From a virus (taxonomy: Duplodnaviria; Caudoviricetes), in the IMG/VR virus record IMGVR_UViG_3300049486_000079, positions 1 to 64,000 of that record: DNA of 64,000 nt. One strand, written 5' to 3'. The notes beneath the pieces were generated by a model. It was not told where the DNA came from. It saw only the letters and a list, made by a program, of their open reading frames with translations, and ran no database searches. Of this stretch, positions 1 through 64,000 are shown piece after piece; position 1 is the first letter of the stretch; every line of letters begins with the position of its first letter. Both the position numbers and the translations under genes were made by a program.

Positions 1-176
1 GGACCCCTCAATGGGAAAATGCGACGATATTCCTCACGGGAGGAAGCCCTTAAAGGGCACAAGGACATGCTCGACCTCGCAAGAACCGGGTCTGATCCTT
101 GCTCTTTCACTTTTTCCCAAAGAGAATTCTTCATCCGAACAGATCGGGGGTAAGTAGGATCCTCAGACTTCTTCAT
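1..176 (-). CDS. hypothetical protein, possible ribbon-helix-helix (runs off window)
   Basis: Manually translated MKKSEDPTYPRSVRMKNSLWEKVKEQ...; ATG overlaps the stop of the upstream gene; no stop before the window edge. Confidence 0.4.
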   Translation of the reverse strand, partial: MKKSEDPTYPRSVRMKNSLWEKVKEQGSDPVLARSSMSLCPLRASSREEYRRIFPLRG

Positions 177-328
177 TTTACCTCAATAAGCCTAAGAAAC
201 AGGGGTATGCTTACCACCATAAGGACCAGCACAACCCCTTGCTGAAGAGGATCTTCTACAGCTTCGATGAAAGGACCCAAGAACCAGCCGACCAAGAGGC
301 CGAACGCGACTCGCAGAAAAAGCGACAT
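173..328 (-). CDS. small two-TM membrane protein (51 aa, below ORF-track cutoff)
   Basis: MSLFLRVAFGLLVGWFLGPFIEAVEDPLQQGVVLVLMVVSIPLFLRLIEVK; starts immediately after the stop of 329..799. Confidence 0.6.
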   Translation of the reverse strand: MSLFLRVAFGLLVGWFLGPFIEAVEDPLQQGVVLVLMVVSIPLFLRLIEVK

Positions 329-799
329 CTAGTATCCCATAACCATCGCACGCCGTTCGACGGCCCGACCCCAAGCTGCTTCCTGTAGATATTTCTCGAC
401 CTTCTCCCAATTCACACGCTGTTCGGCAGACAGCCGCGACTCGTCGACTACAGCAACCAAACGCTCCCCTTCACACTCGAAGCAGGGAACATCGTACGTG
501 CCGCTAAAATAATCCCCTTTTTCTTCCTGAGACCACTCGGAGAATTCCTCCTGCGTAATACCGTGAGCATCGATCGACGGATCGACATGGCTGCCTTTGC
601 CCTCGCAGGTAGGGCAAACCTCGAACTTAGCCGGAAAGGAGAACGGAGTCTCGGCGTTCTCTTCCGTCTCCTCATCCTCAATCAGGAGCGTCGCAGTCAG
701 AATCATTGCCCTCTGGTCAAAGGACCAGATCTTGGCCTCCTCTTTTGCTCGCATGCCTGCAACAACTCGATGATCGTTGTAATAACCGTGGTCGGTCAT
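329..799 (-). CDS. phage protein with CxxCxGxG-type zinc finger
   Basis: CPTCEGKG...CFECEGER motifs; predicted promoter directly upstream. Confidence 0.7.
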   Translation of the reverse strand: MTDHGYYNDHRVVAGMRAKEEAKIWSFDQRAMILTATLLIEDEETEENAETPFSFPAKFEVCPTCEGKGSHVDPSIDAHGITQEEFSEWSQEEKGDYFSGTYDVPCFECEGERLVAVVDESRLSAEQRVNWEKVEKYLQEAAWGRAVERRAMVMGY

Positions 800-805
800 G
801 TCTCT

Positions 806-834
806 GTACTACAGAAGACGAAGGGGAAAGGCAA
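806..834 (-). promoter_or_regulatory. sigma70-type promoter, leaderless transcript
   Basis: TTGCCT-N17-TAGTAC, ATG (799) 6 nt downstream. Confidence 0.6.
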
Positions 835-899
835 GCCTAAAAGATCGCGCTGCGCTCAAGCGAGGACGCGACGCGCCTGCCCAGCAGGAATACCGCCTG

Positions 900-1133
900 T
901 CATCGGCGCCTCGCCTTCGGCTTTGCGCTCGCGATGATGAGGCGCGCAGCCTCATTGCTTAGGCTGACCACATCTGCGTATGCGCCGCGTCCGCGCCCGC
1001 GCCTGTGAAAGACGGTACAATCCTCGGCACTAAGGAGGACAGAATAGCCGACGAACACGTCGCACAGGGTCGCAAGCTCGGCGTCGCTCAGCCCGGTCGC
1101 CGGCTTCTCGGTTGTCCTACAAGAAAACGTCAT
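900..1133 (-). CDS. hypothetical protein
   Basis: MTFSCRTT... start overlaps the stop of 1130..1435 (ATGA), with a GGAGG SD upstream. Confidence 0.5.
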   Translation of the reverse strand: MTFSCRTTEKPATGLSDAELATLCDVFVGYSVLLSAEDCTVFHRRGRGRGAYADVVSLSNEAARLIIASAKPKARRR

Positions 1134-1435
1134 ATTTCCTCCTCGAAGGCTCTCTTCTCGGCCAGACGTCGCGATCTGCGCCGCTGGCGCTTCGTGGGAC
1201 ACTTACGTACGCCTCCTCTGAGCGGCTTCGGAATAGACGGACGCTTCTCGTATGAAAAGGATCTCGACGAATAATAAGGTTGTAAAAACCAACCACATCC
1301 TTTGTAGGGGCAGAAGCGAACACTGTAATAGTCGCTGTCATCCTCGGCGACCATCGGTAGCCGGTGCTCAGGGCACCAAGGAGGATACATGCATTGATAC
1401 CGAACCGGGTGAAAGCCCGGGCAATAATCGTACAA
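1130..1435 (-). CDS. hypothetical Zn-ribbon protein with basic tail (start uncertain)
   Basis: CPEH...CPYKGC motif, Arg-rich C-terminus. Confidence 0.45.
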   Translation of the reverse strand: MYDYCPGFHPVRYQCMYPPWCPEHRLPMVAEDDSDYYSVRFCPYKGCGWFLQPYYSSRSFSYEKRPSIPKPLRGGVRKCPTKRQRRRSRRLAEKRAFEEEI

Positions 1436-1455
1436 GGGGGCGACTTAGCGCATCG

Positions 1456-1571
1456 CCGGCTGCGGGGCTCGCCTCTCACCGCCCCAATTGGGTGAGAGCA
1501 TGGCAGCGCGTAGGCCCAAGCAAGCACAAACTCGACCATCGGTTGGGGGTGCCGCATAATCGAGCAACCGG
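1456..1571 (-). ncRNA. putative structured RNA with kissing loops (family not recognised)
   Basis: Stems CCGGUUGC/GCAGCCGG, CUCGAUUAU/AUGGUCGAG, GCUUGCUU/AGGCGAGC and CUCACC/GGUGAG; complementary loops CCCCAA and UUGGGG; starts just after the promoter at 1576-1604. Confidence 0.5.
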
Positions 1572-1575
1572 AGCA

Positions 1576-1604
1576 ACTCTACCGCCGTCGAGTACAGAAG
1601 GCAA
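1576..1604 (-). promoter_or_regulatory. sigma70-type promoter
   Basis: TTGCCT-N17-TAGAGT. Confidence 0.65.
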
Positions 1605-1608
1605 GCCT

Positions 1609-1965
1609 TCAAGAAAGAAGATAAGGACGCCATTCCACAGGATACTGGCAATTCGAGATGCTTCGGAAAAGAGGCGCGATCTGAGGGTCCTGATACCCCG
1701 CCAGTCCGCACCCTACCCTCGTGACGAGGAAGTTCAGATCTGGATTCGACGCGGCATACTCGCAAAATCGCGCGACGTAACGTGCGATCTCGGCAAGTGG
1801 GAGGGAGCGAAGGAGAAAATCTTTCGTAGGAATCGCGTAAGAGTCTCCCTGGCGACCCTCTCCTTGACCATATACCGCTCCGTAATGCTGTCGCGCGTAA
1901 AGCGCTGCTCCCCTCCCATGCCTCCCAGCAAGGTTAGAACCAAACACGAAGATATGAGAGGACAT
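1609..1965 (-). CDS. A1S_2505-family phage non-structural protein
   Basis: IFVFGSNLAGRHGRGAA...SYAIPT...FLVTRVGCGLAGY signature. Confidence 0.8.
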   Translation of the reverse strand: MSSHIFVFGSNLAGRHGRGAALYARQHYGAVYGQGEGRQGDSYAIPTKDFLLRSLPLAEIARYVARFCEYAASNPDLNFLVTRVGCGLAGYQDPQIAPLFRSISNCQYPVEWRPYLLS

Positions 1966-1967
1966 AG

Positions 1968-2255
1968 TTACTGCTTCACGGTGAGATCAGGTCGGGCGAA
2001 GCTCGGTCCCGTATCAAGTATTTGCAGAGCTTTCGCGCGATCCAATACGTGAGTCTCTGCGAGGGGATCGAGAAGGACGCTGCGCACATCCTCCATATCC
2101 AGGCCCCACGCATCGCCCACAATCGACAGGGCGTTATCAAGATCCCATGCCCACCAAAAGTTACATCCTCCGAGATCGAGGGCGTAACCCCCTCTCTCCT
2201 TCCAGCAAGAAAGAAGGTCTTCCCTGGTGTCGCAGTATTCCGCGTATTCAGTCAT
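1968..2255 (-). CDS. hypothetical protein
   Basis: GAGGTG SD; packs 2 nt before the next gene. Confidence 0.6.
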   Translation of the reverse strand: MTEYAEYCDTREDLLSCWKERGGYALDLGGCNFWWAWDLDNALSIVGDAWGLDMEDVRSVLLDPLAETHVLDRAKALQILDTGPSFARPDLTVKQ

Positions 2256-2308
2256 CTTTTCACCTCTCTTTTACAAGAGACCGCACGGTCCTTATTGAAA
2301 ATAGACTT

Positions 2309-3466
2309 TCAGTTTGCCAGATGCAGATGACTCGGACCCCCAGAAATACGAGGGAGCGTCCACACCTCAAACACTACGGAAGGAAATTCTCCGTGGATCG
2401 TCTGGCCGCTGAAAACGAGCCCTGCTCGCGTACAGGCCTCCCGGGCCCACTCCGCGTTCTCACCGTACACCTTCACTACCACCTGATTCGGCTGCAAGGG
2501 AGCGGCAAGCGTGACCGACTGCGGATTGACCGTCAGACGTCCGTATATTTCTTGGGTCGGCAACGCCTCTTGACCCTCCGGAACCGCGACAAGCGCAAGG
2601 ATCGCCAGCGTAGCACCGTCCACAAAAATAGTCGCCCGGAGCTTTACCCGCGTACCGTCCGCGACCGTAAAAGGAGGAACCGCGTCAAAATGAGCCTGAA
2701 TTGCCCGAAGCTCGTCTTTCGTCACGATGTAGTAATAGGCACGCCCTGATGTCTCAGTCAAGGGCTGAGGGGACTCGCTCTCGGCCTCGACCAGTAACTG
2801 ATCGACAACCCTTGCGTTTTCCTCCGCCCGCAGCAGGCTCTCCTGCATCCGATCCAAAAGGCCGCGCGCGTCCACGGGCATCACCTGTGTAGGCTCATCC
2901 TCGAACGAACTCGGAAAGCGCATCTCCGGCACAATCGGATCAGGCGGCAACACCCCCACAACGCCCTTCTCCTCTTTTTGCCTTCTAATAAGGTATCTCG
3001 CCATTGTAAGAAACAGCGCCTGGACAGGCTGAGGCAGCTCAAATAAAGAAGCACCATCGGTCAAGGGAAGCGCCGTAACGTCGAAAAGCCGGCCAAACCT
3101 ACACATCTTAGCGTAGAGATCAAACGCGAAGCTGTCGTAGTTGTTCTCTTCGAGGGCAGGGAAGGGCGAGGCACCGGAGTAATCACGCGTCCCTACCTGC
3201 TCGGAGAGCTTCAGATAAAGCGACTCCAGCACCTGATGCTTTGTACTATACAGCAATTGAATCGAATCCACGGAGCCGAGAGGCGAATCCTTTACCGCCT
3301 CCATCATATACGCCGCTTCGTCTCGCATCTCTGCAATGGTCTGAAGCAGTGACTGGTTCTCCGCCCGCTCTTGCTCGATCACACTCCTGAGCTGCTCAAA
3401 GGTTCTCAGTAATTCGCCCTCGATCAAAGAAGTCGCCTTCGTGTCTTCGTCTTGCGAGTCTGCCAT
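2309..3466 (-). CDS. hypothetical protein, N-terminal coiled coil
   Basis: 385-aa ORF with natural composition. Confidence 0.7.
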   Translation of the reverse strand: MADSQDEDTKATSLIEGELLRTFEQLRSVIEQERAENQSLLQTIAEMRDEAAYMMEAVKDSPLGSVDSIQLLYSTKHQVLESLYLKLSEQVGTRDYSGASPFPALEENNYDSFAFDLYAKMCRFGRLFDVTALPLTDGASLFELPQPVQALFLTMARYLIRRQKEEKGVVGVLPPDPIVPEMRFPSSFEDEPTQVMPVDARGLLDRMQESLLRAEENARVVDQLLVEAESESPQPLTETSGRAYYYIVTKDELRAIQAHFDAVPPFTVADGTRVKLRATIFVDGATLAILALVAVPEGQEALPTQEIYGRLTVNPQSVTLAAPLQPNQVVVKVYGENAEWAREACTRAGLVFSGQTIHGEFPSVVFEVWTLPRISGGPSHLHLAN

Positions 3467-3564
3467 CTAAAAACATCCTTCAGGAATGCCGCTCGTTGTA
3501 CTTCGTGGTGCGGCCACTTGGGACTTGAAAAGCTCCCGATCACAAGCTACTAGGCTGTCCCTGG

Positions 3565-4149
3565 ATGGGCCAGCTTTTTCTACTTGATTCTGTCAACTAC
3601 CTGACCGCTCACGACATCGCTCTCATCGAGAGCAACGTACGCCTAATGGACGCAGACCTCGCTGTCTGTGTCAATTCCTTCCGCTACCAAGGAGATCTCG
3701 ATCAGCTCGCAAAAACACGAATTATGTCCTCCGACGCCGTCAGCATTGCAATCGATCCTTTCCATCGTAGATTCGCAATCGCCTTTTCTTCTTATTCTAG
3801 ATTGGACAGCTCACAACAAGCTGTTGTTTACAGTCGAGGTGTTGCCTTGTTCTCAAAAGGAGACTGGGTCGGGGGAATCACAAGTGTTGCCCGCAACACA
3901 CAGCTCTTCCTGAAATCTTCAAGTGTAGAAGATAAAGGCTTCCTCGCCAGCATCGATATTCTTAATAAAAGCCCCTCTATTCAAAACACAATGACCGCTC
4001 TACTGTTCGTACCGTTCATGCTGGGAATCGCCCTCGCAGTGACCGTGTGGCTGCGCCATCTCGATCGAAAAGATCAAGAGAGAAAGCGACAGGAAGAGGA
4101 AGAGAAGGCCTATAGCAACCGGCCTCGCGGAAACCGGATCCAGCTCTAG
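3565..4149 (+). CDS. TPM-domain-like membrane protein
   Basis: LDSVNYLT...FSKGDWVGGI pattern resembles a TPM domain; C-terminal TM helix and charged tail. Confidence 0.5.
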   Translation: MGQLFLLDSVNYLTAHDIALIESNVRLMDADLAVCVNSFRYQGDLDQLAKTRIMSSDAVSIAIDPFHRRFAIAFSSYSRLDSSQQAVVYSRGVALFSKGDWVGGITSVARNTQLFLKSSSVEDKGFLASIDILNKSPSIQNTMTALLFVPFMLGIALAVTVWLRHLDRKDQERKRQEEEEKAYSNRPRGNRIQL

Positions 4150-4376
4150 CCTCCAGGGTACAGACGAGATCGGATCAGCTCGACCGTCTCCTGCATGCCC
4201 GCCGCCACATAGAGCAGACGAGTCCTCAAGGCTCCTGACTCGGAGCCGAACTCCCCAACCAGATCTTCGACTCGCTTCTCAATCAGCTCGATGAGGAGGA
4301 GGCGCTCCTCGCGAATAACTGCTTGTGCGACCTTTCGGCACTCGGGCGTCAGCTTCGGTCTAGGCGTATCGGTCAC
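4146..4376 (-). CDS. hypothetical protein
   Basis: 76-aa helical ORF convergent with 3565..4149. Confidence 0.55.
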   Translation of the reverse strand: MTDTPRPKLTPECRKVAQAVIREERLLLIELIEKRVEDLVGEFGSESGALRTRLLYVAAGMQETVELIRSRLYPGG

Positions 4377-4415
4377 ACTGTGTGTGTAGGAGCATGTCGC
4401 ACTAGAGGTCTAGTC

Positions 4416-4536
4416 AAAACGAAACGGGGAGGGGATCTCCGACCGTAGCACTCGACCCGGGGGAAAATGTTGGACTGGAGGTACGTGTATTCAGCACAGC
4501 GGACACACACTACATTGAACAGCCGAAGATCCCCTC
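4416..4536 (-). ncRNA. putative ~120-nt small RNA with long closing stem
   Basis: GAGGGGAUCUUCGGCUGU pairs with ACGGUCGGAGAUCCCCUC (18 bp; G-U pairs work only on the minus strand); internal GUGUGU/AUACAC stem; U-rich 3' end; own promoter. Confidence 0.65.
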
Positions 4537-4542
4537 AACCCC

Positions 4543-4571
4543 ACTCTAACACCATGCCAACCGCACGGGAA
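4543..4571 (-). promoter_or_regulatory. sigma70-type promoter with extended -10
   Basis: TTCCCG-N17-TAGAGT with TGn before the -10; predicted start at 4536 is the first base of the RNA stem. Confidence 0.6.
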
Positions 4572-4575
4572 GCCC

Positions 4576-4726
4576 CCGTCATAGATCGCTTACCCTTACA
4601 AATTAAGGCACGCCTTCGTTTTGCGAAGTCAGCAGGGTATATGCGCCAACCCAAGGACCATACGGTCCTTGTACCGTATTAAGAATACGGCCAATCTCAG
4701 CAGCTTACGCTCAAACCACGGTGTTT
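4576..4726 (-). ncRNA. multi-hairpin element downstream of folA
   Basis: Hairpins at 4594-4608, 4614-4628, 4652-4671, 4674-4690, 4702-4711 and 4713-4726; no credible ORF. Confidence 0.4.
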
Positions 4727-4728
4727 AA

Positions 4729-5199
4729 TTAGAGACATTGACGATAAAATAGGCACGCCAAACGAGGGTCTTCATCATTATGAGAAACCCTATCTTTGAC
4801 GAAGCGTGTCAAGTCGATGTCGGGAAACCGCGTAGCTTCCGGATGTTCTACGCAGTCAGGAACCACCGTCAGATCGATCCCCTCCGCATACTGCATACCT
4901 TCTGCATAGATCTGCGCTCCCCCAATCAACCATGTGGGATTACGTGTCGCATGGATCGCTTCGACCAACGACCGGAAGCACTCGACTCCAAAGATTGGAG
5001 TCCGAGTCACAATCAGATTTCGTCTGGACGGGAGAGGACGGCCCAGAGACTCATAGGTCCGCCGACCCATGATGACCGTACCGCCTAAGGTGAGACGCTT
5101 AAAGCGACGGAGATCGGCAGGATAGTGCCACGGGATTCGACCGTGTAGTCCAATTACGCCGTTCTGCGATACTGCTGCGATGATGGTGACTGAGGCCAT
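4729..5199 (-). CDS. folA: dihydrofolate reductase
   Basis: IAAVSQNGVIG..IPW...DLRRFK...VIMGRRTYESLGRPLPSRRNLIV...IGGAQIY. Confidence 0.96.
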   Translation of the reverse strand: MASVTIIAAVSQNGVIGLHGRIPWHYPADLRRFKRLTLGGTVIMGRRTYESLGRPLPSRRNLIVTRTPIFGVECFRSLVEAIHATRNPTWLIGGAQIYAEGMQYAEGIDLTVVPDCVEHPEATRFPDIDLTRFVKDRVSHNDEDPRLACLFYRQCL

Positions 5200-5217
5200 A
5201 CCTCACAGCATACGAGA

Positions 5218-5421
5218 TCAGGGCGTCCGCTCGAACTCGAAATACTCACTGATCTCTGCCAAGACACTCTGCACTATGGCCTCTTGGACAACAGCAGCAC
5301 CAGGCTGATCCGTATGCTTGTAGGCTCGCTGCCACCCCATTGCGACTCCCTCTTCAACGGCCCGAAGTAGCACCGGATAAGGACGCACACTTATTGTGGA
5401 TGAATTCCTATCGTCTCCCAC
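5218..5421 (-). CDS. conserved-type small phage protein
   Basis: AVEEGVAMGWQRAYKHTD...EISEYFEF; AGGAG SD. Confidence 0.65.
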   Translation of the reverse strand: MGDDRNSSTISVRPYPVLLRAVEEGVAMGWQRAYKHTDQPGAAVVQEAIVQSVLAEISEYFEFERTP

Positions 5422-5442
5422 GGGAGAACTCCTTTCAATGGA

Positions 5443-5531
5443 CGGAGTGAGAGGGATTCGAACCCCCGGTGACCGTTTCCAGCCACAGCGATTTTCAAGA
5501 CCGCTGCCTTAATCCACTCGGCCATCACTCC
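5443..5531 (-). tRNA. tRNA-Ser(UGA)
   Basis: GGAGUGA/UCACUCC acceptor, GCGGU-CU-UGA-AA-AUCGC anticodon arm, long variable arm, GGUUCGAAUCC T arm, G73; followed by TCCA rather than CCA. Confidence 0.95.
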
Positions 5532-5543
5532 TTGTCCCCCAGC

Positions 5544-5777
5544 TCAAGGGGGAGCTTCGTCTTCAAATACAATCTTGTTCGGAGGATCCGTCAACCCGAA
5601 ATCGACCCGATCGGCCAACTGTCTCAGAGCAAGGGCAATCACCCGGGTGCGCGCCTCTTCGACCGTATGCATCGGGTTCGATTGACAATGTGAAAGGTCG
5701 GCTACGACGCCTCGCCACTTCCCTTTGGCTTTGCGATACGTAATACGAAAAGAAATCGTAGAAGGTAACGGTTTCAA
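5544..5777 (-). CDS. HicB-like antitoxin-fold protein
   Basis: FRITYRK..GKWRGVVADLSHCQS..HTVEEARTRVIALAL fits the HicB-type pattern. Confidence 0.5.
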   Translation of the reverse strand: MKPLPSTISFRITYRKAKGKWRGVVADLSHCQSNPMHTVEEARTRVIALALRQLADRVDFGLTDPPNKIVFEDEAPP

Positions 5778-5899
5778 TACCGTCTCCTACGCTTGCGCCT
5801 CCTGAACTCCGTGTACAAAACATGAAGGAAATAAATCGTCACCCCCGTCGCAAGACCGAAACAAATCGCGGAGGCGAGCACGAGATCCTGATCGCTCAT
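5774..5899 (-). CDS. small single-TM protein with poly-Arg tail (41 aa)
   Basis: MSDQDLVLASAICFGLATGVTIYFLHVLYTEFRRRKRRRRY; stop overlaps the next start; promoter upstream. Confidence 0.6.
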   Translation of the reverse strand: MSDQDLVLASAICFGLATGVTIYFLHVLYTEFRRRKRRRRY

Positions 5900-5908
5900 G
5901 ACCCGCGT

Positions 5909-5937
5909 TCTATAGTCCAAAATAACGACCGAGGCAA
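5909..5937 (-). promoter_or_regulatory. sigma70-type promoter
   Basis: TTGCCT-N17-TATAGA, ATG 9 nt downstream. Confidence 0.55.
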
Positions 5938-6771
5938 TCAAACAGCCACCTTGAACGAAATCGCAGGATGCGAGCGATAATTCTCAATCTTGAAAAGATT
6001 CAGGAGTGTAGCACTGTCCTCATGGATCAACGACTCCACGTCCCCAAAAGACCGAATGCTCGGGTCAATACGAAGCGACGGCAACGGAAGAGGAGCCCTC
6101 AAGAGCTGTTCCTTCAGTCCAGGCACATGATCCCATTCGCTCATCGACCCGTCGGCCTTGGCCGTATAGACATGGGCATCGACAATCGAATGCGCAAACT
6201 TCCCAGGAATGAGACCAGAGAAGCGTGCGAACAAATGCAGCAAAAAAGCATAACCCGCGATGTTGTAGGGTACACCCAGTGCTACGTCCGCAGATCTCTG
6301 CGTTAGGTGTAGATTCAGAACATTGCCTTGCACATTGAAAATCCACATGACGTGACAAGGTGCGAGCGCCATCAGATGGAGCTGTGCCGCATTCCACGCT
6401 GAGATCACAATACGCCGTGAAGAAGGATCGTTCTTCAGAAGATGAATCGCTGCCCGAACCTGATCCGACCAGTGGCGCCATTGGTAGCCATAGACGGGTC
6501 CCAGCTCTCCTTCTTGGTTTGCCCAATTATTCCAAATACGAACCCCGTGCTTATTAAGCAAGGCGACATTCGTGGATCCATTGAGCATCCAAAGCATCTC
6601 TACCAGAACATTTTTCCAGCTCACTGTTTTTGTCGTAACCAGAGGGAAACCCTCGCGGGTATCGTAGACCCGATGGTCCGAGAAAACACTCAGAGTATCG
6701 ACTTGGGTCCGGCTCTCTTTACGAGAGCCTTCGTCAAGGACACGGGAAACGAGATCGAGATAGGCCTTCAC
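5938..6771 (-). CDS. thyA: thymidylate synthase
   Basis: GFPLVTTK, LGPVYGYQWR, MALAPCH, QRSADVALGVPYN, DAHVY; GTG start at 6771 with AGGAGG SD. Confidence 0.97.
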   Translation of the reverse strand: MKAYLDLVSRVLDEGSRKESRTQVDTLSVFSDHRVYDTREGFPLVTTKTVSWKNVLVEMLWMLNGSTNVALLNKHGVRIWNNWANQEGELGPVYGYQWRHWSDQVRAAIHLLKNDPSSRRIVISAWNAAQLHLMALAPCHVMWIFNVQGNVLNLHLTQRSADVALGVPYNIAGYAFLLHLFARFSGLIPGKFAHSIVDAHVYTAKADGSMSEWDHVPGLKEQLLRAPLPLPSLRIDPSIRSFGDVESLIHEDSATLLNLFKIENYRSHPAISFKVAV

Positions 6772-6904
6772 AGTGTTGCACCTCCTGCCCGAATAAGAAA
6801 GCAGGGTGCGGGTAGTGAAGAAAGATGTCCAGCGAGAAAAGGTGAACCGATCAGACCTAGTCGGGGGACTACAAGGAGAGGACACTCCCCTCTTCTCGCT
6901 GGAC
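6772..6904 (-). promoter_or_regulatory. structured thyA 5' leader or upstream sRNA, plus an SD-sequestering hairpin
   Basis: 16-bp stem 6889-6904/6827-6842 enclosing two hairpins; a second hairpin at 6778-6809 pairs over the AGGAGG. Confidence 0.6.
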
Positions 6905-6910
6905 GAAAGA

Positions 6911-6939
6911 GTGATAGCGCCGCCCGGGGCAGAAGTCAA
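6911..6939 (-). promoter_or_regulatory. sigma70-type promoter
   Basis: TTGACT-N17-TATCAC; predicted start at 6904 is the first base of the leader stem. Confidence 0.6.
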
Positions 6940-6956
6940 CTGCCAAAAGGTGTGCT

Positions 6957-8045
6957 TTAGAACGGGGGCAATTTCGGATTGTAGATCTGTAACACCGCGT
7001 CCAGGTAGATACGGAAGACGATCAACGCGTTCAGGTTGTTGATGTCGAGACGCCAGGCTTTCCGCGACGGCTCGTATTTGAAGCGGAGAATGTTGTTTCC
7101 TGTCCGGGCATCAGTTCGCACTTCCAATCCGGTCCCAAGTGATGTACGTGTCCCGAGTCGGACGCTGACAGGATTCGCAGGATCTCTATGGTTCTTGACC
7201 TCCAGCCCACTCATAACCGTTCCCCCAAAGCGTAAACCCTCTCCATCTATGTTGATGAGCCCTCCAATGACCATTGTGTTCTGACTGATTTTACTAGGAA
7301 TAGACCCTTCGTTATAGCAACCGTAACATTCTGAAAATTGGCTATCACCCTCGAACCAGTGCGCAGGATGTGCCTTGCCTGTATCCCGATCAATCTGAAG
7401 ATCACCAAGAACAGCTACGTGCACAGATCCGAGAAACGAGGAATCGAAATAGCCTGCACAAGGCCCTAAAGTCGCTTCCCAGCGATTCGCTCTTGAGCAG
7501 TTCGCGTAGACCTCCGCTCCGAGCGTGAGCCCTACATTCACATCAGGACCGTCGATATACACGCCGGCATGTTGGGCGTTTTTAACGTGAATAGAGGTCA
7601 TTCTCCAGGCGTTGGCGTTCGTGCCTTGACTGACCGCATGCCCGTCAATACGGATCCCTTGGACGAATCCAACCGTCTCGACATGTTCTATATTCATGCG
7701 AGCGAGAACCTTGATCCCAAAGGTGGGGATCGTAGAAGTCACCACGCCAGGGGACTGGATGGAAAGTCCTTCAATTAGACTACGACCCGCACCAGGACTC
7801 TTCTTTGGACAGCGCGGTCCTCTCGCGAACTCAAAAGCAGTCGTTCCGGTCACAACATGAAGACGAGTCAGTGCAATGCCTTCTCCATGTACGACCGTCG
7901 GTTTACAGTAACGAATAGTCTTACGGAGAGCACAATCGCCTTCAGAAAGCTGAATCGAGTGTCCCTCGGCTTCCTGAAGGCGATCGGTGATGTCTCCAAA
8001 ACAAACGACAGGAGTTGCCGCTACGATGAGCAGGGCTATAAGCAT
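6957..8045 (-). CDS. secreted right-handed beta-helix (pectin-lyase-fold-like) protein
   Basis: Hydrophobic N-terminal signal; HGEG..TRL, IEGLSI, GIRIDG and GVYIDG rung-like repeats. Confidence 0.55.
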   Translation of the reverse strand: MLIALLIVAATPVVCFGDITDRLQEAEGHSIQLSEGDCALRKTIRYCKPTVVHGEGIALTRLHVVTGTTAFEFARGPRCPKKSPGAGRSLIEGLSIQSPGVVTSTIPTFGIKVLARMNIEHVETVGFVQGIRIDGHAVSQGTNANAWRMTSIHVKNAQHAGVYIDGPDVNVGLTLGAEVYANCSRANRWEATLGPCAGYFDSSFLGSVHVAVLGDLQIDRDTGKAHPAHWFEGDSQFSECYGCYNEGSIPSKISQNTMVIGGLINIDGEGLRFGGTVMSGLEVKNHRDPANPVSVRLGTRTSLGTGLEVRTDARTGNNILRFKYEPSRKAWRLDINNLNALIVFRIYLDAVLQIYNPKLPPF

Positions 8046-8078
8046 GGGAGCATATTAGCAATAGGCTCCTGTAAGAAG

Positions 8079-8573
8079 CTAGGTCGTGTGTAGCGGCTCG
8101 GACTTCGCCAGAAGCAGAGTCTTCTCAAGCAATCCCACTACCTCAGACTTCCCCGTTTGAGGATCGTCGTTGAACTCCACAAGACTGGAAAAATGCCTCG
8201 GTTTACGCAAAACCACGCAAATAAGCTCCAGAGGCTGAACAGCCTCCTGCGAGAGCGTTTCGGCCAATAAAGCTCCCAAGAGGCACCACGAACTTGCGAG
8301 AGTCTCCCGAGGCATCTTCTCTACCCCGAAGGAATCGCACGCGAACTTGTGCTTCGTCCATCCTTGCTCTACACGACGCAACATCGACTCTAAAATCGTC
8401 ACGCAGTCGAGAACCTTAAGCCCACAATCAGCACAACGCCACAGAACATATGGAGCAGGAGGTTCCACAATAAGGGGGTGCTGGTGCTTCGTAAAAATCG
8501 CAGGGTTCCCAGGATTCCAAGGCGATGTTGAAGTACACAAAAACCGCTCTATAGGCACAACGACAATCCTCAT
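8079..8573 (-). CDS. DUF6197-like phage protein
   Basis: QGWTK...WCLLGAL...FNDDP pattern. Confidence 0.55.
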   Translation of the reverse strand: MRIVVVPIERFLCTSTSPWNPGNPAIFTKHQHPLIVEPPAPYVLWRCADCGLKVLDCVTILESMLRRVEQGWTKHKFACDSFGVEKMPRETLASSWCLLGALLAETLSQEAVQPLELICVVLRKPRHFSSLVEFNDDPQTGKSEVVGLLEKTLLLAKSEPLHTT

Positions 8574-8830
8574 TCGTCCTTTGAGTAGAGAAAGGCCTCT
8601 TTCCCCATCTCATAGGCCGAAAGTATCAAGTCGCTCAAGGCTTTTTGATAAAGACGAGCTTCGTGGTTACTGGTGAATTCCCTGGTTACCCCGCGAAAGG
8701 AGGTGTTCTCCGGACAATAAACCGAGACTCGGAAACGACTATCCGCCGCCACAGACTCGACCACAGCACGCATTCGTAGACCGGACATAAGACATCGTGT
8801 CGCCTGTTCTCCACAAGAAGTCAACGACAC
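8570..8830 (-). CDS. hypothetical protein
   Basis: GGGAG SD; ATGA overlap with the next gene. Confidence 0.55.
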   Translation of the reverse strand: MSLTSCGEQATRCLMSGLRMRAVVESVAADSRFRVSVYCPENTSFRGVTREFTSNHEARLYQKALSDLILSAYEMGKEAFLYSKDE

Positions 8831-8978
8831 TCTCCCTGATTCGTAGGTCTATATAGGGTAGGGCAAGCCTTTATGTTTTTTTCGCTCGACCTCGTACAAA
8901 GCACGTGCCTACAGTCTCCTACACAACCGAGTGGCTGACCCTTTCGTTTCAACAGCCAAGGTTTACTCTAAATAAGCT

Positions 8979-9521
8979 ATGACCAAAGACCCGAACGAGA
9001 CCACACCTGACAACGCCTCAGAGGAAACAGAAGACCTAGCAATACCAGTCGAACAGGACTTTGAGACAGAAATAGACGAAGAGAACGGCGAGGAAAAAGC
9101 CGAAGAAGAGCCCTCGAAGCCTACCGTATTTCTGTATGAGAAAGAGACAATGGAGCCCTTTCCGGAGGGGAACTGGATATGCAATATCCTCTACCCGGAA
9201 AAAGAAACACAAGAAGACGCTCTCTCGGATATCGGATACGATACTGTTTTCTTGCGCCTCGGCGCCCCAGGACGCTTTTACGTAGAAGTACGGACCACGT
9301 GGGCCCCTGAGGAGATCTATCCTGAATACCTCTGCCTGCTGAACAGCAGCACGCAGAGCCTGGTCACTGGCGAGCCTGACGTGTCGGTCGTGGCGATCTT
9401 CTGTAAATCGATACAGGACGCTTTGTCCTTTTTGAATACCGTCTCTCCTATCGTCCAAGCAGAAACCGTTACGGCCTTTTACAATCGAGCAGACGCGGGG
9501 ATTACTATGAAGCTGCGTTAG
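8979..9521 (+). CDS. hypothetical protein with acidic N-terminus
   Basis: 180-aa ORF upstream of ruvB. Confidence 0.7.
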   Translation: MTKDPNETTPDNASEETEDLAIPVEQDFETEIDEENGEEKAEEEPSKPTVFLYEKETMEPFPEGNWICNILYPEKETQEDALSDIGYDTVFLRLGAPGRFYVEVRTTWAPEEIYPEYLCLLNSSTQSLVTGEPDVSVVAIFCKSIQDALSFLNTVSPIVQAETVTAFYNRADAGITMKLR

Positions 9522-9665
9522 GTCGATTCTGAACGGACAGCTCAGGCCCTGCTCTGGGCTGTCCGCTCTTCTACACACGCCTTTGTGCGTAAAATCACGG
9601 ACCCGCTGGAGCCCCAAATGGAAACACTGCTTTTGAATAGCGAAAACCGCCCCATTTCGAGACCC

Positions 9666-9694
9666 TTGACTCCCGATGGGCGTGCCTTTAGAGC
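9666..9694 (+). promoter_or_regulatory. sigma70-type promoter for leaderless ruvB
   Basis: TTGACT-N17-TAGAGC; ATGs at 9699 and 9702. Confidence 0.6.
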
Positions 9695-9698
9695 TAAC

Positions 9699-10682
9699 AT
9701 GATGGACAAGATGGGAGGCGAGAAGGCGTTTGACAACGCGCTTCGCCCGAATAGCCTGAACGAGTACATCGGTCAGACCAAGCTCAAGGCAAACCTGGCC
9801 GATATGATCCAGTCCTCCCGCATCCGGGAGGCGGCAGTGGATCACGTTCTGCTCTCCGGCCCCCCGGGGCTCGGGAAGACCAGCATCGCAGCGGTCATCG
9901 CGTACGAGATGAAGACGAAGCTGCACCTCCTCACAGCTCCGGCTTTGTCCGGCGACAAGGGTCTGTCCGTGCTGGCGGCAACCTTCTCTCAAGTCGAGGA
10001 AGGGGATGTCGTGTTCATCGACGAGATCCACCGTCTGTCTAAGAAGCTCGAAGAGAGCCTCTACATGACCATGGAGGACAACCAATTCCCCTTCGTCTCT
10101 GGTAAGGGAAAGAACGCCTCGCTTAAGCATTTCCCCGTCGCCAAGCATACGCTCGTCGGAGCGACCACCTTGGCGCACGGGCTGACGCCGGCTCTTCGAG
10201 ACAGGTTCGGGTTTCACGCGAAACTCGATTTCTATGAGACCGCCGAGCTGCAACAGATCATTCAGAGGAGTGCGAAAATTCTGAACGTACACCTCGACAA
10301 GGCGGCGTCGCTGGAGGTGGCCAAGCGATCCCGGGGCACGCCCCGGATCGCAAACCAGTTGACCAAGCGTCTGCGAGACTACTCACTCTCGCGCTCGAAG
10401 GATCTGACTGCTCCTGTCGTCAAGCAAGCGCTGACGGAGATGGGCGTCGATGACATCGGGCTGAATGATCTCGACCGCAAGGTGATGGAGATCATCCTCA
10501 GCAAGTTCGACGGCGGACCGGTGGGGGTAAACACGCTGGCGGCTGCGGTAGGGGAGGCGGAACAAACGATCGTCGATATCGTCGAGCCTTACCTTATCCG
10601 CAACGGTTTCCTCGATCGAAGCCCTCGGGGGCGCGTGCTTACGCCACGAGGCGCCAAGCATCTCGCAGTGACTACTCACTGA
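9699..10682 (+). CDS. ruvB: Holliday junction branch-migration ATPase RuvB
   Basis: LRP..L.EYIGQ, GPPGLGKT, FIDEIHRL, GATT, LRDRFG, SRGTPRIAN, EPYL..RSPRGR; start 9699 or 9702. Confidence 0.97.
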   Translation: MMDKMGGEKAFDNALRPNSLNEYIGQTKLKANLADMIQSSRIREAAVDHVLLSGPPGLGKTSIAAVIAYEMKTKLHLLTAPALSGDKGLSVLAATFSQVEEGDVVFIDEIHRLSKKLEESLYMTMEDNQFPFVSGKGKNASLKHFPVAKHTLVGATTLAHGLTPALRDRFGFHAKLDFYETAELQQIIQRSAKILNVHLDKAASLEVAKRSRGTPRIANQLTKRLRDYSLSRSKDLTAPVVKQALTEMGVDDIGLNDLDRKVMEIILSKFDGGPVGVNTLAAAVGEAEQTIVDIVEPYLIRNGFLDRSPRGRVLTPRGAKHLAVTTH

Positions 10683-10864
10683 CGTGTTTATTCCCAATAA
10701 AGAAGCAACGGCTGCGCGACGCCAGAAAGAAAGTACGCGACTGAACCACGTCGATTGGAAGCCTGCTAGGACGTAAAGAAGATCTTTATTCGTAATAAAA
10801 TCTTCTGGCCTTTTAGCGGAAGGCATGCCTCCGGGCAGATAAAACCCTAACAAACAAACACGCC
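10681..10864 (-). ncRNA. putative ~185-nt multi-branched RNA
   Basis: 13-bp closing stem GGCGUGUUUGUUU/GAAUAAACACGUC (G-U pairs work on the minus strand only) enclosing 4-6 hairpins, e.g. 10777-10806. Confidence 0.55.
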
Positions 10865-10873
10865 TGGGGTGGA

Positions 10874-10902
10874 TTGACTTCTGCCCTGTCCGCTTATACG
10901 AG
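10874..10902 (+). promoter_or_regulatory. sigma70-type promoter, leaderless
   Basis: TTGACT-N17-TACGAG, ATG at 10910; shares TTGACTTCTGCCC with the thyA promoter. Confidence 0.55.
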
Positions 10903-10909
10903 CTTGACC

Positions 10910-11341
10910 ATGAACCAAGCTGCGGATAACAAACTGAAATCAGATCTACAACGAGAGAGGCGAGAAAGCCTTCTCGAAGAATCTCTCCAAGAAAAGTTCC
11001 TGGAAGCGTTTGACCTTCTCAGCGCTGAGATCGTCGCTTTCGGGTTCGACGTCGGCGATAACCGCAAGGCGTACACACATGCGTGCCGGAATTTCGCGAA
11101 GTGGCTCGGTACCAAGAGGGGCCAAGACTACCTGGCAGATGTGATGCTCTCCCCTGAGGTCGGACTCATGCCTCCCCTGAGGGAGCCAGGTAAGAAAAAG
11201 AGCGCCAATGTGGAAAAAGAAAGCGCTAAAAAAAGCGCGAAACGGTCTTCCGCAAAAAAGACACTCCGGTATAGTGCCCAGAAACATGGCCCGGCCTCGA
11301 AGAAGACTTCTCGAAAGAAGTCAAAGCCTGCAAAACGCTGA
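10910..11341 (+). CDS. hypothetical protein with Lys/Ser-rich (histone H1-like) tail
   Basis: KKSAKRSSAKK...KKTSRKKSKPAKR. Confidence 0.65.
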   Translation: MNQAADNKLKSDLQRERRESLLEESLQEKFLEAFDLLSAEIVAFGFDVGDNRKAYTHACRNFAKWLGTKRGQDYLADVMLSPEVGLMPPLREPGKKKSANVEKESAKKSAKRSSAKKTLRYSAQKHGPASKKTSRKKSKPAKR

Positions 11342-11687
11342 GAGCTGGCGGAACCTCGCCTGTCTGCTGTACGGGCAGTCCCTTTGGACGCCTCTTGTCG
11401 ATCCCAGAACATCGCCCGGGAGACCTCCTAGCTTGCTGAGCTGGCGCGACTTGGACGAGGTGAGGTGTACCTTGAGCCGAGCCCTTTGGGCCGCCGAGAG
11501 TGAGGCCTCCCGGTGGAGGCGTGCCTTTGAAGAAGGTCTCGGTCTCCCTAGCGACCCCGTCAAGCACACCCCTGACTGGTGTCGAAATGCCCTTGTCAAT
11601 CTACAGAAGTGTGCTATGAGGCCGGCAGATGTCCCCTCGAAAGAGAACTTCTTTGACGCAACACCTCATCTTAGCGACATTGCGTAA
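11208..11687 (+). CDS. hypothetical protein (true start probably further downstream)
   Basis: 3' part fills the gap between neighbouring plus-strand genes. Confidence 0.4.
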   Translation: MWKKKALKKARNGLPQKRHSGIVPRNMARPRRRLLERSQSLQNAESWRNLACLLYGQSLWTPLVDPRTSPGRPPSLLSWRDLDEVRCTLSRALWAAESEASRWRRAFEEGLGLPSDPVKHTPDWCRNALVNLQKCAMRPADVPSKENFFDATPHLSDIA

Positions 11688-11859
11688 GGGGGGCACAATC
11701 AAAGAAATAGGTAAAAACAAACATGGCCTCATCGCGTCCAACGGGCGCCTAGAACAAATCGTCACCGACAGCACACTCAAAGCACTCTGTGAGAAAGAAG
11801 GCGTTAGGTGGTGCGAGCAGTCCCGATCGTTCGTCCTTCTGCCAAAAAACACACTATGA
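11629..11859 (+). CDS. hypothetical protein
   Basis: ATGA overlap with the next ORF. Confidence 0.45.
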   Translation: MSPRKRTSLTQHLILATLRKGGTIKEIGKNKHGLIASNGRLEQIVTDSTLKALCEKEGVRWCEQSRSFVLLPKNTL

Positions 11860-12041
11860 ACTCAAATAAAACAGAAGAAAAACAAACAGAAGCTGAGGCG
11901 ATTCTACGTAAAATCGATTCCCTAGCTCGACAGATCAAAGAGCTAGGCAACCGCTACAGTCAGATCCAAGAGGAGATCCAAAAAGACGTCTTCACGGTCC
12001 TTCAATTGGAGGAGGAAGAAGGACCACGCGGTCCCCACTGA
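11856..12041 (+). CDS. small coiled-coil protein
   Basis: MNSNKTEEK... heptad pattern. Confidence 0.55.
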   Translation: MNSNKTEEKQTEAEAILRKIDSLARQIKELGNRYSQIQEEIQKDVFTVLQLEEEEGPRGPH

Positions 12042-12502
12042 TACCGCCCTCGACGGTAAAGCCAGGGTGCAATAGGAGTCTCATTGCTCTGCCATAGGCC
12101 TCTCTTAGAGAGCCGGGCTTTGCGCTGAGACTCCTCCCACTCGATTCCTCCTGAGTAGGCGTCGTAGCTCCATGCATACCCCTCATCGACCATCTGACGA
12201 TTTATCGAGGGGGTCTTCCCTGGAAGATAGATTTCAGCAAGAATGCGCGCGTAACGGTCTCGCTTGAACGCGCGAACTTCGACCTCTTTGCCCATGATCT
12301 TATCCACAAGCACTGACCGCGACGCCAGACCAAAGGTCTGGTACTTTTCAGGAGCGTCGATGTACATCAGGCGAACCCGTTCCTTTTTACTATTTCTAAT
12401 AACCTCCACTGTATCCCCGTCTATCACCACTACGACTTTCGCGGTAAAGACATCCGGAGGGACAGCACAAATCCAAGCTGCTACAAGCGCAGATAGAATC
12501 AT
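12002..12502 (-). CDS. thermonuclease (SNase-family) with N-terminal hydrophobic signal
   Basis: VIDGDT, VRLMYIDAPE, DRYARILA, MVDEGYAW, KRGLW; start MILSALVAAW at 12502. Confidence 0.93.
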   Translation of the reverse strand: MILSALVAAWICAVPPDVFTAKVVVVIDGDTVEVIRNSKKERVRLMYIDAPEKYQTFGLASRSVLVDKIMGKEVEVRAFKRDRYARILAEIYLPGKTPSINRQMVDEGYAWSYDAYSGGIEWEESQRKARLSKRGLWQSNETPIAPWLYRRGRYQWGPRGPSSSSN

Positions 12503-12556
12503 GGCTATATAATACACAACATCTTTGTAAGTCTTGAAGGTAAAATGTAACCGTAA

Positions 12557-12750
12557 GCGTAGGTGGCCGAGAGGAAAGGCACAGTAAAACGGACACTGTT
12601 GTACGCCTCGAAAGAGGTGGTCAGCGGGTTGCGGATGCACCTAGCAGCGCTGGAGGGCTGAAACGTCCCCAGGTTCGCGCAATGCCACTGCGGGGAAGCG
12701 CGTTTACCGTCGACCTGAAAGTCACGCGGGTTCAATTCCCGCCCTACGCA
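12557..12750 (+). ncRNA. tRNA-like RNA: class II tRNA body with the anticodon loop replaced by a ~110-nt four-hairpin domain
   Basis: Acceptor GCGUAGG/CCUACGC plus A73; U8; D arm GCC-GAGAGGAAA-GGC; variable arm GAC-CUGAAA-GUC; T arm GCGGG-UUCAAUU-CCCGC. Confidence 0.8.
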
Positions 12751-12753
12751 TCA

Positions 12754-13098
12754 ATGGCCCCCTTGTCTCAAAATCAGGATGAACACATCTTTGCCACAAA
12801 GGTCGACTTCACTGGCTACTTCACCGCAATAAGGAACAAGAAAATATGCACGGTGTCGATCAGAGAGACTGACTATATAATCATCAGTGCTCAAAAAGAA
12901 ACGCTTCTCAAGCTTTCCCAGTTTTATCAACTTGGATGGGAGGAGACGAACATATTGCCCATACGAGACGGCAAGGTGTTCCTACGGGAGTGCATGAAGC
13001 TCAGCCGTGTCGCATTCGATCCCGTGGTCACCGACAAGGGCCTCGTCTCGTTCAACGAGGTGCTGCCTACCCTCCCTCGACCTGCCGGTATCAATTGA
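12754..13098 (+). CDS. hypothetical protein
   Basis: MAPLSQNQ... ATG 3 nt after the tRNA-like RNA. Confidence 0.6.
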   Translation: MAPLSQNQDEHIFATKVDFTGYFTAIRNKKICTVSIRETDYIIISAQKETLLKLSQFYQLGWEETNILPIRDGKVFLRECMKLSRVAFDPVVTDKGLVSFNEVLPTLPRPAGIN

Positions 13099-13468
13099 AT
13101 TTGCGGGTATCAAGGGGGCCCGAGGAGATGGGCAGCCCTTCCTGCACGAGCCGGGTAAGCAGAGGCGCTAGGAAGCGGCTGCTCCTCCCTGAATCCCAGA
13201 ACTGATGCAGCTCCTCATCGGAGATCTTCTCCGAGATCCACTCGTCACAGAGAGACGTCCACAAACGCTCGATCTCCTCTTCCGAGGCTACGTAACGACC
13301 TACACAAACAGAGAATGACTTCTTAGGGTGCTGTACTACCAGAGAAACTTTACAATCCGAAGCACTATAACTGAAATAAAGCCAATCGGACTTGTAGCCC
13401 ATTCTTCTGAATGTATTCCAGAGCCCAAGCGTGTCCGCCAATACGTCGGGGTAATCACTAAGAGGCAT
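13091..13468 (-). CDS. hypothetical protein
   Basis: 125-aa ORF overlapping the upstream stop. Confidence 0.65.
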   Translation of the reverse strand: MPLSDYPDVLADTLGLWNTFRRMGYKSDWLYFSYSASDCKVSLVVQHPKKSFSVCVGRYVASEEEIERLWTSLCDEWISEKISDEELHQFWDSGRSSRFLAPLLTRLVQEGLPISSGPLDTRKFN

Positions 13469-14039
13469 CGCTCTTGTTATCCGACACAGGACTGCGCCTG
13501 TCTAGCATATCCAGCACAAGAGCCTTGAGATCGAGAAAAACACCGATACGGGAGTCTGACTTCGCTTCGATATCGGGAAGCTCTCGGGCGACGGCTTTCC
13601 AAACAGTCCCGTCCGTGCTGATATCTACCGTATAGGAGTTACCTGCGATATCTGCAATCTGTACGAATGTCTCGGGAACATAAGGCCCGACTGTAGCAGC
13701 GGGAACTGGGCTTTCTTCAGGAAGAGGTTCCATGTCCGCCTCTAAACGTGCTCCCTGGACTGCGAGCGAAAGCCATAAGAGAATCTCGGATTGAACTTTA
13801 GGAGAAGGCCGTTGAGATCCCGAAATCCAATTCCTAACCGTACTAGGTGAAACACCGAACTCCACACAGGCGTTGTGATGATTGAGGAGGTTCAACTCGT
13901 CTGCTCTCTGGAGCAGACGATGAAACGCGGCGCCGTCTACGCGGTTCCACTTCTGGATCGCATCGAGTAAAGCGTCCGTCGGAGACAGCATCACAGCGCG
14001 TTCGGACGAACGATCCGCTGTATCGTTTGACTTCCACAT
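13458..14039 (-). CDS. HTH protein with C-terminal HicB-like domain
   Basis: ACVEFGVSPSTVRNWISGSQRPS (XRE-type HTH); YTVDIS..GTVWKAVARELPDIEAKSDS. Confidence 0.6.
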   Translation of the reverse strand: MWKSNDTADRSSERAVMLSPTDALLDAIQKWNRVDGAAFHRLLQRADELNLLNHHNACVEFGVSPSTVRNWISGSQRPSPKVQSEILLWLSLAVQGARLEADMEPLPEESPVPAATVGPYVPETFVQIADIAGNSYTVDISTDGTVWKAVARELPDIEAKSDSRIGVFLDLKALVLDMLDRRSPVSDNKSDAS

Positions 14040-14100
14040 GGGAAGTCAACCTCTGTCCTGGGTAGGGAAATGTCAATAAGAATGAAGCAAGAGGGTTTGA

Positions 14101-14370
14101 CTAGAAATAGACGAGTTTCGTGACATACAAAAGAACTCCTGCCGAAAACAAGACAACGCCTCCCGCAAAGAAGCGCTGGAGCTTCCGGGCACAAGTAGTT
14201 TGATCCAAGGCAATCAGGCAGCGACGCTCGCGAATGCGGCGGTTATAGCGGCGTAGAACGTCCTCCGAGGTTGGATCCAGGGGACGCCCGTAGGCTTCGG
14301 TGTTGACTTCGCGGTACGAAGAAAACCGGCTCATTTCGGCGCAAATAACACGAGCCAGGACGGCTGTCAA
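14101..14370 (-). CDS. hypothetical protein with C-terminal TM
   Basis: FFAGGVVLFSAGVLLYV. Confidence 0.5.
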   Translation of the reverse strand: MTAVLARVICAEMSRFSSYREVNTEAYGRPLDPTSEDVLRRYNRRIRERRCLIALDQTTCARKLQRFFAGGVVLFSAGVLLYVTKLVYF

Positions 14371-14389
14371 TACAGCCGGGTTTACTTCC

Positions 14390-14611
14390 TCAGGACTTTG
14401 AAGAATCTTTCATATCCTTCAGGAAATCTTCGGGGCGGGAATCGTCTAAAAAGACGGTAGGCCTGAGGACAGCCACAGGCTTTTTGCACTGGGTGAACAC
14501 CAGGAGTGTCATCCCGAAGTCAAGATGTGCAACGTAAAAAGGATGGCCTTTCTTGTCGGTACGACGTTGTAAAGGCACCCGAAACTGAGAGGGCTTATTA
14601 AGAATAGACAC
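14390..14611 (-). CDS. hypothetical protein
   Basis: 73-aa ORF in the operon direction. Confidence 0.55.
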   Translation of the reverse strand: MSILNKPSQFRVPLQRRTDKKGHPFYVAHLDFGMTLLVFTQCKKPVAVLRPTVFLDDSRPEDFLKDMKDSSKS

Positions 14612-14641
14612 ACAAAACCTCTAAGACTTGATAAAAACGTG

Positions 14642-15196
14642 TCAATGCAAATTGGCCGGCCCACGCCCCCGGGTCTTAAGCCCGTACTTGACGAGATCTT
14701 CGACAAACGCACTCAAACCGAGAGCCTTTACTGCATCCAGCGCTATAACACGAGCCTCTGACTTCTTATACCCTAGACTCATCAGGGCTTCCATGACCTC
14801 TTGAATCGTTTCTTTTGTGAGATCCGACTGATCACGTACGACCTTCTGCGCCTTGCCTCTCAACCGCGCCTTCGGCGTCAGCAAGACCTCCGAACTCGGG
14901 CTCAGATCGTGACTCTCGTCGCCAGAATCATGGTCCGTACTGTCCTCTGACGGTTCCTCCTCGTATTCCGAAGGCTCTTCCTCAGACTCCTCGACTTGAA
15001 CCTGCCGGCGATTAGAATCGGCCTGGCGAACACGGCTCTTAGCGGGTCGAACAGGAGCCTTTTTCTCCTCCAGCTCTGTCCTCAGATTGAACTTTTCCGG
15101 GACCGGATTCTGGTACGCATCGACCATGGCTTCCGCTATTGATTTCAGCAACGACCACATGCTCTGAGGGTAAGGCACGCCTAAGAGACGAGTCAA
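14642..15196 (-). CDS. protein with RuvA C-terminal (domain III) only
   Basis: EVMEALMSLGYKKSEARV...VEDLVKYGLK matches RuvA domain III; no OB or HhH domains; acidic linker. Confidence 0.75.
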   Translation of the reverse strand: MTRLLGVPYPQSMWSLLKSIAEAMVDAYQNPVPEKFNLRTELEEKKAPVRPAKSRVRQADSNRRQVQVEESEEEPSEYEEEPSEDSTDHDSGDESHDLSPSSEVLLTPKARLRGKAQKVVRDQSDLTKETIQEVMEALMSLGYKKSEARVIALDAVKALGLSAFVEDLVKYGLKTRGRGPANLH

Positions 15197-15208
15197 CCTG
15201 GGACCAAG

Positions 15209-15424
15209 TCACACCTTGGGCTCGGTCTTCCACGATCGATAATGGAGCAGCGCATTTATCGTCGTCGCGTGTACTCCTAAGACCCGACCCAGCTCACGTT
15301 GTGTGCGTTGTCCAGTCTCGTATTGAGTCCGCGCCCACTTCACCAGTTCCCAATTGAGAACCGCACGTCCATGGGATTCGCCCTTGGAACGACCCTTAGC
15401 GCCGATCTCTCGTGCCCGTCGCAC
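15209..15424 (-). CDS. small HTH protein resembling the C-terminal DNA-binding part of phage HNH endonucleases
   Basis: GESHGRAVL...TQRELGRVLGVHATTINALLHYRSWK. Confidence 0.65.
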   Translation of the reverse strand: MRRAREIGAKGRSKGESHGRAVLNWELVKWARTQYETGQRTQRELGRVLGVHATTINALLHYRSWKTEPKV

Positions 15425-15946
15425 CTACCGTGCCGCCTTTTCCCCCAAAGCAAGTCCCGCTGCCACAACCGAGGCACCCAGCAAAAACCCACAAAAGCCC
15501 CCGATTGCGAGGCTGTGCCTCTCGACCCAAGACCGCTCCGCTCTCTCTTCTGCCGCCTTTTTTGCCTCGGTCAGATCTAAGAGCATCCTCTCGTACGCCT
15601 CGCGATGCAGAGCCATTAAACTCCGATCGGTCTCCGCTCTCGCACGAAGCTCGACATAACGAAGCCGCACCAAACCGTCTCTCCAAGCCCTCTCTTCCGA
15701 TAAGAGCATGCCTGAGTCCGGTGCGGGCTCCCCTTGTTCTAGGGGCTCGACCCAGTCTCCTGAGGTCAACTCCAAAGGGACAGGTTCAATAAGCGCATTT
15801 GGAGGCAACTCCTCTTTCTCGAAATGCTTCGTATTCGCAATAAAGGCATTCGAGCTGAAAGGCTGGACTGCCTGCGCGGGGTTAACACAGGCAATCCAGC
15901 AGTGCGCGAACATAGGAACAAACAGGTAAGAAGAGAACGTGCGCAT
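15425..15946 (-). CDS. membrane protein, possible unimolecular spanin
   Basis: N-terminal hydrophobic segment ending in Cys, coiled coil, C-terminal TM. Confidence 0.45.
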   Translation of the reverse strand: MRTFSSYLFVPMFAHCWIACVNPAQAVQPFSSNAFIANTKHFEKEELPPNALIEPVPLELTSGDWVEPLEQGEPAPDSGMLLSEERAWRDGLVRLRYVELRARAETDRSLMALHREAYERMLLDLTEAKKAAEERAERSWVERHSLAIGGFCGFLLGASVVAAGLALGEKAAR

Positions 15947-15962
15947 AGAAAAAACAGATACT

Positions 15963-17009
15963 TTAGGGATGATGTAACTTGCGAAGAATGAGGGCCAAGC
16001 GAGCGCGTTTCGCTTTCTTTGTAGAGCCTTTTGAAGCGCTCTTCAGCTTCTTGACCGGGATTTTCTTCCCTTGAGGCACCTTGAGGCTCTTATGAAGGGC
16101 CCCCGGCTTCTTGATCGCATGCACTATCCAGTTTTCCGACTTCTCGGCCAAAGAAAGCACAATATCTCTGGCTTTTGCAGCCTGGTCCGGATAAGAAATC
16201 AGCCGGTGAATCGACTCTTCCGCGCCGTTCATACGCGCGCGTAAAGCCGCCTCACGAACTTGCTCCTCGTCAAGGAATGCCCCCTGAAGGCTATTTGCAA
16301 TACGGTCTTGATCGCTCTCTGAGAGGCGCATCATATCCTTAAAGTCGACATCGACCATCTCACCAAGCGCCGCAAGATAGGCCGCCCAATCAAGATCTTC
16401 TTGCGAAAGAAGAGACTCCTCCTGAATACCCGACAAGCGTCTCACATCGCTGAACGCAGGGAGCCACCCCGCTTCATGCAATTCTTGCTGATCCGAGGTC
16501 AGGCCAAAACTCTCCTCTTGTGGCTCAAATGCTTTCTTGATCTTTTTCTTCGCAAGATCTACAGCAACATCTTTCGCTTTATCCTTGGCGGCAGAAATAA
16601 CACCATGCACCGCTTTACCGCCCAGCCGCAATGCGCCCCTGCCCACAGCAGCCGCACCCCGTGCAACAGCCGCTCCTCCTCGAAGAAGCGCGGCACCTGC
16701 CATACGAGCCCCTGTAGCCAGCGCAGGAAGAATCGCCTGGACAAACTCCGAAACCTCTTCAGGTTCCTGAATCTGAGCGACCTCCCAACCAGCAAGAGCA
16801 CTTTCCATACGAGGATGAGCAGAAGACGTCAGTGCTTTTTGAGAAGCACCTGAACCTTTCTTTCTCAAACCTTCCGCGAGAGCTTTAATTCTCGCAGAAG
16901 ACGACGTAGGCAGTAGCTTCTCGTCGGGAGCAGTCTCGTTCTCAGCGACGATTTGGGTAGCGCGTCGAACCTCATGAAGGTTCAATCGGCTTTCAGTTAA
17001 CCAACTCAT
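15963..17009 (-). CDS. putative head-associated/internal protein
   Basis: Alternating acidic and basic blocks; C-terminal WIVHAIKKPGALHKSLKVPQGKKIP. Confidence 0.55.
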   Translation of the reverse strand: MSWLTESRLNLHEVRRATQIVAENETAPDEKLLPTSSSARIKALAEGLRKKGSGASQKALTSSAHPRMESALAGWEVAQIQEPEEVSEFVQAILPALATGARMAGAALLRGGAAVARGAAAVGRGALRLGGKAVHGVISAAKDKAKDVAVDLAKKKIKKAFEPQEESFGLTSDQQELHEAGWLPAFSDVRRLSGIQEESLLSQEDLDWAAYLAALGEMVDVDFKDMMRLSESDQDRIANSLQGAFLDEEQVREAALRARMNGAEESIHRLISYPDQAAKARDIVLSLAEKSENWIVHAIKKPGALHKSLKVPQGKKIPVKKLKSASKGSTKKAKRARLALILRKLHHP

Positions 17010-17028
17010 AAGGTTCGCTCCCTAAATG

Positions 17029-18675
17029 TCACTTCACTCGCTTCGGGCTGCGAGCATACGGCGCGGAAGAATGCTTGGGGACTTTTGCACTCTTGTGTCC
17101 CGGCATTCCCGAATGTGCAGGAGCCGCATGCGAGAGCGCTTTCCCTGCCCGATTCGTCGGAGTCCACGGATGCTTTCCCTTCAAGCCCGCGCGTCCGTAC
17201 TTGGGATGCGCCATGACCTTATAGGACATTTCTCCGAGTGCCTGCTGAAGATCTCCCTCTTCCGCCACGAGGAGATCTTCGACGTCCACACCGAGAACCT
17301 GAGCGACGCCTTCGAGCTGCTCATCGGAAAAAGCCTCGACGGTAGTCTCTTCAGACTCTGTCTGCTCTGAAGGGACACCGCCGTTAAGCTCCTCAATGAC
17401 TGCACGAAGACGGGTAGAAATAACAGACCATTCCATATTATCAATCTCCTCATGTCGAAGAATTCGAACACCACGACGACGAGCCCATAACTGTTCTTCA
17501 GGAGAGGGCTTGCGCCTGCCTGCTTGATTCGTATTAGTCTGCTTTGCGCTGAGAGAGGCCTTCACCTGCTCGCGCTTCGCAGCGACCGGTGCAGGGGGCT
17601 TACCAGGCTGCACTCTGGTTTTAGCCGAAGCTTTACGTGCTTGCTCCTTTGCTACCCATTCCTTATGCCTCTCGCCTGCCTGTTTCTGCCTTGCCTTCAA
17701 TCTTTGCAAAGCAGCTTGAGAAGCTTGCTTGGATTTAAGCCGCCGAGCTGCGTCCTCCCCTGAAGCAGGCTTTTCAGACGACTGTTTCTGCTGCGCAAGT
17801 TTTCCCTTCACAGCTCCACGAACAGCTTCTATGTTCTTGCGAGTACCCTCCAAGGAGGATCGATCCGCTGAACGCGTTTTAGACAACGAAGTCTTCGAAA
17901 CTGTACCAGCTACAGTCTTACCCGGTTTTGACAAAGATGTCTTTGACAAGGTGTCTGTAACGGTCTTATGCCTCGGGAGATGCAACGAGGTCTTCGAAAC
18001 CGTATCGGCTACAGTCTTAGCCGGCATCGAAGAAGGTCGGGCTCCCGACGTAGCATCCGGTTTTGGCGTTGTACCCGTCTTCTTGCCCTTCAAAAACGAC
18101 GAAATAGCCCGCTTAATGGCGGAAGCACCTTTTCTGGGGGCCCGCCCAGACGGCCGTGGAGCGCTCTCCCCTGACTTAGATCTGATCAGGCTAGGCGCCA
18201 TCCTCTCCATTTTCCGGATAACTTTACGGCGCTGCTTCTCTTTACCTTCAGGACTGTCCAGCCAATTAGAGGCTAAACGGCCTGCCGCTTCCCTGTGCTT
18301 CTGCGCAAGCTTATGCTCCCCTTGCTTAGCAAGAAACTTGGCCTTCTTAACGTGAAACCCGAGTTCGGTCTTAGGCAGCTTTTCACGCGGCAACGGCTTT
18401 CTTTCTTTCTTGCCAGAAAGCTTCCGCTTCAGAGCACCCGCAAACGACTTCAGCTTCGCCCCGGCCTTCGAAAGAAGACCCTCGTCCAAAGACGACAAAT
18501 AAGCCTCGATGAAGAAGTCAAGATCTTCTTCATCGGAAGCACTAACATCGCTCTCGGTTAAACCGTACGTGCTGTCCAAAAAAACAAGAAAGGCCTCTTC
18601 GCTAAGAGGATCCCCGGGCACAAGAAGAGAGTCGTTCATATCCGTAATAAGACTATGTAATGCCGAGTTCATCAC
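17029..18675 (-). CDS. Lys-rich low-complexity protein, putative internal protein
   Basis: Acidic N-terminus ending SLDE, then a long basic region; three KTVxxTxSKTSL repeats. Confidence 0.6.
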   Translation of the reverse strand: MMNSALHSLITDMNDSLLVPGDPLSEEAFLVFLDSTYGLTESDVSASDEEDLDFFIEAYLSSLDEGLLSKAGAKLKSFAGALKRKLSGKKERKPLPREKLPKTELGFHVKKAKFLAKQGEHKLAQKHREAAGRLASNWLDSPEGKEKQRRKVIRKMERMAPSLIRSKSGESAPRPSGRAPRKGASAIKRAISSFLKGKKTGTTPKPDATSGARPSSMPAKTVADTVSKTSLHLPRHKTVTDTLSKTSLSKPGKTVAGTVSKTSLSKTRSADRSSLEGTRKNIEAVRGAVKGKLAQQKQSSEKPASGEDAARRLKSKQASQAALQRLKARQKQAGERHKEWVAKEQARKASAKTRVQPGKPPAPVAAKREQVKASLSAKQTNTNQAGRRKPSPEEQLWARRRGVRILRHEEIDNMEWSVISTRLRAVIEELNGGVPSEQTESEETTVEAFSDEQLEGVAQVLGVDVEDLLVAEEGDLQQALGEMSYKVMAHPKYGRAGLKGKHPWTPTNRAGKALSHAAPAHSGMPGHKSAKVPKHSSAPYARSPKRVK

Positions 18676-19649
18676 GGCCCCCTTGAAGAAGAAGACACCG
18701 AAGGCTTCGTCAGAAGTCGCTTAGGCTTCTTTGGTGTAACCAAAGTTTTTGTCGGATTGACCTGTGTCTTCGCCGCAGTCGAAGATGTCGTCGTAGGGGA
18801 AGCTGAAGCGTTGTTCTTCTTCCGAACAGCATATGCCTTCGCCGCCAATTTCGAAGGATCAATATCTGTCTTTACCTTCGGTTTCGACTGCTGCTGTGCG
18901 GCCAGGTGCCGTGCTGCTAACTCTCCTGGGGCATTAGCCGCACGATGGGCCTTATATTTACCCCAAGCTGCCTTAGCGCCTGCTTTGAGGGCCTGCTTGG
19001 CTTTCTCACCCACAGTAAAATCGCCCCGAGCCTGGCGGGCCTTCTGCATTTCATCTGCCGAAGACTTTGCTGTCGAAATCTGATCCCGCAGAGCCTCGAT
19101 ATCCTGCCTACGCTTCTGCTTATTCACTTGGCCTTGTAAATACTTCTTGTGCGCCCACCCTGCGACTTTTTTAGCCGCAAGCGCCCCGCCAAGAACAGCA
19201 AGCGTTCCGAGGATCTCGTCCAGTTGCTTCTGCTGCCCTGCATCGCTCATCCGCTGAGCAGCATCGAAAGTCTCCTCAGCAGTCAGACCAAGCTTAGCAG
19301 TATGAGCCAAAAGCTCGTCGAGCGCCCCGTCGCTACAATCTTCCAATGCAGGAGGGACCTCTGGTAAAGAAGACTCGTCCATCTCCTTCGTCGCCGCCTT
19401 ATCGAGCTTGCGCCGCTCTCGTGAGGTCACCTTTTTCGCAAACCGCCTGCCCCCCAAAGAAGTATGCTTCTTGGAGAGGTTGTACATACTGGACTTGGCA
19501 AGCCCTGTATGCTTCGCAATGCGGTCCGTGTTCCCGCCCGAAGCTTCAGGCAGATCGTCCGCATGGGCTACTTGCTGCGGCTCGATCAGCTCCGGACGGT
19601 TTTCCATGCGAAGTAAAATAGACTCAAACTCAAGCAAATAATCTTTCAT
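18672..19649 (-). CDS. Lys/Ala-rich protein, putative internal protein
   Basis: Acidic-to-basic switches after LPE and LDE. Confidence 0.6.
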   Translation of the reverse strand: MKDYLLEFESILLRMENRPELIEPQQVAHADDLPEASGGNTDRIAKHTGLAKSSMYNLSKKHTSLGGRRFAKKVTSRERRKLDKAATKEMDESSLPEVPPALEDCSDGALDELLAHTAKLGLTAEETFDAAQRMSDAGQQKQLDEILGTLAVLGGALAAKKVAGWAHKKYLQGQVNKQKRRQDIEALRDQISTAKSSADEMQKARQARGDFTVGEKAKQALKAGAKAAWGKYKAHRAANAPGELAARHLAAQQQSKPKVKTDIDPSKLAAKAYAVRKKNNASASPTTTSSTAAKTQVNPTKTLVTPKKPKRLLTKPSVSSSSRGP

Positions 19650-19667
19650 AAGGTCTCTCCTGGAAAG

Positions 19668-19943
19668 CTACTCGCGCACCAGTCGACGGGCCTTGGCTAC
19701 CAGCTTTCTGAGCGAAGAACTCTCCTCAAGCACTTTCCGGCGCATTCTTACGAATTCAAAAAGGCTGTCAAGCCGGGTCGGATCAAGCTTGCCCCGATGA
19801 ACTGCGAGACGCACGGCTCCTTCGGACATCTCCAGAAGATGAGAGAGATCTCCGTAGGTATATTCGACAGTAAACCGCTTGGGGCCTCGTTCGGCATGAC
19901 GCCCGAGCGAGGCGCGCGGATTCTCACCAGGCTTCAAAGCCAC
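19668..19943 (-). CDS. HTH DNA-binding protein
   Basis: YTYGDLSHLLEMSEGAVRLAVHRGKL. Confidence 0.6.
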   Translation of the reverse strand: MALKPGENPRASLGRHAERGPKRFTVEYTYGDLSHLLEMSEGAVRLAVHRGKLDPTRLDSLFEFVRMRRKVLEESSSLRKLVAKARRLVRE

Positions 19944-19951
19944 GACTACAG

Positions 19952-19980
19952 TTGTTACAGCCCTAGGAGAACCGTGTCAA
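19952..19980 (-). promoter_or_regulatory. sigma70-type promoter, leaderless
   Basis: TTGACA-N17-TAACAA, GTG 8 nt downstream. Confidence 0.6.
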
Positions 19981-20015
19981 GGGGAGGCAGAGGGAAAGCG
20001 AGGGGTGCTGCCTAG

Positions 20016-23000
20016 CTACTTACACTTGGAGTAGCCGCACGATGTGCAACGCACGCAGCCCTCCTGATAAACCAGCTCTGCTGCGCCACAGAGCTTACAG
20101 CCTTTCTCGCTCGCCGACCGGACCCCATCGATAATATAGTCTTTGAGGACCCTGGCCAGGCTCTTGGCGAGCGTATGGAACTCCGAGGAACGCTCTTTCA
20201 GAAGCTGTTCGACAATGTAATGGACGGGGACTCCGTGGCGAAGCGCAGTCGACGTCACCCGCGTAAAGGCAGAGTGGGTCGGATGATCGAGGGTCGCCAC
20301 AATGTCCTTGACCACGATCTTGCCTACATGGAGATCGTAACTGGAAGACGCCTTCTTGTTTTTGACAACAAGACCCTTCGGTAAATCTCTAGGAATATCA
20401 AGAAGGGAAGAAGACAAGCCGCCGAAAACCTCGTAGGGGCGGTTCTCTAAAAGGCCGACAATAAAGACCCACTCGGTGTTGCAATCATTCTCCCGTGTGT
20501 GAGTGAACTTGATATCGCAAGCCAGGAACGGAGGGCGCTTAGGCGCCTCGTGCTCTTCGAGACGTTGCGGCCGGGATCCTTTTTTGTTTTTCTGCGCTTC
20601 CGAAGCGTCCAACAAAACTCCCGAACGAGACCCCTCTCGATAAATCGTGAAGCCCTTGCATCCTGCCTGCCACGCTCGGAAATAGACATTGCTGACCAGC
20701 TCTCGTGTCGCTTCCTTTGGAAGGTTCGCCGTCTTGCTGATGGAATGGGAAATCCAGCGCTGAGCCGCTGCCTGAATATCTACAGAAGCCATCCAGTCGA
20801 CATCGCGAGAGGTCGCCTTCCAATAAGGGCTTTCTTCGACGTCTTTCTTTCCGGTCACCTCCATCCACTTCTCAAAGCCAGGATGATAGACCGTGTATTC
20901 CTGCCATTTATCTCCAATTTCATCCACGAAGTCGACTCTGACGTTCGGGTTGTCTCCCCGGACTTTCCGTCTCCGTGTGTGTTTCAAGAGATAAACAGGC
21001 TCAATTCCAGAGGTCGTACGGGTAAGCGTCGATACCGATCCTACAGGAGCCGTTGTCGTCGTCGCGATATTCCGTCTTCCATAGAGACGCCACAGAGCAT
21101 AGACATCAGGCGAGGCATGGAAAATTCGATTAAGGTACGGATTATCCTGCTCGCGATCATGACGAAAGACGGGGAAGGCCCCTCTCTCCTTTGCGAGAAG
21201 GCAACTCTGCATCTCTACAGCGCATCCTAGAGCCCCGTAGATGGCCTCGGTCATCTCAATCGACTCTGGAGAGCCGTATCGAAGATTCAAGGCCGCCAGG
21301 GTGTCTCCGAGCGCTGTGACCCCTAGCCCCGTACGTCGACCCCGCTCATTCGCCGCACGCACCTTGTGCCAGAGGCTCAGCTCGATAGCCTTGATCTCCT
21401 CGGACTCTGCATCCGATTCTACCTTGGCAATAATTCGATCGAGCTTCTCCAGCTCCAGATCGACAAGATCGTCCATGAGCCGCTGAGCTTTCTGGGCATG
21501 CTCCTTAAACAACTCGAAATCGAAATAGGCGTCGGGCTCGAACGCCCTCTCCACATACGAGATTGTATTCAACACCATCAAACGGCATGCATCGTAAGGA
21601 GAGAGCGGGATCTCTGCACAATTAGATACGAGTACGCCCCCTGTCCAATACGTGTGCTCTTCGCAATCCACGGTGAGGTCGAAGACCTCATGGACCCCGC
21701 ACACTTCCGTCGAAAGAATCGGAAGTGTTTCCTGATCCCGGAAGCGCTCGCTGATCCAGTTAAGCGAAGCGATACGATCGACCGCTGCCTGACGATCTTT
21801 CTGAATAAACCCGATCAGATCACGGAAGCGAGCGCAATCTTCTCCGATGGACAGCTCGTGGCCGTCCACACTCTCATAGACATTCCCCTGCTCGTCGGTA
21901 AACAGCCGCGTCTGCTGCAATGAATAGACAGAATTAATCCCCAAGGTCGAAAGGAGGTGCTGGACAGAGAAGATCAGCTCGGAGCTAGTGCTGCGGAGAA
22001 ACACGCGCGAACGCTTTGGCGATTCGTAGACACGTCCCAAGGTGGAGAAGAGCCCTCGAAGAAAGCCGCGTGTCTGCTCCTCAGAGCCCACCATGTACTC
22101 TGAGGGAACAGGACGCAGCTCTGGGACTGTCCTGACCGCCTTCTGAACCGAAGCAGACAAATCACAAGGCCTCAATCGCCAAAAAAACTCATTCCCTCGT
22201 AGCTTCTCATCCACAAAGGACCGCACGGTCCGATCTTTGAAGAGATCTTCCAAATCATTGGCACCTACGAATAAAGCATCGCACAAAGCACGCGTGTCGA
22301 AAAAACCCGCGCCGACCAAGAGACCGTCCCTGAGAGCAGCAGGATCGACTTCTTTTTCGGCATCGATCTTTTCCTTGGGGGAATAGGCATTATCAATAGA
22401 GGTCGCATAGCGCACCTCGACCTTCTCCCGTGCCTGAACGACGCGATGCTCTTCCGTGCCGTAGAAAACTCCTGCGGCAGTCCGGTAACCGAAGACAGGC
22501 TTAAGCCCTGTGCTCCATTTATTCAGGACGCGCGTCCATTTCTTGCCCGACCAGATCACATCGCCTATCTGAAGCTGCCCTATCGACTTCAGCCCTTTGG
22601 GCGTGAGCACAAGAGCCCAGGCCGGCTGACAAGGATTGGTAGAATGCGACTTGAATCCTTCCTCCTCATAGCAATCAGAAGGGGTCTCGCGCCGAATCGT
22701 ATCCCAGAATAAAAGCCCCGGCTCCGCGCTATCCCAAGCAGCATCGATAATCTTGTCCCAGATCTCTCTTGCCCGCACCGTACGAACAATCTTCGGATCC
22801 GGAACATCTATCGGCCACTGAAGCTGGAAATCCTGATCGTCCTGAACCGCTCTCATGAAGTCATCGGTAATCCGGATCGAGAGATTCGCTCCTGTGACCT
22901 TTTTACGATCTCGCTTGATATCGACGAAGGTCAGAATCTCGGGATGCTTAATATGAATCGAAAGCATCAACGCGCCACGACGACCTCCCTGAGCGACCTC

Positions 23001-23591
23001 ACGGCAGGTATTAGAGAATCGCTCCATGAAAATACTAATGCCGTCTGTCGTGCGCGCCGCGTTTGCCGTCTTCATGCCCTTCGGACGGATACTGGAGATA
23101 TCGAAACCGACACCCCCACGACGCTTCATAATCTGCGCTTGTTCTTGATCTGTGAAAAGGATACCAGAGTAGCTGTCTGTCGGCGTAGGGAGAACGTAGC
23201 AATTACTAGCGCTCTCGTAGGTGTAGTTGTTCCCGATCGCGTGCATGGGAGATCCCTGGGCGACGACATATCGGAACGAATCCATGAGGCTAAATATCTC
23301 GTCCTCCGAAAGACCATTGGGGTATTTTGCCTCGATACGAGCAAACTCTCTGGCAAGCCTCCGGTGCATGTCCTGTGGCGTCAGCTCGACAAACCGCCCC
23401 TCCTGATCTTGTAGCGCGTATTTGTCGGTGAAAACATCGGCTGCTAACTGATCTCCATGAAAATAAGCGAGAGACGCCTCATAGACCTCTTGGCGAGTGT
23501 AATAAGAATCTCTTGCTTTTGCAGGCTCTGGAAAGGAAGGGAAAGAAATAGCCGAAACCACAGAGAGACCTCCTGGTTGGTGAGGGGACAT
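20016..23591 (-). CDS. nrdJ: class II (AdoCbl-dependent) ribonucleotide reductase, intein-containing
   Basis: SNCYV, RRGGVG, QGGRRGALM, STNP|CAEIPL, GRRTGLG, RRNIA..TAPVG, SISKTANLP, GCKGFTIYREGSR, C-terminal Zn ribbon. Confidence 0.93.
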   Translation of the reverse strand: MSPHQPGGLSVVSAISFPSFPEPAKARDSYYTRQEVYEASLAYFHGDQLAADVFTDKYALQDQEGRFVELTPQDMHRRLAREFARIEAKYPNGLSEDEIFSLMDSFRYVVAQGSPMHAIGNNYTYESASNCYVLPTPTDSYSGILFTDQEQAQIMKRRGGVGFDISSIRPKGMKTANAARTTDGISIFMERFSNTCREVAQGGRRGALMLSIHIKHPEILTFVDIKRDRKKVTGANLSIRITDDFMRAVQDDQDFQLQWPIDVPDPKIVRTVRAREIWDKIIDAAWDSAEPGLLFWDTIRRETPSDCYEEEGFKSHSTNPCQPAWALVLTPKGLKSIGQLQIGDVIWSGKKWTRVLNKWSTGLKPVFGYRTAAGVFYGTEEHRVVQAREKVEVRYATSIDNAYSPKEKIDAEKEVDPAALRDGLLVGAGFFDTRALCDALFVGANDLEDLFKDRTVRSFVDEKLRGNEFFWRLRPCDLSASVQKAVRTVPELRPVPSEYMVGSEEQTRGFLRGLFSTLGRVYESPKRSRVFLRSTSSELIFSVQHLLSTLGINSVYSLQQTRLFTDEQGNVYESVDGHELSIGEDCARFRDLIGFIQKDRQAAVDRIASLNWISERFRDQETLPILSTEVCGVHEVFDLTVDCEEHTYWTGGVLVSNCAEIPLSPYDACRLMVLNTISYVERAFEPDAYFDFELFKEHAQKAQRLMDDLVDLELEKLDRIIAKVESDAESEEIKAIELSLWHKVRAANERGRRTGLGVTALGDTLAALNLRYGSPESIEMTEAIYGALGCAVEMQSCLLAKERGAFPVFRHDREQDNPYLNRIFHASPDVYALWRLYGRRNIATTTTAPVGSVSTLTRTTSGIEPVYLLKHTRRRKVRGDNPNVRVDFVDEIGDKWQEYTVYHPGFEKWMEVTGKKDVEESPYWKATSRDVDWMASVDIQAAAQRWISHSISKTANLPKEATRELVSNVYFRAWQAGCKGFTIYREGSRSGVLLDASEAQKNKKGSRPQRLEEHEAPKRPPFLACDIKFTHTRENDCNTEWVFIVGLLENRPYEVFGGLSSSLLDIPRDLPKGLVVKNKKASSSYDLHVGKIVVKDIVATLDHPTHSAFTRVTSTALRHGVPVHYIVEQLLKERSSEFHTLAKSLARVLKDYIIDGVRSASEKGCKLCGAAELVYQEGCVRCTSCGYSKCK
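21621..22631 (-). mobile_element. intein (337 aa) with degenerate LAGLIDADG-like domain
   Basis: Begins CQPAWALV after STNP and ends VFDLTV..EHTYWTGGVLVSN before Cys; contains a TEEH block-B motif. Confidence 0.9.
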
Positions 23592-23599
23592 TGGGTCGA

Positions 23600-23628
23600 T
23601 TATTACAAGACACGTCAGGAAACCAGAA
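23600..23628 (-). promoter_or_regulatory. putative promoter for leaderless nrdJ
   Basis: ggcTTCTGG-N17-TAATAA, ATG 8 nt downstream. Confidence 0.45.
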
Positions 23629-23871
23629 GCCAGAAGGCTTGTAATTTCTAGACGTAGTCATGAGAGCGGTGGGGGCCCAGAGACGTAGCGCCTGAGCCCA
23701 GGAGATCTGGTGTCGCTCTACTCGGCTCTCGTGTCAAGATCCGGATGATCCTTTAGCAGAAGATGTGAAGTAAGCGCAAAAAAGCACGCTTCCTCGCCGT
23801 ATCTTCAAGGGTCTAAGGCTTATTTAGAGGGAATGGTACAAGCCTTAATTACTGTAAAAATGAATATCAGA

Positions 23872-24069
23872 TCAAGCGTGCTTCGAGCATTCCTGGACCA
23901 GTTCATGCACCAGCTCACGAACCTCGCAAGCTGCCGTCGAAAGCCGCTTGCTGTCAAGCGATACTTCGCAAATTAGTCGAATAAAAAGCTCGACATACTT
24001 GTCTGCCCACACTGGGACAGTGGACTCTTCCTCGGTCATGACCCTGAGCACCTTCGGCGAACTAGCCAA
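23872..24069 (-). CDS. hypothetical protein
   Basis: Short ORF; start may be MTEEES. Confidence 0.45.
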   Translation of the reverse strand: MASSPKVLRVMTEEESTVPVWADKYVELFIRLICEVSLDSKRLSTAACEVRELVHELVQECSKHA

Positions 24070-24242
24070 GAATCGTAGATGAGCTTCAGCACTTGGTTTA
24101 GTTCCCCTGCTGTTAGAATACGACGATACCGTCCGGAGAGCCTAATCGTCGGCTTACCCTGTGTGGATATCTCCACGGTCCCTGTAACTAGACGATGGAG
24201 TCCGTGACTGTGTTTTAGTACTATTGTAATTCGGTCGGTCAT
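24036..24242 (-). CDS. hypothetical protein
   Basis: Starts right after the upstream stop. Confidence 0.5.
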   Translation of the reverse strand: MTDRITIVLKHSHGLHRLVTGTVEISTQGKPTIRLSGRYRRILTAGELNQVLKLIYDSWLVRRRCSGS

Positions 24243-24854
24243 TTAGAGCTTCCCGTATAGCTCAAGATAACGAAGGCGCATAGTAAAAAATAACTCTTGA
24301 GCTGTCTTTTTGTTCTCGGATTTACGCGACGGGCTCTGGCTAACCACTCTAGGAAGAAAATTATAGACGTACTCGTAGAACAACGAAGAACGTCCTGCGG
24401 ACTTAAAATCGCCTTGCCCCCGTGCAAGGCCATTCTGCCTAAGAGAGTCCCCTCTGCGCAACTGCCTCACGACAATAACATACTGCGTTGGACGAAACGA
24501 GAACAAATTACGTACATCCAAGGTGCTATTGATCCTATGAAGCTCACCCTCATGTAAAACACGACCGGTAGGATGGTAGCATCCAGTACAGTAGCCTGTG
24601 TAATCTACGACTTCAATCGTAAAATCCATCAGCTTATTGTAATAAGCTGGAAAACGAACTTTCATCTCGTCTGCGATAATATCCAGCGCTTCCTCTAGGC
24701 CCAGCCAAGGATCGACTGCTCCGTGGCTGTACGAAATCTTCACGGAGCGGTAATAATACGAACGCTTGCAGGGGCGAGGGCTCTCTGGAATACAGAAATT
24801 AGCGATGATGACGGCGCAAAGGAGAATTCCGATCACAAGGTCGAAGGGAATCAT
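24243..24854 (-). CDS. hypothetical protein with N-terminal TM
   Basis: MIPFDLVIGILLCAVIIANF. Confidence 0.6.
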   Translation of the reverse strand: MIPFDLVIGILLCAVIIANFCIPESPRPCKRSYYYRSVKISYSHGAVDPWLGLEEALDIIADEMKVRFPAYYNKLMDFTIEVVDYTGYCTGCYHPTGRVLHEGELHRINSTLDVRNLFSFRPTQYVIVVRQLRRGDSLRQNGLARGQGDFKSAGRSSLFYEYVYNFLPRVVSQSPSRKSENKKTAQELFFTMRLRYLELYGKL

Positions 24855-24866
24855 CCGTGCGCTCTC

Positions 24867-25256
24867 TTACAATCTCAGAGGCGCCCTGGGGCCTGCATTG
24901 GGATTGAGAAACCTAGAAACTTCGACGTCAGGATCCACGACCAAGGCGACCTCGATTTCTCGTAGCCACCCCACAAAGGTGCCGTCTTGTAGACCCTTCC
25001 AACGCGAAAGATACAACCGTTGGAAACAGATATGATCCCCTGGCTGAAGAACCGACCGAGGCCCTGCTGCAAGAACAATTGCTCTCATGAGTCGTAAATG
25101 AAGAGGCCCGTCGTAGAAATTCTGATCGCTTGGCGCAAACCAGATCCCGCCCTCGGTCTGTTGACTTGGTTTGACTGTCCGAAGAAAGACCAGGTCACGC
25201 AAAGGGCGCACTCGGGTTCCCAGCTCCTGCCAGGTCTCTTCCACAAAATCCGTCAT
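24867..25256 (-). CDS. groES: GroES-like co-chaperonin
   Basis: VRPLRDLVFL...QTEGGIW...AIVLAAGP...PGDHI. Confidence 0.75.
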   Translation of the reverse strand: MTDFVEETWQELGTRVRPLRDLVFLRTVKPSQQTEGGIWFAPSDQNFYDGPLHLRLMRAIVLAAGPRSVLQPGDHICFQRLYLSRWKGLQDGTFVGWLREIEVALVVDPDVEVSRFLNPNAGPRAPLRL

Positions 25257-25262
25257 ACTACC

Positions 25263-25607
25263 TCACATAAAAAACAAGGAGATGAAAATGCGACGGGACC
25301 GTGTGGTCCTCATCGACCGGGTATGAACTGACGGAGATTCATCTTTGGAAAGCCGGACTTTGTCAAGCTCCCCAATAACCTCTCGCAAGATCCTGAACTG
25401 CTCGGTTTTAGCTGGATCTCCCTCATGAAGATCCGGGTGAAGCTCTTTCGCCAACGAACGAAATTTTAGTTTGGCTTTTCGCTTCAGCGCTTGTAAGAGC
25501 TTCACAGCTTCGTCATAAGACGAGGCCTGAGTCAGCTTCTCAATATCGCCTCGCGTAACGCCTAGCGAAGTCAAGCCTGCTATAAGCTGGGATTCAGTGA
25601 GCGTCAC
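25263..25607 (-). CDS. small J-domain protein
   Basis: FRSLAKELHPDLHEGD..KTEQFR (HPD motif). Confidence 0.8.
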   Translation of the reverse strand: MTLTESQLIAGLTSLGVTRGDIEKLTQASSYDEAVKLLQALKRKAKLKFRSLAKELHPDLHEGDPAKTEQFRILREVIGELDKVRLSKDESPSVHTRSMRTTRSRRIFISLFFM

Positions 25608-25915
25608 TTGAGCGACCTCAGGAAATCAGCAAGAGCCTTCCGTCGCTCAGGACCATCACTGATACGACCAATCCTGTCAAGAATCTCTTTCTGACCCTGA
25701 GCCTTGACCCTGACCTCGACCTTTTTTAAGAGCGCCGCTTCTGTCGCTGTATCGAGTTTCTCCTGGATCACATTAGGAACTTGGATTGTCGAAGGTATGT
25801 CGCCCTTGGCTGCTCGGGTCCTCCCTAGAAATCGAACAATAATAAACAAGACGACGCTGGCCGCCGCGACAATAGCCCACCAAAACCGGCGAGCTTCTGC
25901 CAGAAAAATACTCAT
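25604..25915 (-). CDS. single-TM protein (i-spanin-like topology)
   Basis: N-terminal TM followed by a helical domain. Confidence 0.5.
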   Translation of the reverse strand: MSIFLAEARRFWWAIVAAASVVLFIIVRFLGRTRAAKGDIPSTIQVPNVIQEKLDTATEAALLKKVEVRVKAQGQKEILDRIGRISDGPERRKALADFLRSLK

Positions 25916-26286
25916 AGACCATCCCCGTTCGTCGATGTCCCTGACGCCAACTTCTGCACTCGGGCTACTGCGGGGTCTTCGCCGTCGAAATTTTGGAGAA
26001 GTACGTCTGCGACAGCTCTACCAATCTGTTTCTGCTTCCCGACTTCCCCTGATACTGCCGTTACGCGATCGGATGTAGAATTAACACGAACAGCCAAGTA
26101 GACAATGACAACTGACATCCCAAACAATAAAGCGACAAATATGCCGACGATTCGACGAAACAGCCGGATATCCCTCTGAGCGATAATCAAGAGATCTAAG
26201 AGCTGCTGAATCGGGCCGTCCAGTCGGCCGAAGGCTTCGATGAGACGTTCTACAGTTTCTTCATCGCGACGTGGGTTTTCGTCCAT
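25912..26286 (-). CDS. membrane protein
   Basis: IVGIFVALLFGMSVVIVYLAV. Confidence 0.6.
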   Translation of the reverse strand: MDENPRRDEETVERLIEAFGRLDGPIQQLLDLLIIAQRDIRLFRRIVGIFVALLFGMSVVIVYLAVRVNSTSDRVTAVSGEVGKQKQIGRAVADVLLQNFDGEDPAVARVQKLASGTSTNGDGL

Positions 26287-26495
26287 GGGCCCCTCTCTTG
26301 CTTAATCGCCTGAACCTCGATACTGATCTCGGAAAACTTGTCCTGAAGCACATCTAAGCTCTTAGACGTCCTGTCGAGCAGATCAAGCGTGCTCGACAGC
26401 GCTTCCTCTTGCTCTTTGGCCGCAGCTCGCCGAAGCTGCGTAGCGGGAAAAAGGCTATTGACCTTTTCGCGAAGACGCTTCAAGCAACGCATCAC
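26250..26495 (-). CDS. small coiled-coil protein
   Basis: Heptad pattern; overlaps neighbours. Confidence 0.45.
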   Translation of the reverse strand: MMRCLKRLREKVNSLFPATQLRRAAAKEQEEALSSTLDLLDRTSKSLDVLQDKFSEISIEVQAIKQERGPWTKTHVAMKKL

Positions 26496-26760
26496 GAACC
26501 TCCCACAGGTTGTCTTTGATCTCTTTGAGCAGATCTCTCTGAGCTTCCACGCTCATTAACTGAGAATGGATGACTTGATTCCATTTGTCGTTCAGCTCTA
26601 AGAGCTTCTGCGTAACGGCTTGAGCGTCGTAAGTTCGCTTGGCCTCTACTTCGCGAAGATCTCTATGGAGTTTCCAGGTATATAGCGCCAGTGCTGCGAG
26701 GACGGGGCCAAGGATACCGAGCTGGAGAAGTCCTTTAATGACATCCGCGTCTGCATCCAT
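26455..26760 (-). CDS. holin-like TM plus coiled-coil protein
   Basis: LLQLGILGPVLAALALYTW followed by a coiled coil. Confidence 0.45.
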   Translation of the reverse strand: MDADADVIKGLLQLGILGPVLAALALYTWKLHRDLREVEAKRTYDAQAVTQKLLELNDKWNQVIHSQLMSVEAQRDLLKEIKDNLWEVRDALLEASSRKGQ

Positions 26761-26770
26761 CCATAGGAGT

Positions 26771-27541
26771 CTACCACGCTTCCACGCGGTAAGTCGTCAC
26801 TCCACGGAGAGCGATCCCGGACTCGTAACGGTAGGTCAATATGACCTCTGAGCTGACAGCTACGACGCCATGAACATTCACACCGTCGAAACTGTACTCG
26901 ATAACATTAGCACCGCCCGTATTCACAATACGAATGTTGTGAGAGAAATGCGCTCCCAGCGTAGCACCCTCATGTTCACCAAGGCCCATAGGGGATCCGC
27001 TGGCGACCAGAGTTCCAACAGCAGTGGAGACTGTTGTCTGACCATGAGTGATATAAGGCGTAGGATAAACCGGCATCCCTCCGCCAAAAAAGAGATTCAC
27101 TCGCGGCTCTGGTAACTCAAGAGAGGTCGCTCCCGTGCCATTCGCCGTAGCGCCCACTCCTGCCAAAGCATTGATCGCAGCAGCTACTAGAGTCGCTGTA
27201 TTTGCCGCCGCGACAGGGTTATTCGAGCCGTCAATTGCAAGCGACACGATGATGTGCAGCCCTGTAGAGTCGAACGCAGCCGAAAGAGGCAGCGCTCCTC
27301 CAGACGTAGGAACACGAACCTCGATAGAGTAATTGTTGCCCGCAGGACCGGCCGAGTCCGCTGTAACAATTATCTGACCATTGACATCGGTTTTCGAGCC
27401 AATAATCGCCAACGCCCTATTTGCATTTCTGAACAAAAGAGCCGTGTCGTAGAAATTAGCTGTCGAGGTTCCTGTAGCATAAAAACGTAAGGACCGACGC
27501 CCCGACGCGGGACGAGGAGGCCACCCCAGCGGAAAAGCCAT
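26771..27541 (-). CDS. putative virion structural protein
   Basis: Gly/Ala/Thr-rich beta protein with a TATLVAAAINA module. Confidence 0.55.
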   Translation of the reverse strand: MAFPLGWPPRPASGRRSLRFYATGTSTANFYDTALLFRNANRALAIIGSKTDVNGQIIVTADSAGPAGNNYSIEVRVPTSGGALPLSAAFDSTGLHIIVSLAIDGSNNPVAAANTATLVAAAINALAGVGATANGTGATSLELPEPRVNLFFGGGMPVYPTPYITHGQTTVSTAVGTLVASGSPMGLGEHEGATLGAHFSHNIRIVNTGGANVIEYSFDGVNVHGVVAVSSEVILTYRYESGIALRGVTTYRVEAW

Positions 27542-27544
27542 CTA

Positions 27545-27994
27545 TTACTCCTGCTTCGTTTTCGGAAAGACCGGCTCGTACTGACCGGGACTGATAACGG
27601 CCATGGTCTCAATCCGAGGATCGTCTCCAAGGACAGTTTGGCCTATGATTTTATGAAGAAACATCGACAGGGCTGCCGTCCAAATCGACGCTATAGCCAA
27701 GGTCCCGAGTTGACGATTGGGCAACACCACTGCCCCCGGCAAAAGCACCAGAGACGCCGCTGCAATGAGGGGGTAAAAAGGCAAAAACCTAACGACCCAC
27801 TCGTTGTTCAGCACCACTTTCCCGAATGCCGTCGACCCGAGAATTTTCGGAACGAAATAAATCGCACCTGCCGCTAAGAACAGGTCGGTCTGAATGAGGT
27901 AATTGTAGACGCGATCCGTCGCCACGTCCGCAAGACTCACCGACATATCGGAAGATGTGCTCGATGCGACAAGAGACAACAGCGAAAGATCCAT
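27545..27994 (-). CDS. multi-TM protein, holin candidate
   Basis: Three hydrophobic helices; AAGGAG SD. Confidence 0.5.
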   Translation of the reverse strand: MDLSLLSLVASSTSSDMSVSLADVATDRVYNYLIQTDLFLAAGAIYFVPKILGSTAFGKVVLNNEWVVRFLPFYPLIAAASLVLLPGAVVLPNRQLGTLAIASIWTAALSMFLHKIIGQTVLGDDPRIETMAVISPGQYEPVFPKTKQE

Positions 27995-28009
27995 GTCGAC
28001 TCCTTTTCC

Positions 28010-28297
28010 CTAGTCTTCTGTCAGAAGACGGGGACCTCTGGTCTGATTATCTTCTGTTTTACGTAACACAGAATCGAAAGCCGCGCTGATGACCTGACCG
28101 ACTGTCATATTCTGACGGGATGCGTAGTCAGAAATCGCCCGATAGGTCGGCTCAGGGATCCCGATCATCACGACATTGGGAAGCCGATCTGCTTCGCTCT
28201 GGGAGACTGTAAAAGAATTATCAGGAATAGACTTCACAAAAACCTCGTTCTTTAGGTCTTTTCCGCAGGAACCAAAGGAGGGAGCTTGTAGCCCCAA
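28010..28297 (-). CDS. ribbon-helix-helix-like protein (start likely downstream)
   Basis: IGIPEPTYRAISDYASRQNMTVGQVISAAF. Confidence 0.5.
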   Translation of the reverse strand: MGLQAPSFGSCGKDLKNEVFVKSIPDNSFTVSQSEADRLPNVVMIGIPEPTYRAISDYASRQNMTVGQVISAAFDSVLRKTEDNQTRGPRLLTED

Positions 28298-28998
28298 GAA
28301 GTAGTATTATTGCCTTTGACAAACGCATCCATCGCTTGATTGCGCCCGGGGAACCGAACATTTCCTCCGTATTGAGCGATCTGAACAAAGCTAAGCTGAA
28401 CCGTCGCAGTTCTAGGAACACCGTTTGCGAAAAAGGACTCGTACGTCGCGTCGCATTGAGTCATAATAACTCTGACAATGTCGCCCGACGAACCGCCTGT
28501 CGTCCCGTCCTCTGCCCCTCCGATCAATCCAAGCCGGAGACCTGGAACAAAAAGACCCAGGCGCGCAGGTGGTGTAACAAAGGCCTCGCCTGTGCTGGGA
28601 TCCTTATAGGTCGGCAGAACATATCGACGTAACCAAACAACCGCTGCACGGATATCGACCACACGATGTTCCATGCCAAGCTTTTTCATTCGGTCGAACG
28701 GCGCCTTTTCCAGCGAGTCTCTATTAAAAAGAAGATCGCTTGAGAAAAAAGCACTGAACGAGATGAGGCGTTCGCCTCCAGAGATCCACTGGTAAATTGG
28801 AAGAGAGGCCCCTGGGACCGTCGTGCCTGCGTAGTTTACAGCTTTATTATCCTGAATCGTCTCAGGGAAATACTGGAATCTAAAGTGAGTCGTGCTATCG
28901 ACATTACCGTCAGGTGTCAGCTCAAACAGAGAGGCAGACGTCTTCTGCGCTAATGCAGCACTGCTCAATTTGTCCATCAGGCTACTGAGTCCTGCCAC
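28252..28998 (-). CDS. tail-tube initiator / CIS tube-like protein
   Basis: FQYFPETIQD...PIYQWISGGERLISF...GVPRTATVQLSF. Confidence 0.65.
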   Translation of the reverse strand: MAGLSSLMDKLSSAALAQKTSASLFELTPDGNVDSTTHFRFQYFPETIQDNKAVNYAGTTVPGASLPIYQWISGGERLISFSAFFSSDLLFNRDSLEKAPFDRMKKLGMEHRVVDIRAAVVWLRRYVLPTYKDPSTGEAFVTPPARLGLFVPGLRLGLIGGAEDGTTGGSSGDIVRVIMTQCDATYESFFANGVPRTATVQLSFVQIAQYGGNVRFPGRNQAMDAFVKGNNTTSWGYKLPPLVPAEKT

Positions 28999-29038
28999 AA
29001 CGCCTCCTCTCTGGGACGAGATTTACGCCTAAAAGAAT

Positions 29039-30028
29039 TCAGGCTCGATTGGCTTTTTCCCTGGCGGCGTATTTGCCCCCAGGATACTTCCCCAGGTGAC
29101 GCCGCTTGACCTTCAGCCAGCGCTTGTAAGCCTGATTATAGTGCTTCTTGTAGCCGACCTTGATTGTGATAGGATTGACCTCGCCTTTGCGGCCTCTGCA
29201 CATTTGCTTATAGGCAGAGATCTTTCGACAATCCCAATAATTCGTACGCCCGACAGTCCTCGTGCTCCTGGGCGCTTGTGAATCGCTCTTTGGAGCGCTC
29301 TTCTTGCCAGTCGTGCCCTTATGCGCAACTGCGGACTTAGGTGCTTCCTGTTTGCCTCCTGACGAGCGCTCTCTTGCCACAGCAGACTTGAGCGCGACTG
29401 CTGACTTATGAGGAGAGCCCTTCGACGAACTCGCCACGGTCGCTTTATGTGCGACCGCAGATTTCCCAGCAGGCACTGTACCTTTGTGGACAATGGCGGA
29501 CTTCTTTGCCGACACATCGGGCGCACGTCCAGAAGACGCTTCGTCGAGAGCCTCGGCGATCAACTGATCGAAGGCCGCCATCTCCGACTCGTTCTTACGG
29601 CTACCCTTCTCGGAATCGATCCTTCCGCCCCGCCATGGGCTGGTCCTATTCCGAAGAAGCGGGGTTCGGGTCGGGCCCATGCCCCGAAGGCGTTTCATGG
29701 GGCTCTTGACCTTATTATTAGACCCTGCCCAATAATGCAGGCGGTACTTGGACCGATGGGTCTCTCGGGTGCCGCTGTCGCTTCCTCGGGGAGCCCGGCG
29801 CTTTTCGGAAGGAGGAGCCTTCTTCTCGGACTTCCCCTTCTTGCCTTTGCTCTTTTTGCCTTTAGCGACTTTTCCAGGCATCTCCTTGTTGGGACGCCGT
29901 AAGCGCTGGGCCTGAGCAGCCTTCAGCCCCTGCCCCTGCATGCGAGCCCGTGCCTTGTACTGACGAGTTGCTTCGTCCAGCACCTCATCGAGCCCCGCCA
30001 ACTCTGAGGCGATGTCTTCCCAAGCCAT
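29039..30028 (-). CDS. highly basic protein, putative internal protein
   Basis: LDE followed by basic blocks; KSAxxHK repeats; C-terminal W.C......C motif shared with 30031..30573. Confidence 0.6.
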   Translation of the reverse strand: MAWEDIASELAGLDEVLDEATRQYKARARMQGQGLKAAQAQRLRRPNKEMPGKVAKGKKSKGKKGKSEKKAPPSEKRRAPRGSDSGTRETHRSKYRLHYWAGSNNKVKSPMKRLRGMGPTRTPLLRNRTSPWRGGRIDSEKGSRKNESEMAAFDQLIAEALDEASSGRAPDVSAKKSAIVHKGTVPAGKSAVAHKATVASSSKGSPHKSAVALKSAVARERSSGGKQEAPKSAVAHKGTTGKKSAPKSDSQAPRSTRTVGRTNYWDCRKISAYKQMCRGRKGEVNPITIKVGYKKHYNQAYKRWLKVKRRHLGKYPGGKYAAREKANRA

Positions 30029-30030
30029 GA

Positions 30031-30573
30031 CTAACCCCTTTTCGCAGCAACCCAGCGCTTATACTCGCGGTTATAGCGAGCCTTGTAGTCAGGGTCGATA
30101 TGAATCTTTAAGGTGCGCCCCTTAGTCTCCGGCGCAATGCCCTTACAGACGTAGTTATAGTTAGAACCACTGCATTTCCAGCGTTGCTTGCGGGCCATCG
30201 TATCGCCTCGGGGACCTGGCCCAAGGCGCTTCTTGTTCGAGAAGGGGTTATGCTCGCTAGACTTTTTCTTCTTTGAGGAGGTCTCTTCTGCCAGAAGAGA
30301 CTCGATCTCGCGGATACAGGACCGTACGGTCTCATGGACGGAGTTGGGGCGTTCAATGAACGTACCCAAACGCGCCCATCCACGATCAAGGGTCAGAATC
30401 TCCAATCCAAATCGAATTGAGGGATCCTCAAAAGATAAAGACTCTTCCCTGATCGCAGTCGTTCCCTCAAGATCCCACCCTACACGAATAGAATCAGAAC
30501 TAAAATCGAGAATACGTCCCCGATTTCCTTGCTGGTCTCGAATACACGCGCCCTTGAGGTACGACTCAAGCAT
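30031..30573 (-). CDS. protein with basic C-terminal domain related to 29039..30028
   Basis: WKCSGSNYNYVCKG...YKARYNREYKRW vs WDCRKISAYKQMCRG...YKKHYNQAYKRW. Confidence 0.6.
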   Translation of the reverse strand: MLESYLKGACIRDQQGNRGRILDFSSDSIRVGWDLEGTTAIREESLSFEDPSIRFGLEILTLDRGWARLGTFIERPNSVHETVRSCIREIESLLAEETSSKKKKSSEHNPFSNKKRLGPGPRGDTMARKQRWKCSGSNYNYVCKGIAPETKGRTLKIHIDPDYKARYNREYKRWVAAKRG

Positions 30574-30579
30574 AAAACC

Positions 30580-30939
30580 TCACATCGCAACCGTCGAAGG
30601 AAGCTCTTCGACGTTCGCGTCCCATATGACCGCCTCTACTTGATAAATATCGACCAAGCGATCAGCGACAGAGGCGTCTTTTTTAAGAAGCCAGTCAATT
30701 CGACCTGTTCTGTTAGGATTGACGAGAAGAAAATTGACAATCTCTTTGGTCTCTTTACTGCGAATAAGGCCAATAAAGGCGCCCTGCTGAACACGCTTCA
30801 AAATAGCCCGAGACTGATCGCTTTTCGATGTAGAAAACCGGGTACAGAGATCGTCCCAGGAACAAGAGACAGGAGGGTCCCTCGTAGGAACGATCCTGTC
30901 CGCGAGCAAACGACAATGCTGTATAACAAAAGAAGCCAT
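30580..30939 (-). CDS. hypothetical protein
   Basis: 119-aa ORF in the operon. Confidence 0.55.
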   Translation of the reverse strand: MASFVIQHCRLLADRIVPTRDPPVSCSWDDLCTRFSTSKSDQSRAILKRVQQGAFIGLIRSKETKEIVNFLLVNPNRTGRIDWLLKKDASVADRLVDIYQVEAVIWDANVEELPSTVAM

Positions 30940-30942
30940 GGT

Positions 30943-30976
30943 AAAAAAGGCGAACGCCCCTCATCGGAGCGTTCGC
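30943..30976 (-). terminator. intrinsic terminator
   Basis: GCGAACGCUCC-GAUGA-GGGGCGUUCGC followed by CUUUUUU. Confidence 0.8.
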
Positions 30977-30985
30977 TCCTCGAAC

Positions 30986-31303
30986 TTAGATGAGATCGAT
31001 GAAGAGTTCTTCGTTGTCTGTCCGGTTGGCCTCGGCAGCAACCGCGAGCGTCACTTTGCCCGCCGCCACGAGCCCGTTCCACTGATCCTTCGGCTCGAAG
31101 GGCACCCAAGGGACCGACTTGTAGCGCCAATCGGAAGGGTGCATGGGGAGCTGCTTCGTACCCGCCGCAGCGAGCGCCCCAATGTGACCAAAGGGGTAAG
31201 GAAGCGGGTACTTCCGGGCACCGCCCGTAGCCCCCGAACCTCCATCATGGACATCGAGATCATTCATCGTCGCACCAGACGTATTTGTCACTGTAACAAG
31301 CAC
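30986..31303 (-). CDS. hypothetical, probably a highly expressed virion protein
   Basis: Own promoter, AGGAGG SD and terminator. Confidence 0.65.
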   Translation of the reverse strand: MLVTVTNTSGATMNDLDVHDGGSGATGGARKYPLPYPFGHIGALAAAGTKQLPMHPSDWRYKSVPWVPFEPKDQWNGLVAAGKVTLAVAAEANRTDNEELFIDLI

Positions 31304-31351
31304 GGTATTTCCTCCTAGGAAGGCTAGACCGAATAGGCTTCGGCAGCATCC

Positions 31352-31380
31352 AGCCTAATGGTAAAACGCCTTCGAGTCAA
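31352..31380 (-). promoter_or_regulatory. sigma70-type promoter
   Basis: TTGACT-N17-TAGGCT. Confidence 0.7.
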
Positions 31381-31428
31381 GCTGACGTAACAGTTGTAGT
31401 CCCTACGGCATATCTGCATTAAGGACAT

Positions 31429-31836
31429 TTAATCGCCGACTAAACCGACAATCACATCCATGTCGACGCTGCCCATGTTGCTCGCATAAAGCGCAGTCAG
31501 TCCTGTGGTGCTGATCAGAAGATGGCCTTCCTTCGTTCCGGAAAGCGGAATAATCCGTAACTGCTCCCCGACCACTGTATTAAAGCGGATCCGAATTTCT
31601 ACAGGAGTCATCGTAGGATCTTTGGAGCTGGTTCGGATAAGCAGAAATTTCGCATCAGCAACCGAGGCCATATCAAGAGGGATATCGACAGCACCTCCCG
31701 GCACCACGTTTTTTCGAATCCCTCCCTCGTTCGACCCGTCAGTCACAACCTCGTACCGAACATTCGCGAGATCTTTTTCTTCAGCAGAAGTTGAAGAAGC
31801 AGCATAGGAAATGTTGTAACGCGCACGCACTGCCAT
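31429..31836 (-). CDS. putative virion protein
   Basis: AGGAGG SD; beta-rich. Confidence 0.6.
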   Translation of the reverse strand: MAVRARYNISYAASSTSAEEKDLANVRYEVVTDGSNEGGIRKNVVPGGAVDIPLDMASVADAKFLLIRTSSKDPTMTPVEIRIRFNTVVGEQLRIIPLSGTKEGHLLISTTGLTALYASNMGSVDMDVIVGLVGD

Positions 31837-31864
31837 AAAATACCTCCTACCCTAAGGAGCAGTG

Positions 31865-34099
31865 TTATAGCTCCACGGTAACGTAGCTATATGAAAGCAC
31901 GATGTTGTTAACCCGTATTTCAGCACCACCGCTCCCAGTAAGCTGAAGGTAATATGCGTACAATGAGTTATCTACCACATTATTCTGATCAAAAGTAATA
32001 GTCGTGGTGGTAAAGGTAAGAATACTGCCTGTGTCAGTCAGCGACGGCACAGAAGAAGCCAACAAGCTGGGGCTAGAAATTGTACGATTTTCTCTGACAG
32101 GCTGGATTCCGGACGAGCCGCCTCCAGTTGTATATCCGTACGATATGTTTGCAGAAAGAAGAGTTGCCCCATCCGGCGCGTGTAACGGATATACCCAGTT
32201 CCACGGGTTTCCTCCGAGATCGCTGCGTACATGAACAATACTCGGAACAAAATTGGCAGTAGTCGCAATATCGACAGCCTCGTTGCCACTGATAGCAGAA
32301 ACAGACGTCTTAGGGGAATTGTAAGTATAGTCGCCCTCGGCAATGAAGTCGGTACCTGCGTGATAATGCCCCGAGGTGTACTGATCCCCTGACGCGAGGT
32401 TGTACGTCCCTTTATGCGTCCAGTCGGTCGGAGATCCGGTAGCCGTATCGTCCCAATCCCCTGCGACCGCAGCTCGCCAGAAGAAATAGATCAGGTTATG
32501 CGTTACCTGAATCTTCATCGAGGGAGATCCAGGCCCGTCCAGTTTACTCCACTGGACGCCGTTCCACCCCGCATTAAAGAGTATTTCAAACGCATCACTC
32601 TCGCCGAAAGTCGCGTTCGTGGCACGGTACGTCCGCATCTTCTGATTCGAAGTGCCTGTTGCAGGATCCGACTGAAGTAGCCCTGTCCGGCCCACCCCTG
32701 CTTTATAAAAAGGAGCGACAATCCGGGGCAGCAACGCATTTGCGGCAGAATCCAGGAGAAGACTCCCTAAGAAAGTCTGTGCTCTGAACTGGACATTATT
32801 CCCTGTGAACGATGTAAAAAATGGATTCGAGGTCCACCCTGCGGCTCCGATGATGTTGTCGTCCCATGTGCTCACCCCCGCAGGGCGCGCGTACATAACA
32901 ATTCTTTCATCAGAGATCGAAAACTTCGAGGAATACCGAGCCGTGTCGTCCTTGGTCCAAAACCCCGCACCGTCCGAATACGCGTTTACTGTAAAAATGA
33001 TATTCGCAAAGCTGTCGAGATATATACGGACGTACATGGGCGTCGCTGTATTGAGCTTGAACTGCCCAAGTAACGTATGAGACGACGTGCCTGACGGAGC
33101 CCCTTCGGCCTCGACGCGTGGCAACAACGAATTCGCGAGGGTACCTAAAAGGCCGTCCCCTAGCTTAAGCCTATTGAGAAAGCCACGAGACCAGCGCACA
33201 AGAGCCGATCCAAGATTAAGCGTGTCGGTCGGCTCAGGGATAATATCGCCCTGCATCGTCTGGGAGCCGTCCCTCGCAAGCTTCCCATCCTCGACATCTC
33301 CAATACGCTCCAAAGCCTCAGGATACAAAAGACCATGCCCGTCAAGAGAGGCCCACGGTCGATCTGTGACAGCCGGATCCGGTGCGTCGGTAATCCCGAT
33401 TTTTTCAATGACAGAAGTCGTAAATGTCGAATCCGCACTCGTAACTACAATTCTACCACAGCGCAGCAAGTGCGGATGGGCTACAAGCTCTGACGCATCG
33501 ACAATCTTGGCCTCGGCTGTTGTGTTGACCGCAAGCCTGTAATCTACGTCGAGAACCGCAAAAAGCGTATATCGGACAGAATAAGTGCCGCCCGTCTCAG
33601 ACGCCGCTGCTGTCGCATTCGTAATCCATGCCTCAGTCGCAGAAGGCACGTTTGTGATCGTAAAGGTGCCGTTGAATCCGGGCGTCAGGAATCCTGCGAG
33701 GATCAGCTCCTGCCCGATCATCTGCGAGGTCATGCCTGCAAGGCTGGTGATCTTGAGCTGTCCCGTCGCAGGAGCGATCGGATCGACTTGAGGACTCGCT
33801 CCTCCAGGAATTGGAAAAATGCTGGTCGTTGTAACCTGAAGATCGCTCGTCACGACCAAAGTCGTCGTAACATCGTCATTCCGATCTTCAAGCACCGCAA
33901 TGGAGTCCCCGGTGCCAGAGTCCACTTCTAAGCGGATCGACGCTGAAGGAACCACGGTCTGCTTGAGGTCGAACCCTCGGTAAATACCCTTAGGTACGAC
34001 TCCGAAGTCCTTCTGGTTGACGCCTTTCGTAATAAAAGGCTCCTTCCAACGAAGTTTGACGGAATCTTGTGAAATCGTTTGAGACCCTAAAACGCTCAT
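31865..34099 (-). CDS. tail fibre-like protein
   Basis: 744 aa; LARDGSQTMQGD fibre motif; internally duplicated domain; follows baseplate genes. Confidence 0.65.
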   Translation of the reverse strand: MSVLGSQTISQDSVKLRWKEPFITKGVNQKDFGVVPKGIYRGFDLKQTVVPSASIRLEVDSGTGDSIAVLEDRNDDVTTTLVVTSDLQVTTTSIFPIPGGASPQVDPIAPATGQLKITSLAGMTSQMIGQELILAGFLTPGFNGTFTITNVPSATEAWITNATAAASETGGTYSVRYTLFAVLDVDYRLAVNTTAEAKIVDASELVAHPHLLRCGRIVVTSADSTFTTSVIEKIGITDAPDPAVTDRPWASLDGHGLLYPEALERIGDVEDGKLARDGSQTMQGDIIPEPTDTLNLGSALVRWSRGFLNRLKLGDGLLGTLANSLLPRVEAEGAPSGTSSHTLLGQFKLNTATPMYVRIYLDSFANIIFTVNAYSDGAGFWTKDDTARYSSKFSISDERIVMYARPAGVSTWDDNIIGAAGWTSNPFFTSFTGNNVQFRAQTFLGSLLLDSAANALLPRIVAPFYKAGVGRTGLLQSDPATGTSNQKMRTYRATNATFGESDAFEILFNAGWNGVQWSKLDGPGSPSMKIQVTHNLIYFFWRAAVAGDWDDTATGSPTDWTHKGTYNLASGDQYTSGHYHAGTDFIAEGDYTYNSPKTSVSAISGNEAVDIATTANFVPSIVHVRSDLGGNPWNWVYPLHAPDGATLLSANISYGYTTGGGSSGIQPVRENRTISSPSLLASSVPSLTDTGSILTFTTTTITFDQNNVVDNSLYAYYLQLTGSGGAEIRVNNIVLSYSYVTVEL

Positions 34100-34108
34100 A
34101 AAATCACC

Positions 34109-34858
34109 TCAAAAAGCCACATCGATATATGTCTCAAACGGACGGGCTCCCGTCTTTGTCACTTTCGGGAAGGTACCGTAGACCATCATCAAAGATCGAT
34201 TGCTCGTTGCCCAGGTCAAAGAAGTCGCTTCGACAGCCGATCCTACATTGGCATTTGTAACCGTCACGCTCGTAGCACTGATATAAGACGCGATCGTAAA
34301 GGTGCCGTTGTTTGCCGAATTAGGCGAGTTAAAAAGAGAAAGCGTCGACCCGATGTCAGTCGGCACCATCCCGGAAAGACCCGTGATCGTAAAAGTAGGA
34401 GTCGCCCCTGCGCTATAAACAGCGGCAGTGCCTCCCTGGAGGTGCCCGTACAGCCCGATCTCCCAGATTTGAGGTGCGTTCCCGAAGCCGTCGTTGTTGA
34501 ACTCGACCGCATCGACCAAACAACGCACCCGAAGAACAGAGGGCGAGACAAACGTAAAGTCGGCGTTCGTCAGCGTTTTTTCAAAATAACCTCTAGAGTC
34601 TGAGGCATAACGTTGGTCTGCAACAGCACGAGTCGCGTCGACAATCGCGTCGATTTCTTGGTTCAATGGAGAGCTAAGTCTTCGCAAGTCAGGTTGCGGC
34701 TCACGAGGAATAGCGCCGGATCCGTCGTCGATCCAACCGCCTTCGCCTACCTTAAAACGAGTCGGACGGAACAACTCGTTGTCCTGTACGTTTCCGAGAT
34801 ACTGCGCAAAATACTTGCGAGCATCGTCGGTCATCACCGCTCTGATAATCCCTGCCAT
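34109..34858 (-). CDS. baseplate/tail-fibre attachment protein
   Basis: MTDDARKY...FKVGEGG...IWEIGLY...YGTFPKVTK resembles a tail-collar/fibre N-terminal domain. Confidence 0.6.
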   Translation of the reverse strand: MAGIIRAVMTDDARKYFAQYLGNVQDNELFRPTRFKVGEGGWIDDGSGAIPREPQPDLRRLSSPLNQEIDAIVDATRAVADQRYASDSRGYFEKTLTNADFTFVSPSVLRVRCLVDAVEFNNDGFGNAPQIWEIGLYGHLQGGTAAVYSAGATPTFTITGLSGMVPTDIGSTLSLFNSPNSANNGTFTIASYISATSVTVTNANVGSAVEATSLTWATSNRSLMMVYGTFPKVTKTGARPFETYIDVAF

Positions 34859-34862
34859 AATA

Positions 34863-35267
34863 TTACTGAAGCGTGATCACGAGGTTGTTCGCCGGAATTG
34901 TAAACGTGTCAAGATTGTTGACAGTTTTCGGCACAGCCAGGGCTCCGTAAAACAGAGGGTTATTCAGATGATCGAACACTACCACGTGTGTAATGGGACC
35001 GGCCCACGCGCCTCCTGCTGTAGGAAACGTGATAATATTCAAATTCTGTGTCGATCCTGTAGGACTGGGATTCGACCAGCTCGCGCCTCCGACGGGATAC
35101 GAAACCCGCGCGTAGTTAGTCCCCACGACCTCAGCACCACCGGTCAAGTCATCACCAGGATTTCCAACCCAAAGACCGATGTTTACGCTCGTCGGCTGCG
35201 TAAGAGCCGCCGATCGAAAAAGATAATTGAGGGCACCTTGTTCAAGGAAATCCGTCATTGCGCTCAT
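34863..35267 (-). CDS. phage tail fibre-associated protein
   Basis: AEVVGTNYARVS...ITFPTAGGAW..ITHVVVFD...LFYGAL. Confidence 0.65.
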   Translation of the reverse strand: MSAMTDFLEQGALNYLFRSAALTQPTSVNIGLWVGNPGDDLTGGAEVVGTNYARVSYPVGGASWSNPSPTGSTQNLNIITFPTAGGAWAGPITHVVVFDHLNNPLFYGALAVPKTVNNLDTFTIPANNLVITLQ

Positions 35268-35273
35268 AAAACC

Positions 35274-38225
35274 TCACACTACGGTGGCGTCTGCGGTCAG
35301 AACTCCGACGCCCGTCAAAGAAGCAGAATCTACAAATATTACACCTGAACCGATGACTATACCACCGACTCCGGTCAGAGAGGAAGAGCCGATTAAGGAA
35401 AGAGCAGACCCGACTCCTACGAAGCCTACTCCTGACATTGAGACGCTCCCTACAAGGATCAACGCAGAGCTTGCGGTAACAGTGCCTGTTCCTATAATCG
35501 CACCAAAAGCGGCAAAAACGCCGTCCGCAAAACCGGACGCCAGTATTGTCAAAGACGCCTGGAGGTACTGCGAGTATTTTATAGCAAGCTGGACATGCGC
35601 AGGCGTGGCCTCGGAAATACGCGTCAGAAGACGATCGAAAACATCCTCAATGGGCTCTCCGACCTCATCTACAATCGTATCAGGCACGCACGTGGCCTGA
35701 GCCACATACGAGGCGCACCAATCGCAACCGAAGTCGACAGGGCCGCACTCATACGTAATCGACGCCTCTCCCGTCACAGGCGCTTGAAGCGCAAAGACAT
35801 CAAATTCCGCATGCGTTGCCGACACTGTAACCGGAACCGTGTCCAAAAAGAAAGAAGTTCCGGCACTATCATCGAAGCGCCACACGCCCAACGAGAGGAT
35901 CAGCTCGACCACGTCCCCAATAGGATAGCCGCTACCGGTGACTCCTGAACGGACCACACGGACCCGATGCTTGTTTATTCCCACCGTCGTGACTGAAGCA
36001 ACCGTGGTATGGATCGTCGTATAGAAGTTGTCTTCCCAGCAGAAATGATCGATCTCAAAGAACTTCGTCGGCTCGAACAAATTGACCTGTTCGACGTATT
36101 CTGCGAACGCCTCAGGCGCGATTTCGTCGAACAGAGGCATCTCCGGTTGGAGATCGGTGTAATAGCGAACAGTCTGCCAGGTCAGGTTATTGTTGTTCGG
36201 CTCGCTAAGAGCCGCCGCCTGATCTTCGATCCTGAAAATAACAGTCGAGCTGTTTACGATCTCCTCAATAACATAGGACTTGTTATTGCCAGAAACAGAC
36301 GCGTTGGAGATGACAATACTACGGCCGACATCGGTAATGCTAAAATCAGGCGAAGGGGGATTGGGAGCAGGCCCCACGTCAATCGATCTGAACTGCGTAC
36401 GTCCTGCTGTGCCCGCCTCTAGACGTCCTTTCAGGCCTGACTTCCCTGGCGTCGTGGTCCCGATTGGATAAATGTTCGCATTAGGGAGCACTTCCAGGAT
36501 GTCCTGGGGCACACGAAAAAGCTGGGTGACATCGACGTCGAACCCGCTCATTTTACCCAGAATCCGATAGCACTCCGGATGCCCCTTGATCCCGATCCAC
36601 TTCTTCTGATCGGCGACCATGGAGCGCTGGCGCGTCTCGCTTTGCTGTGTATCCAGCTCCTCTGCAAAATCACGAGCAAGATGCGCAAGAAGCGAGGGCG
36701 GTCGAATTACGACCGCTGTTCCGTCGTCGTAACGTGTTTTCGCTCGTAGAGCACAATAAAGACCTGTTTCAGGGCCGACCAGTGTGGCATCCAGCTCCAG
36801 CTCGGTAGCCGAAAGCACTGCTACAATCTCGTATATGCCGTCATTGCCGAGACTGCTGCCACGAAGGGTGGCCAGCTTTCCGACATCTGTTTCCTTGAAA
36901 GAGGCCCTCAGGCTGCGAATGCGCGAGGGATTTATCCCCCCGACTGTTACCTCAGCGTCTGAGGTCTCAAATTCTAAATAGCCTCTTGGATAAGACTTCG
37001 TAGTTAGGTCGATCTCGGGACGGGGTAACAGAGCCCAGTCAAAAGGCCCCGCGTCCTCAGTCAGTAAGCGACCGGGGACCGTACGGTACACCGTCTCTCC
37101 CGCAGTTTGCGCTCCTGTGCCTAGAGCAGTCGCACGAAAAATCAAAGACGCGTCTATATGGGAGTTTATTGCATCAGCCACATCGGAAGCCGATGAAACA
37201 ATACTCCCAAAGACATCGGTTGCAAGAGAGACCGTAACATCAGCACCATCGACTCCGACAGACAAAGTCGAATTCGGACCTGGCTTGACGTGTCGTATTC
37301 GAGGAACAACACCGCCAAACTCAGCCCCGAGTGAGCTGTAGGCGACACCTCCATCAGAAGTCTCGCCTCGAACAATTGCCCATGACGGTACCGCTATCGT
37401 GTTACCCCGGACCGCTGCAATGTCTACAACAACATTGTTCTCAGGGATCGAGGACTTTGAAATAGTGAGCTTCTTCCCGACGTCCTGCTGTGAGAGCATG
37501 ATCGCTGTCGAAACGAAGAAACCATCACTGTTAATAGAGCCGTCGACACCTTCTTTTTCGGTCAGAAGACGGACAAGGCGCTCTGTCGTTCGGAGCTGCC
37601 TACGTGCTTGGAGTATAAACTGACCGTTTCCGTCTAGCAGCTCGCACCCAGGAAATAAATTGCCGACATCGCCGTTTTGAATTTCAAAACGTGTGAAATC
37701 CTGCTCCTCACTTAACGCTCGTAATTCCCACCGAAAAGGCCCTGCATCAGGTAAGAGTGTCGGGAACGTAGCCACCGCCTGAGGACTGATAATCGCCGTA
37801 ATCGTAACCGTAGCATTGTTGGAGGACACGGTCGCCCCCGTGATCGACAACTCACGCCCGATATCCACAGCCGTAAACCTTGCGGTGTCGGCTGCAAACT
37901 CCTTGGTGACGACTACCTTGCCGTCCAAACCACTCTGAACAACATCCCCTTTCAAGGGAATATTGCGTCCCAAACGGACTAGGACCTGCTCGTTGTACTG
38001 CGTCCGTATCGAATACGGATCTCGCAACGTATGAAACGACCGGATCTTACGACGAATACGATCGTAAAGAGGCTGCTGTCCTTGTGCGAATTTAAGGTGC
38101 AGAAAACCGTTTTTCTGATCTTCAGTCCGATAAATGGCCGGTAAGCTATCGTAGAGAACAGCCTTGGCCCAGGCAAATTCCCCGAACGACTCTTCGCCGA
38201 ATACGCCAGTTCCAAAGCCGGGCAT
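35274..38225 (-). CDS. baseplate wedge protein (gpI-like) with inserted modules
   Basis: LPAIYR.ED; LLAHLARDF...IKGH...GFDVDV; EATPAHVQ. Confidence 0.65.
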   Translation of the reverse strand: MPGFGTGVFGEESFGEFAWAKAVLYDSLPAIYRTEDQKNGFLHLKFAQGQQPLYDRIRRKIRSFHTLRDPYSIRTQYNEQVLVRLGRNIPLKGDVVQSGLDGKVVVTKEFAADTARFTAVDIGRELSITGATVSSNNATVTITAIISPQAVATFPTLLPDAGPFRWELRALSEEQDFTRFEIQNGDVGNLFPGCELLDGNGQFILQARRQLRTTERLVRLLTEKEGVDGSINSDGFFVSTAIMLSQQDVGKKLTISKSSIPENNVVVDIAAVRGNTIAVPSWAIVRGETSDGGVAYSSLGAEFGGVVPRIRHVKPGPNSTLSVGVDGADVTVSLATDVFGSIVSSASDVADAINSHIDASLIFRATALGTGAQTAGETVYRTVPGRLLTEDAGPFDWALLPRPEIDLTTKSYPRGYLEFETSDAEVTVGGINPSRIRSLRASFKETDVGKLATLRGSSLGNDGIYEIVAVLSATELELDATLVGPETGLYCALRAKTRYDDGTAVVIRPPSLLAHLARDFAEELDTQQSETRQRSMVADQKKWIGIKGHPECYRILGKMSGFDVDVTQLFRVPQDILEVLPNANIYPIGTTTPGKSGLKGRLEAGTAGRTQFRSIDVGPAPNPPSPDFSITDVGRSIVISNASVSGNNKSYVIEEIVNSSTVIFRIEDQAAALSEPNNNNLTWQTVRYYTDLQPEMPLFDEIAPEAFAEYVEQVNLFEPTKFFEIDHFCWEDNFYTTIHTTVASVTTVGINKHRVRVVRSGVTGSGYPIGDVVELILSLGVWRFDDSAGTSFFLDTVPVTVSATHAEFDVFALQAPVTGEASITYECGPVDFGCDWCASYVAQATCVPDTIVDEVGEPIEDVFDRLLTRISEATPAHVQLAIKYSQYLQASLTILASGFADGVFAAFGAIIGTGTVTASSALILVGSVSMSGVGFVGVGSALSLIGSSSLTGVGGIVIGSGVIFVDSASLTGVGVLTADATVV

Positions 38226-38233
38226 AAAACACC

Positions 38234-38497
38234 TTACCGCCGAATGAGATGAATGTGAATGACGCTCAGGGTCCCTGTGTAATTAGGGGTGGTCTCCGTC
38301 GAAGCAGGCGAGCTGTGCCCGTAAAACTCAGAATAAGGGCCCCACGTCACATACCCCGCAGTCCCTGAATCGTACCCCTTGAAATAATAAAGAGCGGCGG
38401 CGGCTCCTGCGACACTGGTCACGAGGCGGCCCACCTTGACCACCTGATCTCGGAACGCCGGAGAGCCAGGCGCAAAATTTTGCCTATCGACTGCCAT
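38234..38497 (-). CDS. small virion-cluster protein, paralog of 42190..42492
   Basis: GYDSG...YVTW...TTPNYTGTL. Confidence 0.6.
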   Translation of the reverse strand: MAVDRQNFAPGSPAFRDQVVKVGRLVTSVAGAAAALYYFKGYDSGTAGYVTWGPYSEFYGHSSPASTETTPNYTGTLSVIHIHLIRR

Positions 38498-38505
38498 ACC
38501 TTACC

Positions 38506-39474
38506 TCAGAACGTCGGGACCGTATTTCCATTTGGCACCCAGACCTCACCAATGATGGTCGTAGTCGAGCTGCCCGAGCTGGGCTCGACCGTCCCCTGCA
38601 CAATACCCGAGCCCGAAGGCGCATACGCGATGTCGACCATAGTCCCTCGAATAGCAATCTGCGACGACGCTGTCGACACGCAGACGATAGGCATGTCGGG
38701 ATATTTGCCCGAGATATTCGATCCAGTGTTTGTAACGTTCGTGAAAAAGTTATTCGATGTAAAAGGATTAAGAGGCGCAGCACCGTTTGCCGACGAATTG
38801 ACAGTGTCGTCAATCCAGAATGACGTGTGCGCTCCGCTCTGGAGGTTCGCGAGGGTCAACGCACCATTCGTCGCATCGTAATTAACGAACTGATACGTCG
38901 GGTATAAGTCGCCAGACTCACTTCCCGTAAGCAAAAGGCTCGCCCAGGCAAAAAACATCTTCCCCGAACCTGTAGACGTGTAGAGCATAAGCCAGTCGCC
39001 GGCTGTGTTATACAGGATGCTGTATTTTGCCGCCGCGACCGCTGTCTTAATAAACTGCTGGTTCCCGATAGCGCGATTATTCGTAGGCGCAGTCGGATCG
39101 GTCGTCGTCGAACCACTCGTAAACGCAGCAGTCGCATACGTGATATTGATAAGGTGAGGGTTCCCTGAGCCTGTCGAACACGCAATGAGAATCCAAATAT
39201 TCTTTCCGGACGACGGATAGTTCGTAGGGGACTTAAGCACGATCCATGAGCGGGCGCTGCCGCCAGACTGCCACACAAGATTCGAGTCGGCCGACCAGCG
39301 ATCCGTCCCATCCATACCAGCAGCAGTCGAAGACGAAGATCCATCGACGGTCCACCCGGCGTTTTTCATCCCATCCTTGAACTGACGAAGGACCGCACGG
39401 GCCTGAGCTGTGAGCGACGCTGCGCTCGGAACATTGTTCCAAGAAGTTGTCCAGGTACGCACCAAAGTAGTCAT
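38506..39474 (-). CDS. putative virion/tail accessory protein
   Basis: Ser/Thr/Gly-rich, WIVLKSP. Confidence 0.65.
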   Translation of the reverse strand: MTTLVRTWTTSWNNVPSAASLTAQARAVLRQFKDGMKNAGWTVDGSSSSTAAGMDGTDRWSADSNLVWQSGGSARSWIVLKSPTNYPSSGKNIWILIACSTGSGNPHLINITYATAAFTSGSTTTDPTAPTNNRAIGNQQFIKTAVAAAKYSILYNTAGDWLMLYTSTGSGKMFFAWASLLLTGSESGDLYPTYQFVNYDATNGALTLANLQSGAHTSFWIDDTVNSSANGAAPLNPFTSNNFFTNVTNTGSNISGKYPDMPIVCVSTASSQIAIRGTMVDIAYAPSGSGIVQGTVEPSSGSSTTTIIGEVWVPNGNTVPTF

Positions 39475-39510
39475 CTATTCACCTCGCCTAACCATTAAAA
39501 GACGTACCCG

Positions 39511-40035
39511 CTAGGCCATATCGAAATCGACGCCACGAAAGAGACTTGTCCCAGAATCGCTCGAATTATACCCACGCAACTCGTACCAACCAGAAGAAGG
39601 AACCGTCACGCTTGTAGTGCTCGCGACTCCGAGCGTATTTGTACGCGTTAAAGTAGAAACCAAAGACGAGTCGCTCTGTCTGTAAAGCTTCAAAGTCGCT
39701 GTATGGCTTGCATCCAAGGACCCCATAAGCGCGGAAAAAGTCGCAAGGGTGCCGGAGTTTAGATAAAGAGCACCTATCATGGTCTCCACCGTGCCATCGA
39801 CGTAATACGGATTAGGTATCACCGAAAATGCGCGAGATCCTGCATTGGTGTCGACATAGTCTTTTGTCGCCGCGTCTGTCGATACCGTAGGTGTTCCAAG
39901 GTTCGTAAGCTTGAAACCGCCCATGCTCTGATTCGCAGTAAAGGCCTGGCCGCCATCTGCCTGAATCACTGCCTCTGCAAGCCGATCGAGAGCGACTGAG
40001 CCTGAGGCTATTTGCTTGCCTTTTATTGCAGCCAT
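39511..40035 (-). CDS. fibre-like protein (N-term shared with 40106..41125, C-term shared with 43667..44446)
   Basis: MAAIKGKQIA...KLTNLGTPTVSTDAATKDYVD; start at 40035. Confidence 0.7.
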   Translation of the reverse strand: MAAIKGKQIASGSVALDRLAEAVIQADGGQAFTANQSMGGFKLTNLGTPTVSTDAATKDYVDTNAGSRAFSVIPNPYYVDGTVETMIGALYLNSGTLATFSALMGSLDASHTATLKLYRQSDSSLVSTLTRTNTLGVASTTSVTVPSSGWYELRGYNSSDSGTSLFRGVDFDMA

Positions 40036-40067
40036 GAACCTTCGGACTCCTACATAAAAAGAAGATG

Positions 40068-40095
40068 AAAAAAAGGAGCGGCGCGGGCCGCTCCT
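40068..40095 (-). terminator. intrinsic terminator
   Basis: AGGAGCGG-CCCGCG-CCGCUCCU followed by a U run. Confidence 0.75.
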
Positions 40096-40105
40096 ACGCA
40101 GCCAA

Positions 40106-41125
40106 TTAGAACGCAGAGTACACGAAATCGATTCGATCGCTCGTAGCCAGTTCAAACCCGGCAATAGAACCGTTCCAATGAAGAGTATCGCCAGCAGCAA
40201 TAGCGCTCATAGCGCGTGCTGTAGAACCGCTGTCGTTCGAAAAATAACAATCCACGGAGACCTTCGTACCGTTGCCGACCAGATAGTGAATGCCATTCAC
40301 ACGCACTCCAATATAGCCGCCCAGCGCGTTATTTGAAGTGACAGTAGAAGAAGTTGCCTGATCATTGTCCGTCGTCGTAGCTAAAGCCGTAAGGTTTTTA
40401 TCGGCTGTAACCGCAACAGGCGAATCGTGTACGTGATCGCTACGAGCAACAGACGTCGCCACGCCTGCCGAGTTAGCTGTACCGACAGAAACGGGCGTGC
40501 CATAGGTCAAAGAACCTGTGCCTGTGAACTGAACCCACGTAATCGGATCTGTACCGATAACAGGAGCATCGCTAACCTGGGTCCAACCCGTATCCTCATT
40601 GACCGTGCCCTGCTGGACAAAGATGGCCGCACTATCAAGCTCTGCCGAGACATCCGCATCCGTAACACGCGTAAGCACCCACGGATTGCTGCCGTCCCCG
40701 ACCGTAGTCAAAGAATACAGACCGTTCTCCTCGTCGTTTGTCTGATCTTTGACAAGGAGGCGATCGAACTGGACAAGAGTCACGCCATCGGAATCAGAAG
40801 ACGACCAGGCGCCGTTACCTGTACGGGTCAGCGTCGCACCTACGCCAAGCGTACCGTTTGCGTAAACAGGCGTATTTGTAATCTGCGCAGTCGTCGCTGC
40901 GATAGCGGCGTCTTTCCAAGATAAACCTGCTGCGACAGCGTCAAGCTGCTGCTTATTAACAGCGTCCGTAGCAGCAGTACCGTTCGCAAGGTTGGTGATC
41001 TTAAAACCACCGTGGCTCTGATCGGCAGTAAAAGCCTGACCACCGTCCGCCTGGATAACAGCCTCCACGAGGCGATCCAGTGCGATCGAAGCCGCCGCTA
41101 TCTGTTTTCCTTTGATTAAAGCCAT
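40106..41125 (-). CDS. tail fibre / head-decoration-like protein
   Basis: KITNLANGTAATDAVNKQQLD fibre motif; DRLLVKDQ...ENGLY domain. Confidence 0.7.
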   Translation of the reverse strand: MALIKGKQIAAASIALDRLVEAVIQADGGQAFTADQSHGGFKITNLANGTAATDAVNKQQLDAVAAGLSWKDAAIAATTAQITNTPVYANGTLGVGATLTRTGNGAWSSSDSDGVTLVQFDRLLVKDQTNDEENGLYSLTTVGDGSNPWVLTRVTDADVSAELDSAAIFVQQGTVNEDTGWTQVSDAPVIGTDPITWVQFTGTGSLTYGTPVSVGTANSAGVATSVARSDHVHDSPVAVTADKNLTALATTTDNDQATSSTVTSNNALGGYIGVRVNGIHYLVGNGTKVSVDCYFSNDSGSTARAMSAIAAGDTLHWNGSIAGFELATSDRIDFVYSAF

Positions 41126-41149
41126 AGCCTCTCTCCTTCAGCGAATTCT

Positions 41150-42181
41150 TCAGAAGTCGTAGTCGAACTTCACCTCGTCACCGATAGCCAAGGTAAAGCT
41201 CAGGTTGAACCATGTCACAGCAGTGCCGACGACTGAAAAATCGACACCGTTAAGATACTCCACACCATTTACGGTCATTTCCACGTCATTACCGTCAATA
41301 GGAACAGCAGACAGAGTAAAGGCAGTCTGACCGTTAATAGCCACAATAAACTGATCTGTCTGGTGATGGTCTGTCAAAACGGCACTGTCCGGAGGATAGG
41401 CACTAAGAATAAGCCACGAACTTGTTCCGTCGCTTCGAAAAGCGACGGAGGCACGCCCCACCTGAAGAACAAAGCTGGGGGAGCCATCGAGTGTATTTAG
41501 CCCTGTCGGCACAATCGTCACGTTATTAGGAAGAGGATTGCCTGTTGTTCCAGTGACGACCTTGACCTCAATCGTCTTACCTGAATTAGACGGATCCACT
41601 CCCGGCAACGTCACCGTCTGAGCGTTTAATGAGGGATCTACTAAAACAGTTTCCGAAACCGCCGCCGTAACCGTAAGAGACGTATAGACGCTTGTTATTG
41701 TGGTCGCGCCGCTTGCGGTACTCTGAAAGGCAGTCAGAACCGGATACGTCTCGCCTGTCGGGAGCGTCTTCCCGTTGACAAAATAAAGTCTTGTACCCCG
41801 TCGAACACAAAAAAGAAGAGCCGCGTCAGAGGACGGGACGCGATTCGACTTCTTCAGAGCAATTGTCGTATCCTGCGTCGGAGCCCTGACCAGCTCGACA
41901 TAGGCCATATCACTATTTTGAAGAACAATGGAACCCGCGGCAATCGTACAACGAAAACCCGTGATTCCGGATAAGACTTCGATAGCCGAAGTCCAAGAAA
42001 GCAGGCCTGTCCCTGCATTAAAAGAAAAGTCGCCCCCTTCCATGAAGCGAAGATGGCGATCCTCCCGGGCTGCATAACCCGAAGCGTCCATCGCCTGGAC
42101 CATCGACTCGAAGGGCTCAAACCACGGATCCTGCCCCCTCTGGGGGTAAGGCCATCGTAACCTTGGCGACGTCAGGCTCAT
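41150..42181 (-). CDS. fibre-like protein (N-term shared with 43667..44446)
   Basis: SPRLRWPYP...MDASGYAAREDRHL; C-terminal GQTAFTL...VNGV...DF module. Confidence 0.7.
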   Translation of the reverse strand: MSLTSPRLRWPYPQRGQDPWFEPFESMVQAMDASGYAAREDRHLRFMEGGDFSFNAGTGLLSWTSAIEVLSGITGFRCTIAAGSIVLQNSDMAYVELVRAPTQDTTIALKKSNRVPSSDAALLFCVRRGTRLYFVNGKTLPTGETYPVLTAFQSTASGATTITSVYTSLTVTAAVSETVLVDPSLNAQTVTLPGVDPSNSGKTIEVKVVTGTTGNPLPNNVTIVPTGLNTLDGSPSFVLQVGRASVAFRSDGTSSWLILSAYPPDSAVLTDHHQTDQFIVAINGQTAFTLSAVPIDGNDVEMTVNGVEYLNGVDFSVVGTAVTWFNLSFTLAIGDEVKFDYDF

Positions 42182-42189
42182 GCTTCTAC

Positions 42190-42492
42190 CTAGCAGTTCT
42201 GAGTGTCTAAGACAATTTCATAAGCAACGAGAGTCCCTGTATAAGCAGGCGTCGTTACCCCGGGCGTTGGATCAGGCACCGAAGAAGTCCAATATACGTA
42301 GTCATTAGTGCCTCCAGAATCATAAGCCCGTTGAAAAACTTCTCTCCCAGAAACCACAGCCGCTGCTGGGGGAGGAATCAGCACTCCGTAAAAATCGACA
42401 ACACTCGCTCGCGGAAGCGGTCTACCGAGCAACAAAGGCTGCTCAGGAATAACACTTCCAGGTTGTGTTCCGGTGGAATCAAAATCGGTCAT
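42190..42492 (-). CDS. small virion-cluster protein, paralog of 38234..38497
   Basis: AYDSGG..YVYW...TTPAYTGTL. Confidence 0.6.
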   Translation of the reverse strand: MTDFDSTGTQPGSVIPEQPLLLGRPLPRASVVDFYGVLIPPPAAAVVSGREVFQRAYDSGGTNDYVYWTSSVPDPTPGVTTPAYTGTLVAYEIVLDTQNC

Positions 42493-42502
42493 CTCACTAA
42501 CC

Positions 42503-43651
42503 TCAGGTGGCCCCAGGTCCGATTGCTAACCCAATCGAAGCGCCTCCGTAATTAAGAGATGGGAAAATCTTTTGGGCCTGCGCAACATCATAGTTAGGGA
42601 TCATACGATCCCCGTCGACCTGGGTACCAATAGGCCACCAGAAGAGGTGCTCAGGGTAGCCTCGGAAACCACCGTTCGAGGGGCCCCCTGAAAAACCAGA
42701 CGAAAACACATGAGCCCTAACACCTGCATAGAAATTAGTCGACTCTGGGGCATTCTGCCCGGCAAAAAACCCAGTGCTGGGGAACATCGGGCTAAAGCCG
42801 TGGCTCTGTGAGAAGGTGCCTGTATACACAGCATCGATGAAGTTGGTAAAATAAGGCGTCATCGTGCTGTTGTTGGAACCTATGTTGACATACATAGGAC
42901 AGGGGTCGAGGCCTACGATTGCTTTTGATGTAGCAGACCCGTGATTATTCGCCAGGCTCACTACGGTAATATCGGTAGCCGTCACCGCGCTGACCTCGAC
43001 AACTTCCGCATTGTCATGCGTGAGCGGAAAAGTAAAGCCAGGATCGACAACGTCGTACACCCAGACACGCTGCCCTACGGTAATTTCGGTAGAGATATCA
43101 CGATCCAGCGCAATCGTCACCCCTGCTCCTGCTACGACGTTTGCAGTAGCTCGCGCTATGCCCGCAGCAAGCGAAGGTATGTGAGAACGAACAGGGCTGC
43201 CAAAGACTAAGAAATACCAACTACCGCTCTGCGCCCAGAGAATGACAAACTCATATTCATTCCGGACTCCCCAGTAATCAATCTGAGCTGTATCACTCAG
43301 CGTCACTCCGTGAGCGCCCATAGGTACTGCATCACGCAAACCCACTTCAGCAACAACATCCCAGTCCTGGTACGCATTCACATAAATAGTCAAAGTACTC
43401 AATTGAATACGAACAAACAGATTGGCATCCCCTGCGCCAGAAACGAGGGTGCGGTCCCCGAGAGACCGAAACACTTTATCGAAAGTAACAGGAGGGCTCA
43501 ACGTCAGAGACGCGTGCTCTTCCCACGCGTCCGTCGCATTACTCTGAAAGGCAGTCAGCTCGGTCTCTATTGTCGTACAAAAATTAGAAACTTGCCCCGA
43601 AAGCACCGCAGCAAGGGTACCGCTGAAAAACTCGCCTGTAGACCGTGCCAT
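42503..43651 (-). CDS. putative virion/tail accessory protein
   Basis: 382-aa beta-rich ORF in the tail cluster. Confidence 0.65.
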   Translation of the reverse strand: MARSTGEFFSGTLAAVLSGQVSNFCTTIETELTAFQSNATDAWEEHASLTLSPPVTFDKVFRSLGDRTLVSGAGDANLFVRIQLSTLTIYVNAYQDWDVVAEVGLRDAVPMGAHGVTLSDTAQIDYWGVRNEYEFVILWAQSGSWYFLVFGSPVRSHIPSLAAGIARATANVVAGAGVTIALDRDISTEITVGQRVWVYDVVDPGFTFPLTHDNAEVVEVSAVTATDITVVSLANNHGSATSKAIVGLDPCPMYVNIGSNNSTMTPYFTNFIDAVYTGTFSQSHGFSPMFPSTGFFAGQNAPESTNFYAGVRAHVFSSGFSGGPSNGGFRGYPEHLFWWPIGTQVDGDRMIPNYDVAQAQKIFPSLNYGGASIGLAIGPGAT

Positions 43652-43666
43652 AGCTATTCCACCGTC

Positions 43667-44446
43667 CTATCGAAGCTCAAAAAAAACTCCGTTGCAAATA
43701 GCCACACCGGATGCGTTGTTACTGTAGAGGAGCAGATCGTGCCATCCCTCGGTGAATGTGATATCCGAAGCGGTTCTGACCGCTAGAGCGCCTGCTGCGC
43801 CCCCGACCACGGCTACAGAAGCCGCGTCAGAAGAACGACGAATCCGCAGCGTCGCTGTATGCGCGAGCACCTGGGAGCCGATAATTGTCTGCACATTTAC
43901 GATTGTCGACCCCTTCAGGTAAATCGACCCGACAATTGTCTCGGCGGTCCCTGTGATGCTCCTGGGACTCGGCACGACATTATCGAACCGAACATTGTCG
44001 CTCAGAAGCCGGAAACAAGCACCTGCTTTGAGGATCGCCCCATTACGGAAATAAAGCGTATCTCCTCGTCTCAGGCAAATCAGAAGAGAGGCATCGCTCG
44101 GAGGCACCCGATTCGTTTTTTTCGCATCGAGCTGGACGGAAGAGGTCGGAGAGCGAACGAGGTCGAGGTAGAAAATATCGCCGTCGTTGAGAACAATGCT
44201 GCCTGCCGGCACATACCAGATAAACCCGGTAATCGCTGCAAAGATGTCTAAGCGCTCTGACCAGGAAAGCTCGCCTGTCAGAGCATTAAAACAGATATTT
44301 CCTCCTCCCATTAAGAGAAGGTGCCGATCCTCCCGGGAGGCATACCCGGAAGCGTCCATCGAGGCGACCATGGACTCGAAGGTCGTGAACCACGGATCCT
44401 GGAACTGCTCCGGATAAGGCCATTTAAGCTTAGGCGACAGCGGCAC
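43667..44446 (-). CDS. virion protein, two-domain mosaic
   Basis: SPKLKWPYP...MDASGYASREDRHL; C-terminal ETIVGSIYL...HTATLRIRR. Confidence 0.7.
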   Translation of the reverse strand: MPLSPKLKWPYPEQFQDPWFTTFESMVASMDASGYASREDRHLLLMGGGNICFNALTGELSWSERLDIFAAITGFIWYVPAGSIVLNDGDIFYLDLVRSPTSSVQLDAKKTNRVPPSDASLLICLRRGDTLYFRNGAILKAGACFRLLSDNVRFDNVVPSPRSITGTAETIVGSIYLKGSTIVNVQTIIGSQVLAHTATLRIRRSSDAASVAVVGGAAGALAVRTASDITFTEGWHDLLLYSNNASGVAICNGVFFELR

Positions 44447-44463
44447 GGGTTCCCTCTCTTAAA

Positions 44464-44859
44464 CTACAAAGGGATACGGGTGACCGTATCCTTTACTCGG
44501 AATAAAGAAGGAGGGACAACGACGAAGCGTTCCCCGCTCAGGGTGATAAGCCAGACGTCGAATAGGTAATCCACGTTGGAATCAAGGTTCTGGGTGTCTG
44601 CGGGCAGGATGTAGATCTCCGCGACCCCGACCTTAGGCTGGATCAACGCAGCCTGTAAGGGATCGTCTGTCCACTTCTGGATCAAGGGAAGCGGGTCCAA
44701 GACGTCGTACTTCACGGACATCACGACTCGGGCCCCAGTGATGTCGTAGGGGACTCCGTCCGCATCCGTAACCTCAAGGCGAAGGGTCCGTGTGGTCCCT
44801 CGAACGATTTCGAGGCCCGTTTCGGGCAAGAGAAGAGACGCTCCGCTACTCACGACCAC
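44464..44859 (-). CDS. BppU-N-like virion protein
   Basis: IVRGTTRTL...YDITGA...YLFDVW. Confidence 0.55.
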   Translation of the reverse strand: MVVSSGASLLLPETGLEIVRGTTRTLRLEVTDADGVPYDITGARVVMSVKYDVLDPLPLIQKWTDDPLQAALIQPKVGVAEIYILPADTQNLDSNVDYLFDVWLITLSGERFVVVPPSLFRVKDTVTRIPL

Positions 44860-44860
44860 C

Positions 44861-45064
44861 CTACCTTACATACAAACGAGCCTTGAGAGAGACGACCGCA
44901 TGCACTCTACCACAAAGAGGGTTCTTCGGTGTAATCCGTGCCTGAATGTTCGTTTTAGCTAGGATACGTGCTCGCACGTGTTCTACCACTCGAATCGACC
45001 TCCGCGCTAGCTGAAATCGCCATACCAACGAAGCTCGTTTGTTTTTGACGACCGCAAAGCCCAT
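44861..45064 (-). CDS. small basic hypothetical protein
   Basis: Fills the gap exactly between neighbours. Confidence 0.5.
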   Translation of the reverse strand: MGFAVVKNKRASLVWRFQLARRSIRVVEHVRARILAKTNIQARITPKNPLCGRVHAVVSLKARLYVR

Positions 45065-45690
45065 CAGCCCACCGTCGTGAACGTCTGCACTGTCGAAGCC
45101 GTAGTCAGAGGATCCGTTACAGAGACCTCTACATAATACACCCGATTATCCGCCAAGAAAATCGGAACAGTGCTTTGGAAGTAAAAAACACCGCTTGGAA
45201 AGGGCACGGACGAGGTCATCGTCAGAAGCACAACATCATTGGAGTCTCGAAGCACAAAGGAAGCCGAGACTGGGTCTGCGACCGTCTGGCCCGCACGGTC
45301 CATCCACACAGCCGAACGAACAAGCTGGGAGGCGTCTTCATAGCTCAAATTGAACTGCGCCTCGACGAACATGTTCGCGATTTCCTGCGAAGACGGAACA
45401 ACAATATCGGCCACGATAAGATCGTCCACCCGCCCGTATACAGGACTGGGGATGGTGCGCCCGACATCGTCATAGACTGTGTAAACAACAATGTATTTTC
45501 CCGCTAGCGGAACCGTGTACGAGCCGTAATAGTAACCATCTAAAAGATGCGTAAGATTCACAGAAGCAATAGGTGTAGGGCTGCCTAACTCGTCAAACAC
45601 CCTGGCTTGAGGGTATTTAGACGAGTTGCCATCTTCGATGACCAGAGAAAAAGGAACGCTTTCCCCTGCTTGAGCAAGAATTTCAGACAT
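45064..45690 (-). CDS. Ig-like virion protein
   Basis: Two beta-sandwich-like halves (GYYY..Y, GKYIVVY). Confidence 0.55.
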   Translation of the reverse strand: MSEILAQAGESVPFSLVIEDGNSSKYPQARVFDELGSPTPIASVNLTHLLDGYYYGSYTVPLAGKYIVVYTVYDDVGRTIPSPVYGRVDDLIVADIVVPSSQEIANMFVEAQFNLSYEDASQLVRSAVWMDRAGQTVADPVSASFVLRDSNDVVLLTMTSSVPFPSGVFYFQSTVPIFLADNRVYYVEVSVTDPLTTASTVQTFTTVG

Positions 45691-45713
45691 CCCTACACCT
45701 ACAAATCAAAACA

Positions 45714-45744
45714 ATAAGTAAAACACGTCTCGTGTTTTACTTAT
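45714..45744. terminator. perfect 14-bp inverted repeat, probable terminator
   Basis: ATAAGTAAAACACG-TCT-CGTGTTTTACTTAT. Confidence 0.55.
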
Positions 45745-45745
45745 A

Positions 45746-46900
45746 TCAATAAGGCACAGCAACTGCACGCAGAGGAAAAGCTGAACCCCCTGTCGGCATA
45801 AACTGGATCCAGGGCTCAGAAGTCGAGGGCGAAGTCGCAATCGTATAACGCCCCCAAACTGCACACTTCGTATTATCCCCGGTCGAACCTGTTGTAGGCG
45901 GGATCAGGTAGTGATTGTTGCCGCTCGTGGGAATTACGCCCACCATCGAAAACGCAGCGCCTCCCCACTGTCCTCCGCGAGGATTGAAACAAAAACCAAG
46001 AGCGCGCCCGTCGTCAGACGACGACGTAAGATGCATCTTGTAAAGCACACCATAATTTCCAGATATTGTCTCCGCTGTTGGGGGCGAAACTGCGTTATCA
46101 TAGCCAGTCACATTCGCATCGTTCGCTGTGTTCCCCGCAATCGGAAACTGCTGCACATCCCCTGATGTTAAAATAGTACCCGTGGCGTCATAGACCTTAT
46201 CTGCATAGTCAAACGTCCCCCGATCATGCGAGTCGCGAGACGCCACGGATAATCCAGGGCAGACGCTGGTAGCAGAGTCGCCAGTGTTCAACATGCAAAT
46301 AGCGACTGTGTGATCACAAGGGAATGAGTAGTCCCAAATGCCGTGGTAAAGATTGCCGTTCGAGACATTGGTCCCATTAAAAGTCGAGTCGAGCGCGACC
46401 CAGCTCCCGGCAGAGACATTGACTCCCGAAGCAGCAGAAGACGTATCCCAACGATTATAAGCGAGCTTGCCTGCATACAAAAAGCTCGTGGTCGGTCCCG
46501 CAAGCCCAGTCTTCTGACGTGTAAGCGTGCACGAAGTTCCTGAACGGTTCTTAAGAACAACTGCAAAACGCTTTGTCGAACCCGAGTTGTTCACATGATA
46601 CGAGAAAATGCGATTGTAGACCCCTGACGAAGTTGCTCCGAGAGTCGCATCTTCATAAAGCTTCGTTTTCGCGGTCGGACTTTCGGGTGAGTCCGAAAAA
46701 ATCAGCTTCCCGCCTTCCCAGGTCTCCGACATCGAGATCTCAGGACACCCTGGAACAGATGAAATACCGTCAAGCGTAATAACCTGCGCTAGAGTCGAAT
46801 TAGTCATGTCCGTATCGAGCGTCGAACTCACGGGACAACTGCCGTAAGCCTCGCGCGTGATAAAGACAGCGACCAAACCAAGATATGCTCTCCAATTCAA
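45746..46900 (-). CDS. secreted-type protein with signal peptide
   Basis: MNWRAYLGLVAVFITREAYG; LIFSDSPE, GNYGVLY and NPRGG motifs; several Cys. Confidence 0.65.
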   Translation of the reverse strand: MNWRAYLGLVAVFITREAYGSCPVSSTLDTDMTNSTLAQVITLDGISSVPGCPEISMSETWEGGKLIFSDSPESPTAKTKLYEDATLGATSSGVYNRIFSYHVNNSGSTKRFAVVLKNRSGTSCTLTRQKTGLAGPTTSFLYAGKLAYNRWDTSSAASGVNVSAGSWVALDSTFNGTNVSNGNLYHGIWDYSFPCDHTVAICMLNTGDSATSVCPGLSVASRDSHDRGTFDYADKVYDATGTILTSGDVQQFPIAGNTANDANVTGYDNAVSPPTAETISGNYGVLYKMHLTSSSDDGRALGFCFNPRGGQWGGAAFSMVGVIPTSGNNHYLIPPTTGSTGDNTKCAVWGRYTIATSPSTSEPWIQFMPTGGSAFPLRAVAVPY

Positions 46901-46917
46901 GATCCCACCTCCTACCG

Positions 46918-47652
46918 CTACAGCGGCTGTTCGTACATAATGAGAGTCGCACGAATCGTTGTGCTCGTCGCCTGGTTCGGGACAACAGTTACACGTACAT
47001 AGGTCTTTTCAGGCACAATAATAGACTCGGCAGTGCCGTACCCTCCAAGAAATTCACGCTCAAAGCTCAGTCGCGTCGGGGGCGTCGGATTGCTCTCGAA
47101 TAATTTATCCAAGTCGATGGTGGCGTCGACCAAATTGCTTCCAAATCTTTGCTGCGCCAGCAGCTTCATCGAGGCCTCATCGTCCACAACAGCCGACCAT
47201 TTGAGAATAATACCCTGGTACCCAGCAGGAACGTAGTGGTGCGCAGCGAACGTCTGCGAGGTAGCCGAAGCAATACCCATAATCTCCGTACCACCCCCTC
47301 CCGTCACGGTACGCAACGTAATAGCCCCGGCCGCTGCCGCGCCCTGGATGACCTGCATGCTCTCGATAAATCGAATATCAGTAGCGACTGAATTGACGGC
47401 CGTCGTTCCATTCAGCGTAAAGTCCTCTGTGCTCCGCACATAACTCGAATTAAGATAGGTCACGCGAACGGCTTTGGCGCCAGATCCCGCTGAAGCATCC
47501 TGCGCAGACGTAGACACAATCGATCGTTGCGCCTCACTAGCGGGCTCTGCATAGGTACGGCCAAAAACAAGCACCTCGCTGGTAGAAGTCGCAGTCAGAT
47601 TTCCCAGACGACGAATAACATTAGGATCACTGACAAGAGTGATATTAGACAC
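46918..47652 (-). CDS. putative virion protein
   Basis: SIVSTSAQD..GSGAKAV...LNGTTAV...YVPAGY; GTG start at 47652 after GAGGTG. Confidence 0.65.
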   Translation of the reverse strand: MSNITLVSDPNVIRRLGNLTATSTSEVLVFGRTYAEPASEAQRSIVSTSAQDASAGSGAKAVRVTYLNSSYVRSTEDFTLNGTTAVNSVATDIRFIESMQVIQGAAAAGAITLRTVTGGGGTEIMGIASATSQTFAAHHYVPAGYQGIILKWSAVVDDEASMKLLAQQRFGSNLVDATIDLDKLFESNPTPPTRLSFEREFLGGYGTAESIIVPEKTYVRVTVVPNQATSTTIRATLIMYEQPL

Positions 47653-47660
47653 TGCCCACC

Positions 47661-48212
47661 TCACACCACGGAAAAAACAACAATTACGTCGAAGGTGCCC
47701 GCAGTCGAATTTGCCGTCTGCTTGAGGGTCAAAGACTGGTCTGCCCGTAACGTAAGAGGAACAGGTCTCGCCGCCCAAGCAGGGAGAAGACTCTGCAAGG
47801 CGTGATCAGCAGACTCCACATCAGCGGTGCCCGTCCCCCATTCATCTGACGACCAAAGCCAGCGCTCCAGTAAAGAAGTAGACTCGCCTGTAATCGTCGC
47901 ACCGGTCCTCACGCTAATATTCCCATTGAGTGTATTGTTTGTATCGTACGCAACAACACTCGATGTAAGACTCGTCCCTCCTGAGTGCGAAGTTGCTCGT
48001 CGAAGCTCGAACGTCGCTGCAACACCTGTAACAGCACCTGTTTGTACGTTACGAATTGAGATTGAGAAAACGCGTAGACGGACCGAGCTTCCCGATAAAT
48101 TCGCGAGAGAAATCATCGACTTATTTTGCGCAATCGCAGTCGCCGACGAAACTACGACGAAAGTATCCTCTTCGTAAATCCGAACAGGATCAAGAACTAC
48201 TACGCCAGGCAT
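47661..48212 (-). CDS. putative virion protein
   Basis: Beta-rich, tightly packed. Confidence 0.6.
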   Translation of the reverse strand: MPGVVVLDPVRIYEEDTFVVVSSATAIAQNKSMISLANLSGSSVRLRVFSISIRNVQTGAVTGVAATFELRRATSHSGGTSLTSSVVAYDTNNTLNGNISVRTGATITGESTSLLERWLWSSDEWGTGTADVESADHALQSLLPAWAARPVPLTLRADQSLTLKQTANSTAGTFDVIVVFSVV

Positions 48213-48213
48213 C

Positions 48214-48933
48214 TCAGACCTCTCTCACACGCGTCGCGCTAGAGACAAACCCGCCGGTTCTCGTATATGTTATATTGACACGTCCGAGTTGCGTCGTGCC
48301 GTCCGCTGCAAAGACCTTAATAAGCTCTCCGGTAACGAAACTGCCCGAATACGTGTAGTCGATGCTCTTAATCAACGTCGCGTCGCTCGTCCTTTTCCAC
48401 TCTTCTTTGGTTACTGTCTGACCGGAACGGGTCACAATGTAATCGTTCGTAGGCTCCGGGGGCTGATTCTCTAGTAAAAAATCAGTGTCGGTTCCGATGT
48501 TGCCGCCCGATCCAATCGCAGAATCAAAATCAGAAATCAGACCTTGAAGCGTCGATGCCGCTGAGTTACTAAGGCCTGTAGTGTCGACACCGACTCTCAG
48601 CGCCCCTGACTTAAATCGAAAAGCAGCGGAACCACCAGTGGAAGTAACAATCGACTCGGTCACGTCAAATGTTACATCATCCACCACAACAGCGACCGTA
48701 TAAGTCCCTGCGGCTGCTGACCCTGAAATGACACATTTATCTCCGACCTCAATCGGGTCGTCGCCATGAATAAGCGCAGCCCCTGAAGCCAAGACGACTC
48801 TCTTCGTTCCTGAAGTCGTCGAGACAATAGTGGTCCCTGAGCGAAAGTTAGACGTCCCCGTAGCGGCCAATTCGGCCGCATCGACGAAGTCCGCGTCATC
48901 GAGATCGCGAGCACCGGGTCTATTTATTCCCAC
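48214..48933 (-). CDS. putative virion protein
   Basis: Beta-barrel module plus IDYTYSG-type strands. Confidence 0.6.
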   Translation of the reverse strand: MGINRPGARDLDDADFVDAAELAATGTSNFRSGTTIVSTTSGTKRVVLASGAALIHGDDPIEVGDKCVISGSAAAGTYTVAVVVDDVTFDVTESIVTSTGGSAAFRFKSGALRVGVDTTGLSNSAASTLQGLISDFDSAIGSGGNIGTDTDFLLENQPPEPTNDYIVTRSGQTVTKEEWKRTSDATLIKSIDYTYSGSFVTGELIKVFAADGTTQLGRVNITYTRTGGFVSSATRVREV

Positions 48934-49345
48934 CGTTCTTGCTCTTCTTAGGACCGCGTCGTCCTGTTTGATCTTCGTCCTGGCTCATCGCCTGTTGAAT
49001 ACCTAAAGCCTCTTGCTTGGCAAGCTCTCGTTCGAGGCGCTCTATTTCTTGGGCAGCCTCTGCTTCTTGTTGCTTGACCGTCTGTCGGTTGTACGCAGCA
49101 ATAGTTTCCACTAAAATAGAGCCCATCATCTCAGCGGCTTTAATCTGCCCTTTGCATTCTCCTATGAGAGATTGAAGCCGCTCCATCTCCGAATGCGCCT
49201 TCAACTTGATGTTGTTACAAGACATCAAGAGCTGAGTCACTTGCTGCTGATAAAGCTCAAGACTGACAATGCCAAGGGTCTGGGCCTTCACAAACTCTTC
49301 TCGAAGGTTGACAAGAAGACCGTTGAAATCATTGACCATGTTCAT
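48920..49345 (-). CDS. coiled-coil protein
   Basis: Heptad-rich. Confidence 0.6.
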   Translation of the reverse strand: MNMVNDFNGLLVNLREEFVKAQTLGIVSLELYQQQVTQLLMSCNNIKLKAHSEMERLQSLIGECKGQIKAAEMMGSILVETIAAYNRQTVKQQEAEAAQEIERLERELAKQEALGIQQAMSQDEDQTGRRGPKKSKNGGNK

Positions 49346-49348
49346 AAA

Positions 49349-49621
49349 TCACCGTATCGAAAAAACGAGCTTACGCGTCTTGGCCATTTTATTCGCAATA
49401 GCCATACACTCTTCACAATAGACGCCTTGATGCTCGGGGGCTAAAAGCTCTCCAGAGGTTCGAAAAAACCGCATCGGAATCGCCGAACCGTCATCCCGGA
49501 GAAATAACTCTTTCGAAAAGTGACCTGATTTACACCACGACCCTGGTGGGTACTCTACGCTCGATACCAGGCTAAATGAAACAGAAGGACCTTGTTTCTT
49601 GCCAGAAAACACAGGAACCAC
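49349..49621 (-). CDS. small Cys/His-containing protein
   Basis: CKSGH...CEEC. Confidence 0.5.
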   Translation of the reverse strand: MVPVFSGKKQGPSVSFSLVSSVEYPPGSWCKSGHFSKELFLRDDGSAIPMRFFRTSGELLAPEHQGVYCEECMAIANKMAKTRKLVFSIR

Positions 49622-49640
49622 CGATAAGGCCTAGCTGAAA

Positions 49641-51119
49641 TCAGGCGTAAATGTAGTAGTTGATGTGATCACCGTTTTTGATCTTGGTATACGGCGTAAA
49701 AGACGTAGTAGATGTCTCCGCGTAATCGTTATTATCGACAACGGGTCCAGGATCGCGAAGCAGCTTGGTCCAGAATAAAGTCATGTTTTGACCGTTGTTG
49801 CTGCCGTCCAAGGTGTACGTCTGGGCTCCGGGTATCGTACGAGCGACGTTTGCACTGTTATCCGAGGTGAGCCGCTCGATGGTTCGAACAAACGTCGAAC
49901 CTGAAATCGCATCCGACAATGCCTGAAGGCTTGCGGTGATCGTCTGCCCGTCAGTAAGAATAGAGCCCGTATAGTCACGATTACCAATCTGTGCGTTCAA
50001 CAGATTGAAAAGCTCGACTACCGTAGGCGTCGCATCCGCAGAAGCAAAGACGTAGAAATTGCCTGTATTGGTCAGAAGACCGTTAAGGCTTGTAGCACCA
50101 TCCGCAATCCCTATTGCAGTACGAATATCAGATATGTCTTGGGACATATCCGCGTCGGCCACAAGGCCGTTGGTCAGTACGGTCCTCAGAGCCGTTTCCG
50201 TGAGATTGTCAAGTCGCTCACGAAACCCGTAGTAGTAATCGACCGTCGTCGGCTGACCTGACTCCCAGGTGTAGGCAACCGAAGTCGAAAGATCGGCTCC
50301 CTTTGTGACCGCACGGAACTCAATCTCGACGCTATTCGGAGACGTAGACGCACCCGCACGGGTGCGTCCAAAAACACGCTTGCCTATATCAGGTCCCGCA
50401 AGAACCTCAAGTGCTGCTTCAGTCGCCGGATTTATAATCTCGACGTAGGTCGCGAGATGGGCTCCTGCATCCGCACCGTCCTGAATAGGAACGCCTGTGC
50501 GATCCGTCGCATCCGCATGCTTAAGATTGCCTACGTCTGTGATTGTATCAGAGGTGTCTGTGGCGGCGACTGTTGCTCCGGCAAACTTCCGATTGACGAC
50601 CAACGCTTTAGCGTCCGTGGTCTTTCCAGCGATATTTGTCAGGTTCGCAGCGACGTTGGTGCCTACAGCAGTCGGACGCTGATAAGTCGGCACATCCGTA
50701 ATATGCGAAGCGGTTCCTTTGATATTCCTTCGATCTGTACGAGCGAAGTTGATATCGTCTTCAATCGAATAAGGCTTGGTAATCGTCCACGTGCCTGCAA
50801 ACGCCTCAGCCACGCCTGACGCATTATTATAAGAAATAACGGTACCGCTGGTGAAGCCAACGATCATGAAGGTACCGTCATTCGCAGGTGTTGTGGCGCC
50901 AGACAGCGTAATAAAACGCCCTACGTCCTGCGCCGTAAATACGGCCCCTGCATCGGTCAGAGTCATCGTCGGGGCAGTGCCACCAATCGTATCGCCTGTA
51001 CCGGTGCTAATTTGCGCACCGAGCGCGTTTGACTCGTCGGTAAGAGTCCGAGTGTTGCTGACGTTTAACGAGCCTTGGATATCAATTTCCTGGCTCAGGT
51101 TACCATTCCGTACGGGCAT
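49641..51119 (-). CDS. putative virion structural protein
   Basis: Thr/Gly/Ala-rich, 492 aa. Confidence 0.7.
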   Translation of the reverse strand: MPVRNGNLSQEIDIQGSLNVSNTRTLTDESNALGAQISTGTGDTIGGTAPTMTLTDAGAVFTAQDVGRFITLSGATTPANDGTFMIVGFTSGTVISYNNASGVAEAFAGTWTITKPYSIEDDINFARTDRRNIKGTASHITDVPTYQRPTAVGTNVAANLTNIAGKTTDAKALVVNRKFAGATVAATDTSDTITDVGNLKHADATDRTGVPIQDGADAGAHLATYVEIINPATEAALEVLAGPDIGKRVFGRTRAGASTSPNSVEIEFRAVTKGADLSTSVAYTWESGQPTTVDYYYGFRERLDNLTETALRTVLTNGLVADADMSQDISDIRTAIGIADGATSLNGLLTNTGNFYVFASADATPTVVELFNLLNAQIGNRDYTGSILTDGQTITASLQALSDAISGSTFVRTIERLTSDNSANVARTIPGAQTYTLDGSNNGQNMTLFWTKLLRDPGPVVDNNDYAETSTTSFTPYTKIKNGDHINYYIYA

Positions 51120-51141
51120 TCGGGAGGTCCATCCTTTCTAA

Positions 51142-51471
51142 TCAGACAAGCAAGTAGTCGGACTTCAAAATCGACGTCGCAACAGGGGTAAATGAGATAA
51201 GCGTTACCGTATCAAATCCCGAGCCGGGACCCCCACTCTCAGACACATAGAAATCCCCATTTAGAGGGGACAACGTCGCTGTCCGATTGAGTCTTCGTCC
51301 GTTATGATACACACTAATAGAGTCTTGCGCAAACTTCTCCAATGTCAGGAAAGTGCGGTTGATCCCATCGAGTGTGCCCAATAGGGTTGAATCAACCCTC
51401 AGCACCAACAATCGACGAGAAGTAGCCACGTTTATGGTCCTTTTAAAGCCGCGAGCTTGCCTAATGCACAC
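51142..51471 (-). CDS. small virion protein
   Basis: LDGINRTF...VYHNGRRL...DF module. Confidence 0.55.
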   Translation of the reverse strand: MCIRQARGFKRTINVATSRRLLVLRVDSTLLGTLDGINRTFLTLEKFAQDSISVYHNGRRLNRTATLSPLNGDFYVSESGGPGSGFDTVTLISFTPVATSILKSDYLLV

Positions 51472-51498
51472 CGCATTAGGACGAGAAAGAGACCTTAG

Positions 51499-53913
51499 CT
51501 AAGCAACTTCTGTCGAGACCGTCACAACGCCTTTTGTCACAATCTCCCCCACGGAGACAATGAGATTGCCCTCTGCATCCAGCTTCGACGCCGAGACAGT
51601 AACACCGTCCGTTAAAAGATGGCCTTCAATTGAGATATTTCGGAAGACTACGCCGGAAATAACACGCACCGCCTCATCCAGCTCAGACACGTACAGGTCC
51701 GACGATGATCTCCCCCTGAGAACTGAATCGACGGCGGCTTCGACAGCTCTTTGTCCGGCAGTCAGGGCTACTCCACGTAGCCCCACTCTGACTGAAATAA
51801 CGACACGAACCAGGAAGGGCTCCCCAGAAACTACACGAACGACCTGCGTAACCTCTTTTTTGCCGTCCAAATAAGTCTGGAGGGCCTGAATCAGACCCAC
51901 AGAGGGCGCTGTATAAAAACCAGAGAAATCGGTCGTAAGAATGGGGACAGTAACAAGGTTTGCTTTACAATCCGCTGAAAGCAACGTGTCGACGTGTGTT
52001 TGAATTTGGGTACAAAGATCTTCTATCTGGCTTGAAGTGTCTACAACAACAATCGAGATCGCGGAAAGCTGAGCTGTTATATTCGCCGTGTCCGCTGTGA
52101 TCTCGGTGAGACGATCCGACGCCGTCTTGAGAATCGTAGAAGCCGTAGTCACATCCAGTCCGACATCGGCAAGCTCGTCCTGTCCCGTCGTTATATTGGT
52201 CAAAGCCGTATCGGCACTAGATCCTATCACAGCCGTAAGGCTTGAGATCGAACCTCCTTGCGCAGATATCTTGTCCCAAAGTGCCTCTAGCTCTGTCCGA
52301 GTCTCCGTCGAAAGCCTGTCATTATCGGGAATGTCGACGGACGCAGTCGCCGCTGTATTAGCAGATTCGGTAGCGACCACATCCGTAATAATGCAAATAA
52401 TGTCAGAGGCCGTCACCGACAGAACAGTGAACACCGACTGGGTCTGAAGCAGCGCTCCCGTGATCTTTATTTTCATCCCCGGAACAACAGAGTCGGCAAT
52501 CCAGCTTCCAGAGGCCCTCGTGATCGTACGAGTCGTACCGTTGAAAGCCAGTGAAGTCGTAGCGCTTATTGCGGGAGGCGCTGTGAGAGCGTTCGTCGTG
52601 CTTTTCCCTGAGGACGCGTCCGTAGAAACACCGGTCGCAACAGACGCAGCCTCAGTCGCTTTCCCTTTGATGTTCCGTACATCGAGTTTACAGGACGCAA
52701 GTGCGTTATCGATATTGGTGTTTTTATCGGCTATGTCGCTGAGATCGTCATTTAGATTGGAAACCTCCGCGTCGATTTCAGTAACACTCTGCGAAGCACT
52801 AGCGGTCGCTGCTGTAACAGTCGTAATAGGATCATCGGCCAGATCGGCAATTTGAGATGTCAGCGTCTGTATCGTCAGATCTGACGTCGAGCCTCGGCTC
52901 GGAATCGCCTGTGCTACAGCCACCCTGCCGAAAAGGGGATCTGCAAAGGCGCTTGCAAGCGCCTTATGATCATACAACGTAACCGCAACCTGCCGGGTCT
53001 TGTATACGAGAGGCGCAAACCTTTTCGCATGAGCGATGTCTTCTGGATCTGCTCCCCCGACTGAGGGGGCGGGGTTATCAATAGAAAGCTGGATTGTCTG
53101 AAAACTTACAACCAGCGGTATAACAGCCCGAGTTATTGTGTTCTTGAGGACAAGCCCTTGAACCCCGTTCGAAGCCACGTAGGTCACAAGAATAGTAGCG
53201 CCGTTAGTAGGGATTGTGCCCGAGGTACCATTCCCAAAACGAACAGTCGGAGGATCGTCATTTGCCGCAAATTCAAACTGATCTGAAGAGGTAAACTCTA
53301 GGAATTCTTTTTCGACAAACGGGGAGCCGTTGACCGTCACAGTCACGCTATTCTGAACAACAAACTTCCCTTGGGGTACTCGGGCGAGCTGAAATACCTG
53401 ATTCGGAAGACCAGTGGACACAAAAGTCTCAGTAACGGTCTCGCCCTCATAACAAGCCACGGTCTGAGGACTGCTCAGCCCTGAGAAAGCAGGATAGGTC
53501 ACAGATCTTGCTGTTTCAAAAATCGTGTTATTGGGTCCCTGGAACTGAAATCCTTGTGGTATTGTGACCGCAAAAGGCACCGCAACACGAATAGCCACAG
53601 TGAGATCGACTGAGGACGCGACGGCCGCGCCCATTTTATAGCCGAGTTGTCGCGTAAGCCGTGAAACCGCGCCTCGGGTCCGTGCGGTCTCCAGGTACAC
53701 ATCCGTCGCCCGCCGATCGAGGTAGAAACTCAGGGTATCGTTGCCATACGCCTGAAGATCTAGGAGTACAATCCCTAAGCTTGAAAGAGCAAAATCGTTG
53801 AACTCAGCAGCGAACTTGACCTGAAGTCGCGCCTGAAGCTCGTCAAAGGACGTATCGAAGTCGAAGCCTGTGTACTTGACCCGAGTAATATCAGACGATG
53901 CGACAGAAACCAT
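51499..53913 (-). CDS. baseplate wedge protein J (T4 gp6-like)
   Basis: YTGFDFD...FYLDRRATDVYLETAR...LGYK; VRFGNG; GGADPEDI...AVT. Confidence 0.88.
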   Translation of the reverse strand: MVSVASSDITRVKYTGFDFDTSFDELQARLQVKFAAEFNDFALSSLGIVLLDLQAYGNDTLSFYLDRRATDVYLETARTRGAVSRLTRQLGYKMGAAVASSVDLTVAIRVAVPFAVTIPQGFQFQGPNNTIFETARSVTYPAFSGLSSPQTVACYEGETVTETFVSTGLPNQVFQLARVPQGKFVVQNSVTVTVNGSPFVEKEFLEFTSSDQFEFAANDDPPTVRFGNGTSGTIPTNGATILVTYVASNGVQGLVLKNTITRAVIPLVVSFQTIQLSIDNPAPSVGGADPEDIAHAKRFAPLVYKTRQVAVTLYDHKALASAFADPLFGRVAVAQAIPSRGSTSDLTIQTLTSQIADLADDPITTVTAATASASQSVTEIDAEVSNLNDDLSDIADKNTNIDNALASCKLDVRNIKGKATEAASVATGVSTDASSGKSTTNALTAPPAISATTSLAFNGTTRTITRASGSWIADSVVPGMKIKITGALLQTQSVFTVLSVTASDIICIITDVVATESANTAATASVDIPDNDRLSTETRTELEALWDKISAQGGSISSLTAVIGSSADTALTNITTGQDELADVGLDVTTASTILKTASDRLTEITADTANITAQLSAISIVVVDTSSQIEDLCTQIQTHVDTLLSADCKANLVTVPILTTDFSGFYTAPSVGLIQALQTYLDGKKEVTQVVRVVSGEPFLVRVVISVRVGLRGVALTAGQRAVEAAVDSVLRGRSSSDLYVSELDEAVRVISGVVFRNISIEGHLLTDGVTVSASKLDAEGNLIVSVGEIVTKGVVTVSTEVA

Positions 53914-53922
53914 GCCTCAACC

Positions 53923-54300
53923 TCACGTGCTCTGACTCGTTGGAATCGGCACGCTCAACGATTCGACACTTTTCGTAAAATCTACGACATATTGTATCGT
54001 TACCGTGAGAGTGCTATCCGATCGAGAAGTGGTAATCTCTAAAACAGAAACCCTGGGCTCGAATCTCGCTAGTGCGAGAGCGACCTCGCTTCTTAAAGCA
54101 GCCTCTAAAGCAGGATTGTTGTTCTCAAACACGTAATCGTGCACATTTGTCCCAAAATCGGGGCGATTAATCCTCTCCAATCGAGAGGTCATGAGGATCT
54201 GATACAGACTCTTCTTGAGAAGCTCTCCGTCCGTCACGCGAGCAGGGAATGAATCGTCTGATGCAATTAGAGGAAAGTCGAAGCCGTAATAGACAGCCAT
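53923..54300 (-). CDS. gp25/GPW baseplate protein
   Basis: ILMTSRLERINRPDFGT...FEPRV. Confidence 0.88.
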   Translation of the reverse strand: MAVYYGFDFPLIASDDSFPARVTDGELLKKSLYQILMTSRLERINRPDFGTNVHDYVFENNNPALEAALRSEVALALARFEPRVSVLEITTSRSDSTLTVTIQYVVDFTKSVESLSVPIPTSQST

Positions 54301-54321
54301 CAGCTATTTACCTCAAACGTA

Positions 54322-54705
54322 TCAAGGGCACGGTAACTCAGGGAGCTTCGGAAGCTTCGGAAGCTTCGGCAGACTCGGTGGGGAGAGTAACGGAGGGAGC
54401 ACAGGTAACGCAAGCTTCGGAAGAGGAGGTGATGGAATCGAAGGCAGCCCCAACGAGGGCCCCAAAGGCAGCAAAACAGGAAGCTTCGGAAGCCTCGGCA
54501 ACGAAGGAGGACTCGGTATTGGAGGAAGAATCGGAAGCTTCAGCGCAGGAAGCTTCGGCACCGGCACCATGCCCAGCCCCAATCCCAGCAAAGCCAGCGA
54601 AGGCAAACCGGGTAGTACAGGAAGCTTAGGTAAAGAGGGAGGCGCAGGAATAGGAGGCAGCACCGGTAAGCTGATTTTTGGTAAAGCTGGAATCGGACAA
54701 GTCAT
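54322..54705 (-). CDS. extremely Pro/Leu-rich repeat protein
   Basis: LPKLP and PPSLP repeats; fills the gap between 54709 and 54300; GAAGCTTCG DNA repeats. Confidence 0.6.
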   Translation of the reverse strand: MTCPIPALPKISLPVLPPIPAPPSLPKLPVLPGLPSLALLGLGLGMVPVPKLPALKLPILPPIPSPPSLPRLPKLPVLLPLGPSLGLPSIPSPPLPKLALPVLPPLLSPPSLPKLPKLPKLPELPCP

Positions 54706-54708
54706 AAT

Positions 54709-55164
54709 TCAAACCCAAGGAGGAACAGGAGGTGCAGGAGGAATTCCCCAAAGACCTGTCTTAAACCACAAGTCTACAGACGTCGCTATGACCGTGGCAC
54801 CAATAAGCGCGTTGTTAACAGGAGGCATCGGCGGGATCACCAGAGGTGCAGGAGGTGGAACCGCAACAGGAACGGACATCCCTGCAAATACTGCTGCGGC
54901 AACCGCAAAAGCACGGGGTAAAACCAAAGGCGCCTGAAGCGGAAGCGAAAACCCAATAACAGCGCCCTTAAACGCCTCTGCTGCGAGGACCGCACGGACC
55001 GGAACAAGAGGCGGCGGCGTCAGCACGGTAGTCAGGTAGCTGCGAACCGCATCAGACCAAAAGAGCGCAGCTTCCGGCTCGTTCTCTGGAAACTTCACAA
55101 ATCCAGAGAATGTCTTATCCGTAAAGCGACGAATACCATCTATGAGAAGATTTACGGCGGCCAT
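54709..55164 (-). CDS. hypothetical baseplate-region protein
   Basis: Directly after the spike gene; Pro/Ala-rich. Confidence 0.6.
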   Translation of the reverse strand: MAAVNLLIDGIRRFTDKTFSGFVKFPENEPEAALFWSDAVRSYLTTVLTPPPLVPVRAVLAAEAFKGAVIGFSLPLQAPLVLPRAFAVAAAVFAGMSVPVAVPPPAPLVIPPMPPVNNALIGATVIATSVDLWFKTGLWGIPPAPPVPPWV

Positions 55165-55165
55165 C

Positions 55166-56119
55166 CTAGATCTTTACCTTTACGCTATTCGATAACAAGG
55201 TCGGGGGCGCCGGAACAACTGGAGGCGTAGAAGGCCCGAACGCTGTCAGGTGAACGTGCGTATTCAGCCAGGCCAAGAGCGGCTCACCGAGCACTGCTTT
55301 CAAAGTCGCAGCGTCCCCAAGATAAACACCTCCACTCTTGAGATTCACCGAGGGCGCTGTTACAGCAACCTCGGAACTGCCTATTACAGTCACCTTGCCA
55401 TTGTCCAACGACACTGAAGACTTGCCGTCCCCACAAACAACAGAAATCGCGCCCTTCTCCGTGCTGATAATATTGCTATTCTCGTCGGCTACGACCACAC
55501 GCTTGTTCTCAGCGTCGAGGTGCACACGCGTCCCATTCTTATTGAAAATAACCACATCGCCGTTAGGCATAAACATGATGCCCGACGCGTTCCCTTCACC
55601 TCGGTTAGAAGAAACCTCGCTTTGTTCGAGCGAATCATCCCCTGGCGCAGTCCTGTGCCATAAGATCTTCAACGACTCGTTGCCGTCTTCATCACTCCAA
55701 ATAATCTGATGCCCCTTGCGGCTAATAAACCCACGGGCCTCTGGCTTCTTGTTTTCCGCCTCTGCCCCGCTACCTGTGTAGGCAAAAGCACTGGGAATAC
55801 TCGTGGTAAAGAAACCGCCAAAATATAAATGAGGCCAGTTCGCGTCGCCATTTTCAAACTGAATCCAAACCCAATCCCCTACCTCGGGCGGATTAAAAAA
55901 CCCTCGATCAGGGCCGCTCGACATCGCTGCCGCATCGAGCCAGACATTCATAGCCTGATTGCCTGCGAAGCCTGGGCATAAAACCTGAACACGACCTCGC
56001 CCCTCGGGATCGTCATTGCGAGTGACTTGAGCCCTGTAAGATCCATAAAAACGACGAATAGAAAAGTGCTCAAGCCCGAATGATTTCAGGTTCTCTAAGA
56101 AAGTACGAAAATCAAGCAC
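55166..56119 (-). CDS. baseplate spike protein (gpV/gp5-like)
   Basis: DDPEGRGRVQV...PEVGDWVWIQFENGD OB fold; beta-helix; C-terminal HVH. Confidence 0.9.
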   Translation of the reverse strand: MLDFRTFLENLKSFGLEHFSIRRFYGSYRAQVTRNDDPEGRGRVQVLCPGFAGNQAMNVWLDAAAMSSGPDRGFFNPPEVGDWVWIQFENGDANWPHLYFGGFFTTSIPSAFAYTGSGAEAENKKPEARGFISRKGHQIIWSDEDGNESLKILWHRTAPGDDSLEQSEVSSNRGEGNASGIMFMPNGDVVIFNKNGTRVHLDAENKRVVVADENSNIISTEKGAISVVCGDGKSSVSLDNGKVTVIGSSEVAVTAPSVNLKSGGVYLGDAATLKAVLGEPLLAWLNTHVHLTAFGPSTPPVVPAPPTLLSNSVKVKI

Positions 56120-56177
56120 AGCGTCTCCTTAGAGAGTCTTCGTATAAAAAGTCTAAAGCGTTCGCGAAAAAGATCTA

Positions 56178-57854
56178 CTAAGGTCCCGTCACTACAGTTC
56201 CACTAGTCACAGGAGGAGATCCGTCAGCGACCTGGATAACTGTCCGGGTAGCCGGATAATACCCCTGGCCGGGCAGTAACCTAACTACCTTTCCCTTCGG
56301 AAGAGTAGCTCTTTCTCCAACCTTGAGTCGAAACTCGACAACCTCGACCGACTCCTCTTCCGGCATGACCTTTACAGTCGAAGACCCACTGGTGCCCGAT
56401 CCTGACTTATCATTCATAATCTTCGCAGCATGATCCGAAGAGCCGCCCGTACCCGATCCTGAGTTATCATTAGTACTCGTCCCTGATTGAGTATCTGATC
56501 TCTTGAAAAGAGCCTGCGTATTGCTCCACGCAGTCAACGACGTCGAAAGCCCTGAAGCACCTGCGGTGTGCGTGACAGTAAAAACACCGTAGTTGCCGAC
56601 TTTATCTCCTGAAATACGCCCGCCCAAACCGCGAACATTGATTACATCCCCAGGAGAAAGATCAGGGATGCCTAGCGTGGTGATCTCAAGATTGATGCCC
56701 ATGGAAGTCCTAGCACGATCGTACTCGTTCTGTGCGATTGCTGCCGCCTGTGCATTCGCAACATGAACCTCAACAGGTTCTTTAGGTAAAGCATCGCTCC
56801 CTGTTACTGCTGCCTTAACAGGAGAACCTGTTCCAGTCGAAACCCCTGTCTTTGCATCAATTGTTGTTGGCGGAGAAAGCGCCCCCGTAGTAGGGTCGAA
56901 GCGCGTCAAACTATACCCGGACGAAGCCAGTCCTTGCGCCCTAGGTAAATAAGCCGCCACTGTAGGAGATGAAACCTCCATGATTGGGAATATGTAACTG
57001 GAGTCGTTGCCGGGACCTGATGTAGGAATAAGCCCGAGGCGCCCTCCGTTAAAATTATAAACCTGAAGAATAGCCTTGGGCTCCCCAGCTAGCCTCTCAT
57101 TGCGTGCCGAGATATAAAGAGTAGCGCCCTCGAAAGACAACCAACAGTTGCACTCCTTCGCAATCTGCCACATGGCCTCCCAGTCCGTACGATCTCCCCC
57201 GCTCCAAAAAGCAACAGGCGCCTTTAATTTTGCTTTTGCTGCTTTCGCCGCAGGATCACTAGAATCATTTATACGACTGAAATCTAGACTGAGTTTACTG
57301 TCTCTGGCTACCTTTTTGTGGCGATCGAAAAGTAATTGCAATATTGTCTCGAACGTATGATTCGAACCCTGGAAGGTGTTCTGTGATGCCGTACGAAGCA
57401 TCGAGAAGCCGCCGACCCCCTGCGCGTTCAGTGTGATAGATATACGGGGCCCGATAGCAATCTGGGGCTGAACGGTGAAACCTCTCCATGTGGGACCTGT
57501 AACGACCTGATTATTGTCCGTATTTACGTAGCCCATACGAACTTCGATGAAAGAGTTCGCAAATTCTACCAAGGTAGAATTTAGAATCGCGATTCCTTCC
57601 TCGTAGGGAGGCTCCATCCGAACAGAAATTCGAGGCACGTCGCCAAGATTATTCTCGACGCTGATCTCAGTCACATAAGGAACACCGTTAGCGCGCCAGA
57701 GTATGTTCGTAGGATCCGACGGCGCAATCCTGCTGCCTATACCCTGCTTGTTCGCCCAGTCGACCCACAAAGGGGTTTGATTCCCATCCGCGTCTATGTG
57801 GACAGCCCGCATAAAGGGCGCATAGAAATCGTAGGATGTTCCCGTAATTGGCAT
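56178..57854 (-). CDS. baseplate hub (gpD/gp27-like)
   Basis: TDWEAMWQIAKE; GIPDLSPGDVINV.G...GNYGVFTVTH. Confidence 0.75.
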   Translation of the reverse strand: MPITGTSYDFYAPFMRAVHIDADGNQTPLWVDWANKQGIGSRIAPSDPTNILWRANGVPYVTEISVENNLGDVPRISVRMEPPYEEGIAILNSTLVEFANSFIEVRMGYVNTDNNQVVTGPTWRGFTVQPQIAIGPRISITLNAQGVGGFSMLRTASQNTFQGSNHTFETILQLLFDRHKKVARDSKLSLDFSRINDSSDPAAKAAKAKLKAPVAFWSGGDRTDWEAMWQIAKECNCWLSFEGATLYISARNERLAGEPKAILQVYNFNGGRLGLIPTSGPGNDSSYIFPIMEVSSPTVAAYLPRAQGLASSGYSLTRFDPTTGALSPPTTIDAKTGVSTGTGSPVKAAVTGSDALPKEPVEVHVANAQAAAIAQNEYDRARTSMGINLEITTLGIPDLSPGDVINVRGLGGRISGDKVGNYGVFTVTHTAGASGLSTSLTAWSNTQALFKRSDTQSGTSTNDNSGSGTGGSSDHAAKIMNDKSGSGTSGSSTVKVMPEEESVEVVEFRLKVGERATLPKGKVVRLLPGQGYYPATRTVIQVADGSPPVTSGTVVTGP

Positions 57855-57869
57855 AGACTGACCTATCTC

Positions 57870-58184
57870 TTAAACAGGAGCGCCTTCAAACAGAAACTGG
57901 CTTACGTACCTCGGCGACGGAATCGTAATGATCGCCCCCTCCACAAGCTCGGTCGGCAAAATCTCCATGCCATTAGCAACCGCAATAACCCACCAAAGCC
58001 TAGGGCTCTTGTAATAACGGTAGGCTAAGAGGTCCATACGGTCCGTGACCTGAACCTGATGTCGAATGTCGTCTTGTTGCGCCTCGATCGTAGGGTACTC
58101 AAAGAAATTCCAAAATTCATATCCATCTACTACAACTAGACGTGAAAAACGGAGTCGGCTGTTCTTTGCGATTGTAACTGTCAT
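57870..58184 (-). CDS. tail protein X / LysM-like baseplate protein
   Basis: DRMDLLAYRYY..PRLWWVIAVAN...G..ITIP. Confidence 0.85.
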   Translation of the reverse strand: MTVTIAKNSRLRFSRLVVVDGYEFWNFFEYPTIEAQQDDIRHQVQVTDRMDLLAYRYYKSPRLWWVIAVANGMEILPTELVEGAIITIPSPRYVSQFLFEGAPV

Positions 58185-60799
58185 AGCGGCACCTGTGGCA
58201 ATGTAAAGGTTTCGCCAGCAGTAGTCCTGTACTGCGACTGTGTCGTGCCTTGGCCAGTTCCGGTGTCGGGTTTATCAAGAATATCAACAGTGGCTTTTGT
58301 GTTGGCAGCGTTTTGCTTGAGGAGTTCGTTTGACTCCTTGAGATCCTCCCGCACACCCCTCAATTCGGTATGTACCTTATCAGGTTTCGCAAGACTATTC
58401 GAGGCGCCTGCGCTCAAAAAGGGAACAGGACTACCTGGGGTTAAAGAAGCACCAAAGCTTAAAGGAGTCATACCTTGCTTGAGATAGTCAGCTACGGCAC
58501 CGCTAGCCCCAGTTGAACCCGGGTCTCCACTCCCGCCTTTAGCCGCCTTAATAGCCTTATCGACAGTTTCTCCAATATTAAGCCAAGGCTCCACAGCGTT
58601 TGAAACAGCCCCATAGGCCGCTCCTCCTGCGAACAAAGCCGCAGTCCCAGTGTCGCCCTTAAGAGCAAATATTCCCGCAAGGATACCTGCTTCCTTGGGG
58701 TTCTCCTTAAGGAACGTAGAGGCGGCACCACTAACAGCGGTAAAGAGATCTTTTACGATGCCAGGTCCTTTTTCTTTAAGAAATGTAAGCAGTGCATTAA
58801 ACCCGTCCGTAACAGCGTCCTTCAAAAAGGTCCCAAACGAAATACCGAAGTTGCCAGTCTCATTTTTCATGGTTTGCTGCATGGCAGAATCTCCTGTGAG
58901 TCCTCCCCAGAAACCCTTGAAAAAAGCCTTGACTTCGGGCCATAGCGTCTCATTGAAATACTTCTTAAACTCGACAAACCCGTCATGGAAAAAAGACCCC
59001 AACGAAATACCGAAGTTGGCAGTCTCGTTTTTCATAGTTTTCTGTATGGCAGGATCTCCTGTGAGTCCTCCCCAGAAACCTTTAAGGAATGTCTGGACAT
59101 TCGCCCAAAGATCCTTCAAAGCCGGTTTAAGATCTTGCTCCCATAAGTCTTTGAAGATCGGTCCGATGTCTCTGAAAATCTCGCCTATGGTGTCCTTGAT
59201 AAAGCTAGCGCCCTGAAGGAGGCCCTTAATCCTGTCTCTGATCGTCAAAACAAAGCTGCGTATATCTTCGACCGTCTGTTTTTGCGCCTTCCTTACGTCA
59301 CCCAGGGCCTTCTTGTTCTGCATGAACTTCAAAGTCACAGCCGTAACGGCTCCGGCCAAGAGCTTAAGCGGGGTCAAGAAGGTAAACGCAAGAACCCCTG
59401 ACTGGCTCAACTGCTCGCCGATCTCAGAGATCATGGTGACCGCTTTGCCCATAACAGGAGCTACACCCTGCCACTCTTTCGGGAAAAACGCCAAGATACC
59501 GCGCTGTGAGAAATCAGACACTTTCCTCACTATCTCGCCAAGGGGGCCATCGTCTTTCGCCAAATCCTCTAGGATGCCCTCGGCTTCCTTGTAGGCTTTC
59601 TGAGTATCCTTGAGCCAACTACTGTTGGCTCGCCCCATTGCACGGAACTTCGTCTCAAACTGATCTTCCATCAGTTTGAGCGCTTCCTGCAAAGAACGTC
59701 CAGATCTCCAGGCTTCTTTAGTCAGATTTTTTAAGTCTACAGCACCTGTATTAGACACATCACTGAGTGTTTTCTGCATCTTCTCTAGCTCTGTAGTGCT
59801 AGACTTAGCGGCTTTCATTAAGAAATTTGCAAACTCGTCCCCAAGGATGCCTCTCAACTGGACATCGGCAAACCGAGTCGCTTTTTCTATGCTATCAAGA
59901 TCGTTCGTTTTCTGGAACTCTGCAATCTGATCGACAAAGTTTTTCATAAAGGCGGCGGGACCTCCCTCCGCTACCTTCATGGCTTTATCGAAGCTACCAA
60001 ACGTCTTAGCGAGCCCTTCCGATAATCCAGAAATAACCCCGACCTTGCCCCCCAGTAGCTCCTGAAAACCAAATCGAATCTCTGTAAGGGACTCAGAGAC
60101 TTTTTGAGCAGCAGCGTACGCTACATCCCCTTGTAGGCCCATCTGAGAGAACAACTGCGTAACGGTCAGAACTTCTTTACCGTACTGTTTGAAGTTTACT
60201 CGGCCAAGTGCCTGTTCCTTCCGCATAAGCTCAAGAACAGAAGGAACCTTACTCATGGTACCAGACAAGTCACCTACGGCTTGGCCTGTAGCCACAACTG
60301 TTTGCAAAAATTCTTTTGTCTCACCACTAGTATAGCCAAGACTCTTTTGAAGAGAACGAACCTGATCGCCAAGCTGGAACGAATCGACTCCTAGGACTTC
60401 AGAGAGCTTCAGTAATTCCTTGTAGTTTTCTGCTATTCCCTCTAAGGCCTCTTTTCCTGCCCGTTCGAACCCCGTATAGGCCTTTGTCGTCTCGTCGATA
60501 CCTCTATTAAGCTCGACGGCCGCGCTGGTAGCTTCCTTCGATATTTTATTGAGATCCCCCGCAGCAGCACCATGCTGCGCGGCAATTTGTCGAGCCGCCT
60601 TATCAAACTGCTGGAGTTGGCTCTCGTATGAGGTGGTGAGGTTCATCGCCTCAGACGTAAACTGCCGAGCGACCATCCCGACCGAGTTGAACTCGCGGCT
60701 GACATTAGCCAGAAGGCCTGCCATACCTTCGAGGCCCTTCTTGAATCCCTTGTCGACGATGCTGAAGGAAAAGCCGAGCGGCAAGAAATTCAGGGCCAT
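58181..60799 (-). CDS. tape measure protein
   Basis: 872-aa helical protein between the chaperone and gpX genes. Confidence 0.8.
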   Translation of the reverse strand: MALNFLPLGFSFSIVDKGFKKGLEGMAGLLANVSREFNSVGMVARQFTSEAMNLTTSYESQLQQFDKAARQIAAQHGAAAGDLNKISKEATSAAVELNRGIDETTKAYTGFERAGKEALEGIAENYKELLKLSEVLGVDSFQLGDQVRSLQKSLGYTSGETKEFLQTVVATGQAVGDLSGTMSKVPSVLELMRKEQALGRVNFKQYGKEVLTVTQLFSQMGLQGDVAYAAAQKVSESLTEIRFGFQELLGGKVGVISGLSEGLAKTFGSFDKAMKVAEGGPAAFMKNFVDQIAEFQKTNDLDSIEKATRFADVQLRGILGDEFANFLMKAAKSSTTELEKMQKTLSDVSNTGAVDLKNLTKEAWRSGRSLQEALKLMEDQFETKFRAMGRANSSWLKDTQKAYKEAEGILEDLAKDDGPLGEIVRKVSDFSQRGILAFFPKEWQGVAPVMGKAVTMISEIGEQLSQSGVLAFTFLTPLKLLAGAVTAVTLKFMQNKKALGDVRKAQKQTVEDIRSFVLTIRDRIKGLLQGASFIKDTIGEIFRDIGPIFKDLWEQDLKPALKDLWANVQTFLKGFWGGLTGDPAIQKTMKNETANFGISLGSFFHDGFVEFKKYFNETLWPEVKAFFKGFWGGLTGDSAMQQTMKNETGNFGISFGTFLKDAVTDGFNALLTFLKEKGPGIVKDLFTAVSGAASTFLKENPKEAGILAGIFALKGDTGTAALFAGGAAYGAVSNAVEPWLNIGETVDKAIKAAKGGSGDPGSTGASGAVADYLKQGMTPLSFGASLTPGSPVPFLSAGASNSLAKPDKVHTELRGVREDLKESNELLKQNAANTKATVDILDKPDTGTGQGTTQSQYRTTAGETFTLPQVPL
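58836..59080 (-). repeat. two copies of an ~80-bp repeat (165-nt period) within the tape measure gene
   Basis: 58836-58915 vs 59001-59080; KGFWGGLTGD...TMKNET.NFGIS. Confidence 0.85.
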
Positions 60800-60818
60800 G
60801 GTTCAACTCCGATCTGGA

Positions 60819-61007
60819 CTAACGTCGTCTTGACTCCGACACTTCAGCGTGAAGAGCCCGCTGCTTCTCAAGATCTTGCTTCTTAATCAAAAGACGGTAG
60901 CGCCTCGAAAAAGGCAGCGCCATAATCTCTTCATACGACATTCCCCACATCTCGATCAGGTAGAAGACTTCAGCTTCAATTTCTTCTTGACTCTGGAAGG
61001 GAAAAAA
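60819..61007 (-). CDS. -1 frameshift extension of the tail assembly chaperone (gpGT-like)
   Basis: Slippery GGG TTT TTT TTC; -1 frame reads PFQSQEEIEAEVFYLIEMWGMSYEEIMALPFSRRYRLL... Confidence 0.75.
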   Translation of the reverse strand, partial: FFPFQSQEEIEAEVFYLIEMWGMSYEEIMALPFSRRYRLLIKKQDLEKQRALHAEVSESRRR

Positions 61008-61753
61008 AACCCGGGCTGCCCGATTTCAATATCTTCGCTCCACTCAGCATCGCAGAACTGGCACTGTAGCTCAAGCGCCGTATCCACTCCCCCGTCCACT
61101 TCCTCCATCTTCGCACGGAGAAAATCGCGATCCCGGGAGCTGAGATTCTTAATAGACGCCATCGACGGCGCCTGCCCGTTGATTAGCTCGATCCGTGTGA
61201 GAATCTGAACCGAGGCCCTGTTCTCGTTATCAGGCCGCTTGTGCGACTCCTCTTCGTCCCTACCGGTCAAACATCGAAAACGTACGACGATCCCTGAAGG
61301 CAACTCCACATCGAAGATACGCTTCAAAGGATCTGGCATCTCCTGAATCGTGAGGTCACTGAGGTCGACGAGATACGAACCCTCTTTGTTGCACGAATCG
61401 CAACGCGCTCTGAATGGATATTCATCGCCCAAGGTAAGTCGACGTACCGCAAACAACAGAAAAACACGATCTCCAAGCAAGAGATCTTGGACAATGCTCG
61501 CGATCTTGCCCTTGTCCGTGTAAGGGCCTACCCGTGTGATACACCTGCTGAGAAGCGCGCTGATCTTCTTGTGATGAGGAATCGCAGACGACGCGAGAAG
61601 ATCTTCCTCGTTCCCCGTCATCTCCCGAAGCTCCACATCCTTGTGGACACCTTCCGCGTCTAAATAACCGCAGGGAAGCTCGACCAAGGTCTGGGAGCTT
61701 TTTGCGTTCTCCAGTCCTGAAATAACCTTCGCATTATCGGCAACATTCGTCAT
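60956..61753 (-). CDS. tail assembly chaperone / hub assembly protein
   Basis: LREMTGNEEDLL, GDRVFLL..R..TLG, two CxxC motifs, C-terminal FF. Confidence 0.8.
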   Translation of the reverse strand: MTNVADNAKVISGLENAKSSQTLVELPCGYLDAEGVHKDVELREMTGNEEDLLASSAIPHHKKISALLSRCITRVGPYTDKGKIASIVQDLLLGDRVFLLFAVRRLTLGDEYPFRARCDSCNKEGSYLVDLSDLTIQEMPDPLKRIFDVELPSGIVVRFRCLTGRDEEESHKRPDNENRASVQILTRIELINGQAPSMASIKNLSSRDRDFLRAKMEEVDGGVDTALELQCQFCDAEWSEDIEIGQPGFFFPSRVKKKLKLKSST

Positions 61754-61784
61754 GGAAAAACCCCGAACTAAAATAAGAAGCGGT

Positions 61785-62414
61785 CTACTTGAACCGCTTT
61801 CTCCCGTTCACTGTCTCATCGTCAAATACACGGATGAGAGCTTTCAGCCCGTCCGTGACCGTCATCCCGCGTTTTTTCAGCTTTGCTTGAAAAACATCGT
61901 ACCGGCTTCTCTCGACCCAAACATTGATCTTCACTTCGTTGCCCGAGTCCTGGTACTGCTCCAGATCGTCGAAAGAGCTGTCGTCGGCGACGTATTTACC
62001 GATGAGATACCGGATAAAAGCACTCATGCTACGAAAACCGCTCTCGGGTTGGACGACGAGCTGAATCCGGTTGTACAGCCCTCGACTTGTCCAGAAGTTT
62101 ACGGGCCACTTATCGGTCTTAGACGGAGAAGGAACCCTGTCCTTGGCTAAATCGCAAGCTCTGCAAAGGCAGACCCCGTTAGACTCGACATAATGACCGC
62201 CTGCTTGCGCAGGCACGATCATGCGGACCCTGACTTTATCTTCGCTCCCGCAATTAGAACACTTGTGACGCGCACGCAAAAGAATCTGCTGTTCCCATAA
62301 AGAACGAAATGCCGGCGACAACTCTTGTCTCACCGGTTCTTCTATCTTCTCCACGCACTCAGCAGGAGACTGGGGTTTCTCTTGCGAGAAAAAATCTGAG
62401 CCACTCTCGGTCAT
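61785..62414 (-). CDS. HNH-fold Zn domain (catalytic His absent) plus RHH-like domains
   Basis: CSNCG...VRMIVP..AGG..SNGVCLCRAC; FRSMSAFIRYLI; MTVTDGLKALI. Confidence 0.6.
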   Translation of the reverse strand: MTESGSDFFSQEKPQSPAECVEKIEEPVRQELSPAFRSLWEQQILLRARHKCSNCGSEDKVRVRMIVPAQAGGHYVESNGVCLCRACDLAKDRVPSPSKTDKWPVNFWTSRGLYNRIQLVVQPESGFRSMSAFIRYLIGKYVADDSSFDDLEQYQDSGNEVKINVWVERSRYDVFQAKLKKRGMTVTDGLKALIRVFDDETVNGRKRFK

Positions 62415-62457
62415 GAAAACTTACCCCGAAAATACAGTAAAGGGTGGCAAAAAAAGG

Positions 62458-62625
62458 TCAGAGCCTCTTCTTTTTACGAAAACGCCTCAGTAGGCCCCCC
62501 AGAGGCACAGCATAAGATCCCGCATTGCTGCTGGTGGTTGTACCCCCGCTCACAAAACCTGCCATCCCTCCAGAGACCATCTCCCGAAGGATACACGTAT
62601 GATAGCGAAGCCTGTCTTTATTCAT
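62458..62625 (-). CDS. small basic-tailed protein (55 aa)
   Basis: MNKDRLRYHTCILREMVSGG...GSYAVPLGGLLRRFRKKKRL; starts 2 nt after the upstream stop. Confidence 0.55.
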   Translation of the reverse strand: MNKDRLRYHTCILREMVSGGMAGFVSGGTTTSSNAGSYAVPLGGLLRRFRKKKRL

Positions 62626-62627
62626 AA

Positions 62628-63338
62628 TTAAGAAGCCAGCCCGATCTCTTCAAAATATTCCATCTCAATGTCCAGTTCCGCAATAGACACATCAGGGGAT
62701 GAGGCGTCAAACCCGGTTCCGACCTTATAGCGTGCTGGTATACAATCGTAAAGTAACCATGCCTTAGCGGGAATGCGTAACGCCCATCCAGACAAAGCAG
62801 CAAAACCGAGAAAGCCTCCTGCGCTGACGCCCGCGCTTACTCCTGAGGCGAGCAGTGCGTTACTTTCCAAATCAGACCCGAATGCCGCAGCCCCTGAACT
62901 TAGAGCGACGAGACCTGTCGCCGCAATCGCGGTATTCGCGGCCTTTTCTCGAAAAGGTCCCCTGGCAAAAAACTGCACCAAGAGCAGATTTCGTCGATAA
63001 GTCGGACCGCCTGACCCGTCGTTCGTACCTCTGATGCTGTTTTTAATCCATCTCCAGAAATCACCGTCGACAAAGTGAGCCCCACGAGAGCACGTGATCG
63101 GACCGACAGAGGCACTCTCGATCACTTTCCTTGGAAAGTAATTGTTGCCCTCCTTGACCGTTCTTATGGATGTGGTGACCTCGGGCGCACTGATCGCAGA
63201 AAACCCAAAGAGAGGCAAGAAAATAGGGAGCGCCAACGTATCGACAGGAGACACGTCCATAATCCAGAACGGGAAATTCTGGAGATGGTCGTACAGGAAC
63301 GCTGGTTTCCTGCCCCCTAAGATCGATCTAGTAGGCAT
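62628..63338 (-). CDS. tail tube protein (T4 gp19 family), second copy
   Basis: GFSAISAPE...KEGN...SRG...FWRWI...RRNL...CIPARYK...SIAELDIEME. Confidence 0.85.
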   Translation of the reverse strand: MPTRSILGGRKPAFLYDHLQNFPFWIMDVSPVDTLALPIFLPLFGFSAISAPEVTTSIRTVKEGNNYFPRKVIESASVGPITCSRGAHFVDGDFWRWIKNSIRGTNDGSGGPTYRRNLLLVQFFARGPFREKAANTAIAATGLVALSSGAAAFGSDLESNALLASGVSAGVSAGGFLGFAALSGWALRIPAKAWLLYDCIPARYKVGTGFDASSPDVSIAELDIEMEYFEEIGLAS

Positions 63339-63352
63339 ACGACTACAATAAC

Positions 63353-63940
63353 CTAGACTTCGGGAACACCAGCCCCGGCTTTAAGATCTTCGACCTCAAA
63401 AGACTCATAAGTCAGAGTGAGATTCTGGATCGAAATCTCAGACGAGCCGCTGTCAAGATCAGAAGCTACTTTATGCTGAACAGGAAAACTCTCGAACAAG
63501 TAATACGCCCTATAGGTACCACGCCCTATATTCAAGGTCTGCGCGCTATTGGGGTTCTCACGAACATTTTTATTAGCACTTGCGTTAGGGAGGGCCTCTC
63601 GCGGGAAATGCTTGATCGTGACGTTGGCCCGGTAGTCGCCAGCACCTTCGATAATATACCGAAGCCACTGCCATAAATCAGAATAAAATAAAGCGACCCC
63701 ACGAGACAACTGGACATCGGTCATCTCGGGTATGCCACCTGGCTGCTTTCGTGTGTAGATATACTGGCCCTCGCGATAAGAGACAGCAGCCACACTGACA
63801 TCCGGAGTCGACGCCTGCATGAAACCCGCAGAAGCAGTGTCCCCGCTCGGATTTGTCTGCTTAAGAAGCGTATTATCGTCTACAGAAACATGAAAACGCA
63901 TGTTGTGTAGAAAATCAGACGACACAGCACGACCGGCCAT
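63353..63940 (-). CDS. tail tube protein (T4 gp19 family)
   Basis: AGFMQ...YREG...KQPG...LSRGV...LWQW...FPV...DLDS..SEISIQNLTLTYE. Confidence 0.9.
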   Translation of the reverse strand: MAGRAVSSDFLHNMRFHVSVDDNTLLKQTNPSGDTASAGFMQASTPDVSVAAVSYREGQYIYTRKQPGGIPEMTDVQLSRGVALFYSDLWQWLRYIIEGAGDYRANVTIKHFPREALPNASANKNVRENPNSAQTLNIGRGTYRAYYLFESFPVQHKVASDLDSGSSEISIQNLTLTYESFEVEDLKAGAGVPEV

Positions 63941-64000
63941 TGTTATGGCCTCCTTTCAGGCAGGAAGGAGCAAGAGGGAGGAATATTTCTTACGACTCCG

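Follow-up and report, generated by a model that had tools for sequence, protein, structure and literature searches.

The six intergenic stretches of this phage that a first-pass annotation had read as a coordinated suite of structured small RNAs are probably best explained, as a whole, not as one RNA toolkit but as features without relation to each other in an early or accessory region. The real RNA-level features of the region are one tRNA-like gene at 12557-12750 on the plus strand and two long strand-specific hairpins on the minus strand, at 6827-6904 and 4416-4536. The window analysed here is the opening 64 kb of a phage contig that measures 92.8 kb. Codon statistics and homology indicate that the listed stretches are largely non-coding, and a coding signal was absent from the small open reading frames in the gaps. 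A small frame of 73 aa at 1130-1353 is possible, in which case the assumed length of the gap around 1456-1571 would be too large.

The claim that most sizeable gaps adopt compact folds survived only for part of the set. Folding energies were expressed as z-scores against 200 dinucleotide shuffles. In 100-nt windows on the minus strand between 1 and 14 kb, the background has a mean z of -0.29 (sd 1.2), a 5th percentile of -2.3 and a 1st percentile of -3.6, and values of -4.7 to -5 are seen within genes too. Only the stretch at 6827-6904 is a clear energy outlier among the six candidates, with z-scores of -5.0 to -5.3 on the minus strand and -3.3 on the plus strand, whereas 1456-1571 (-0.2 on the minus strand) and 10681-10864 behave like shuffled sequence, and gap windows as a group show no significant excess of structure over coding windows (Mann-Whitney p = 0.054). 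Uninterrupted stems of at least 16 bp occur six times on the minus strand, against 2.25 ± 1.1 in shuffles, and those of at least 18 bp three times, against 0.33 ± 0.57. Of the six longest stems on the transcribed strand, only those in 4416-4536 and 6827-6904 are intergenic; gap DNA holds two stems of at least 16 bp where about 0.24 are expected, and comparable lengths are present inside genes as well. In a transcribed strand that is rich in G and U, at 53% G+C, most hand-drawn folds of gaps can be attributed to chance. The six candidates have no sequence or repeat family in common. Whether run at gathering thresholds or at E ≤ 10, Rfam returned as its only family the tRNA-Ser at 5443-5531 on the minus strand, which confirms the normal tRNA that had been noted alongside the candidates; none of the six elements themselves matches 6S, Y RNA, a riboswitch or any further family.

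The element at 12557-12750 (194 nt) probably encodes a tRNA-derived RNA with a multi-hairpin domain in place of the anticodon loop, as judged from ARAGORN in intron mode, its fold and a joint body signature. All seven pairs of the acceptor stem (12557-12563 with 12743-12749) are Watson-Crick, the class-II D arm at 12566-12580 reads GCC-GAGAGGAAA-GGC, and the canonical T arm at 12726-12742 reads GCGGG-UUCAAUU-CCCGC, with 5/5 stem pairs. The discriminator A73 lies at 12750, and CCA is not encoded. The nucleotides for tertiary contacts are intact (U8, A14, GG, T54-A58 and G53-C61). The element has the 7-bp acceptor, the D arm with A14 and GG, the TTCRANN T loop and the G53-C61 pair of a tRNA body, and the joint tRNA-body signature is found in the genome only here and in the tRNA-Ser, and in 0 of 300 shuffled genomes. 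The body also forms in an unconstrained fold, in which the acceptor stem pairs with a probability of about 1.0, the D stem with 0.82 and the T arm with 0.97-0.99. The whole molecule reaches a z of only -2.3 on the plus strand, against -0.7 on the minus strand. A discriminator A and a class-II body are in keeping with the Leu or Tyr type.

An insert of about 125 nt (12581-12725) takes the place of the anticodon loop. It is hairpin-rich, with three to four predicted hairpins carrying the loops GAAA, CUGAAAC and CUGAAAG, and with G-U pairs that are specific to the plus strand. Its fold is ambiguous: an extended anticodon stem and a model with local hairpins lie 3.3 and 1.8 kcal/mol, respectively, above the minimum free energy. 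Neither ARAGORN nor direct reading yields a canonical anticodon loop under any excision: there is no 5-bp stem with a 7-nt loop carrying U33 and a purine at 37, and the length falls outside the approximately 70-95 nt of a standard tRNA.

It is extremely unlikely that this RNA is a working tRNA with a spliced intron or a miniature tmRNA. ARAGORN detects it in intron mode only, a mode that makes 0.1 false calls per shuffled genome, and its solution, a 'tRNA-Thr with a 113-nt intron', is forced: the stem is mismatched, U33 is missing and the intron would sit at position 29/30. A group I intron is not indicated either, since Intron_gpI gave no match at E ≤ 10 in a 271-nt search, and the insert is merely about 113-125 nt long. 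The case for tmRNA comes from the T arm: its best Rfam match is the tmRNA model, and Bordetella phage PHB04 has a permuted tmRNA with an identical 20-nt stretch of this arm. However, the only Rfam match to the element is an 18-nt one to this arm, below the gathering cut-off; the tmRNA model (RF00023) scores 15 bits where at least 47 are needed, ARAGORN detects neither a tmRNA nor a tag peptide, position 3:70 holds a G-C pair and not the G-U needed for alanine charging, and the D arm is of the full tRNA type, unlike that of tmRNA. On these grounds (sub-threshold match, 3:70 pair, missing tag reading frame, full D arm) a tmRNA identity was dropped. What the element does have in common with tmRNA and YrlA is the joining of an acceptor/T-arm module to a large non-tRNA domain, but it stays below the Rfam thresholds for either. 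YrlA reportedly ends in a Ro-binding stem, not in an acceptor stem. Covariance models of Rfam for Y RNA/YrlA, skipping-rope and other catalogued tRNA mimics gave zero matches. Three families of tRNA mimics are treated in a 2026 preprint, which describes at least one with a secondary-structure connectivity that differs from that of tRNA.

In a second alternative, the element is a dead class-II tRNA gene of the Ser, Leu or Tyr type that lost its anticodon arm to an insertion or a decayed intron and has no present function. In searches for relatives in which covariation might be seen, megablast and tblastn found none among 50,697 phage records, IMG/VR gave no syntenic locus with four proteins and one alignment as queries, and JGI metagenome contigs gave zero matches either to a protein alignment or to an acceptor-anchored RNA pattern. 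With blastn, T arms were the only matches to the element. Two relatives turned up as proteins, P0002 (50% identical, on a 64-kb Logan contig) and P0009 (77% identical, on a 3.6-kb JGI contig). Loose patterns of a class-II D arm followed by a T arm, applied to genome contigs and IMG/VR, returned among the matches listed tandem tRNA-Ser pairs as well as at least two insert-bearing tRNA-like genes, one in a giant-virus MAG (L242) and one in a 194-kb contig (L263). The lack of an anticodon loop, the lack of a homologue among the listed pattern and blastn matches, and the occurrence of tRNA genes with inserts of 90-115 nt in these two or more other viral contigs would all be expected of a decayed gene. 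Even so, decay is rather unlikely in view of the body helices and tertiary-contact nucleotides, all of which are intact, the hairpin-rich insert with its strand-specific G-U pairs, and the position of the element exactly against a conserved gene that lacks its own ribosome-binding site.

That gene (12754-13098, plus strand, 114 aa) has no Shine-Dalgarno sequence, and just 3 nt separate its start from the tRNA-like RNA. P0009 is a homologue of its product, 77% identical and equal in start and length. Pfam gave zero matches to the product. Structural leads from the Atlas, with TM scores of about 0.6, provide a weak hint to a fold resembling SseB/DUF2750; a structure-based function was dropped because of the poor AF2 model (pLDDT 37). 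As to a promoter of the tRNA-like gene, a TATAAT at 12508-12513 stands by itself and lacks a -35 box.

The reading of 12557-12750 as a tRNA-derived RNA suggests how it may be made. It keeps what the tRNA processing machinery would read, i.e., the coaxial stack of acceptor and T arm, the elbow of G18G19 with the T loop, and A73. The RNA is probably co-transcribed with the gene that starts 3 nt downstream. RNase P would then generate the 5' end, and cleavage after A73 by a tRNA 3'-end nuclease would release a stable tRNA-scaffolded RNA, of which the insert would be the working part that binds a protein or an RNA. The 3' cleavage would at the same time leave a nearly leaderless mRNA for the 12754-13098 gene. 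Tentatively, and with more doubt than confidence, the element may be considered the founder of an undescribed class of phage RNA: a natural tRNA scaffold that presents a 125-nt hairpin domain and of which the 3' cleavage creates the leaderless mRNA of the adjacent gene. The complete tRNA body would in that case serve to recruit RNase P, the activities for 3'-end processing and for CCA addition, and perhaps a synthetase that does not depend on the anticodon.

Such a design has an artificial counterpart in the engineered tRNA scaffold RNAs of Ponchon and Dardel, which are said to undergo tRNA-type processing and to be highly stable in vivo. In both, a foreign structured RNA replaces the anticodon loop, but 12557-12750 is a natural gene, with processing and stability of this kind being putative. 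A natural precedent is found in phage T4, of which RNA C (species 1 RNA, 139 nt) and RNA D are, like 12557-12750, phage-encoded and longer than a tRNA. The 3' end of RNA C consists of a canonical T arm (CCGGG-UUCGAAU-CCCGG) and an acceptor-like stem, with long hairpins in place of the D and anticodon arms. There is no sequence similarity between the two RNAs. The acceptor stem of RNA C is imperfect and a D arm is missing from it, whereas the acceptor stem of 12557-12750 is perfect and its class-II D arm complete. Furthermore, RNA C and RNA D lie in a tRNA cluster, whereas 12557-12750 stands alone beside a protein gene. The literature consulted on the T4 family describes no characterized riboswitch or trans-acting small RNA, and just two stable RNAs from the tRNA region with an unknown role (PMC3014915), and this precedent is among the support for the reading of 12557-12750 as a tRNA-derived RNA.

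The two long hairpins lie at the start and end of a block of genes on the minus strand that runs from thyA (thymidylate synthase; 5938-6771, PHROG 160, E 3e-85), its first gene, over the tRNA-Ser to DHFR (4729-5199, PHROG 316). Because of these positions, cis-acting elements fit better than free small RNAs, and both are most likely leader, terminator or processing hairpins that act in cis. Phage early operons contain intrinsic terminators, 5' stabilizer hairpins and RNase III sites, such as the T7 R sites and the T4 and lambda leaders. By analogy, the long G+C-rich stems, U-rich tails and operon-border positions of 6827-6904 and 4416-4536 resemble such elements, although textbook terminators have far shorter stems and far smaller loops than these two, which enclose 40-70 nt. 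The U tails, both with 6 U in 12 nt, are just moderately richer in U than the tails of coding stems. A simple terminator scan calls neither hairpin, since loops of this size are outside its rules. RNase III calls for about two turns of dsRNA, and with 16 (+3) and 18 bp the stems would be long enough for both to be putative targets.

At the 5' border, the 78-nt hairpin at 6827-6904 opens the thyA leader and may act as a 5' stabilizer or attenuator. Its uninterrupted 16-bp stem is extended to about 19 bp; within it lies the apical hairpin UAGUC-CCCC-GACUA, and the sequence AUCUUUCUU follows on the 3' side, with 5 U in the first 8 nt of the tail. Upstream lies a promoter-like site, TTGACTTCTGCCC..TATCAC at 6911-6939 (minus strand), with the hexamers TTGACT-17-TATCAC ending 7 nt before 6904. 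A strict sigma-70 scan did not call this site, but the 13-mer TTGACTTCTGCCC has an exact twin at 10874-10886 on the plus strand, in front of the gene at 10910-11341, and the putative thyA promoter is by virtue of this twin the only one with independent support. Riboswitches for folate or nucleotides (THF, THF-II, ZTP, PRPP and others) were considered for the leader, and Rfam gave no match at E ≤ 10 between 1 and 14 kb. The thyA gene itself starts with GTG at 6771, 8 nt downstream of AGGAGG; sequestration of this Shine-Dalgarno sequence as a special feature of the leader was dropped, as the start region is average (rank 48 of 103) and not unusually closed.

At the 3' border, the hairpin at 4416-4536 (or 4413-4536) may be a terminator or a protective 3' structure. 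Its uninterrupted closing stem of 18 bp (4536-4519 with 4446-4429) includes three G-U pairs, encloses about 70 nt and is followed by CCCGUUUCGUUUU. The folding z is -2.8 on the minus strand and -0.3 on the plus strand, a support that depends on the boundaries chosen, as wider bounds give -2.3 and -1.5 on the minus strand. An extended helix of 31 bp forms in the minimum free energy structure and was dropped, with a z of only -1.5. We regard it as unlikely that this element is a stand-alone small RNA (about 120 nt) transcribed from a promoter of its own, whether 6S-like or acting against Shine-Dalgarno sequences via CCUCC, and not the 3' end of the DHFR transcript. The closing stem with its U-rich end would suit such an RNA, and a TTCCCG-17-TAGAGT arrangement ends 7 nt before the stem, with TAGAGT over-represented in gaps (6 of 9 copies). 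However, the -35 hexamer matches at 3 of 6 positions, and the enrichment of TAGAGT is lost after correction for 4096 tests. The supposed promoter can also pair with the U-rich tail, lengthening the helix in a read-through transcript, and the position just downstream of the operon end speaks for the cis-acting interpretation. As to 6S, no family of that type matched in Rfam even at E ≤ 10, and the element measures 121 nt against about 180.

The other three stretches appear to be of a different nature. Directly after the DHFR stop codon, 4576-4726 contains four short perfect hairpins, with folding scores that are nearly equal on both strands (-2.2 minus, -2.4 plus). Within the strongest, 4652-4671, lies GGACCATACGGTCC (4655-4668), an exact copy of the dispersed DNA palindrome GGWCC-RYRY-GGWCC of this phage, which the window contains eight times where 0.01 would be expected. 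The copy at 4655-4668 is intergenic, with the three further short hairpins beside it, and the stretch may be seen as a run of short palindromes with a putative DNA-level binding site at its core. Another copy of the palindrome lies at 12021-12034. The GC-rich (66%) leader region at 1456-1571 on the minus strand and the stretch at 10681-10864 on the plus strand, which spans from the stop codon of ruvB (identified by Pfam) to the TTGACTTCTGCCC promoter-like site of the next gene, are probably ordinary untranslated spacers. No specific structure is supported in either: the first scores -1.2 on the plus strand and +0.5 when extended, the second -1.6 on both strands.

With the elements so divided, it is very unlikely that at least six independent structured RNAs form a toolkit for host takeover or counter-defence, in which the CCCCC loops of three would either bind Shine-Dalgarno sequences rich in G or titrate an RNA-binding protein of the host. 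Promoter-like hexamers are indeed located just upstream of three elements, as the first-pass annotation had observed, including TTGCCT-17-TAGAGT before 1571. The pattern TTG..N16-18..TA...T is nevertheless not enriched in gaps (4 of 35), and the sigma-70 scan found three sites where shuffles give 7.6, i.e., fewer. The CCCCC tracts are present in the three candidates as described, and genome-wide such tracts are about threefold enriched in gaps (12 of 39). Still, the 39 on the minus strand compare with 37 expected, 15 of them falling in the first 14 kb, and three in the 844 nt of the candidates, against about one expected, is close to chance and not significant. G-U pairs, which had been taken to fix the strand of several elements, do so for 4416-4536, 6827-6904 and 12557-12750, but not for 1456-1571, 4576-4726 and 10681-10864. 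Strand specificity of three elements would be compatible with a toolkit; with two other elements shuffle-like, one symmetric and palindrome-based, and neither a common motif or repeat nor an Rfam family, the coordinated suite is not supported.

The five candidates other than the tRNA-like element are mainly a caution on hand-drawn multi-stem folds of intergenic gaps. If the interpretation of 12557-12750 as a natural tRNA scaffold is true, maturation of an RNA would be coupled to translation of the adjacent conserved gene. The combination of a flawless tRNA body, a swapped anticodon and an abutting start codon would then give a handle on tRNA-shaped phage RNAs that do not decode, and would also inform how tRNA processing can be reused for making stable RNAs and leaderless mRNAs.

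The first-pass annotation had proposed that gaps between 1456 and 12750 hold at least six structured non-coding RNAs forming a host-takeover or counter-defence suite, and this observation is partly confirmed. When each candidate was folded on both strands and compared with 200 dinucleotide shuffles, 6827-6904(-) was the sole strong outlier (z -5.0 to -5.3). Values between -2.2 and -2.8 were obtained for 4416-4536(-), 4576-4726 and 12557-12750(+), and the fold energies of 1456-1571 and 10681-10864 could not be told apart from those of the shuffles; for these two, evidence for specific structure was not found. The many stems that can be drawn in 1456-1571 are due to its G+C content of 66%, which is sufficient by itself. 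For comparison, 100-nt windows covering 1-14 kb (n=278) gave a mean z of -0.29 (sd 1.2, 5th percentile -2.3); values near -5 were found within genes too, and the difference in structure between gap and coding windows was not significant (p=0.054). Rfam, with gathering thresholds as well as with E<=10, returned only an ordinary tRNA-Ser(UGA) at 5443-5531(-). With no repeat common to the six found, two shuffle-like members, and promoter and C-tract arguments that are at chance level, a suite is not supported as stated.

Regarding these last arguments, the promoter hexamers are present as described, but neither the sigma-70 pattern nor a looser one is enriched: a sigma-70 scan gave 3 sites as compared to 7.6 in shuffles, which is fewer than chance, and TTG-N-TA...T showed no enrichment in gaps. 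The three CCCCC tracts in the candidates are near expectation; the minus strand carries 39 such tracts (15 within the first 14 kb) where 37 are expected. One promoter-like site gains support from its repetition: the 13-mer TTGACTTCTGCCC occurs without change at 6927-6939(-), ahead of the thyA leader, and at 10874-10886(+), ahead of gene 10910-11341. These copies may mark a class of phage promoters in which the -35 and the spacer are conserved. A copy with 3 mismatches lies at 1604(-).

The window spans the initial 64 kb of one 92,840-bp contig (53% G+C) of a tailed phage, with nearly all of its genes on the minus strand. Searches of the phage collection, IMG/VR and JGI turned up no close relative. 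PHROG and Pfam assignments include thymidylate synthase (thyA, 5938-6771), DHFR (4729-5199), a phrog_2072 protein (1609-1965), a DUF6197 protein, RuvB (9618-10682), an SNase-like nuclease (12002-12502) and, farther along, ribonucleotide reductase and baseplate proteins. A possible Cys- and Arg-rich ORF of 73 aa at 1130-1353(-), whose stop shares an ATGA with the start codon of gene 900-1133, showed no coding signal in codon statistics and no Pfam match.

Two of the candidates lie at the edges of the block running from thyA via tRNA-Ser to DHFR, 6827-6904 on its 5' side and 4416-4536 on its 3' side. For the transcribed strand, a count of uninterrupted stems that span at most 170 nt, G-U pairs included, against 40 shuffles gave six stems of at least 16 bp versus 2.25 ± 1.1, and three of at least 18 bp versus 0.33 ± 0.57. 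Only two of the six are intergenic, with about 0.24 expected: an 18-bp stem with three G-U pairs at 4536-4429(-) and a 16-bp stem, extended to about 19, at 6904-6827(-). The 12-mers following these two are the most U-rich among the top ten stems. Both elements are plausible cis-acting operon-border hairpins; 6827-6904 could be a leader hairpin serving as 5' stabiliser or attenuator, possibly with an RNase III site, and 4416-4536 a terminator or protective hairpin at the 3' end. A less probable alternative for 4416-4536 is an sRNA of its own, which would depend on a weak promoter. The thyA ribosome-binding region is not unusually closed, and riboswitch or 6S models did not match either element. 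Other long stems lie at 7933-7986(-), an uninterrupted 18 bp within the 5' part of gene 6957-8045 and among the three longest of the transcribed strand (z about -4.7 for 7901-8000), and, outside the window, within coding sequence at 85815-85909(-) of the whole contig, where the genome's longest uninterrupted stem (21 bp, span 95 nt) is found. A 13-bp hairpin at 9534-9565, absent from the first-pass list, lies between gene 8979-9521(+) and ruvB, in a stretch (9501-9600) with a z of about -5; with the CUCUUCU that follows, it resembles a terminator or attenuator between genes.

The element at 4576-4726 consists of four hairpins past the DHFR stop codon. Its two strands fold equally well, and its strongest hairpin contains GGACCATACGGTCC, a copy of the dispersed palindrome GGWCC-RYRY-GGWCC, of which eight copies occur as compared to 0.01 expected. 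Together, these properties argue for an element acting at the DNA level, which might serve as a 3' RNA hairpin as well.

The remaining candidate, 12557-12750(+), is a tRNA-like gene. Judged from its sequence, it is an unusual tRNA-derived RNA: all 7 bp of the acceptor stem are paired, U8 is present, the D arm (GCC-GAGAGGAAA-GGC) is of the class-II type, the T arm (GCGGG-UUCAAUU-CCCGC) is canonical, and the discriminator is A. In an unconstrained partition-function fold the acceptor, D and T helices had probabilities between 0.82 and 1.0. When the real genome was scanned for T arm, 7-bp acceptor and U8/A14/GG D arm in combination, only this element and tRNA-Ser were returned; 300 shuffled genomes gave no hit.

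Where the anticodon loop would be expected, the element has about 125 nt of hairpins, one of them with a GAAA tetraloop and two G-U pairs; two loops are of the CUGAAA type. No excision produces a 7-nt anticodon loop. ARAGORN detects the element in intron mode only (0.1 false calls per shuffled genome), and its solution is non-canonical: the stem is mismatched, U33 is missing and the 'intron' falls at 29/30. The insert can be folded with an extended anticodon stem or with a local 9-nt-loop hairpin, between which energy does not choose. Since the Rfam match is confined to the T arm, membership of the tRNA, tmRNA, group I intron and Y RNA families fails.

Among natural RNAs, the closest analogue of this unusual RNA is T4 RNA C, to which no role has yet been assigned (PMC3014915). 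In our computed fold, T4 RNA C ends in a canonical T arm plus acceptor-like stem, with long hairpins replacing the other arms. In design, the engineered tRNA scaffold comes closest. A 20-nt stretch of the T arm is identical to that of a permuted tmRNA (tag ANDDYIRAAA) detected by ARAGORN in Bordetella phage PHB04 (locus L161, 2938-3309; NC_047861, ~46061-46432), which together with three tRNAs in a 1.5-kb stretch was left unannotated in the record. Among the matches listed are also two genes without sequence similarity to 12557-12750. One, on the 194-kb IMG/VR contig 3300021387_001157, is tRNA-Tyr(GUA)-like with a ~94-nt insert at the canonical 37/38 intron position; the other, on a giant-virus MAG contig, is class-II tRNA-like, measures 192 nt and has an insert of ~100-115 nt.

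A perfect TATAAT stands alone 43 nt upstream of the element, and a 114-aa ORF (12754-13098) begins 3 nt past its discriminator, with no Shine-Dalgarno sequence ahead. The one detectable homologue of the protein among 1.8 billion cluster representatives, from a 3,595-nt contig of a JGI metagenome, is of equal length, 77% identical and starts at the same Met; therefore, the tRNA-like element directly adjoins a real gene on its 5' side as well. A likeness of the Atlas model of the protein to SseB/DUF2750-type proteins (TM ~0.6) is a lead only. The sequence CTATATAAT has just two copies in the 92.8-kb genome (12505-12513 and 12873-12881, plus strand, 368 nt apart), one upstream of the tRNA-like gene and the other within the ORF (codons D-Y-I-I). 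Most likely, the element acts through tRNA-type processing, in which RNase P and tRNA 3'-end enzymes would recognise the tRNA body and set free a stable, tRNA-scaffolded RNA, and the same processing would yield a nearly leaderless mRNA of the downstream ORF. The main rival explanation is a dead tRNA gene. As an apparently tRNA-derived RNA of unusual design, it is worth an experiment.

What the first reader, a model, noticed from the sequence alone, without database searches (positions are those of the whole stretch)
12557..12750. Anticodon-less tRNA: a class II tRNA body carrying a four-hairpin domain in place of the anticodon loop
Seen in sequence: a perfect 7-bp acceptor (GCGUAGG 12557-63 / CCUACGC 12743-49), discriminator A, U8, a D arm with the GG dinucleotide, a variable stem-loop (GAC-CUGAAA-GUC) and a canonical T arm. 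The anticodon stem is extended (CAGUAAAAC/GUUUACCG, with one mismatch and one bulge). It opens into ~110 nt that folds by eye into four hairpins: CUGUUG..GCCUC-GAAA-GAGGU..CAGCGG; GUUGC..GCAGC; CUGG.GGGC-UGAAAC-GUCC.CCAG; UUC..CGCA..UGCG..GAA. No excision restores a normal YU-NNN-R loop. Established: bacterial LeuRS uses A73 and tRNA shape and largely ignores the anticodon, and tmRNA uses the same principle with AlaRS; this RNA lacks G3-U70. Inference: this may be an aminoacylatable or tRNA-mimicking phage RNA with a cargo domain, for example a decoy for anticodon nucleases, a ribosome/EF-Tu effector or an RNP scaffold. CCA is not encoded (ATCA follows), and the next ATG is 3 nt downstream, so 3' processing would also release a nearly leaderless mRNA.
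Basis: partly seen in the sequence, partly recalled or inferred. Interest (0 to 1): 0.92.

Follow-up and report, generated by a model that had tools for sequence, protein, structure and literature searches.

The report
Anticodon-locked tRNA-like RNA family
This phage gene encodes a tRNA-shaped RNA that cannot read codons: its anticodon-like loop pairs with a conserved extra domain. It belongs to an uncatalogued family that I also found in other large phages, including the cultured Ralstonia phage RSP15, and in some Deinococcota chromosomes.

Summary
The tRNA-like body at 12557-12750 is real. Rfam and default ARAGORN miss it. With a conserved-motif scan and two covariance models I found about 25 homologs, 167-248 nt long. 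They come from metagenomes, four IMG/VR phages (one is the cultured Ralstonia phage RSP15, where it is unannotated) and 13 of 151 Deinococcota genomes. On the model-guided alignment 87% of cells pair, against 40-48% in slid controls, and 39 of 48 pairs show double changes.

A short hairpin survives at the anticodon-arm position, and its stem covaries in 12 different forms. The ~110-nt domain lies 3' of this hairpin, at the variable-arm position, not inside the anticodon loop. This pairing has compensatory changes in homologs.

No excision gives a normal anticodon loop. The domain is never absent, and it carries two near-invariant cores.

The bacterial copies mostly keep the alanine identity set (G3-U70, A73, encoded CCA). 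The window copy has G3-C70 and no CCA. Two phage copies lie next to a phage tmRNA gene.

Function is untested. My best reading is a non-decoding tRNA mimic matured by tRNA-processing enzymes.

The parts
12557..12563 (+). Acceptor stem, 5' strand (GCGUAGG)
   Evidence: Pairs perfectly with 12743-12749. All 7 acceptor pairs show double compensatory changes across 22 homologs, and 98.6% of cells are paired.
12566..12580 (+). D arm (stem GCC/GGC, loop GAGAGGAAA with GG)
   Evidence: Sequence. The D stem covaries in the family, e.g. GUCU/GGGC against GGGC/GCCC (helix 2).
12582..12598 (+). Anticodon-arm-like hairpin: stem CAGU/ACUG, 7-nt loop AAACGGA (A at position 33, not U)
   Evidence: Homologs have the same local hairpin with 12 different complementary stems, including AUCGU/ACGAU, CCAGU/ACUGG, CACCG/CGGUG, CUGG/CCAG, GAUCC/GGGUC and CCCGC/GCGGG. 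Loops are 7-22 nt and always hold AAAACG-like letters.
12587..12591 (+). Pseudoknot 5' strand (AAACG, in the hairpin loop)
   Evidence: Complementary to CGUUU at 12701-12705. Compensated in homologs: L018 CAACG/CGUUG, L038 AACAUG/CGUGUU, L061 AACAU/GUGUU, L005 AAAUG/CGUUU.
12604..12619 (+). Hairpin Pa (CGCCUC-GAAA-GAGGUG)
   Evidence: G49.U62 becomes G-C in L002. Homologs have a GNRA or GUAAAA hairpin at this place, with a covarying stem (helix 4).
12620..12626 (+). Helix Pv, 5' strand (GUCAGCG); pairs with 12708-12714
   Evidence: The only two changes seen in close strains (A12623G, T12710C) both turn non-Watson-Crick pairs of this helix into G-C. In L002 two changes improve the helix and one breaks a pair. 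The homologous helix covaries strongly in Deinococcota: GGGAC/GUUCC, GGGGC/GCUCC, GGAGC/GCUCC, GGGGC/GCCCC (helix 7).
12627..12649 (+). Conserved core 1 (GGUUGCGGAUGCACCUAGCAGCG), with mini-hairpin UGC-GGAU-GCA at 12630-12639
   Evidence: UUGC..GCACCUA is near-invariant in 22 homologs. The mini-hairpin loop varies (GGAU, GGAA, AGUU, AGU) while its stem is kept (helix 8).
12650..12672 (+). Hairpin Ph (CUGG-A-GGGC-UGAAAC-GUCC-CCAG)
   Evidence: Predicted. G101.U110 becomes G-C in L002. Homologs have a variable-length hairpin here with a covarying stem (helix 9).
12644..12691 (+). Helix Px: GCAG 12644-47 with CUGC 12688-91. It encloses Ph and an unresolved stretch (12673-12687).
   Evidence: The nearest full-length relative, L025, has AACG/CGUU at the same place, so 3 of 4 pairs are doubly changed. 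L002 C132U gives G.U. This is a provisional assignment.
12693..12707 (+). Conserved core 2 (GGGAAGCGCGUUUAC), including the pseudoknot 3' strand CGUUU at 12701-12705
   Evidence: GGGAAGCGCGUU is invariant or nearly so in 22 homologs. For the pseudoknot covariation see the entry for 12587-12591.
12708..12714 (+). Helix Pv, 3' strand (CGUCGAC)
   Evidence: See the entry for 12620-12626.
12715..12725 (+). Connector to the T arm (CUGAAAGUCAC).
   Evidence: G156A in L002 breaks the proposed GAC/GUC stem. Homologs have unrelated connectors of 6-45 nt here.
12726..12742 (+). T arm (GCGGG-UUCAAUU-CCCGC)
   Evidence: This is the only part that Rfam's tRNA model aligns (13.8 bits). 98% of cells are paired in the family (helix 10).
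12743..12750 (+). Acceptor stem 3' strand (CCUACGC) and discriminator A12750. UCA follows, not CCA.
12754..13098 (+). ORF114. It starts 3 nt after the RNA on the same strand and has no Shine-Dalgarno sequence.
   Evidence: It is conserved with the same spacing in L002 (77% identity). The in-frame upstream ATG at 12682 is lost in L002. It is an orphan, with 2 relatives among 1.8 billion representatives, and has no Pfam or PHROG match. A link to the RNA is not shown.
12002..12502 (-). Divergent neighbour: staphylococcal-nuclease-fold gene
   Evidence: Pfam SNase, E 1.3e-20. This is context only.

Best explanation
The locus is a gene for a ~194-nt non-decoding tRNA-like RNA. It belongs to a conserved family that is not in Rfam.

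Shown by comparison:
- The RNA has a full tRNA upper body (acceptor, D and T arms).
- It has a short hairpin at the anticodon-arm position.
- A ~110-nt domain emerges where a class II variable arm would. The domain is built on a covarying stalk helix and carries two near-invariant cores.
- The 3' end of the domain (CGUUU) pairs with the loop of the anticodon-like hairpin (AAACG; A instead of U33). The would-be anticodon is therefore buried in an intramolecular codon-anticodon-like pseudoknot and cannot read mRNA.

Inferred:
- The tRNA body lets host RNase P, 3' trimming and the CCA-adding enzyme mature and stabilise the RNA. In the window this would also free the mRNA of the ORF that starts 3 nt downstream.
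- The mature RNA acts as a tRNA mimic that engages tRNA-binding machinery.
- In most bacterial members and three phage lineages the alanine identity set (G3-U70, A73) predicts charging by AlaRS.
- The window copy has G3-C70, so it probably acts uncharged or with another, unknown identity.

The molecular target (ribosome, a protein partner or a host toxin) is not established.
For: Family:
- A motif scan of metagenomes gave about 11 true homologs. Further members came from viral contigs and from a Deinococcus chromosome.
- Models R1 and R2 separate members (65-207 bits) from tRNAs and noise (36 bits or less).
- 13 of 151 Deinococcota genomes have one copy each.
- Ralstonia phage RSP15 has an unannotated copy at the head of its tRNA cluster.

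Structure:
- 87.2% of cells pair, against 40-48% when partners are slid. 39 of 48 pairs have double changes. No shuffle of 500 reached the observed values.
- Twelve different complementary stems occur at the anticodon-arm hairpin.
- The pseudoknot is compensated in L018, L038, L061 and L005.
- The stalk helix covaries.

Window lineage:
- 17 changes in L002 and 2 in close strains fit the model, with one exception.
- The RNA is several-fold more conserved than the flanking genes.

Non-decoding:
- A33 in the window and L018. Loops are 8-22 nt elsewhere.
- ARAGORN finds only non-canonical loops.

Alanine set:
- G3-U70, A73 and encoded CCA in 11 of 13 Deinococcota copies. G3-U70 also in L019/L026 and L035.
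Against: - There is no expression, processing or charging data. No RNA run holds the locus.
- The acceptor identity is not conserved in phage members (3:70 is G-C, A-U, C-G or U-A), so charging cannot be essential for all of them.
- The interior of the domain (12673-12692) is not resolved, and the Px helix rests on two lineages.
It shows some covariation (GG/CC against GU/AC) but fails in L019, L026, L038 and L059.
- The comparative model is 14 kcal/mol above the unconstrained MFE, before counting the pseudoknot.
- No consensus promoter or terminator was found.
Confidence: 0.6

Rival explanations
1. Tag-less relative by function of tmRNA. The RNA, alanylated where G3-U70 is present, enters ribosomal A sites that hold no mRNA. 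It can do so because it brings its own codon-anticodon duplex (ACG:CGU), as SmpB does for tmRNA or pseudoknot I does for the CrPV IRES. It then rescues, blocks or hijacks stalled ribosomes, or competes with host tmRNA.
For: - The alanine set G3-U70/A73/CCA is conserved in 11 of 13 bacterial copies, and G3-U70 in three phage lineages.
- The loop-to-domain pairing always includes an ACG:CGU-like triplet at the anticodon position in the 7-nt-loop members.
- The gene lies about 290 nt from a phage tmRNA in L026 and about 900 nt from one in the 306-kb phage G003.
- A CDS-less tmRNA of mycobacteriophage DS6A is reported to inhibit host tmRNA (PMC11915505).
- No SmpB is encoded by the carrier phages.
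Against: - The window copy and half of the phage lineages have lost G3-U70.
- Most loops are not 7 nt.
- The tmRNA model scores the RNA about 20 bits, like any tRNA.
- tmRNA adjacency may only reflect that both genes sit in tRNA clusters.
- There are no ribosome data.
Confidence: 0.13
2. The tRNA is only a scaffold. The functional part is the conserved domain, acting as a protein sponge, riboregulator or ligand sensor. The tRNA body serves only for excision from polycistronic transcripts and for stability. In the window it doubles as a punctuation mark that releases the ORF114 mRNA.
For: - Acceptor sequences vary freely while the two cores are near-invariant.
- Genes sit in tRNA arrays (L025, L035-L038, RSP15).
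- ORF114 starts 3 nt after the RNA in both the window and L002.
- T4 species 1 and 2 RNAs are a precedent for stable non-tRNA RNAs matured in a tRNA cluster (annotation).
Against: - It does not explain why the alanine identity set and an encoded CCA are kept in bacterial copies.
- It does not explain why the anticodon-like hairpin and its pseudoknot covary rather than decay.
Confidence: 0.17
3. Decoy or sponge for tRNA-targeting weapons such as anticodon nucleases, acceptor-end-modifying toxins or tRNA-sensing defence systems.
For: The RNA is enriched in large phages that carry their own tRNA sets. It is tRNA-shaped yet useless for decoding.
Against: - The anticodon-like loop is buried, which is poor bait for anticodon nucleases.
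- The Deinococcota copies I examined (L040, L050) lie among ordinary metabolic genes such as purF and an epimerase, not in evident defence islands.
- No partner gene is conserved beside the RNA.
Confidence: 0.06
4. Intron-containing tRNA gene. The ~110-nt domain is spliced out, by itself or by proteins, to give a decoding tRNA.
For: ARAGORN with introns allowed returns tRNA-Thr(cgt) with a 113-nt intron, or tRNA-Arg(acg) with a 111-nt intron. Earlier notes of this scan report odd introns in phage tRNAs.
Against: - Both ARAGORN solutions lack U33 and put a class I identity on a body with a long extra arm.
- The domain is too small for a group I intron, and nothing in Rfam matches.
- In homologs the loop left after any excision is 8-22 nt.
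- Bacterial copies keep the same domain.
- No RtcB is found in three carrier phages.
- No contig joins across the insert.
Confidence: 0.03
5. Decaying pseudo-tRNA with a chance insertion.
For: Standard finders miss it.
Against: There is strong purifying selection and covariation across phages and a bacterial phylum.
Confidence: 0.01

Closest known systems
tmRNA (SsrA, Rfam RF00023), including CDS-less forms such as that of mycobacteriophage DS6A (PMC11915505)
   Same: It has tRNA-like ends with acceptor and T arms and a large structured insert between them. G3-U70/A73/CCA is present in most bacterial members and G3-U70 in three phage lineages. It does not decode. It occurs in phages, twice beside a true tmRNA.
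   Different: It has a full D stem and an anticodon-arm-like hairpin. It has no tag reading frame and no PK1-PK4 architecture. The tmRNA model scores it about 20 bits, below the 47-bit gathering score. The window copy lacks G3-U70.
Class II tRNAs and long-armed allo-tRNAs (Mukai et al. 2017, PMC5389517)
   Same: The extra domain leaves the body at the variable-arm position. Acceptor/T geometry is 7/5. D and T loops are canonical.
   Different: The arm is ~110 nt rather than at most about 25 nt and carries conserved cores. It has A33 or oversized loops. The anticodon-position loop is paired intramolecularly. The tRNA model RF00005 aligns only the T arm.
Phage T4 species 1 and 2 stable RNAs (rnaC, rnaD) of the tRNA cluster
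   Same: They are stable non-tRNA RNAs of unknown function, encoded among phage tRNA genes, with a tRNA-like T arm and acceptor end (annotation and sequence).
   Different: There is no homology to the family cores. R2 scores rnaC 21 bits, the level of ordinary tRNAs.
Bacterial Y RNA YrlA and b7a-tRNA of RNA-repair operons (Chen 2014, PMC4201824; Burroughs and Aravind 2016, as cited in 10.1101/312249)
   Same: They are non-decoding tRNA mimics with T-arm and D-arm mimicry.
   Different: In YrlA the RNA ends lie in the Ro-binding stem, a permuted topology. No TROVE/Rsr or RtcB gene is found in the carrier phages, and Band-7 occurs in only one of them, 16 kb away.
Codon-anticodon mimics: CrPV IGR IRES pseudoknot I; T-box Specifier-anticodon pairing (from general knowledge)
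   Same: A pre-formed ACG:CGU-type duplex at the tip of an anticodon-like stem.
   Different: Here both strands are in one tRNA-shaped RNA of phages and bacteria. This is a resemblance only and was not tested.

Membership tests
tRNA (RF00005), decoding | 7-nt anticodon loop with U33 and a free anticodon | tested here: not met
   The loop is AAACGGA with A33 and is paired to 12701-05. Homolog loops are 7-22 nt. RF00005 aligns only the T arm at 13.8 bits.
tRNA (RF00005), decoding | Acceptor, D and T arms with canonical loops | tested here: met
   (helices 1, 2, 10).
tmRNA (RF00023) | G3-U70 with A73 and CCA (alanine identity) | tested here: not met
   The window has G3-C70 and no encoded CCA. 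The set is met in 11 of 13 Deinococcota copies and G3-U70 in L019, L026 and L035.
tmRNA (RF00023) | Tag reading frame with resume and stop codons, and the pseudoknot series | tested here: not met
   ARAGORN finds no tmRNA. The RF00023 score is about 20 bits against a 47-bit threshold. The stretch after GCACCUA is conserved as RNA helices, not as codons.
Group I intron in a tRNA | Group I core (P3-P9) and splice sites that restore the anticodon loop | tested here: not met
   No RF00028 match even at E 10 or less. The insert is ~110 nt. No excision gives a canonical loop.
Archaeal/eukaryal BHB tRNA intron | Bulge-helix-bulge at the exon-intron borders; a host with a splicing endonuclease | tested here: inconclusive
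   No BHB motif is apparent by eye. The phage encodes bacterial-type RuvB and a RuvA_C-like protein, and relatives infect Ralstonia or reside in Deinococcota. I ran no dedicated BHB search.
YrlA / Y RNA | Ro60 (TROVE) partner gene and a Ro-binding stem formed by the RNA ends | tested here: not met
   TROVE is absent from G000, G003, G004 and G042. The RNA ends form an acceptor stem.
b7a-tRNA of Band-7/RtcB repair operons | Location in an operon with an SPFH/Band-7 gene and usually RtcB | tested here: not met
   RtcB is absent from three carrier phages. Band_7 is found only in G003, 16 kb away. The Deinococcus neighbours examined are purF, an epimerase and others.
New family defined here (models R1/R2) | tRNA body, anticodon-position hairpin with an A-rich CG loop, cores UUGC..GCACCUA and GGGAAGCGCGUU, and the loop:CGUUU pseudoknot | tested here: met
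   R2 scores the window 86.5 bits, E 4e-22. All motifs are present.

The most novel reading that the evidence does not exclude
This would be a second kind of transfer-messenger-like RNA. It is a tRNA-shaped RNA, alanine-charged in its ancestral form, that carries its own codon paired to its anticodon. It could therefore enter mRNA-free ribosomal A sites without SmpB. Some Deinococcota would use it for ribosome rescue or alanine tailing. Large phages would have captured it, sometimes stripped of its alanine identity as in this window, to block or redirect host ribosome rescue.
Probability: 0.1. Interest if true: 0.92.

Novelty: new variant of a known kind. Interest (0 to 1): 0.72.

Why it matters
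Non-decoding tRNA mimics such as tmRNA and Y RNAs have each opened a chapter of RNA biology. This family is not in Rfam 15. It is unannotated in the one cultured phage that carries it. I did not find it in the open literature I searched.

It is shared by unrelated large phages and by a bacterial phylum. It combines three features that point to a specific job at tRNA-binding machinery: a complete tRNA body, a frequently preserved alanine identity, and an anticodon buried in a self-made codon-anticodon duplex.

It is directly testable, because Ralstonia phage RSP15 and Deinococcus strains are culturable. For annotation, it shows that 'tRNA with a giant intron' calls from permissive tRNA finders can hide a distinct RNA class.

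Tried and rejected
- Exact 20-30-mers of the insert found nothing in viral contigs. A pattern built on the variable arm and T arm also found nothing there.
- BLAST of the locus against cultured phages gave no match.
- I looked for relatives through the neighbouring proteins. ORF114 and the SNase gene have no relatives in IMG/VR. ORF114 has only one true relative anywhere. The close SNase homolog's contig ends 39 nt before the RNA would begin.
- tblastn with RuvB found only bacterial-like RuvB in unrelated records.
- No RNA holder was listed for the locus, so nothing can be said about expression. The runs I laid were DNA contigs only, with no joints.
- RNAalifold on the window plus L002 alone gave a partly different fold (a 65-70/92-97 helix and a 114-119/156-161 helix). 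I set it aside after the wider family showed the stalk architecture. It is not strictly excluded.
- MAFFT and the covariance-model alignments misplace the anticodon-position hairpin and the pseudoknot columns in non-Deinococcota rows. I therefore read those two elements from the sequences. An automatic search for them was confounded by alternative GGAAA/UUUCC pairings.
- The genome contigs pattern scan returned only one of the Deinococcota carriers that the genome search later found. That scan cannot be used to argue absence.
- The RNA-repair (b7a), Y RNA and SmpB contexts were tested and not found.
- T4 rnaC is not homologous.
- Literature searches found no description of the family.

Full report
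**1. Observation**

The window comes from a 92.8-kb IMG/VR virus record from a freshwater sediment. Its estimated completeness is 54%.

At 12557-12750 (+) the sequence has the following features:
- a perfect 7-bp acceptor stem and discriminator A;
- U8 and a D arm with GG;
- a canonical T arm;
- UCA, not CCA, after the discriminator, then an ATG.

Default ARAGORN and Rfam 15 do not call it. At a relaxed threshold only the T arm aligns to the tRNA model, at 13.8 bits.

The questions are what the ~110 nt in the middle are, and where they are attached.

**2. Selection in close relatives**

Contigs of related strains from three other freshwater runs were laid on the locus.

| Stretch | Changes |
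|---|---|
| RNA (179 nt covered by one contig) | 2 (A12623G, T12710C) |
| Next 80 nt of ORF, same contig | at least 7 |
| Neighbouring gene stretch | 15 in 259 nt |
| Neighbouring gene stretch | 24 in 149 nt |

A more distant relative, L002, was reached through the downstream ORF (77% protein identity). It starts inside the RNA and differs at 17 of 167 positions.

**3. A family**

The 11-mer GGAUGCACCUA is unchanged between the window and L002. I scanned metagenomes for it, followed 72-102 nt later by a T-loop. This gave 31 loci, of which about 11 are clear homologs. A second pattern that joins the two conserved cores found four IMG/VR phages and a Deinococcus chromosome.

A covariance model (R1) and then a structure-aware model (R2) separate members from everything else. 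Members score 65-207 bits. Ordinary tRNAs and noise score 36 bits or less. The window scores 86.5 bits with R2 (E 4e-22).

Distribution:
- Each carrier phage has one copy.
- 13 of 151 sampled Deinococcota genomes have one chromosomal copy. The two contexts I examined, L040 (an epimerase among others) and L050 (purF), are unrelated.
- One IMG/VR hit is the cultured Ralstonia phage RSP15 (Ackermannviridae). There the RNA lies unannotated at the head of the tRNA cluster.
- Other phage copies also sit in tRNA arrays (L025, L035-L038).
- Two copies lie next to a bona fide phage tmRNA (L026, and the 306-kb phage G003).

Rfam has no family for any member.

**4. Structure**

On the R2-guided alignment of 22 sequences, 87.2% of cells form standard pairs. 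The figure is 40-48% when the 3' partners are slid by 1-3 columns. 39 of 48 pairs show changes on both sides. None of 500 shuffles reaches the observed values. All seven acceptor pairs covary.

The key correction concerns the anticodon region. Every lineage has a local hairpin right after the D arm, with 12 different complementary stems. Examples:

| Lineage | Stem |
|---|---|
| window | CAGU/ACUG |
| L025 | AUCGU/ACGAU |
| L018 | CCAGU/ACUGG |
| L005 | CACCG/CGGUG |
| L020 | CUGG/CCAG |
| L019 | GAUCU/GGAUC |
| L026 | GAUCC/GGGUC |
| L038 | CCCU/AGGG |
| Deinococcota | CCGG/CCGG |
| L059 | CCCGC/GCGGG |
| L035 | CAGG/CCUG |
| L060 | CAGC/GCUG |

The loop is 7-22 nt and always begins with an A-run followed by CG. 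The large domain therefore follows an anticodon-arm-like hairpin. It occupies the variable-arm position.

The loop letters AAACG are complementary to CGUUU, directly after the invariant GGGAAGCG of the domain. This pairing is compensated in four lineages:
- L018: CAACG/CGUUG
- L038: AACAUG/CGUGUU
- L061: AACAU/GUGUU
- L005: AAAUG/CGUUU

In the 7-nt-loop members (window, L018) it puts ACG at positions 34-36, paired to CGU, with A in place of U33.

The domain itself stands on a stalk helix that covaries well. Deinococcota forms are GGGAC/GUUCC, GGGGC/GCUCC, GGAGC/GCUCC and GGGGC/GCCCC. L019 and L026 have 11-bp versions with two double changes.

In the window the stalk is 12620-26 with 12708-14. 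The only two substitutions seen in close strains both convert non-Watson-Crick pairs of this helix into G-C. In L002 two substitutions improve it and one breaks a pair.

The remaining elements:
- a GNRA-type hairpin (12604-19);
- a mini-hairpin inside core 1;
- a variable hairpin (12650-72);
- a provisional helix, 12644-47 with 12688-91;
- a possible CCU/GGG closure of the two cores.

Part of the interior (12673-92) is unresolved.

A second conformer is possible. In it the A-run plus two letters of the hairpin's 5' strand pair with CGUUU plus two letters. It shows some covariation but fails in four lineages. I treat it as a possible alternative state.

**5. What it is not**

- **Not a decoding tRNA.** It has A33, oversized loops and a buried loop.
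- **Not a group I intron.** There is no Rfam hit at E 10 or less, the insert is ~110 nt, and no excision restores a loop.
- **Not tmRNA.** There is no tag frame, a full D stem, and the RF00023 score is about 20 bits.
- **Not a Y RNA or a b7a-tRNA.** The carrier phages have no TROVE, RtcB or SmpB. Band-7 is present in one only, 16 kb away.
- **Not T4 species 1 RNA.** R2 scores it 21 bits.

**6. Identity elements**

Eleven of 13 Deinococcota copies read GGGGGAG...CUCCUCC-A-CCA. This gives G3-U70, A73 and an encoded CCA. G3-U70 is the established main AlaRS determinant (general knowledge).

G3-U70 is also present in L019, L026 and L035. Other phage lineages have A-U, G-C, C-G or U-A at 3:70. A-U and G-C, the window's pair, are each one step from G-U. 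Most phage copies lack an encoded CCA.

I read this as an ancestrally alanine-accepting RNA whose charging is dispensable, or deliberately lost, in several phage lineages, including this one. That is an inference.

**7. Mechanism**

Shown:
- a conserved tRNA-shaped RNA whose anticodon-position loop is sequestered by its own extra domain.

Inferred:
- maturation by RNase P, 3' trimming and the CCA-adding enzyme, from its placement in tRNA arrays and its tRNA ends;
- in the window, the same cuts would release the ORF114 message. ORF114 starts 3 nt downstream in both the window and L002, has no Shine-Dalgarno sequence and is an orphan;
- action as a tRNA mimic.

Among the specific targets, I rank them as follows:
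1. The generic reading: "mimic at tRNA-binding machinery, target unknown".
2. "The tRNA body is only a scaffold for a functional domain".
3. A tmRNA-like role at empty A sites. This is suggested by the alanine set, the self-made codon-anticodon duplex and the tmRNA adjacency.
4. A decoy for tRNA-targeting toxins.

Splicing and pseudogene readings are very unlikely.

**8. Novelty and limits**

I found no description of the family in Rfam 15, in the RSP15 record or in the papers searched.

Earlier notes of this scan describe analogous oddities. One is a tag-less tmRNA-shaped RNA in a marine jumbo phage that shares short words with this family's core. Another is A33 tRNAs with giant arms. I took these only as leads.

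Limits:
- There are no expression or biochemical data.
- Deinococcota sequences dominate the alignment.
- Alignments were partly fitted to the model.
- The host of the window's phage is unknown.

Noticed in passing
window 20016-23591 (-): The ribonucleotide reductase large-subunit ORF is 1191 aa. Its PHROG matches are split into residues 48-322 and 732-986. The ~400-aa gap suggests an intein or another insertion.
   Followed up: no
window 9585-10682 (+) and 14642-15196 (-): The phage encodes a full-length RuvB (RuvB_N, lid and C domains, E 2e-51) and a small protein with a RuvA_C domain. They flank the RNA locus. The pair is also present on the relatives' contigs L002 and L003.
   Followed up: partly
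window 5443-5531 (-): The only ordinary tRNA in the 92.8-kb record is tRNA-Ser(UGA). Unlike most relatives, the tRNA-like RNA here is not part of a tRNA array.
   Followed up: yes
L020 527-714 (-): A group I intron match (RF00028, 59.7 bits) lies about 50 nt downstream of the family member at L020 766-985 (-). I did not examine what it interrupts.
   Followed up: no
L026 95-170, 1377-1758, 2045-2264 (+): One 2.4-kb phage contig carries a suppressor-type tRNA with anticodon CUA (called tRNA-Pyl), a full tmRNA (117 bits) and the family RNA. This may be a stop-codon-recoding phage.
   Followed up: no
L039 3560-3710 (+), Jiangellaceae MAG contig: An intergenic element after a ThiS/MoaD-like ORF carries both core motifs (GGAUGCACCUAU ... 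CAAGGGAAGCGCG) inside a long hairpin. It has no tRNA body. R1 does not match it in the whole-genome search, and Rfam has nothing. It may be chance or a stand-alone form of the domain.
   Followed up: partly
L002 1 and L003 1-39 (same JGI sample): Two contigs of the same relative both end at or inside the RNA gene, so the assembly breaks there. The cause is unknown; strain variation or coverage are possibilities.
   Followed up: no
window 12754-13098 (+): The Atlas model of ORF114 weakly resembles SseB / DUF2750-type folds (TM 0.58-0.61). This is a lead only.
   Followed up: partly
G003:C1:285825-286172 (-): The complete 306-kb jumbo phage encodes its own tmRNA (190 bits) about 900 nt downstream of the family RNA, but no SmpB.
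   Followed up: partly
L061 1501-1697 (+), Deinococcota genome G113: This is the lowest-scoring bacterial copy with R1. Its T arm and acceptor are degraded, and it has changes in both cores. It may be a decaying copy. Its loop and tail changes still compensate each other.
   Followed up: partly
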